From a virus (taxonomy: Duplodnaviria > Heunggongvirae > Uroviricota > Caudoviricetes): 19,895 bases of DNA. The DNA is taken from IMG/VR virus record IMGVR_UViG_3300045988_140849; one strand, written 5' to 3'. The notes under the pieces are model-generated. The model had not been told where the DNA came from, searched no databases, and saw only the letters and a list, made by a program, of their open reading frames with translations. Within the stretch, counting starts at the first letter, position 1. Each line of letters opens with the position of its first letter. The position numbers and the translations under genes were made by a program. Of this stretch, positions 1-19,895 are shown piece by piece.

Positions 1-4
1 CTAA
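1..4. repeat. IS5 target-site duplication, left copy (CTAA)
   Basis: CTAA lies directly outside the IS5 left inverted repeat and an identical CTAA sits at 1201..1204 outside the right repeat. IS5 is known to duplicate a 4-bp YTAR target. Confidence 0.85.
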
Positions 5-1200
<1,196 letters not shown>

Positions 1201-1204
1201 CTAA
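1201..1204. repeat. IS5 target-site duplication, right copy (CTAA)
   Basis: CTAA directly after the IS5 right inverted repeat, identical to 1..4. Confidence 0.85.
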
Positions 1205-1417
1205 TATTCAACTAAACAGTGGCATCTTCAATATACTATTAAAAATATATTAACCCCCCATGGGGTTATCCGGAAGGGCATCCGTGTATGTAATTCCTAC
1301 TTATGTAGGAAATGTTGTACAGAACATTTATTATAATCCTATTCAATTATAATAATCATGCCATTATTATATTTTAACACCAAAGCGTGTCGTTGGTATT
1401 TAATGGGGGAAGGTAAG

Positions 1418-1735
1418 ATGAAAAAGATAGCTGCTATATCATTAATTAGTGTTTTTCTTATGTCTGGGTGTGCTGTGCATAATGATGAGACAAGTATCGG
1501 TAAATTTGGTCTTGCATATAAAAGTAATATTCAGCGTAAACTCGATAACCAATACTACACCGAAGCCGAAGCTTCTTTAGCCAGGGGCAGAATTTCTGGT
1601 GCAGAAAATATAGTAAAAAATGATGCAGCTCATTTCTGTGTTACTCAGGGCAAAAAAATGCAGATAGTTGACCTGAAGACAGAAGGTGCAGGATTACATG
1701 GCGTCGCTCGTCTGACATTCAAATGTGGAGAGTGA
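1418..1735 (+). CDS. small putative lipoprotein (105 aa), function unknown
   Basis: ATG at 1418 preceded by a GGGGGAAGG Shine-Dalgarno (1405..1413). The N-terminus MKKIAAISLISVFLMSGC has a signal peptide and lipobox-like Cys. The gene is AT-rich. The 5-prime extension to 1358 in the ORF track lacks an RBS. It may correspond to the small gene next to the E. coli cryptic P2 remnant (yegR region), but this is unverified. Confidence 0.75.
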   Translation: MKKIAAISLISVFLMSGCAVHNDETSIGKFGLAYKSNIQRKLDNQYYTEAEASLARGRISGAENIVKNDAAHFCVTQGKKMQIVDLKTEGAGLHGVARLTFKCGE

Positions 1736-1797
1736 GAATATTTTTTGGTAAGCGTCAAACATGCGCGTTCTGGTTGTGCTTAGCCGGAACCTGTGCG

Positions 1798-1830
1798 AGC
1801 ACGATGCCGTTACGTGAAAGGCATCGTGCT
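1798..1830. repeat. perfect 11-bp inverted repeat (hairpin) in the lipoprotein/att intergenic region
   Basis: agcacgatgcc (1798..1808) and ggcatcgtgct (1820..1830) are exact reverse complements around an 11-nt loop. No T-run follows on either strand, so it is not a classic intrinsic terminator. Confidence 0.6.
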
Positions 1831-1893
1831 ATGAAGGGAGATTCTATCGATGTGGTCAATGGAAGACGGTGACCAGGGATAGGGCTTACGCGT

Positions 1894-1920
1894 AAAAAAT
1901 AAGCCCGTGTAAGGGAGATT
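1894..1920. other. P2-type attachment core (prophage attL junction)
   Basis: aaaaaataagcccgtgtaagggagatt matches the 27-bp P2 att core as recalled. It sits just outside the 3-prime end of int, where the attL core is expected. Confidence 0.8.
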
Positions 1921-1999
1921 TAGGGTGTCACCAGTAGGGGCTTTCAACGGTACAATGCGGGTTTGAGCGGCATAAATTACCACTGAAAGCCCTTAAACG

Positions 2000-3013
2000 T
2001 TACTCTACTGTGGACACTGTGTGGACACTCTCAACCTCAGTACCACCTCTTAGCGGATTAAGAGAAATGGCGTCCTGAAGGTACTCTGGCGCAAAATGAG
2101 CGTAAACCATAGTTTGCTCAATCCGCGTGTGACCTAGTATCCGTTGTAGCGTGATAATACTTCCTCCATTAATCATGAAATGAGTGGCAAAGCTGTGCCT
2201 TAGTGCATGTGTGGCTTGCCCCATTGGCAAATCCGGTTTTATTGCTTTCATTGTTCGTCTGAAGCGAGGGTAATCAGCATCAGGGAATAAAAAACCTCGT
2301 TTGTTATCCGCGATCATTTTGGCAACAGCCTCTGAGATCGGGACGGTGCGTGGTTTGTTTGTTTTCGTTTTAACAAACGTGACGCGGTTATGGATGATAT
2401 TTTCTGCTTTCAAACGAGCTGCTTCTCCCCAACGTGCTCCAGTACTCAGGCAAAGAATCGCAATCTTTTTGTTGTCGCCGTCAAGAGCAGCAAGCAGTAA
2501 GGCAATTTCTTCCTGCGTGAGATAGCCTGTGTCTGGTTTTTCCTCCTTAAGCCTTTTTGTCCCTCTGATAGGGTGCTCACCAAAGAATAACTCCGCTTCA
2601 ATCAGGGCTGTAAACATGCCGCTAATACATGTTAAATCACGATTGATACTCGAAGGTTTAATACCCTGACTTCTTCGGGTGGCGCAGTACTGGCTGATAA
2701 GCGATTTCGTAATTTGAAATGCGCATGGGTCATTCGTTATTTTTGTGAAGATTTCAATTTTTCCAAGATTAGATTTCCCATGCTCTTCGTGTTTACCCTT
2801 TAAATCCCACCAGATCTGTGTCAGCTCCGACAGACGTCGCTTGTCTGTTGGTTTTGATAGCCATTCTTTATTGTGGTGGTTGTACAACGTGTATTTCTCG
2901 AAAGCGACAGCTTCGCTTTTCTTATCAAACTTCCTACGGATGCGTTTTCCATTACGTCCAGTAGGGCGGATGTCCACTTCATATCGACCATCATCGAGTT
3001 TTTTGATTGCCAT
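2000..3013 (-). CDS. int: P2-type tyrosine integrase (337 aa)
   Basis: Starts MAIKKLDDGRYEVDIRP; C-terminal catalytic signature HALRHSF...LGHTRIEQTMVYAHF (R, H-x-x-R, Y). Located next to the att core and upstream of C in the same orientation, as in P2. Confidence 0.95.
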   Translation of the reverse strand: MAIKKLDDGRYEVDIRPTGRNGKRIRRKFDKKSEAVAFEKYTLYNHHNKEWLSKPTDKRRLSELTQIWWDLKGKHEEHGKSNLGKIEIFTKITNDPCAFQITKSLISQYCATRRSQGIKPSSINRDLTCISGMFTALIEAELFFGEHPIRGTKRLKEEKPDTGYLTQEEIALLLAALDGDNKKIAILCLSTGARWGEAARLKAENIIHNRVTFVKTKTNKPRTVPISEAVAKMIADNKRGFLFPDADYPRFRRTMKAIKPDLPMGQATHALRHSFATHFMINGGSIITLQRILGHTRIEQTMVYAHFAPEYLQDAISLNPLRGGTEVESVHTVSTVE

Positions 3014-3128
3014 CAGAAAACCCTCCGAGTGGTGTGTTTTTTTGCGACTACTAATCGCTTTTTTCGTGGTGGCTGAAATTTAGCCACCAATAGTAGGCAC
3101 TTGTGATGAATATATTCACGATGAATTG

Positions 3129-3428
3129 TTAACCAGTCTTTTGACCGGAGTGGGGCGACGTTGTTTCGTTTTGCCCAAAGTGTGCGAGAGCGGGCGCAAT
3201 TTGCCCGGACTCAGGAGCGATCTGATTGGTCATGAACCATAAAGTGTATTTGGTGAATTGTGGGGTCTGCAGGATGTTCATCATGACATCTGTTGGAGGT
3301 GTTGAACGACCACTTTCATAGTAACTCAGCGTGCCATACGGAACCCCTGTTAAATCAGCAAGTTGTTGTCTGCTCAAATACTCTGATTTTCGCATTAAGA
3401 CTATCTTCTCGCTTATCGTGTTTGACAT
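3129..3428 (-). CDS. C: immunity repressor C (99 aa)
   Basis: Small helix-turn-helix protein (LSRQQLADLTGVPYGTLSYYESG) transcribed divergently from cox, in the P2 position; size fits P2 C. Confidence 0.9.
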   Translation of the reverse strand: MSNTISEKIVLMRKSEYLSRQQLADLTGVPYGTLSYYESGRSTPPTDVMMNILQTPQFTKYTLWFMTNQIAPESGQIAPALAHFGQNETTSPHSGQKTG

Positions 3429-3450
3429 GGTGTTTAGATCTCAATAGTAT
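3422..3450 (+). promoter_or_regulatory. early promoter Pe (candidate)
   Basis: -35 TTGACA (3422..3427), 17-bp spacer, -10 TAGTAT (3445..3450), facing cox and flanked by the operator repeats. Confidence 0.6.
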
Positions 3451-3467
3451 TTAGTTTAGATGTAGAT
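3433..3467. promoter_or_regulatory. C-repressor operator direct repeats
   Basis: TTTAGAT at 3433..3439 and 3455..3461, 22 bp centre to centre and flanking the Pe -10, plus a further TAGAT at 3463..3467. This fits the direct-repeat operator arrangement known for P2 C. Confidence 0.6.
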
Positions 3468-3499
3468 TGTTTAGTGCTTGGATGTGGGCACTAAAAGGC

Positions 3500-3528
3500 A
3501 TTATAAGACATTAAACGCAATTCATGAG
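3500..3528 (-). promoter_or_regulatory. repressor promoter Pc (candidate, face-to-face with Pe)
   Basis: Perfect TATAAT on the minus strand (plus coordinates 3500..3505). The -35 is poor. Predicted Pe and Pc transcripts would overlap by about 35 nt, as described for the P2 switch. Confidence 0.45.
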
Positions 3529-3542
3529 GGCTAGAGGACGAC

Positions 3543-3818
3543 ATGAGCAAGCAAGTAACACTCATGACTGATGCGATTCCTTATCAGGAGTTCGCAAAAC
3601 TAATAGGAAAATCGACAGGAGCGGTTCGTCGGATGATCGATAAAGGAAAGCTGCCTGTAATTGATATGACCGATCCACAATCAGCTTCAGGTCGTGCAGG
3701 TGAATATTGGGTATACCTTCCGGCATGGAATAACGGACTAAAACTGGCTTATGAAAGCCGCCCTAAAGAGATTCGTGACGGCTGGTTGATGTGGTTAGGT
3801 CTCGGTGAACCACGTTAA
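3543..3818 (+). CDS. cox: Cox (excision and switch control protein, 91 aa)
   Basis: First gene of the rightward early operon; small helix-turn-helix protein (QEFAKLIGKSTGAVRRMIDKGKLPV); size and position as in P2. Confidence 0.9.
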   Translation: MSKQVTLMTDAIPYQEFAKLIGKSTGAVRRMIDKGKLPVIDMTDPQSASGRAGEYWVYLPAWNNGLKLAYESRPKEIRDGWLMWLGLGEPR

Positions 3819-3828
3819 GGAGAACCGT

Positions 3829-3999
3829 ATGAATGAGCCTCGTTGTATTGCTCAGTTACTGCGTAACGAAAGCCCCAGGGCGATTGACTTCACCATCACC
3901 CACGGTAAGGGGCGTAAGGGAATCATTATCCGCACCAAAAAACAGAGTCCGTTAAAAAAGGCTCTGACCTTTCTGAAAAGCCGGAGGGTATGGAAATGA
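3829..3999 (+). CDS. small early protein in the P2 orf78 position
   Basis: ATG at 3829 preceded by AAGGAG (3817..3822). The ORF-track start at 3805 is a GTG without an RBS. The stop overlaps the B start. Confidence 0.6.
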   Translation: MNEPRCIAQLLRNESPRAIDFTITHGKGRKGIIIRTKKQSPLKKALTFLKSRRVWK

Positions 4000-4496
4000 C
4001 AGTGATGACGCTCAATCTCGTTGAAAAACAGCCAGCAGCTATGCGCCGGATAATTGGTAAGCATCTTGCCGTTCCTCGCTGGCAGGATACATGTGATTAT
4101 TATAATCAGATGATGGAGCGCGAACGGTTAACGGTTTGCTTTCATGCGCAGTTAAAACAGCGTCACGCAACGATGCGTTTTGAAGAAATGAACGACGTCG
4201 AACGTGAACGGCTGGTTTGTGCAATTGATGAACTGCGTGGGGCATTCTCAAAACGCCGTCAGGTTGGTGCAAGTGAGTATGCATATATTAGTTTTTTAAC
4301 AGTCAGTCAGCGTCGTACTTTATTTATGCATGCGGGATTGACTGAAAAAGAATTCAACCAGCCATACTGGCGAATTAATGAAGAGTCATGTTACTGGCGT
4401 GATGCTTTATTCCGTGCGTTACGTGAATTATTCAGTCTGTTTGAGTATGCGCCGACAATTCTGACATCGGTAAAACCAGAGCAATATCTGCATTAA
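3990..4496 (+). CDS. B: replication protein B (helicase loader-like)
   Basis: 168-aa ORF after cox and orf78, ATG at 3990 with GGAGGG upstream; position and size match P2 B. Confidence 0.85.
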   Translation: MEMTVMTLNLVEKQPAAMRRIIGKHLAVPRWQDTCDYYNQMMERERLTVCFHAQLKQRHATMRFEEMNDVERERLVCAIDELRGAFSKRRQVGASEYAYISFLTVSQRRTLFMHAGLTEKEFNQPYWRINEESCYWRDALFRALRELFSLFEYAPTILTSVKPEQYLH

Positions 4497-4517
4497 GTAA
4501 TTAACCAGAGTTTTTAA

Positions 4518-4545
4518 CGCACTTAATTGTGCGGGGCTTCTTTTT
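4518..4545 (+). terminator. weak hairpin plus T-run after B (possible attenuator)
   Basis: cgcac (4518..4522), loop ttaatt, gtgcg (4529..4533), then cttcttttt. Only a 5-bp stem. Confidence 0.25.
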
Positions 4546-4559
4546 GCCTGGAGAAAGTC

Positions 4560-4784
4560 ATGCATACAGTTTCTGAAAATCAGTGCGGTAAATACGCATT
4601 ACTGCTGCAACAGGCCAGAACCGAAGCACAGGCCGATGCAGCGACGCGCTTTTCTTCTCATCTTGACGCCATGATTCGCCACATCACAAAGGCGGAGTTA
4701 TCCCGCGTGGAGATAGTCGAGCTGCTCAGTCAGGAGTCGGAAAAATTTCACAATATCGGATTGTCTCGCGGGGAGGTGCTTTGA
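4560..4784 (+). CDS. small early protein in the P2 orf80 position
   Basis: ATG at 4560 preceded by GGAG; the ORF-track extension to 4527 starts with TTG. Stop overlaps the next start. Confidence 0.7.
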
Positions 4785-5086
4785 TGTCCTGTTCTCGTTC
4801 AATTGTATTACTGAATAACACCTTAAAAATCGCCGTTATGGGAAATGGCGATTTGTCTCTTATTCAACTTTGCCTTGATAAAGAAAAACGCGACATAACT
4901 GAATCTGTTATCGCGATTTATCAGAATGAATTAAACCTCCTGTCTGATGTGGTCAATTTACTTGTTAAACGCGCTGTATTTCACAAGCAAATCTCCTCCG
5001 TGGATGAACTGACGAAATTAACGACAGAAATTGCCAGCTATTGCGCTGATGAATTTAAAAAACTTAACGACAAAAGGAGCTGGTAA
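4781..5086 (+). CDS. small early protein in the P2 orf81 position
   Basis: 101-aa ORF whose start and stop both overlap the neighbouring genes, typical of the P2 early operon. Confidence 0.7.
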
Positions 5087-5310
5087 TGCCGGACAACGTA
5101 GATTTTATTCAGGAACAACAGGCTGAATTACTGGAGCGTCAGATTAACGCGGCAAGGGTAAAACATTGCGGTGCTTCTGCGCTGGGTTGCGAAGAGTGTG
5201 ACGCGCCAATACCTGCTGCCCGTCGTGCGGCTTATCCGTCAGCCACGCGTTGTGTTTCCTGCCAGTCAGTCTTTGAAGCAAAAAACAAACATTACCGGAG
5301 AACGGCATGA
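5086..5310 (+). CDS. TraR/DksA-like C4 zinc-finger protein in the P2 orf82 position
   Basis: 74 aa with paired Cys motifs (CGASALGCEEC ... CVSC); overlaps upstream and downstream genes. Confidence 0.75.
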   Translation: MPDNVDFIQEQQAELLERQINAARVKHCGASALGCEECDAPIPAARRAAYPSATRCVSCQSVFEAKNKHYRRTA

Positions 5311-5582
5311 GTATTCGTATTGAAATTGGCGAACGTTATGTCGTTACCAGTGACAGCTTTCAGTTTATTCTCCACGAGAAAAAGAGAGCGGAAAGCGGTA
5401 AAAACGCCGGTCAGGAATGGCTGGCGGTGGTTGGTTATTATCCGAAATTAAGCCAGCTCGTTTCCGGCCTGATGCATCACGATATTCTGACCGGAAGCGC
5501 AAAGTCTTTTGCTGATTTAAACGCGCAGGTTGAGCAACTCAGCAGGCGTTGTTCAGAGGCTTTTGGCTCATATGGCCGTTAA
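5307..5582 (+). CDS. small early protein in the P2 orf83 position
   Basis: 91-aa ORF, start overlapping the orf82 stop; overlaps the start of A. Confidence 0.7.
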   Translation: MSIRIEIGERYVVTSDSFQFILHEKKRAESGKNAGQEWLAVVGYYPKLSQLVSGLMHHDILTGSAKSFADLNAQVEQLSRRCSEAFGSYGR

Positions 5583-7854
5583 AGCCTCCGGGCGTTTTGT
5601 CCCTCCTTCAGCATTTGCTGCAGGCACCGGTAAGGCGTTTACCGGTGCTTATGCATGGAACGCGCCACGCGAGGCCGTCGGGCGCGAAAGACCCCTTACA
5701 CGTGACGAGATGCGTCAGGTGCAAGGTGTTTTATCCACGATTAACCGCCTGCCTTACTTTTTGCGCTCGCTGTTTACTTCACGCTATGACTACATCCGGC
5801 GCAATAAAAGCCCGGTACACGGGTTTTATTTCCTCACATCCACTTTTCAGCGTCGTTTATGGCCGCGCATTGAGCGTGTGAATCAGCGCCATGAAATGAA
5901 CACCGACGCGTCGTTGCTGTTTCTGGCAGAGCGTGACCACTATGCGCGCCTGCCGGGAATGAATGACAAGGAGCTGAAAAAGTTTGCTGCCCGTATCTCA
6001 TCGCAGCTTTTCATGATGTATGAGGAACTCAGCGATGCCTGGGTGGATGCGCATGGCGAAAAAGAATCGCTGTTTACGGATGAGGCGCAGGCTCACCTCT
6101 ATGGTCATGTTGCTGGCGCTGCACGTGCTTTCAATATTTCCCCTCTCTACTGGAAAAAATACCGTAAAGGGCAGATGACCACGAGGCAGGCATATTCTGC
6201 CATTGCCCGTCTGTTTAACGATGAGTGGTGGACTCATCAGCTTAAAGGCCAGCGTATGCGCTGGCATGAAGCGTTACTGATAGCTGTCGGGGAGGTCAAT
6301 AAAGACCGTTCTCCTTATGCCAGTAAACACGCCATTCGTGATGTGCGTGCGCGCCGCCAGGCAAATCTGGAATTTCTTAAATCGTGTGACCTCGAAAACA
6401 GGGAAACCGGCGAGCGCATCGACCTTATCAGCAAGGTGATGGGCAGTATTTCTAATCCTGAAATTCGCCGGATGGAGCTGATGAACACCATCGCCGGTAT
6501 TGAGCGTTACGCCGCCGCAGAGGGTGATGTGGGGATGTTTATCACGCTGACCACGCCGTCAAAGTATCACCCGACACGTCAGGTCGGAAAAGGCGAAAAT
6601 AAAACCGTCCAGCTTAATCACGGCTGGAACGATGAGGCATTTAATCCAAAGGATGCGCAGCGTTATCTCTGCCGTATCTGGAGCCTGATGCGCACGGCAT
6701 TCAAGGATAATGATTTACAGGTCTACGGTTTGCGTGTCGTCGAACCACACCACGACGGAACGCCGCACTGGCATATGATGCTTTTTTGTAATCCACGCCA
6801 GCGTAACCAGATTATCGAAATCATGCGTCGCTATGCGCTCAAAGAGGATGGCGACGAAAGAGGAGCCGCGCGAAACCGTTTTCAGGCAAAACACCTTAAC
6901 CGGGGCGGTGCTGCGGGATATATCGCGAAATACATTTCAAAAAATATCGACGGCTATGCACTGGATGGTCAGCTCGATAACGATACCGGCAGACCGCTGA
7001 AAGATACTGCGGCGGCTGTTACCGCATGGGCGTCAACGTGGCGCATTCCGCAATTTAAAACGGTTGGCCTGCCGACAATGGGAGCTTACCGTGAGCTACG
7101 TAAATTGCCTCGCGGCGTCAGCATTGCTGATGAATTTGACGAACGCGTGGAGGCTGCACGCGCCGCCGCAGACAGTGGCGATTTTGCGCTGTATATCAGC
7201 GCGCAGGGCGGGGCAAATGTCCCGCGCGATTGTCAGACTGTCAGGGTCGCCCGTAGCCCGTCGGATGACGTTAACGAGTACGAGGAAGAAGTCGAGAGAG
7301 TGGTCGGCATTTACGCGCCGCATCTCGGCGCGCGTCATATTCATATCACCAGAACGACGGACTGGCGCATTGTGCCGAAAGTTCCGGTCGTGGAGCCTTT
7401 GACTTTAAAAAGCGGCATCGCCGCGCCTCGGAGTCCTGTCAATAACTGTGGAAAGCTCACTGGTGGTGATACTTCGTTACCGGCTCCCACGCCTTCTGAG
7501 CACGCCGCAGCAGTGCTTAATCTGGTTGATGACGGTGTTATCGAATGGAATGACCCGGAGGTCGTGAGGGCGCTCAGGGGCGCATTAAAACACGGCCTGA
7601 GAAGACCAAACCGTCAGCAAAGAAACGGAAGACCGTTAAAACCGCATGAAATAGCGCCATCGGCCAGACTGACCCGGTCGGAAAGAATGCAAATTACCCG
7701 TATCCGCGTTGACCTTGCTCAGAACGGTATCAGGCCGCAGCGATGGGAGCTTGAGGCGCTGGCGCGTGGCGCGATCGTAAATTACAACGGGAAAAAATTT
7801 ACGTATCCGGTCGCTGATGAGTGGAGTTGGTTTTATTGTTATTCAGAGCAATAA
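5572..7854 (+). CDS. A: rolling-circle replication initiator A (HUH endonuclease)
   Basis: About 760 aa from the ATG at 5572 (the ORF-track start at 5530 is TTG). HUH motif in TPHWHMMLF and tandem active-site tyrosines in GYIAKYISK; position as in P2. Confidence 0.9.
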   Translation: MAVKASGRFVPPSAFAAGTGKAFTGAYAWNAPREAVGRERPLTRDEMRQVQGVLSTINRLPYFLRSLFTSRYDYIRRNKSPVHGFYFLTSTFQRRLWPRIERVNQRHEMNTDASLLFLAERDHYARLPGMNDKELKKFAARISSQLFMMYEELSDAWVDAHGEKESLFTDEAQAHLYGHVAGAARAFNISPLYWKKYRKGQMTTRQAYSAIARLFNDEWWTHQLKGQRMRWHEALLIAVGEVNKDRSPYASKHAIRDVRARRQANLEFLKSCDLENRETGERIDLISKVMGSISNPEIRRMELMNTIAGIERYAAAEGDVGMFITLTTPSKYHPTRQVGKGENKTVQLNHGWNDEAFNPKDAQRYLCRIWSLMRTAFKDNDLQVYGLRVVEPHHDGTPHWHMMLFCNPRQRNQIIEIMRRYALKEDGDERGAARNRFQAKHLNRGGAAGYIAKYISKNIDGYALDGQLDNDTGRPLKDTAAAVTAWASTWRIPQFKTVGLPTMGAYRELRKLPRGVSIADEFDERVEAARAAADSGDFALYISAQGGANVPRDCQTVRVARSPSDDVNEYEEEVERVVGIYAPHLGARHIHITRTTDWRIVPKVPVVEPLTLKSGIAAPRSPVNNCGKLTGGDTSLPAPTPSEHAAAVLNLVDDGVIEWNDPEVVRALRGALKHGLRRPNRQQRNGRPLKPHEIAPSARLTRSERMQITRIRVDLAQNGIRPQRWELEALARGAIVNYNGKKFTYPVADEWSWFYCYSEQ

Positions 7855-7871
7855 ACATCTGATTTAATTTG

Positions 7872-7958
7872 TTGCATAATAGTAAAATTGCTGTTTATCT
7901 GCATGTGTTAACTATTGATAATTATGTTGCTAATAATAATGTGTGCAAATTTATACTG
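7872..7958 (+). promoter_or_regulatory. AT-rich upstream region of the cargo gene with several promoter-like hexamers
   Basis: TTGCAT (7872..7877), TTGATA (7915..7920), TTGCTA (7927..7932) and TATACT (7953..7958); none has ideal spacing, so the call is tentative. Confidence 0.3.
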
Positions 7959-7973
7959 AAAAAGGTGAAAACG

Positions 7974-9806
7974 ATGAATGATATCTTTGTTCTTACAAGG
8001 GAAGAGCTTGAAACACTAGATTATAGTGTTTTTATGCATATACCAGTTACATTTCATGCACATAAAATAAAAAAATATCTGGATGGGATTGCTGAGTCAT
8101 CAGAAAACCCCAAAGAGAAAAAATTAGCATCTCTTTTTGGTATGCTATATAGTTTCAATTTGCAAGTTGTTAACAACACTCCATCATTTGAACCCCAAAT
8201 GATTTGGGGTAATAAAAGATCAATATTGCCTGAAGATTTTGATGAGCAGGTGAATGACTGTCTTTTATATGTTTCTCAAAAAATAACCAATCCATTTTTG
8301 TTATCAAGAATATATGATGTTGTTTGGTGTAATAATCGGAAAAATAAAGACGTGGCAATTAAAGCAATTGATTCCTATGCTGAAATGCTAAATATAGCAA
8401 TTGAAAAGCTAATAATAAAAAACGAAAGCATAGATGAAAGTGATTTAAATTGCTTTATTTTTGCTCGTGATTATATTGCTAGGGCTTTGCACATTAATAA
8501 AATGGTCTACCCTAGAAAATCAGAAGGAAACATGGCGATTAAAAATGCCATTCATTCTCTTTATAGTATTCAAAATGAAAGATTAATCTTTGAAGGTTTC
8601 AATAATTTGACTTGGTTTATGGTGCGTGATTTTGATGGGTATAATCTGCAGTATGCGGAAAATGCTGAGAAGATGGCTGAGCAGCATAAAGATAAAAAAT
8701 ATTATGATGCTGTAAAATCACTTTATATGACAAGTGCAGTTATTTATGAAAAAAATGGTGAGTATGAACGTGCCAAGAGATGTAAACTGGCATCTGCAAA
8801 TATTACTATTAAAGTTGCAACAGAACGACCTGATAATATGGGTAAGATCTCTTGGTTAAGAACAGCTATCTCTGAATTAAGACAGTACGGTGGTGATAGC
8901 CAACAGATAGAAGATTTAAAGGAACAACTTGCTAATTTGAGAGAAGAAGTAAGGAGTGAATATGTCACTTTAAGCCATTCTATTGATATTAGTGACTTGG
9001 TTGCTGAAAGTGAAAAAAAACTGACGGGGCGTTCTTTGCCCGATATATTCAAAGTTTTAATGAGTGAAACACCGATTGAAAATATTGAAAGCATGAGGGA
9101 ACAAGTTTTAAGATTATCAGAAAAAAGTTTATTCTCTAGTTTTGTTGGAACAGAAATTAATGATGAGAGTGGGCGTAAGATATATACAATCCCGCCGTTG
9201 GATAATAAAAAAGATATGAGTGATGATGTTGTTATTGATCAATATCTAAGAAATTTCGAGATTACTCATAAGATTTTTGTAAACGGTGTCTTTGAACCTG
9301 CTCGCTATGTACTTTCTCAAGAACATGGCTTGACGTTGTCAACATTCGTTAAATTGGTTACAACTAGTCCAATTGTCAAGCCGGAGTTTAGGGAGATTTT
9401 TAATTTGGGCTTTTACAAATTATGGCAGGGAGATTACATCAGTGCAGCTTATCTTTTAATACCACAAATGGAAGGTATGGTTCGTTATTATTATGAGCTT
9501 AGTGGAAAGGATGCTACTAGATATTTGGATAAGGGATTAGAGGAGTCAACAAGTATTTCTCAGCTTCTAGATAAATGCAGAGATGATTTGGAAAGTATCT
9601 TTTCTAAAAATCTTGTTTTGACTATCGATGTTCTTTTTAACAGAAAGAGTGGGGCAACCTTAAGACATAAATTAGCACATGGTAATTTATATACTAATGC
9701 TTGTTACGATGAAACAACGACATATGCATGCATCCTGATTTTCTTTCTGTGTGCTTATCCTCTCCTACCATATTTTGATACTGTTTTTGAACAGGGCTCT
9801 GTTTGA
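7974..9806 (+). CDS. uncharacterized 610-aa cargo protein; candidate anti-phage/abortive-infection effector with C-terminal HEPN-like R-x4-H motif
   Basis: ATG at 7974 with AAAGGTGA 5 nt upstream; the ORF-track start at 7869 is TTG. About 25-35% G+C by eye versus about 50% for flanking A and Q. Occupies the tin/old slot. No Walker A motif. RHKLAH at residues 564..569. Confidence refers to the CDS being real; the function is a hypothesis. Confidence 0.85.
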   Translation: MNDIFVLTREELETLDYSVFMHIPVTFHAHKIKKYLDGIAESSENPKEKKLASLFGMLYSFNLQVVNNTPSFEPQMIWGNKRSILPEDFDEQVNDCLLYVSQKITNPFLLSRIYDVVWCNNRKNKDVAIKAIDSYAEMLNIAIEKLIIKNESIDESDLNCFIFARDYIARALHINKMVYPRKSEGNMAIKNAIHSLYSIQNERLIFEGFNNLTWFMVRDFDGYNLQYAENAEKMAEQHKDKKYYDAVKSLYMTSAVIYEKNGEYERAKRCKLASANITIKVATERPDNMGKISWLRTAISELRQYGGDSQQIEDLKEQLANLREEVRSEYVTLSHSIDISDLVAESEKKLTGRSLPDIFKVLMSETPIENIESMREQVLRLSEKSLFSSFVGTEINDESGRKIYTIPPLDNKKDMSDDVVIDQYLRNFEITHKIFVNGVFEPARYVLSQEHGLTLSTFVKLVTTSPIVKPEFREIFNLGFYKLWQGDYISAAYLLIPQMEGMVRYYYELSGKDATRYLDKGLEESTSISQLLDKCRDDLESIFSKNLVLTIDVLFNRKSGATLRHKLAHGNLYTNACYDETTTYACILIFFLCAYPLLPYFDTVFEQGSV

Positions 9807-9833
9807 TAACGTATACGTTGAGGCATAAAACCT

Positions 9834-9885
9834 ATGCATACTTAGCTGCATCAATTTGCACGAGGTATTTCAGTATGCATTTTCT
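9834..9885 (+). terminator. inverted repeat plus T-run downstream of the cargo gene (possible terminator)
   Basis: atgcatact (9834..9842) and agtatgcat (9872..9880) are a perfect 9-bp inverted repeat followed by tttct. The loop is long at 29 nt, so confidence is low. Confidence 0.3.
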
Positions 9886-9957
9886 GCGTAATAGTAGGGA
9901 TTGCTTGGTTTGGTAGTTGTAATTCAACTGCATTCAAACCGACCCATGAAGCGGGCG

Positions 9958-9976
9958 GGCGAGGCGGGGAAAGCAC
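9958..9976. other. P2-type cohesive end (cos) sequence
   Basis: ggcgaggcggggaaagcac matches the 19-nt P2 cos sequence as recalled; it lies between the cargo locus and Q, as in P2. Confidence 0.8.
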
Positions 9977-10117
9977 TGCGCGCTGGCGGTGGTGCTGATT
10001 TTATTTTTTAGCGTCTCAGCGCGTCGTGATGGCGTTTAGATTGTGCGCCGGGGCGTTGGTGTGTCTGCGGGGTGTTTTGTGCGGTGGTGAGCGTGTGAGG
10101 GCGTGATGACGGGGTGT

Positions 10118-10139
10118 AAAAAAGCCGCCCGCAGGCGGC
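10118..10139 (-). terminator. intrinsic terminator just after Q
   Basis: On the minus strand, gccgcc-tgcg-ggcggc hairpin (plus 10124..10139) followed by TTTTTT (plus 10118..10123), starting 5 nt after the Q stop. Confidence 0.8.
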
Positions 10140-10144
10140 GATGT

Positions 10145-11179
10145 TCAGCCGTTGTCAGTGTCCAGTGAGTAGTTTTTAAAGCGGATGACCTCCTGACCGA
10201 GCCAGCCGTTTATCTCACGGATCCTGTCCTGTAACGGGATAAGCTCATTGCGGACAAAGACCTTTGCCACTTTCTCAATATCACCCAGCGACCCGACGTT
10301 CTCCGGCTTGCCGCCCATCAACTGAAAGGGGATGCGGTGCGCGTCCAGCAGGTCTGCGGCACTGGCTTTTTTGATATTAAAAAAATCGTCCTTCGTCGCC
10401 ACTTCACTGAGCGGGATAATTTTAATGCCGTCGGCTTTTCCCTGTGGGGCATAGAGAAACAGGTTTTTAAAGTTGTTGCGGCCTTTCGACTTCACCATGT
10501 TTTCGCGAAGCATTTCGATATCGTTGCGATCCTGCACGGCATCAGTGACGTACATGATGTATCCGGCATGTGCGCCGTTTTCGTAATACTTGCGGCGGAA
10601 CAGCGTGGCCGACTCATTCAGCCAGGCAGAGTTAAGGGCGCTGAGATATTCCGGCAGGCCGTACAGCTCCTGATTAATATCGGGCTCCAGCAGGTGAAAC
10701 ACGGAACCGGGCGCGAAGGCTGTCGGCTCGTTGAAGGACGGCACCCACCAGTAAACATCCTCCTCCACGCCACGGCGGGTATATTTTGCCGGTGAGGTTT
10801 CCAGTCTGATGACCTTACCGGTGGTGCTGTAACGCTTTTCCAGAAACGCATTACCGAACACCAGAAAATCCAGCACAAAGCGGCTGAAATCCTGCTGGGA
10901 AAGCCACGGGTGCGGGATAAACGTTGAAGCCAGAATATTACGTTTGACGTAAATCGGTGAGCTGTGATGCACGGCAGCACGCAGACTTTTTGCCAGACCG
11001 GTAAAGCTGACCGGTGGCTCATACCATCTGCCGTTACTGATGCATTCGACGTAATCCAGAATGTCACGGCGGTCGAGTACCGGCACTGGCTCACCAAAGG
11101 TGAATGCCTCCATTTTCGGGGCGCTGGCGGTCATTTTTTTTGCCGCAGGTTGCGGTGTTTTCCCTTTTTTCTTGCTCAT
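10145..11179 (-). CDS. Q: portal protein Q (344 aa)
   Basis: Size, orientation and position next to cos match P2 Q; start overlaps the P stop (ATGA). Confidence 0.9.
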   Translation of the reverse strand: MSKKKGKTPQPAAKKMTASAPKMEAFTFGEPVPVLDRRDILDYVECISNGRWYEPPVSFTGLAKSLRAAVHHSSPIYVKRNILASTFIPHPWLSQQDFSRFVLDFLVFGNAFLEKRYSTTGKVIRLETSPAKYTRRGVEEDVYWWVPSFNEPTAFAPGSVFHLLEPDINQELYGLPEYLSALNSAWLNESATLFRRKYYENGAHAGYIMYVTDAVQDRNDIEMLRENMVKSKGRNNFKNLFLYAPQGKADGIKIIPLSEVATKDDFFNIKKASAADLLDAHRIPFQLMGGKPENVGSLGDIEKVAKVFVRNELIPLQDRIREINGWLGQEVIRFKNYSLDTDNG

Positions 11180-12951
11180 CAGTAAAACTCCAGAATGGTG
11201 GATGTCAGCGGGGTGCTGATACCGGCGGTGAGTGGCTCATTTAACAGGGCGTGCATGGTCGCCCAGGCGAGGTCGGCGTGGCTGGCTTCCTCGCTGCGGC
11301 TGGCCTCATACGTGGCGCTGCGTCCGCTGCTGGTCATGGTCTTGCGGATAGCCATAAACGAGCTGGTGATGTCGGTGGCGCTGACGTCATATTCCAGACA
11401 GCCACGGCGGATAACGTCTTTTGCCTTGAGCACCATTGCGGTTTTCATTTCCGGCGTGTAGCGGATGTCGCGCGCGGCGGGATAGAACGAGCGCACGAGC
11501 TGGAACACGCCGACACCGAGGCCGGTGGCATCAATACCGATGTATTCGACGTTGTATTTTTCGGTGAGTTTGCGGATGGATTCAGCCTGGGTGGCAAAGT
11601 CCATGCCTTTCCACTGGTGACGCTCAAGTATTCTGAATTTGCCACCGGCCACCACCGGCGGTGCCAGCACCACGCATCCGGCACTGTCGCCACGGTGTGA
11701 CGGGTCGTAACCAATCCAGACCGGGCGGGAGCCGAACGGATTCGCGGCAAACGGCGCATAGTCTTCCCATTCTTCCAGCGTGTCGACCATGCAGCGTTGC
11801 AGCTCCTCGAACGGGAATACCGACGCCTTGTCGTCAACAAATTCACACATGAACAGGTTTTTAAAATCGTCGGCGCTGTTTTCGCGTTTAAGCTGCTCAA
11901 TGTCGAACAGCGTGCAGCCACCTTTCAGGGCGTCCTCAATGGTGACAATCTGCCGCCACTGGCCGTCCGCACAGAGAAGCCCACCGGCAAGGGCGTTATG
12001 ACTGACGTCGATTTCCACGCGTTCGGCGGCGCTGGCGCGTCCCCGGTTGAACAGTTCACCTGACCAGAACGGGTAGGCGTCGTGCGCCAGCGTGGACGGG
12101 GTGGAGAAATAGGTCGAACGCAGGTGACTCTGTGAGGCCATACCTGATGCCACCTTACGCAGTACCTGAAAATTCGGGATCCAGAAAATCTCGTCGACGT
12201 ACAGGTCGCCGTTATGGCTCTGTGCGGTGTTGGAGTTGGTGCCGAGAAAAATCAGTTTTGCGCCGTTATTGCCCAGGACAATCGGGTCACCGGTCAGGTC
12301 AACGTCAACCAGCCGGGCAAAGGCGATGATGTATTCGCGGAACACATACGCCTGCGTTTTACTGGCCGACAGAAAAATCTGGTTATGACCGGTTTTCAGG
12401 GCGCGCAGCAGCGCCTCGCGGGAAAAATAAAACGTCGCGCCAATCTGGCGGGATTTCAGGATATCGCGGATGCGGTGCTCAAGCCCGGCGCGATACCAGT
12501 GCAACTGATAGTCGAAAGACTGCTCAAAGAAAATCTGCTCCAGCTTTTCGATGGCCTCGTCACTGAAAAAATTCTTTTTCGGTTTGCGACGCCCGCCTTT
12601 GTTGCGGTTAGCGACGTTCGGATTAAGGTCTGCCTCGTTGCCGGTCTGGCTGTAACGGTTGACCCGTGCCAGCCGTTCAATCTGGCGTCCGAGCAGGTCA
12701 ATTTCCTTGAAGTCACCGCCGGTTTTCTGCGGTTTGATGATGAGCTGGGTCAGCCGCGCTTCCAGACTCATTTCGACACGGCTGATGGGGGCAACGCTGT
12801 CCCAGCCGTCGCGCTGTTTCCAGCTCTGCACCGTCGGGCGTTTCATCTGCAACATGGCGGCAATCTGCGGCACGGAAAATCCCTGCCAGTACAGCAGCGC
12901 CGCCTGACGACGCGGGTCGTGTAAAAGAGTGGTGTCTGTGGTGATGGTCAT
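11179..12951 (-). CDS. P: terminase large (ATPase) subunit P
   Basis: 590 aa from the ATG at 12949..12951 (MTITTDTTLL) with a GAGG RBS; the ORF-track extension to 12981 was rejected. Position as in P2. Confidence 0.9.
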   Translation of the reverse strand: MTITTDTTLLHDPRRQAALLYWQGFSVPQIAAMLQMKRPTVQSWKQRDGWDSVAPISRVEMSLEARLTQLIIKPQKTGGDFKEIDLLGRQIERLARVNRYSQTGNEADLNPNVANRNKGGRRKPKKNFFSDEAIEKLEQIFFEQSFDYQLHWYRAGLEHRIRDILKSRQIGATFYFSREALLRALKTGHNQIFLSASKTQAYVFREYIIAFARLVDVDLTGDPIVLGNNGAKLIFLGTNSNTAQSHNGDLYVDEIFWIPNFQVLRKVASGMASQSHLRSTYFSTPSTLAHDAYPFWSGELFNRGRASAAERVEIDVSHNALAGGLLCADGQWRQIVTIEDALKGGCTLFDIEQLKRENSADDFKNLFMCEFVDDKASVFPFEELQRCMVDTLEEWEDYAPFAANPFGSRPVWIGYDPSHRGDSAGCVVLAPPVVAGGKFRILERHQWKGMDFATQAESIRKLTEKYNVEYIGIDATGLGVGVFQLVRSFYPAARDIRYTPEMKTAMVLKAKDVIRRGCLEYDVSATDITSSFMAIRKTMTSSGRSATYEASRSEEASHADLAWATMHALLNEPLTAGISTPLTSTILEFY

Positions 12952-13124
12952 GAATACCTCGCCGTGATGAATACACGGCAAGGCTACTGAGTCGCGCCCC
13001 GCGATTCGCTAAGGTACTGTTGTGTCAGTGATAAGCCATCCGGGACTGATGGCGGAGGATGCGCATCGTCGGGAAACTGATGCCGACATGTGACTCCTCT
13101 AATCACTATTCAGGACTCCTGACA
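12952..13124. promoter_or_regulatory. divergent late promoter region between P and O
   Basis: 173-bp divergent intergenic region, where P2 carries Ogr-dependent late promoters. Only a TGTTGT half-site (13018..13023) was seen; no full dyad was found by eye. Confidence 0.5.
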
Positions 13125-13979
13125 ATGGCAAAAAAAGTCTCAAAATTCTTTCGTATCGGCGTTGAGGGTGACACCTGTGACGGGCGTGTCATCAGTGCGC
13201 AGGATATTCAGGAAATGGCCGAAACCTTTGACCCGCGAGTCTATGGTTGCCGCATTAACCTGGAACATCTGCGCGGCATCCTGCCTGACGGTATTTTTAA
13301 GCGTTATGGCGATGTGGCCGAACTGAAGGCCGAAAAGATTGACGATGATTCGGCGCTGAAAGGCAAATGGGCGCTGTTTGCGAAAATCACCCCGACCGAT
13401 GACCTTATCGCGATGAACAAGGCCGCGCAGAAGGTCTATACCTCAATGGAAATTCAGCCGAACTTTGCCAATACCGGCAAATGTTATCTGGTGGGTCTGG
13501 CCGTCACCGATGACCCGGCAAGCCTCGGCACGGAATACCTGGAATTCTGCCGCACGGCAAAACACAACCCCCTGAACCGCTTCAAATTAAGCCCTGAAAA
13601 CCTGATTTCAGTGGCAACGCCCGTTGAGCTGGAATTTGAAGACCTGCCTGAAACCGTGTTCACCGCCCTGACCGAAAAGGTGAAGTCCATTTTTGGCCGC
13701 AAACAGGCCAGCGATGACGCCCGTCTGAATGACGTGCATGAAGCGGTGACCGCTGTTGCTGAATATGTGCAGGAAAAACTGAGCGCCACTGAGCAGCGCC
13801 TCGCTGAGATGGAAACCGCTTTTTCCGCACTTAAGCAGGATGTGACTGACAGGGCGGATGAAACCAGCCAGGCATTCACCCGCCTGAAAAACAGTCTCGA
13901 CCACACCGAAAGTCTGACCCAGCAGCGCCGCAGCAAGGCCACCGGTGGTGGCGGTGACGCCCTGATGACGAACTGCTGA
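13125..13979 (+). CDS. O: capsid scaffold protein O (284 aa)
   Basis: ATG at 13125 (MAKKVSKFF) with an AGGA RBS; size and position match P2 O. Confidence 0.9.
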   Translation: MAKKVSKFFRIGVEGDTCDGRVISAQDIQEMAETFDPRVYGCRINLEHLRGILPDGIFKRYGDVAELKAEKIDDDSALKGKWALFAKITPTDDLIAMNKAAQKVYTSMEIQPNFANTGKCYLVGLAVTDDPASLGTEYLEFCRTAKHNPLNRFKLSPENLISVATPVELEFEDLPETVFTALTEKVKSIFGRKQASDDARLNDVHEAVTAVAEYVQEKLSATEQRLAEMETAFSALKQDVTDRADETSQAFTRLKNSLDHTESLTQQRRSKATGGGGDALMTNC

Positions 13980-14037
13980 CCGGCGTCAGTCAGTCCGGGA
14001 AAACCTTCACGATTAACCCTTAATTTCAGGAAAAACT

Positions 14038-15111
14038 ATGCGCCAGGAAACCCGCTTTAAATTTAATGCCTACCTGTCCCGTGTTGCCGAACTGAACGGC
14101 ATCGACGCCGGTGATGTGTCGAAAAAATTCACCGTTGAACCGTCGGTCACCCAGACCCTGATGAACACCATGCAGGAGTCCTCTGACTTTCTGACCCGCA
14201 TCAACATTGTGCCGGTCAGCGAAATGAAAGGGGAAAAAATTGGCATCGGTGTCACCGGCTCCATCGCCAGCACCACCGACACCGCCGGTGGCACCGAGCG
14301 TCAGCCGAAGGACTTCTCGAAGCTGGCGTCAAACAAGTACGAATGCGACCAGATTAACTTCGATTTTTATATCCGCTACAAAACGCTGGACCTGTGGGCG
14401 CGTTATCAGGATTTCCAGCTCCGTGTCCGTAACGCCATTATCAAACGCCAGTCCCTTGATTTAATCATGGCCGGTTTTAACGGCGTGAGGCGTGCCGAAA
14501 CCTCTGACCGCAGCAGCAATCCGATGCTGCAGGATGTGGCGGTCGGCTGGCTGCAGAAATACCGCAATGAAGCCCCGGCGCGCGTGATGAGCAAGGTCAC
14601 TGACGAGGAAGGGCACACCACCTCTGAGGTTATCCGCGTGGGTAAGGGCGGTGATTATGTAAGCCTCGACGCACTGGTGATGGATGCGACCAACAACCTG
14701 ATTGAACCGTGGTATCAGGAAGACCCTGACCTTGTGGTGATTGTGGGGCGTCAGCTACTGGCGGACAAGTATTTCCCCATCGTTAACAAGGAGCAGGACA
14801 ACAGCGAAATGCTGGCCGCTGACGTCATCATCAGCCAGAAACGCATCGGTAACCTGCCAGCGGTACGCGTCCCGTACTTCCCGGCGGATGCGATGCTCAT
14901 CACGAAGCTGGAAAACCTGTCCATCTACTACATGGATGACAGCCATCGCCGCGTGATTGTGGAAAACCCGAAACTCGACCGCGTGGAGAACTACGAGTCA
15001 ATGAACATTGATTACGTGGTGGAAGACTACGCCGCCGGTTGTCTGGTGGAAAAAATCAAGGTCGGTGATTTCTCCACACCGGCTAAGGCGACCGCAGAGC
15101 CGGGAGCGTAA
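14038..15111 (+). CDS. N: major capsid protein N (357 aa)
   Basis: Size and position match P2 N; AGGA RBS upstream. Confidence 0.9.
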   Translation: MRQETRFKFNAYLSRVAELNGIDAGDVSKKFTVEPSVTQTLMNTMQESSDFLTRINIVPVSEMKGEKIGIGVTGSIASTTDTAGGTERQPKDFSKLASNKYECDQINFDFYIRYKTLDLWARYQDFQLRVRNAIIKRQSLDLIMAGFNGVRRAETSDRSSNPMLQDVAVGWLQKYRNEAPARVMSKVTDEEGHTTSEVIRVGKGGDYVSLDALVMDATNNLIEPWYQEDPDLVVIVGRQLLADKYFPIVNKEQDNSEMLAADVIISQKRIGNLPAVRVPYFPADAMLITKLENLSIYYMDDSHRRVIVENPKLDRVENYESMNIDYVVEDYAAGCLVEKIKVGDFSTPAKATAEPGA

Positions 15112-15114
15112 CCG

Positions 15115-15858
15115 ATGACGAGTCCCGCACAGCGCCACATGATGCGGGTCTCGGCAGCGATGACCGCGCAGCGGGAAGCCGCCCCGCTGCGACATGCAAC
15201 TGTCTATGAGCAGATGCTGGTCAAGCTGGCCGCAGACCAGCGCACACTGAAAGCGATTTATTCAAAAGAGCTTAAGGCCGCGAAAAAGCGCGAACTGCTG
15301 CCGTTCTGGTTGCCGTGGGTGAACGGTGTGCTGGAGCAGGGCAAAGGTGCACAGGATGACATTCTGATGACGGTCATGCTGTGGCGTCTGGATACCGGCG
15401 ATATTGCCGGTGCGCTGGAGATTGCCCGTTATGCCCTGAAGTACGGTCTGACCATGCCGGGTAAACACCGCCGCACCCCGCCGTACATGTTCACCGAGGA
15501 GGTCGCACTCGCGGCCATGCGCGCTCACGCTGCCGGTGAATCTGTGGATATCCGCCTGCTGACGGAGACCCTTGAACTGACCGCCACGGCTGACATGCCT
15601 GATGAAGTGCGCGCAAAGCTGCACAAAATCACCGGTCTGTTTCTGCGTGACGCTGGTGATGCCGCCGGTGCGCTGGCTCACCTGCAACGTGCGACACAGC
15701 TCGACTGTCAGGCAGGCGTCAAAAAAGAGATTGAACGACTGGGGCGGGAGCTGAAACCGAAGCCGGAGCCGCAGCCCAAAGCGGCCACCCGTACCCCGCG
15801 TAAGACCCGGAGCGTGACACCGGCAAAACGTGGACGCCCGAAAAAGAAAGCCAGTTAA
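15115..15858 (+). CDS. M: terminase small (endonuclease) subunit M (247 aa)
   Basis: Follows N by 3 nt; size and position match P2 M. Confidence 0.9.
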   Translation: MTSPAQRHMMRVSAAMTAQREAAPLRHATVYEQMLVKLAADQRTLKAIYSKELKAAKKRELLPFWLPWVNGVLEQGKGAQDDILMTVMLWRLDTGDIAGALEIARYALKYGLTMPGKHRRTPPYMFTEEVALAAMRAHAAGESVDIRLLTETLELTATADMPDEVRAKLHKITGLFLRDAGDAAGALAHLQRATQLDCQAGVKKEIERLGRELKPKPEPQPKAATRTPRKTRSVTPAKRGRPKKKAS

Positions 15859-15957
15859 CAACCGAATGCGCCCCGCGCCAGGGCGGCACGCCGGTCAGTG
15901 AGGGTGAATCACCTGACACTGCACCGGCGTCCACCGCCCGACTTTTCTGAGGTAGTC

Positions 15958-16467
15958 ATGATGACGCTGATTATTCCGCGAAAGGAGGCTCCCGTGTCCG
16001 GTGAGGGTACGGTGGTCATCCCGCAACCGGCAGGCGACGAGCCGGTGATTAAAAACACGTTCTTTTTTCCCGATATCGACCCGAAGCGCGTCCGGGAACG
16101 TATGCGCCTTGAGCAGACCGTCTCCCCCGCCCGTCTGCGTGAGGCCATCAAGTCAGGCATGGCGGAGACGAATGCGGAGCTGTACGAGTACCGCGAACAG
16201 AAAATTGCCGCCGGTTTTACGCGTCTGGCGGACGTTCCGGCGGACGACATCGACGGTGAAAGCATCAAAGTTTTTTACTACGAGCGCGCCGTGTGTGCGA
16301 TGGCGACCGCGTCGCTTTATGAGCGTTACCGCGGCGTGGATGCCAGTGCGAAAGGCGACAAGAAGGCTGACAGCATTGACAGCACCATCGATGAACTGTG
16401 GCGGGATATGCGCTGGGCAGTGGCGCGCATCCAGGACAAGCCGCGCTGCATCGTGAGTCAAATCTGA
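15958..16467 (+). CDS. L: head completion protein L (169 aa)
   Basis: ATG at 15958 with a GAGGTAG RBS; the ORF-track start at 15898 is GTG. Confidence 0.85.
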   Translation: MMTLIIPRKEAPVSGEGTVVIPQPAGDEPVIKNTFFFPDIDPKRVRERMRLEQTVSPARLREAIKSGMAETNAELYEYREQKIAAGFTRLADVPADDIDGESIKVFYYERAVCAMATASLYERYRGVDASAKGDKKADSIDSTIDELWRDMRWAVARIQDKPRCIVSQI

Positions 16468-16670
16468 TGAAGACCTTTGCGCTACAGGGCGACACGCTCG
16501 ACGCCATCTGTGTCCGGTATTACGGGCGCACTGAGGGCGTGGTCGAGACCGTGCTCGCCGCAAATCCGGGACTGGCTGAACTGGGTGCGGTGCTGCCGCA
16601 CGGCACCGCCGTCGAACTGCCCGACGTTCAGACCGCGCCCGTGGCTGAAACTGTCAATCTGTGGGAGTAA
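16467..16670 (+). CDS. X: tail protein X (67 aa)
   Basis: ATG overlaps the L stop (ATGA) at 16465..16469; size matches P2 X. Confidence 0.85.
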   Translation: MKTFALQGDTLDAICVRYYGRTEGVVETVLAANPGLAELGAVLPHGTAVELPDVQTAPVAETVNLWE

Positions 16671-16673
16671 CGC

Positions 16674-16955
16674 ATGACAGCAGAAGAAAAAAGCGTCCTG
16701 TCGCTTTTCATGATTGGGGTGCTGATTGTTGTCGGCAAGGTGCTTGCCGGTGGTGAACCCATCACCCCGCGTCTGTTTATCGGGCGCATGTTGCTCGGTG
16801 GTTTTGTCTTGATGGTTGCCGGTGTTGTTCTGGTGCAGTTTCCTGACCTGTCACTGCCTGCGGTGTGCGGCATCGGCTCCATGCTGGGCATCGCCGGCTA
16901 TCAGGTGATTGAGATTGCCATTCAGCGCCGTTTTAAGGGCAGGGGGAAACCGTAA
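16674..16955 (+). CDS. Y: holin Y (93 aa)
   Basis: Two hydrophobic transmembrane segments (VLSLFMIGVLIVVGKVLAGG; LLGGFVLMVAGVVLVQF); directly precedes the endolysin. Confidence 0.9.
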   Translation: MTAEEKSVLSLFMIGVLIVVGKVLAGGEPITPRLFIGRMLLGGFVLMVAGVVLVQFPDLSLPAVCGIGSMLGIAGYQVIEIAIQRRFKGRGKP

Positions 16956-17452
16956 TGCCGGTAATTAACACGCATCAGAATATCGCCGCCTTTCTCGACA
17001 TGCTGGCCGTGTCCGAAGGGACGGCGAATCATCCGCTGACGAAAAACCGGGGCTATGACGTGATAGTCACCGGACTGGACGGAAAGCCGGAAATTTTCAC
17101 CGACTACAGTGACCACCCGTTCGCACATGGCCGACCAGCGAAGGTGTTTAACCGTCGCGGTGAAAAATCCACGGCCTCCGGTCGCTATCAGCAGCTTTAC
17201 CTGTTCTGGCCGCACTACCGTAAACAGCTTGCCCTGCCTGATTTCAGTCCGTTGTCACAGGACAGACTCGCCATTCAGTTGATCCGCGAACGCGGTGCAC
17301 TGGATGACATCCGGGCGGGACGCATTGAGCGCGCCTTTTCACGCTGTCGCAATATCTGGGCGTCCCTGCCGGGTGCCGGTTACGGTCAGCGTGAGCATTC
17401 ACTGGAAAAACTGGTCACCGTCTGGCGTACCGCTGGCGGCGTACCGGCTTAA
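16955..17452 (+). CDS. K: endolysin K, lambda R-like lytic transglycosylase (165 aa)
   Basis: Motifs FLDMLAVSEGT, GYDVIVTG, FTDYSDHP, NIWASLPGAGYGQREH resemble lambda R family lysozymes; start overlaps the Y stop. Confidence 0.9.
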   Translation: MPVINTHQNIAAFLDMLAVSEGTANHPLTKNRGYDVIVTGLDGKPEIFTDYSDHPFAHGRPAKVFNRRGEKSTASGRYQQLYLFWPHYRKQLALPDFSPLSQDRLAIQLIRERGALDDIRAGRIERAFSRCRNIWASLPGAGYGQREHSLEKLVTVWRTAGGVPA

Positions 17453-17466
17453 ACGGAGTAAACACC

Positions 17467-17892
17467 ATGAAGAAATTATCCCTTTCACTGATGCTGAACG
17501 TGTCGCTGGCGCTGATGCTGGCACTGTCCCTGATTTACCCGCAGAGCGTGGCCGTCAATTTTGTCGCCGCCTGGGCGATTCTGGCGACGGTTATCTGTGT
17601 GGTTGCCGGTGGTGTCGGCGTGTATGCCACTGAGTATGTGCTGGAACGCTACGGGCGGGAGCTGCCGCCGGAATCGCTGGCCGTGAAGATTGTCGCGTCG
17701 CTGTTTTTGCAGCCGGTGCCGTGGCGCAGACGGGCGGCGGCTCTGGTGGTGATGGTGGCGACGTTTATCTCGCTGGTCGCTACCGGGTGGATTTTTACCG
17801 CGCTGATTTACCTCGTGGCGTCGGTGTTCTTCCGGCTGATACGTACGGCCTGTCGTCAGCGTTTTGAGGGGCGGGAACCATGTCAAAGCTGA
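17467..17892 (+). CDS. lysA: lysis timing membrane protein LysA (141 aa)
   Basis: Multi-pass hydrophobic protein after the endolysin; size and position match P2 LysA. Confidence 0.85.
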   Translation: MKKLSLSLMLNVSLALMLALSLIYPQSVAVNFVAAWAILATVICVVAGGVGVYATEYVLERYGRELPPESLAVKIVASLFLQPVPWRRRAAALVVMVATFISLVATGWIFTALIYLVASVFFRLIRTACRQRFEGREPCQS

Positions 17893-18305
17893 TGATTGTG
17901 CTGGTTGTGTTGTTATCACTGGCGGTGGCCGGTCTGTTTCTGGCGAAGCATGAAAACGCCAGCCTGCGCACCTCACTGGACAGGGCGAACAGCGTCGCCA
18001 GCGGGCAGCAGACGACCATCACCATGCTGAAAAATCAGCTTCATGTTGCGCTCACCAGGGCAGAAAAAAACGAGCTGGCGCAGGTGGCACTGCGTCAGGA
18101 ACTGGAGAACGCCGCGAAGCGTGAAGCACAGCGCGAGAAAACCATCACGAGGTTACTCAATGAAAACGAAGATTTTCGCCGCTGGTACGGTGCTGACCTG
18201 CCTGATGCTGTGCGCCGGTTGCACCAGCGCCCGGCCTGCGCAGACGCCAGTGATTGTCCACAACGCCTGCCCGAAAGTGAGTCTTTGCCCGATGCCGGGC
18301 AGTGA
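17880..18305 (+). CDS. lysB: Rz-like spanin LysB (141 aa)
   Basis: N-terminal transmembrane helix (LMIVLVVLLSLAVAGLFLA) followed by a charged coiled-coil-like region. Confidence 0.85.
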   Translation: MSKLMIVLVVLLSLAVAGLFLAKHENASLRTSLDRANSVASGQQTTITMLKNQLHVALTRAEKNELAQVALRQELENAAKREAQREKTITRLLNENEDFRRWYGADLPDAVRRLHQRPACADASDCPQRLPESESLPDAGQ

Positions 18306-18450
18306 CCCGCAGAAGAACGGCGATTTAAGTGCCGATATCCGGCAGCTTGAGAACGCGCTGGCACGCTGTGCCAGCCAGGTAAAAATGATTAAACACTGTC
18401 AGGACGAAAACGATGCTCAAACCCGACAGCCTGCGCAGGGCGCTGACTGA
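18160..18450 (+). CDS. lysC: Rz1-like outer-membrane lipoprotein LysC (96 aa), partly nested in lysB in another frame
   Basis: Internal ATG at 18160 gives MKTKIFAAGTVLTCLMLCAGC, a lipoprotein signal; the gene starts inside lysB and extends beyond it, as in P2. Confidence 0.75.
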   Translation: MKTKIFAAGTVLTCLMLCAGCTSARPAQTPVIVHNACPKVSLCPMPGSDPQKNGDLSADIRQLENALARCASQVKMIKHCQDENDAQTRQPAQGAD

Positions 18451-18880
18451 TGCCGTCACGGTGCTGAAAACTAACCCCGATATGCTTCGGATATTCGTGG
18501 ATAACGGGAGTATTGCCTCCACACTGGCGACGTCGCTGTCATTCGAAAAGCGTTACACGCTCAATGTCATTGTGACCGATTTTACCGGTGATTTTGACCT
18601 GCTCATCGTGCCGGTGCTGGCGTGGCTGCGGGAAAATCAGCCCGACATCATGACCACCGACGAAGGCCAGAAAAAAGGCTTCACGTTTTATGCAGACATC
18701 AACAATGACAGCAGCTTTGATATCAGTATCAGCCTGATGCTGACCGAACGCACGCTGGTCAGTGAGGTGGGCGGCGCGCTGCATGTGAAGAATATCCCGG
18801 AACCCCCGCCGCCGGAGCCGGTCACCCGCCCGATGGAGCTTTATATCAATGGCGAACTGGTGAGTAAGTGGGATGAATGA
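18413..18880 (+). CDS. R: tail completion protein R (155 aa)
   Basis: Size and position match P2 R. Confidence 0.85.
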   Translation: MLKPDSLRRALTDAVTVLKTNPDMLRIFVDNGSIASTLATSLSFEKRYTLNVIVTDFTGDFDLLIVPVLAWLRENQPDIMTTDEGQKKGFTFYADINNDSSFDISISLMLTERTLVSEVGGALHVKNIPEPPPPEPVTRPMELYINGELVSKWDE

Positions 18881-19325
18881 GTTTAAGCGTTTTGAAGACC
18901 GGCTGACCGGGCTGATTGAATCGCTGTCACCGTCAGGGCGTCGGCGACTGAGCGCCGAACTGGCGAAACGTCTGCGTCAGAGTCAGCAGCGTCGGGTGAT
19001 GGCACAGAAAGCCCCGGACGGCACCCCCTACGCGCCACGTCAGCAGCAGAGCGCCAGAAAAAAGACCGGTCGCGTTAAGCGAAAAATGTTTGCGAAACTT
19101 ATTACCAGTCGTTTTTTGCATATCCGCGCCAGCCCGGAACAGGCATCAATGGAATTTTACGGCGGGAAGTCGCCGAAAATCGCCAGTGTGCATCAGTTCG
19201 GTCTGTCGGAAGAAAACCGGAAAGACGGTAAGAAAATTGATTATCCGGCGCGTCCTCTGCTCGGCTTTACCGGTGAGGATGTGCAGATGATTGAAGAGAT
19301 TATCCTGGCTCACCTTGAGCGTTAG
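18873..19325 (+). CDS. S: tail completion protein S (150 aa)
   Basis: ATG at 18873 overlapping the R stop; size and position match P2 S. Confidence 0.85.
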   Translation: MNEFKRFEDRLTGLIESLSPSGRRRLSAELAKRLRQSQQRRVMAQKAPDGTPYAPRQQQSARKKTGRVKRKMFAKLITSRFLHIRASPEQASMEFYGGKSPKIASVHQFGLSEENRKDGKKIDYPARPLLGFTGEDVQMIEEIILAHLER

Positions 19326-19356
19326 TTTTATCCAGGCAGAGGCTGATGCGCAATTA

Positions 19357-19389
19357 AACATTGAGCGGCCATGCTGGTCGCTCAATGTT
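19357..19389. terminator. hairpin between convergent S and the downstream minus-strand gene
   Basis: aacattgagcg (19357..19367) and cgctcaatgtt (19379..19389) are a perfect 11-bp inverted repeat with an 11-nt loop, sitting between convergent genes. There is no strong T-run, so confidence is moderate. Confidence 0.5.
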
Positions 19390-19396
19390 TAGAGGC

Positions 19397-19895
19397 TTAT
19401 GAGTGATTTTTATTTGATGCTTTGTATTCTACAACCTTCTTATTGGCGTAAAGGAATTTTGTATATGACAGGAATATAACCAGACCTGAAATGAAATAGA
19501 TGAGGGATATTATTAATAATGCTTTTTTTTGGCTGTTATTATCTTTAATTTCCTGACTTAACCATTCCGAGTCCTCCTCGTTTAGCTGTAAGAGCTTATT
19601 GCAGGCGATCTCAGGAAGTGTGTCTTTTATAAATATGTTTCGTAGCCTCTTGCAATCGGCAAGGCTATAAGTTTTATTGAATTCAACTGTTTTATTGTTG
19701 AAGGATAAAAGAACTTTGTCACTATAAACATAGTACATCATATTTTTATATGGTATGCCTATGGCATCTCTTACTATAGCGGATTGTTTGTTGTGTATAT
19801 AACATGCGAAGAGAATATAAATAATGCTGGACAGAATTACAATTATTGTTTTAATTATGTGTGGTGGTTTTGTTATGTCACCCCAGAAGCGAGTA
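19397..19895 (-). CDS. AT-rich membrane protein at the P2 orf30 position, 5-prime partial (runs off the window)
   Basis: The 114-codon ORF from the ATG at 19741 has a transmembrane segment (ALLIISLIYFISGLVIFLSY). The same frame stays open for 51 more codons to the window edge and encodes another hydrophobic stretch (IIKTIIVILSSIIYILFACYI), so the true start may lie beyond 19895. Confidence 0.5.
   Translation of the reverse strand, partial: TRFWGDITKPPHIIKTIIVILSSIIYILFACYIHNKQSAIVRDAIGIPYKNMMYYVYSDKVLLSFNNKTVEFNKTYSLADCKRLRNIFIKDTLPEIACNKLLQLNEEDSEWLSQEIKDNNSQKKALLIISLIYFISGLVIFLSYTKFLYANKKVVEYKASNKNHS

Follow-up and report, generated by a model that had tools for sequence, protein, structure and literature searches.

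The stretch of DNA analyzed here (the window; 19,895 nt, IMG/VR virus record IMGVR_UViG_3300045988_140849) contains an AT-rich island at positions 7855–9957 that is best explained as horizontally acquired cargo in the gpA–cos hotspot of a P2-like prophage. Its single gene encodes a protein with a DUF7380 domain, a TPR-like solenoid and a HEPN domain. The most likely function of this protein, in which we have moderate confidence, is that of a self-contained, trigger-activated RNase causing abortive infection or exclusion. The gene is not new: it is a catalogued candidate with one negative phage test.

The initial annotation judged by eye that this slot of about 2.1 kb has 25–35% G+C against about 50% in its flanks, and measurement bears this out. 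The island has 33.3% G+C (33.1% in the open reading frame, GC3 25.4%), compared with 53.6% (GC3 55.3%) in the P2-type replication endonuclease gene A on its left (gpA; 5572–7854, + strand) and 55.9% in Q and P on its right, where portal gene Q, assigned from the ORF list and the NZ_CP098197 locus, lies at 10145–11179 on the − strand. NZ_CP098197 carries an identical locus in which gpA is annotated as ‘replication endonuclease’. The island extends from the gpA stop (7854) up to the 19-mer GGCGAGGCGGGGAAAGCAC at 9958–9976 (+ strand), an exact match, with none expected by chance, to the P2 cohesive end. Rousset et al. cloned P4 and P2 hotspots lying next to cos, and their clones contain the same 19-mer. 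Similarity to other P2-like phages ends near 7855 and restarts at about 9916–9925, inside the downstream spacer (9807–9957). Gene order in the prophage is int, cox, B, A, island, cos, Q, P, O, N, M and onward, and the integration site adjoins yegR and the gat operon.

The placement in the P2 tin/old hotspot claimed by the initial annotation also stands. Comparing the slot across P2-like phages, as had been proposed, finds Fic/VbhT, DUF3850 or DUF4238 cargo there, and tin/old in P2 itself. The island thus lies between gpA and gpQ, beside cos, at a site that varies among otherwise conserved P2-like genomes. In 55 E. coli genomes, 80% or more of the island itself is present at 99% identity or higher.

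The only gene in the island is the open reading frame at 7974–9806 (+ strand), which begins with ATG and encodes 610 amino acids, as first described (protein WP_076797585); no second ORF of plausible size, and no antitoxin ORF, was found in the island. The program-made ORF list starts it instead at an upstream TTG (7869). A Shine-Dalgarno sequence, AAGGTG at 7962–7967, ends six nucleotides before the ATG at 7974. The chance of 610 stop-free codons at the base composition of the island is about 1e-23. Upstream of the gene, the AT-rich region that had been noted corresponds to the spacer at 7855–7973 (+ strand), with 26.1% G+C and two weak sigma-70-like candidate sites (7852–7880 and 7908–7937) that are consensus matches only; such sites in the region do not exceed shuffle expectation (14 versus 9.7 ± 3.7). 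It shares a strand with gpA, which ends 119 bp before it, and no terminator is predicted in the gap; the gene may be co-expressed with the early operon. Searches within the island for Rfam families, tandem repeats and repeat arrays found none.

The N-terminal DUF7380 domain (Pfam PF24098; aa 4–184, 7983–8525, + strand) scores 134.6 bits against a cutoff of 27 and is matched by all 33 relatives in a diverse set. Its residues R82, D88, R112, D115, W118, A131, Y135 and R170 are conserved family-wide, both in 134 diverse relatives and in the 33-relative set. The helical-repeat middle region, TPR/SNAP-like, spans about aa 185–330 (8526–8963, + strand), although the solenoid begins within DUF7380 at about aa 107. 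Relatives diverge more in the N-terminal part (mean identity to the query 0.12–0.23) than in the HEPN domain (0.32), and we infer that DUF7380 and the solenoid together form a sensor-like or regulatory module. The linker that follows (aa 331–427, 8964–9254, + strand) is modeled with low confidence and includes a predicted beta-hairpin (aa 393–406) in which D397 and G400 are near-invariant.

The C-terminal domain (aa 428–604, 9255–9785, + strand) is a HEPN domain of the DUF4209 type, an all-alpha helical bundle carrying the HEPN Rx4-6H motif, whose Arg is usually followed by a polar residue (N, H or D). The predicted catalytic motif, read from sequence, is R564-H-K-L-A-H569 (Rx4H; codons at 9663–9680, + strand). 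All 153 full-length relatives have the form R[HN]xxAHG; R564 and H569 occur without exception in 134 diverse sequences, and E500 and R504 are also invariant in the domain. Against Pfam DUF4209 (PF13910) the query itself scores 20.0 bits (E = 7.4e-4), below the gathering threshold of 22.3 bits, and E-values of 0.01 or lower were obtained for 30 of the 33 diverse relatives, down to 9.4e-13. Structural matches to the domain include the HEPN/MNT, RnlA/LsoA and SO_3166 toxins. The helix at aa 583–605 is hydrophobic (Kyte-Doolittle 1.78). A membrane anchor at this position is not favored: in the AF2 domain model these residues make up the long helix that ends the domain at its C-terminus (pLDDT 86–90).

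The initial annotation had called for PADLOC and Pfam searches, and in addition to DUF7380 these return a PADLOC system. PDC-S39 matches nearly the full length of the protein (E = 1.9e-84; aa 40–598 to profile positions 44–583 of 595), the gene standing alone as that single-gene system does. A second PDC-S39 profile matches at E = 9.7e-84, and no other PADLOC model matches at E ≤ 1. NCBIfam gave no match; the PHROG match, PHROG 5183, has no assigned function. Whether queried with the protein alone or with a profile, PDB sequences yielded only designed helical repeats at marginal E-values, and the BFVD structure search returned nothing at E ≤ 1e-3. A confident match to a phage structural or housekeeping protein had been named as grounds for abandoning the defense idea; none appeared in Pfam, PADLOC, NCBIfam, PHROG or BFVD.

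The family is large. A word-indexed homology search begun with the single protein and repeated with a profile reached only 21 close enterobacterial clusters, and the distant relatives came from an exhaustive HMMER search, which yielded 3,354 cluster representatives (50% identity) at E ≤ 1e-3. About 150 representatives retain the full-length architecture, with relatives down to about 24% identity. Homologues in Klebsiella and Kosakonia (65% and 54% identity) sit between Phage_GPA and the portal gene, and in Enterobacter a homologue with only 32% identity is encoded shortly downstream of a Phage_GPA gene. A second DUF4209 type, #55, was catalogued in the same P2 hotspot at 76 loci (Rousset et al., 2022; PMC9122126). 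Because divergent homologues and a second DUF4209 type occupy this slot, the family has been recruited to it repeatedly. The P4 ‘HEPN-TPR’ protein (pFR83) is unrelated in sequence.

Genes of this family are standalone: there is no conserved partner, and no neighbor family occurs in more than 3 of 65 diverse loci. They often lie within or beside restriction or Hma systems: HmaB/HmaC and an SNF2/PLD helicase flank one homologue, and a type IIG RM gene precedes another. Among 88 immediate neighbors, about a dozen match defense models, a semi-quantitative association that concerns distant relatives.

The exact protein was already catalogued as P2-hotspot system #13, ‘DUF4209’, at 193 of 18,150 loci (Table S5B; Rousset et al., 2022; PMC9122126). 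The island was rightly singled out as a credible defense candidate, on the evidence of the PDC-S39 match and the HEPN domain, but not as a novel one. The same authors cloned the E. coli S88 island as pFR103, ‘Putative HEPN’. Its insert corresponds to 7771–10164 of the window and contains the same single gene from the same gpA–cos slot, with a protein starting MNDIFVLTREELETLDY. In MG1655, the pSC101-based clone, expressed from the native promoter, was assayed against eight phages (lambda, T4, P1, 186cIts, CLB_P2, LF82_P8, AL505_P2 and T7). It appears only among the ‘additional tested systems’ of Table S2B and is absent from the validated systems (Rousset et al., 2022; PMC9122126), from which we take it that pFR103 was not validated against these coliphages. 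The cloning assay suggested in the initial annotation has thus essentially been run, and the absence of any phage effect, one half of what was to count against the idea, was seen with a small panel of eight. P2-like phages were represented in that panel by 186cIts alone and lambdoid phages by a single member.

The tested S88 allele is 99% identical to that of the window. It differs by a 3-bp deletion in a (TAA)n run at 7931–7933, inside the putative promoter, by one upstream SNP (7900), and by E44G, I153M, E284D and S364R within the first 399 amino acids shown. The published negative test therefore concerns a slightly different allele and a narrow panel. The literature searched contained no validation of PDC-S39 or DUF4209, and the gene is absent from the Vassallo 2022 supplements; a later validation is possible, as Brenes & Laub 2025, DefensePredictor and the 2026 NAR P2/P4 supplements fell outside the search.

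If the protein is an immune RNase, a plausible sequence of events can be drawn by analogy with characterized HEPN defense proteins, from which RNase activity, dimerization, trigger and anti-phage effect are all extrapolated. The protein would be inactive when made in the lysogen and would be switched on by a cue from the phage, probably a protein to which the helical-repeat module binds. HEPN domains, whose superfamily is marked by metal-independent RNase activity from a composite dimeric active site, would then pair to build that site from their Rx4H motifs, and cleavage of a cellular RNA (tRNA, mRNA or rRNA) would stop translation and abort infection by the competing phage. We counted in favor of RNase-based defense the exact filling of the slot, low G+C, the other cargo found there in other P2-like phages, repeated recruitment, a sensor-like N-terminus, the standalone gene, defense neighbors and the precedent of HepS; we counted against it the published test without validated protection, the status of PDC-S39 as a candidate by definition, the sub-cutoff DUF4209 score and the semi-quantitative nature of the defense association. 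A more specific proposal, which we hold only tentatively, is a functional narrow-spectrum immune sensor in which the DUF7380/TPR-like module recognizes a phage protein missing from the eight-phage panel and thereby unleashes the HEPN RNase.

An active HEPN RNase might also benefit its carrier in some way other than defense against the usual virulent coliphages, either in competition among temperate elements (other P2-like phages, lambdoid prophages, P4-like satellites) or in the control of prophage or host RNA, such as a growth arrest linked to stress or induction. We consider this unlikely, though it agrees with the lack of validated protection on the eight-phage panel and with the meager representation there of P2-like and lambdoid phages. 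P2-hotspot systems can target P2 relatives, as the AC1 system does (PMC9122126), and the position of the gene behind gpA makes early-operon expression possible. However, distant relatives occur in non-phage contexts, within RM and Hma systems or next to them, which agrees more with general anti-phage immunity than with a role confined to P2, and no evidence of an RNA-regulatory partner was found.

It is less probable still that the HEPN domain is not a nuclease and instead binds nucleotides or ligands, or acts as a scaffold, in a protein with an unrelated, non-immune role, or that the gene is a passenger in decay. Non-catalytic HEPN domains do exist, and the published functional test was negative. 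Yet even relatives at about 24% identity keep R564, H569, E500 and R504 unchanged, and the roughly 150 representatives retain the full-length architecture, which amounts to strong purifying selection on the catalytic signature; the near-identity of the island across 55 E. coli genomes also speaks against this reading. Least probable of all is the toxin of a toxin-antitoxin or addiction module that stabilizes the prophage, with a small protein or RNA nearby as antitoxin: many HEPN proteins are such toxins, including those among the structural matches above, but the island has one credible ORF, no MNT-like or other conserved neighbor occurs in the 65 loci, neither a tandem repeat nor an Rfam match points to a type III RNA antitoxin, and MG1655 maintained the cloned island, so strong unchecked toxicity is unlikely. 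On the same grounds (no second ORF, recurrent neighbor, repeats or Rfam match) the gene was not placed in a HEPN-MNT or other HEPN toxin-antitoxin pair, for which a cognate antitoxin gene next door (MNT, Dmd/RnlB-like) or antitoxin RNA repeats would be expected.

Should the protein prove to be an active immune RNase, this would give a function to DUF7380, DUF4209 and the PADLOC candidate PDC-S39, add a sensor-HEPN design to the single-protein abortive-infection systems, and account for its presence in about 1% of E. coli genomes and about 1% of P2-like hotspots. A narrow-spectrum sensor would open this very large family to study through a first tractable member. It would also tie a prophage defense RNase to a conserved eukaryotic protein, as the HEPN domain of the family reaches eukaryotic C6orf70/ERMARD proteins, which are predicted to be ER-localized (Anantharaman et al., 2013; PMC3710099). 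Re-examining the island prevents a rediscovery and exposes the allele difference and narrow panel behind the negative test. It also names candidate targets for mutagenesis: the predicted catalytic residues R564, H569, E500 and R504, and the conserved N-terminal residues.

Besides P2-hotspot system #13, which is the same gene, the close known systems include PDC-S39 (Payne et al., 2024 preprint; 10.1101/2024.01.29.577857), like the query a single gene and matched over nearly its full length. PDC systems are untested candidates picked by ‘guilt-by-embedding’ in BREX, DISARM and type I RM loci, whereas the copy described here lies in a prophage hotspot. The C6orf70/ERMARD-type HEPN family (DUF4209) has TPR fusions, is commoner in bacteria than in eukaryotes and occurs in R-M-related operons; its eukaryotic members are predicted to have a transmembrane region and ER localization (Anantharaman et al., 2013; PMC3710099). 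The query resembles it in its C-terminal HEPN domain with Rx4H, its TPR-like part and the R-M-type neighborhoods of its family, but falls just below the Pfam DUF4209 cutoff. HEC-08 (DUF3644), DS-11 (CBS-HEPN), PD-T7-4/DS-38 (HEPN-Zn-finger), ApeA and AbiV likewise join a HEPN effector to a variable sensor or regulatory domain, and mutating the Rx4-6H histidine or other HEPN catalytic residues abolishes their defense; the partner domains of the query differ, being DUF7380 and TPR-like. HepS, a solo HEPN abortive-infection protein of the Gifsy-1 prophage, is auto-inhibited until tail-tip proteins of a phage switch it on, whereupon it cuts tRNA anticodon loops (Sargen et al., 2026; PMC13043305). 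At 610 aa the query falls outside the HepS family, defined as standalone HEPN proteins of <250 aa homologous to STM14_3211. Like HepS, however, it is a single prophage-encoded HEPN protein with no partner gene, and HepS is our working model for it.

The island (window 7855–9957) differs sharply from its surroundings in base composition. G+C per 400-nt window falls from 0.54–0.58 (7001–7800) to 0.30–0.35 (7801–9800) and returns to 0.52–0.55 after 9801. The island as a whole is 33.3% G+C against 53.6% in gpA (GC3 55.3%) and 55.9% in Q+P, as the initial annotation had judged by eye in describing an AT-rich slot between flanks of about 50%. Its reading of a single 610-codon ORF with an AT-rich upstream region of its own also holds. 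The ORF (7974–9806, + strand; 33.1% G+C, 25.4% at third codon positions) encodes 610 aa plus a stop and follows a 119-nt spacer of 26.1% G+C. AAGGTG at 7962–7967 precedes the ATG at 7974 by a 6-nt spacer. RefSeq annotates the same start; a mechanical ORF list begins the ORF at TTG 7869. With the island's base composition, 610 consecutive sense codons would occur by chance with a probability of ~1e-23. An ORF scan of the island found no other ORF above 116 aa, and all the others are antisense or overlapping.

Other AT-rich stretches occur in the window. A second sharply AT-rich cargo gene (19397–19895, − strand; G+C 0.33–0.40 in the last windows) is cut by the window end. Its full-length form in the retrieved locus L001 (23543–24328, − strand) encodes a hypothetical protein of 261 aa, for which Pfam gave nothing above threshold and PADLOC no match. 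It lies between an S-like virion-morphogenesis gene and baseplate gene V, which we take to be the P2 orf30 slot. The low-G+C stretch at 1000–1800 (0.35–0.41) is outside the prophage, in the host yegR region adjoining its integrase end, the expected place of the attachment site.

The island begins after the gpA stop codon (7854) and ends at the 19-nt GGCGAGGCGGGGAAAGCAC (9958–9976), the P2 cohesive end. In megablast searches against phage genomes, the flanks are kept at 91–97% in P2, L-413C, pro483 and Yersinia and Salmonella peduoviruses; homology ends at ~7855 and restarts at ~9916–9925. Those phages carry other cargo in the slot: Fic/VbhT, DUF3850 or DUF4238, and orf91/tin/old in P2. The comparison of P2-like phages that had been proposed thus finds variable cargo between conserved flanks and places the island in the P2 A–cos (tin/old) slot, as claimed. 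The cos-adjacent clones of Rousset et al. (2022; PMC9122126) contain the same 19-mer.

In the phage genome search, the cargo appeared in only one record, vB_EcoM-569R9. Among 5,426 complete E. coli genomes, 55 (1.0%) carry the island at ≥99% identity, chromosomal in every case. The island occupies 56 places in these 55 genomes: one genome has two copies, which presumably belong to separate P2-like prophages. In several genomes (NZ_CP091703, NZ_CP060928, NZ_CP041628 and NZ_CP071073) the island has record coordinates 2284–4386. The first base of these chromosome records is therefore that of the prophage gpA start codon; apparently a phage ‘replication’ gene, not dnaA, served as the rotation point of the assemblies.

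In the Pfam and PADLOC searches recommended for the protein, it belongs to Pfam DUF7380 (aa 4–184, 134.6 bits) and to PADLOC candidate system PDC-S39 (E=1.9e-84 and 9.7e-84, nearly whole length); no other PADLOC model matched. It also matches PHROG 5183, a family of unknown function, and an NCBIfam search gave no match. DUF4209 aligns at aa 524–590 with 20.0 bits, below the 22.3 cutoff. Anantharaman et al. (2013; PMC3710099) classed DUF4209 as the C6orf70 family within the HEPN superfamily, and describe this family as fused to TPR, more frequent in bacteria than in eukaryotes and found in R-M-related operons. Among 33 diverse family members, all match DUF7380 and 30 match DUF4209. Membership in the DUF4209/C6orf70 HEPN group thus appears to hold at the family level, the island protein itself being sub-threshold.

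Scanned exhaustively with HMMER, a set of 1.84 billion cluster representatives yielded 3,354 relatives at E≤1e-3, of which 630 reach E≤1e-30. Among the best 150, almost every one is 600–650 aa long and aligns over its full length. The island protein carries the HEPN catalytic signature R564-HKLA-H569, and R[HN]xxAHG occurs within the last 110 residues of all 153 full-length sequences. Among 134 diverse relatives, whose median identity to the island protein is 24%, E500, R564 and H569 are kept in 100% and R504 in 99%. Further conserved sets are R82, D88, R112, D115, W118, A131, Y135 and R170 in DUF7380, and D397 and G400 in a hairpin. Conservation is highest in the HEPN part and lowest in the N-terminal 60 residues and aa 141–260.

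No sequence-related solved structure was found for the protein, and BFVD gave no match at E≤1e-3. Matches of the HEPN part include the AF0298 HEPN protein (6.0) and the AbiA HEPN domain (5.6); scores are modest and the list is coherent. From this list, the motif, Pfam and the literature assignment, we take the HEPN fold as established. That the protein has this fold with a catalytic motif under selection is very probable overall. Structure and family evidence together therefore give the order DUF7380, TPR-like solenoid, linker, HEPN. At 1.78 over 19 aa on the Kyte-Doolittle scale, the last helix, TYACILIFFLCAYPLLPYF (aa 583–605, nt about 9720–9788), scores as a transmembrane segment; part of it, namely Y584 and a W at position 587, is conserved among relatives. 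In the AF2 model it forms the long helix that closes the HEPN domain at its C-terminus. Eukaryotic C6orf70 relatives have been described with a transmembrane region (Anantharaman et al., 2013), so membrane association of the island protein is conceivable.

Relatives at 48–67% identity are restricted to Enterobacteriaceae. In both loci examined, Klebsiella variicola (65%) and Kosakonia cowanii (54%), the gene lies between Phage_GPA and the portal gene in P2- or 186-like prophages. In Enterobacter sp. ECC-219, a relative sharing only 32% identity (locus L003, 7995–9827), also PDC-S39, is encoded immediately 3′ of a Phage_GPA gene. It resembles system #55, a second ‘DUF4209’ entry with 76 loci in P2-hotspot table S5B (Rousset et al., 2022), which puts this second subfamily in the gpA–cos slot of E. 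coli. A second subfamily in this slot suggests that one protein family was recruited independently to the same hotspot.

We retrieved 80 loci from Alpha- and Gammaproteobacteria, Cyanobacteria, Chloroflexota, Planctomycetota, Verrucomicrobiota and others. All-against-all BLAST of three genes per side at the 65 loci with a full-length gene showed that no family of neighbours recurs in over three of them, and neighbour sizes and orientations vary freely. The gene thus probably acts alone, without a partner. Roughly a dozen of 88 immediate neighbours match defence models, an approximate count without a genome-background control: type I, IIG and III RM, IetS, HmaC, PbeA, a phospholipase effector, mad3, Csx1, capP and PDC-S31. 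Mobile-element genes (relaxase, rve, HTH/M78) also occur. In Chlorogloea sp. CCALA 695 (locus L069, 670–12099), a distant homologue follows HmaB (methylase) and HmaC (AAA+ ATPase) and precedes an SNF2/PLD helicase, all on one strand, and so is embedded in an Hma system. A Bdellovibrionales MAG has a homologue 43 nt after a type IIG RM gene. Both cases show the ‘guilt-by-embedding’ signal from which PADLOC's 145 candidate PDC systems derive (Payne et al., 2024; 10.1101/2024.01.29.577857).

The initial annotation called the system uncharacterized; as a claim of novelty this fails, since the gene is PDC-S39 and a system already catalogued by Rousset et al. (2022). Their analysis covered 18,150 gpA–gpQ loci of E. 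coli. Table S5B lists system #13, a ‘DUF4209’ protein beginning MNDIFVLTREELETLDYSVFMHIPV, with 193 occurrences, and S5A enters WP_076797585, the RefSeq accession of the island protein, as a single-gene locus. Plasmid pFR103 appears in Table S2B as ‘Putative HEPN’ (P2, one gene, E. coli S88). Its insert aligns to window 7771–8173 over the visible part and its reverse primer to 10145–10164; the whole island, native upstream region and cos were therefore cloned. The methods reserve Table S2A for validated systems and S2B for additional ones that were tested, so the proposed cloning and phage-panel experiment essentially has one precedent, from which no validated phenotype came. The assay used a pSC101 vector in MG1655 and lambda, T4, P1, 186cIts, CLB_P2, LF82_P8, AL505_P2 and T7. 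Only three of eight further P2 systems tested gave defence (DUF4238, a three-gene system and DprA+PRTase). The negative is limited by a small panel and a K-12 host, and the available text reports no expression check for the construct.

The S88 allele, the only one known to have been tested experimentally, lacks one TAA unit (3 bp, 7931–7933) of the run GCTAATAATAATG, which overlaps the putative promoter −10 region. It also has G-to-A at 7900 and at least four amino-acid changes (E44G, I153M, E284D and S364R). The S88-type 2,100-nt island (99.6%) occurs in about a dozen complete genomes. In the literature searched, PDC-S39 occurs in three papers, none of which validates it, and the two listed give it as a PADLOC match only; in main texts, DUF4209 appeared only in Anantharaman et al. 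(2013) and DUF7380 was absent.

The proposal of a defence candidate therefore stands in part: hotspot, PDC-S39 and HEPN speak for it, and the published eight-phage test against it. By analogy, we lean slightly towards a standalone, trigger-activated HEPN RNase acting in abortive infection or exclusion, and a natural anti-phage role seems somewhat favoured. The data behind this reading are the HEPN domain with its invariant signature, the helical-repeat module N-terminal of it, the lack of a partner gene, the family's recurrent arrival in a proven defence hotspot and the defence-locus association of distant relatives. The resting protein would be auto-inhibited; binding of a phage protein by the solenoid/DUF7380 part might activate it, upon which HEPN domains would dimerise into a composite active site and cut tRNA or other RNA. 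The published negative is the main counter-evidence. Among the rivals, a target range outside the classical one, or a regulatory function, would be consistent with that result, and is to be weighed against the defence-locus association. A TA toxin would fit a HEPN domain, and is to be set beside the variable neighbourhoods. A non-catalytic or decaying gene, also compatible with the negative, sits poorly with the invariant residues.

The literature and databases already contain this exact gene, its place in the hotspot and its assignment to HEPN. Finding HEPN cargo there would come as no surprise to a specialist, who probably knows the catalogue entry. The remaining value is a large, conserved family without assigned function and an easy experimental handle. 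The island protein belongs neither to HepS nor to the HEPN/MNT pairs and falls in none of the validated PADLOC families, but by analogy it would work like the single-protein HEPN defence systems.

Follow-up and report, generated by a model that had tools for sequence, protein, structure and literature searches.

What does the single gene between the replication gene and the packaging site of a P2-like prophage encode, and is the R-x4-H string near the C-terminus of its product the active site of a HEPN ribonuclease? The question arises from IMG/VR record IMGVR_UViG_3300045988_140849, a stretch of 19,895 nt (hereafter the window, meaning the whole stretch that was analysed), which belongs to a P2-like (Peduovirus) prophage of E. 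coli. Between gpA and the cos/portal region, i.e. in the tin/old slot of P2, the cargo gene is the sole gene (Table 1); a search for a second gene between gpA and cos returned chance ORFs of at most 41 aa only. Its start at ATG 7974 and its extent are the same as those of RefSeq WP_076797585, annotated as 'DUF7380 domain-containing protein'. The 19-nt P2 cohesive-end core GGCGAGGCGGGGAAAGCAC lies 150 nt past the cargo stop codon, therefore no further gene separates the cargo gene from the packaging site. Head and lysis genes are located beyond terminase gpP. The cargo gene has a GC content of 33%, compared to 54% in gpA and 50% in the window as a whole. The promoter scan 5' of the gene gave weak matches only (14 versus 8.6 ± 3.1 expected), which is chance-like in AT-rich DNA. 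Of 5,426 complete E. coli genomes, 55 contain the identical locus, and it also occurs in phage vB_EcoM-569R9, where the gene is annotated as 'DUF4209 domain-containing protein'.

Table 1. Features of the window that define the cargo gene, its domains and its surroundings (positions count from the first letter of the window).
Feature	Position	Strand	Basis
Integrase	2000-3013	-	
C-like repressor	3129-3428	-	
cox	3543-3818	+	
gpA replication endonuclease, left border of the P2 hotspot	5572-7854	+	PHROG 91; RefSeq annotation
Shine-Dalgarno-like AGGTG, 6 nt 5' of the ATG	7963-7967	+	read from the sequence
Cargo gene, 610 aa, DUF7380 / TPR-like / DUF4209 (HEPN)	7974-9806 (including stop)	+	ORF and start; RefSeq; PADLOC; PHROG 5183
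DUF7380 domain, aa 4-184, proposed sensor/regulatory module	7983-8525	+	Pfam PF24098
Helical-repeat (TPR-like) middle, aa 185-404, including the charged helices 299-329	8526-9185	+	
Two helices ahead of the HEPN core, aa 405-469, with conserved IEPAR and SPFVP	9186-9380	+	model secondary structure; consensus
HEPN core, aa 470-606	9381-9791	+	
E500-G-M-V-R504, Ex3[KR] motif on HEPN helix 2, predicted accessory active-site element	9471-9485	+	conservation; motif definition
R564-H-K-L-A-H569-G570, Rx4H predicted catalytic motif at the end of helix 3	9663-9683	+	conservation in 132 sequences
P2 cos core GGCGAGGCGGGGAAAGCAC, right side of the hotspot	9958-9976	.	exact match
Portal gpQ, right border of the hotspot	10145-11179	-	PHROG 68, E 1.7e-176
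Terminase gpP	11179-12981	-	

The first-pass annotation had read R-H-K-L-A-H followed by G at residues 564-569 of the cargo protein, and the translation of 9663-9680 (+) from ATG 7974 agrees with it. It had also taken this string as the R-x(4-6)-H signature of HEPN ribonucleases, a claim that is supported by conservation but not by the bare string, which is at chance level. In 20,000 shuffles of the cargo protein, R-x(4-6)-H appeared on average 1.48 times per shuffled copy, with a probability of 0.79 to find at least one, and the cargo protein itself contains three such strings (starting at aa 426, 444 and 564). The stricter form R-[HND]-x3-H is less frequent in the shuffles (P = 0.067), and the more so when an E-x3-[KR] is demanded 40-90 residues upstream (P = 0.026). 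Conservation was judged from an alignment of 132 sequences, which consists of the window protein and 131 cluster representatives that share 20-37% identity with it. Only three columns of this alignment are invariant, namely E500, R564 and H569 (132/132 each). Moreover, R504 is kept in 131 and G570 in 127 of the 132 sequences, and position 565 is occupied by H (104), N (25) or D (2) in 131 of them. The strings R426..H432 and R444..H451 were also considered as the motif, but in the same alignment neither is conserved as a pair, and both were therefore rejected. As judged by sequence comparison, it is the conservation of the motif residues, not the bare string, that rises above chance.

In the HEPN superfamily, the active site is formed by Rx4-6H closing helix 3, with a polar residue (N, D or H) after the arginine, and a second acidic residue is situated on helix 2, usually within Ex3[KR] (Anantharaman et al. 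2013, PMC3710099). Both elements, R-[HND]-x3-H and the upstream E-x3-[KR], occur in the cargo protein and in its homologues, and the conserved pattern of E500/R504 and R564/H565/H569 is, at this level of comparison, the published HEPN signature. The additional claim that the protein has no Walker A or other NTPase motif was correct: Walker A is absent and Pfam gives no NTPase domain.

The HEPN families named initially for comparison, i.e. Abi2 (AbiD/AbiF), Swt1, RnlA/LsoA and ApeA, had to be given up, as none of them produced a Pfam match at E ≤ 1. Furthermore, PADLOC returned no ApeA or Abi match for the cargo protein, and the family profile, when aligned to E. coli RnlA with hhalign, reached a probability of only 1.5%; as far as the models and profiles indicate, the likeness to these families is limited to the fold level. 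The family that emerges is DUF4209. The Pfam profile PF13910 aligns to aa 524-590 of the cargo protein with 20.0 bits for the full length and 21.2 bits for the domain, just below the cut-off of 22.3, because the protein departs from the consensus at P469K, L507Y, P561A and W587I; despite these changes, every catalytic position is retained. All 57 aligned C-terminal domains of relatives match PF13910 (best E 2.4e-13), and tblastn with the 142-aa domain of the window protein hits annotated DUF4209 proteins of Natrinema (E 9e-18) and Mesorhizobium (E 6e-15), both plasmid-borne, with further plasmid matches in Aeromonas, Bacillus and Klebsiella. Because of the 57 matching relatives and the tblastn hits, we regard the membership in DUF4209 as secure at the family level. 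DUF4209, or the C6orf70 family, was described as a newly recognised HEPN family that is predicted to be active and is 'fused to TPR'; it is commoner in bacteria than in eukaryotes and found in operons related to restriction-modification (PMC3710099). In PADLOC, the cargo protein corresponds to PDC-S39, a candidate single-gene system (E 1.9e-84 and 9.7e-84, aa 7-598), and NCBIfam gave no match to it. A profile search of 1.84 billion representatives retrieved 3,360 clusters (counted at 50% identity) at E ≤ 1e-3, nearly all of them 600-640 aa in length and matching end-to-end.

Regarding the remaining protein, the N-terminal part had been described as having no feature that can be named. This needs correction, since aa 4-184 match Pfam DUF7380 (PF24098) with E 4.2e-39 and 134.6 bits compared to a cut-off of 27, although DUF7380 is an uncharacterised domain. 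Within it, a second conserved patch extends over 8217-8483 (aa 82-170) and comprises R82, D88, R112, D115, W118, A131, Y135 and R170, each at least 90% conserved among the 132 diverse homologues. This patch could bind a ligand or a trigger, or it could form a second catalytic centre. The charged segment quoted in the first-pass annotation (ISELRQYGG...EVRSE) corresponds to residues 299-329.

The fold of the C-terminal part was predicted from 57 diverse sequences, and the model of aa 405-610 has a pLDDT of 93.5 and a pTM of 0.89. The full-length model, based on 20 close homologues only, was mediocre (pLDDT 76, pTM 0.47). In the C-terminal model, the leading helices 417-451 and 455-464 are followed by HEPN helix 1 (470-485) and helix 2 (488-509), the latter bearing E500 and R504; then come an insert at 510-544 with a beta-hairpin and two short helices, helix 3 (545-568), which has a kink at G560 and is closed by RHKLAH, and helix 4 (580-606). 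The four helices of the model form an up-down bundle in which an insert separates helix 2 from helix 3, and RHKLAH is placed where helix 3 ends. The best Foldseek match of the model in the PDB was Csm6 with a non-significant E of 0.33; modest structural scores are usual between HEPN families. A PDB sequence search with the C-terminal profile gave no match at E ≤ 10, the full-length profile found a weak TPR match only, and no PDB chain is a sequence relative of the cargo protein. The HEPN core is the best conserved part, with 39.6% mean pairwise identity compared to 25-27% elsewhere in the protein, and with 75% compared to 58-60% in the close clade. Such a contrast fits a conserved effector combined with faster-evolving recognition modules. 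Taken together, conservation, family membership and the modelled fold support the initial reading of a HEPN-type RNase site, with DUF4209/C6orf70 as the family.

The distribution of the family was analysed in one genome per species, using two peptide patterns that were derived from a 5-sequence subset. Relatives were found in 243 species, mostly Alpha- and Gammaproteobacteria, and approximately 62 of 72 loci contain a full-length gene (about 610-690 aa). Among 102 immediate flanking proteins from about 60 loci, with 96 different Pfam families represented, no family occurs more than three times, and no conserved neighbour or antitoxin partner was found. The flanking proteins include phage integrases, HTH regulators, RhuM, DUF4238, ResIII and KAP NTPase, as well as the type I restriction R subunit, AbiJ, PifA, PDC-S05 and PDC-S23. 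The gene is a standalone module in variable, mobile and partly defence-rich surroundings. A HEPN-MNT or type II toxin-antitoxin arrangement was considered and rejected, because no partner gene exists at the locus or recurs among these flanking proteins.

On viral contigs, close copies are situated between gpA and portal in 17 of 17 cases, even where gpA is only 36% identical, and in other P2-like phages this slot is filled by three distant alleles (26-32% identity). One protein in this slot, ORF612 of P2-EC46 (33% identical), retains E501-x3-R505 and R565-H-x3-H570-G. In all 80 sampled genome loci of the family, P2 gpA, portal and terminase were each absent from the surroundings, and the other genome and viral loci represent non-P2 contexts.

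Some individual contigs deserve mention. In IMGVR_UViG_2563366973_000012 (L090), the cargo match (5898-7652) ends at residue 585 and the portal gene (10659-11690) lies about 3 kb downstream of the cargo instead of the usual 0.35 kb or so, which suggests an insertion in the 3' end of the gene that would take away part of HEPN helix 4. The IMG/VR contigs L093-L099 carry cargo alleles of 54-56% identity in the gpA-portal slot of P2-like phages, together with gpA of 36-44% and portal and terminase of 61-84% identity to the window's genes; this indicates that the cargo or the replication module was exchanged between divergent peduoviruses. Finally, L111-L135 (IMG/VR) are a large group of near-identical contigs without P2 gpA, portal or terminase, and the relative that they encode shares about 30-31% identity with the C-terminal domain of the query. 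Given this non-P2 context, the family is also carried by at least one further type of prophage.

The gene has been noticed before. Rousset et al. (2022) listed the cargo protein as P2-hotspot system #13 with Pfam DUF4209; 193 of their 18,150 hotspot loci contain it, and proteins of the ORF612 type make up system #55. They cloned the gene as 'Putative HEPN' in plasmid pFR103, the insert of which opens with the window sequence just upstream of the gene; over the 399 residues shown, the encoded protein has 4 differences from the cargo protein. The plasmid was tested in MG1655 against lambda, T4, P1, 186cIts, CLB_P2, LF82_P8, AL505_P2 and T7 (Rousset et al. 2022). It appears only in their Table S2B of 'additional tested systems', not among the validated systems of Table S2A, i.e. 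no activity was recorded for the gene in the one published defence test with these eight phages (Rousset et al. 2022). The same study reported that P2 hotspots also house cargo that is unrelated to defence, for example StbA partition systems and the cytolethal distending toxin. In the literature that was searched, we found no later validation of the gene as a defence system, PDC-S39 only in lists of predicted systems, no biochemical work on DUF4209, and nothing on DUF7380, on ERMARD in connection with HEPN or on HEPN-TPR. The HEPN prediction is already published and included in PADLOC. The present work adds a quantitative case for the active site with the invariant triad E500/R564/H569, a high-confidence HEPN model and evidence against a genuine transmembrane helix.

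We favour, with somewhat more confidence than doubt, the explanation that the gene represents a standalone three-part 'moron' in the gpA-cos (tin/old) hotspot, whose HEPN effector would abort the infection by a competitor. Its parts would be the N-terminal DUF7380, the TPR-like helical scaffold and the C-terminal DUF4209 (C6orf70-type) HEPN domain. The analysis shows the structure and location of the gene, the domain membership, the invariance of the motif and the predicted fold; the RNase activity, the activation as a dimer, the sensing by the N-terminus and the anti-phage role are inferred. Our confidence differs between the elements of this explanation. That the domain is a HEPN domain and RHKLAH its catalytic motif appears very likely to us, and activity of the cargo protein as RNase is probable. 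For a biological role in anti-phage defence the balance is about even, because of the negative eight-phage test and the non-defence cargo in P2 hotspots.

The mechanism is proposed from characterised HEPN RNases. In the lysogen, the protein would be made but kept inactive, which fits its clonability under the native promoter. The faster-evolving DUF7380 and TPR-like modules may sense a cue from the infecting competitor phage. Two HEPN domains would then pair as a canonical dimer and bring their two Rx4H motifs together, as it is known from RnlA, for which motif-dependent, metal-independent endoribonuclease activity is established. The activity of RnlA requires the canonical dimer with its two Rx4-6H motifs side by side, and the His is positioned by the upstream Glu. 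In the cargo protein, RHKLAH at the end of helix 3 would provide the Rx4H and E500-x3-R504 on helix 2 would complete the site. The metal-independent endoribonuclease formed in this way could cut host and/or phage RNA, translation would stop and the infection would be aborted. As a tentative version, which we rate slightly below an even balance, the protein may be a working single-protein abortive-infection RNase and the phage trigger of its DUF7380 plus TPR-like sensor may have been absent from the eight-phage panel.

The lack of recorded defence against these eight phages also speaks for a different use of an active HEPN RNase, which may not be directed against other phages but serve the prophage itself, for example in RNA processing or regulation during the P2 cycle, in interference with P4-type satellites, in host manipulation or in an addiction-like function. 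The presence of StbA and the cytolethal distending toxin among P2-hotspot cargo is in line with such a role, as are the eukaryotic DUF4209 proteins, for which housekeeping RNA decay was predicted (PMC3710099). However, most family members are found outside P2 phages, as illustrated by the 80 sampled genome loci, therefore a P2-specific role cannot explain the family. Moreover, defence genes occur in the neighbourhoods, which are variable and mobile, and an antitoxin-like partner is absent. On balance, we regard a non-defence role as unlikely but worth keeping in mind.

It is improbable, in our view, that the protein has a HEPN fold but is non-catalytic and acts in nucleotide-, RNA- or protein-binding or in regulation, as it is the case for nucleotidyltransferase-associated HEPN proteins and MtlR. 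Several HEPN families are indeed non-enzymatic (PMC3710099), no toxicity was noted when the gene was cloned, and the RNase role of the family is a predicted one. But the non-catalytic HEPN families are those that have lost Rx4-6H (PMC3710099), while E, R and H are the sole invariant residues in the 132 sequences here and the polar residue after the R fits the catalytic pattern.

A membrane location has been suggested by prediction, since Phobius reported '1 TM' for the cargo protein (Rousset et al. 2022, Table S5B). The hydrophobic segment aa 583-605 (9720-9788) has a Kyte-Doolittle value of 1.78 and forms HEPN helix 4 in the model. The protein could be anchored via this C-terminal helix and act at the membrane, as it was proposed for eukaryotic C6orf70, for which one TM is described. 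However, the segment is a core helix inside a domain modelled with high confidence, only 6% of the family members show TM-like hydrophobicity at this place, and position 591 is R, H or K in 105 of the 132 aligned sequences. The transmembrane assignment was rejected, as the TM-like character is limited to this enterobacterial clade; the TM prediction is probably artefactual, and membrane anchoring is very improbable. Finally, a chance origin of RHKLAH in an all-helical non-HEPN protein is close to refuted, even though 79% of the shuffles contain R-x4-6-H and neither Foldseek nor hhalign gave a significant HEPN match.

If the protein is indeed an abortive-infection RNase, it would provide the first experimental handle on a family that includes the human ERMARD/C6orf70, itself a predicted RNase. 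If it is active, a widespread single-gene HEPN system with about 3,360 clusters in Proteobacteria, plasmids and prophages would join the phage-defence repertoire, together with a sensor module that nobody has studied. Its activity would also amount to the first biochemical test of DUF4209, which eukaryotes inherited as ERMARD.

Among known systems, PDC-S39, system #13 of Rousset et al. and pFR103 represent the same gene without structural difference and are candidate entries only. With the DUF4209/C6orf70 (ERMARD) HEPN proteins the cargo protein has Rx4H, Ex3R, the TPR-like fusion and the occurrence near restriction and defence genes in common. It differs from this family by its N-terminal DUF7380, its location on a phage and its sub-threshold Pfam score, and unlike the cargo protein the eukaryotic prototype has a predicted location in the ER membrane. 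The anti-T4 HEPN toxins RnlA/LsoA (RNase LS) have no detectable sequence relationship to it; RnlA possesses TBP-like N-terminal domains and the antitoxin RnlB, whereas the cargo gene has no partner. Csm6/Csx1 respond via a CARF sensor to cyclic oligoadenylate in type III CRISPR systems, but the cargo protein has neither CARF nor a CRISPR context. ApeA (HEPN_Apea) is likewise one large protein with a C-terminal HEPN effector encoded in a phage or satellite hotspot (P4 in this case). However, it belongs to a different HEPN family, to which neither Pfam nor PADLOC matched the cargo protein at E ≤ 1, and its anti-phage activity is validated, which is not the case for the cargo gene. A parallel in position is given by old and tin of P2. 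The proteins themselves are unrelated to the cargo protein, Old being an ATPase-Toprim nuclease and Tin targeting T-even Gp32, but both genes occupy exactly the same slot from gpA to cos, are expressed from the prophage and exclude other phages.
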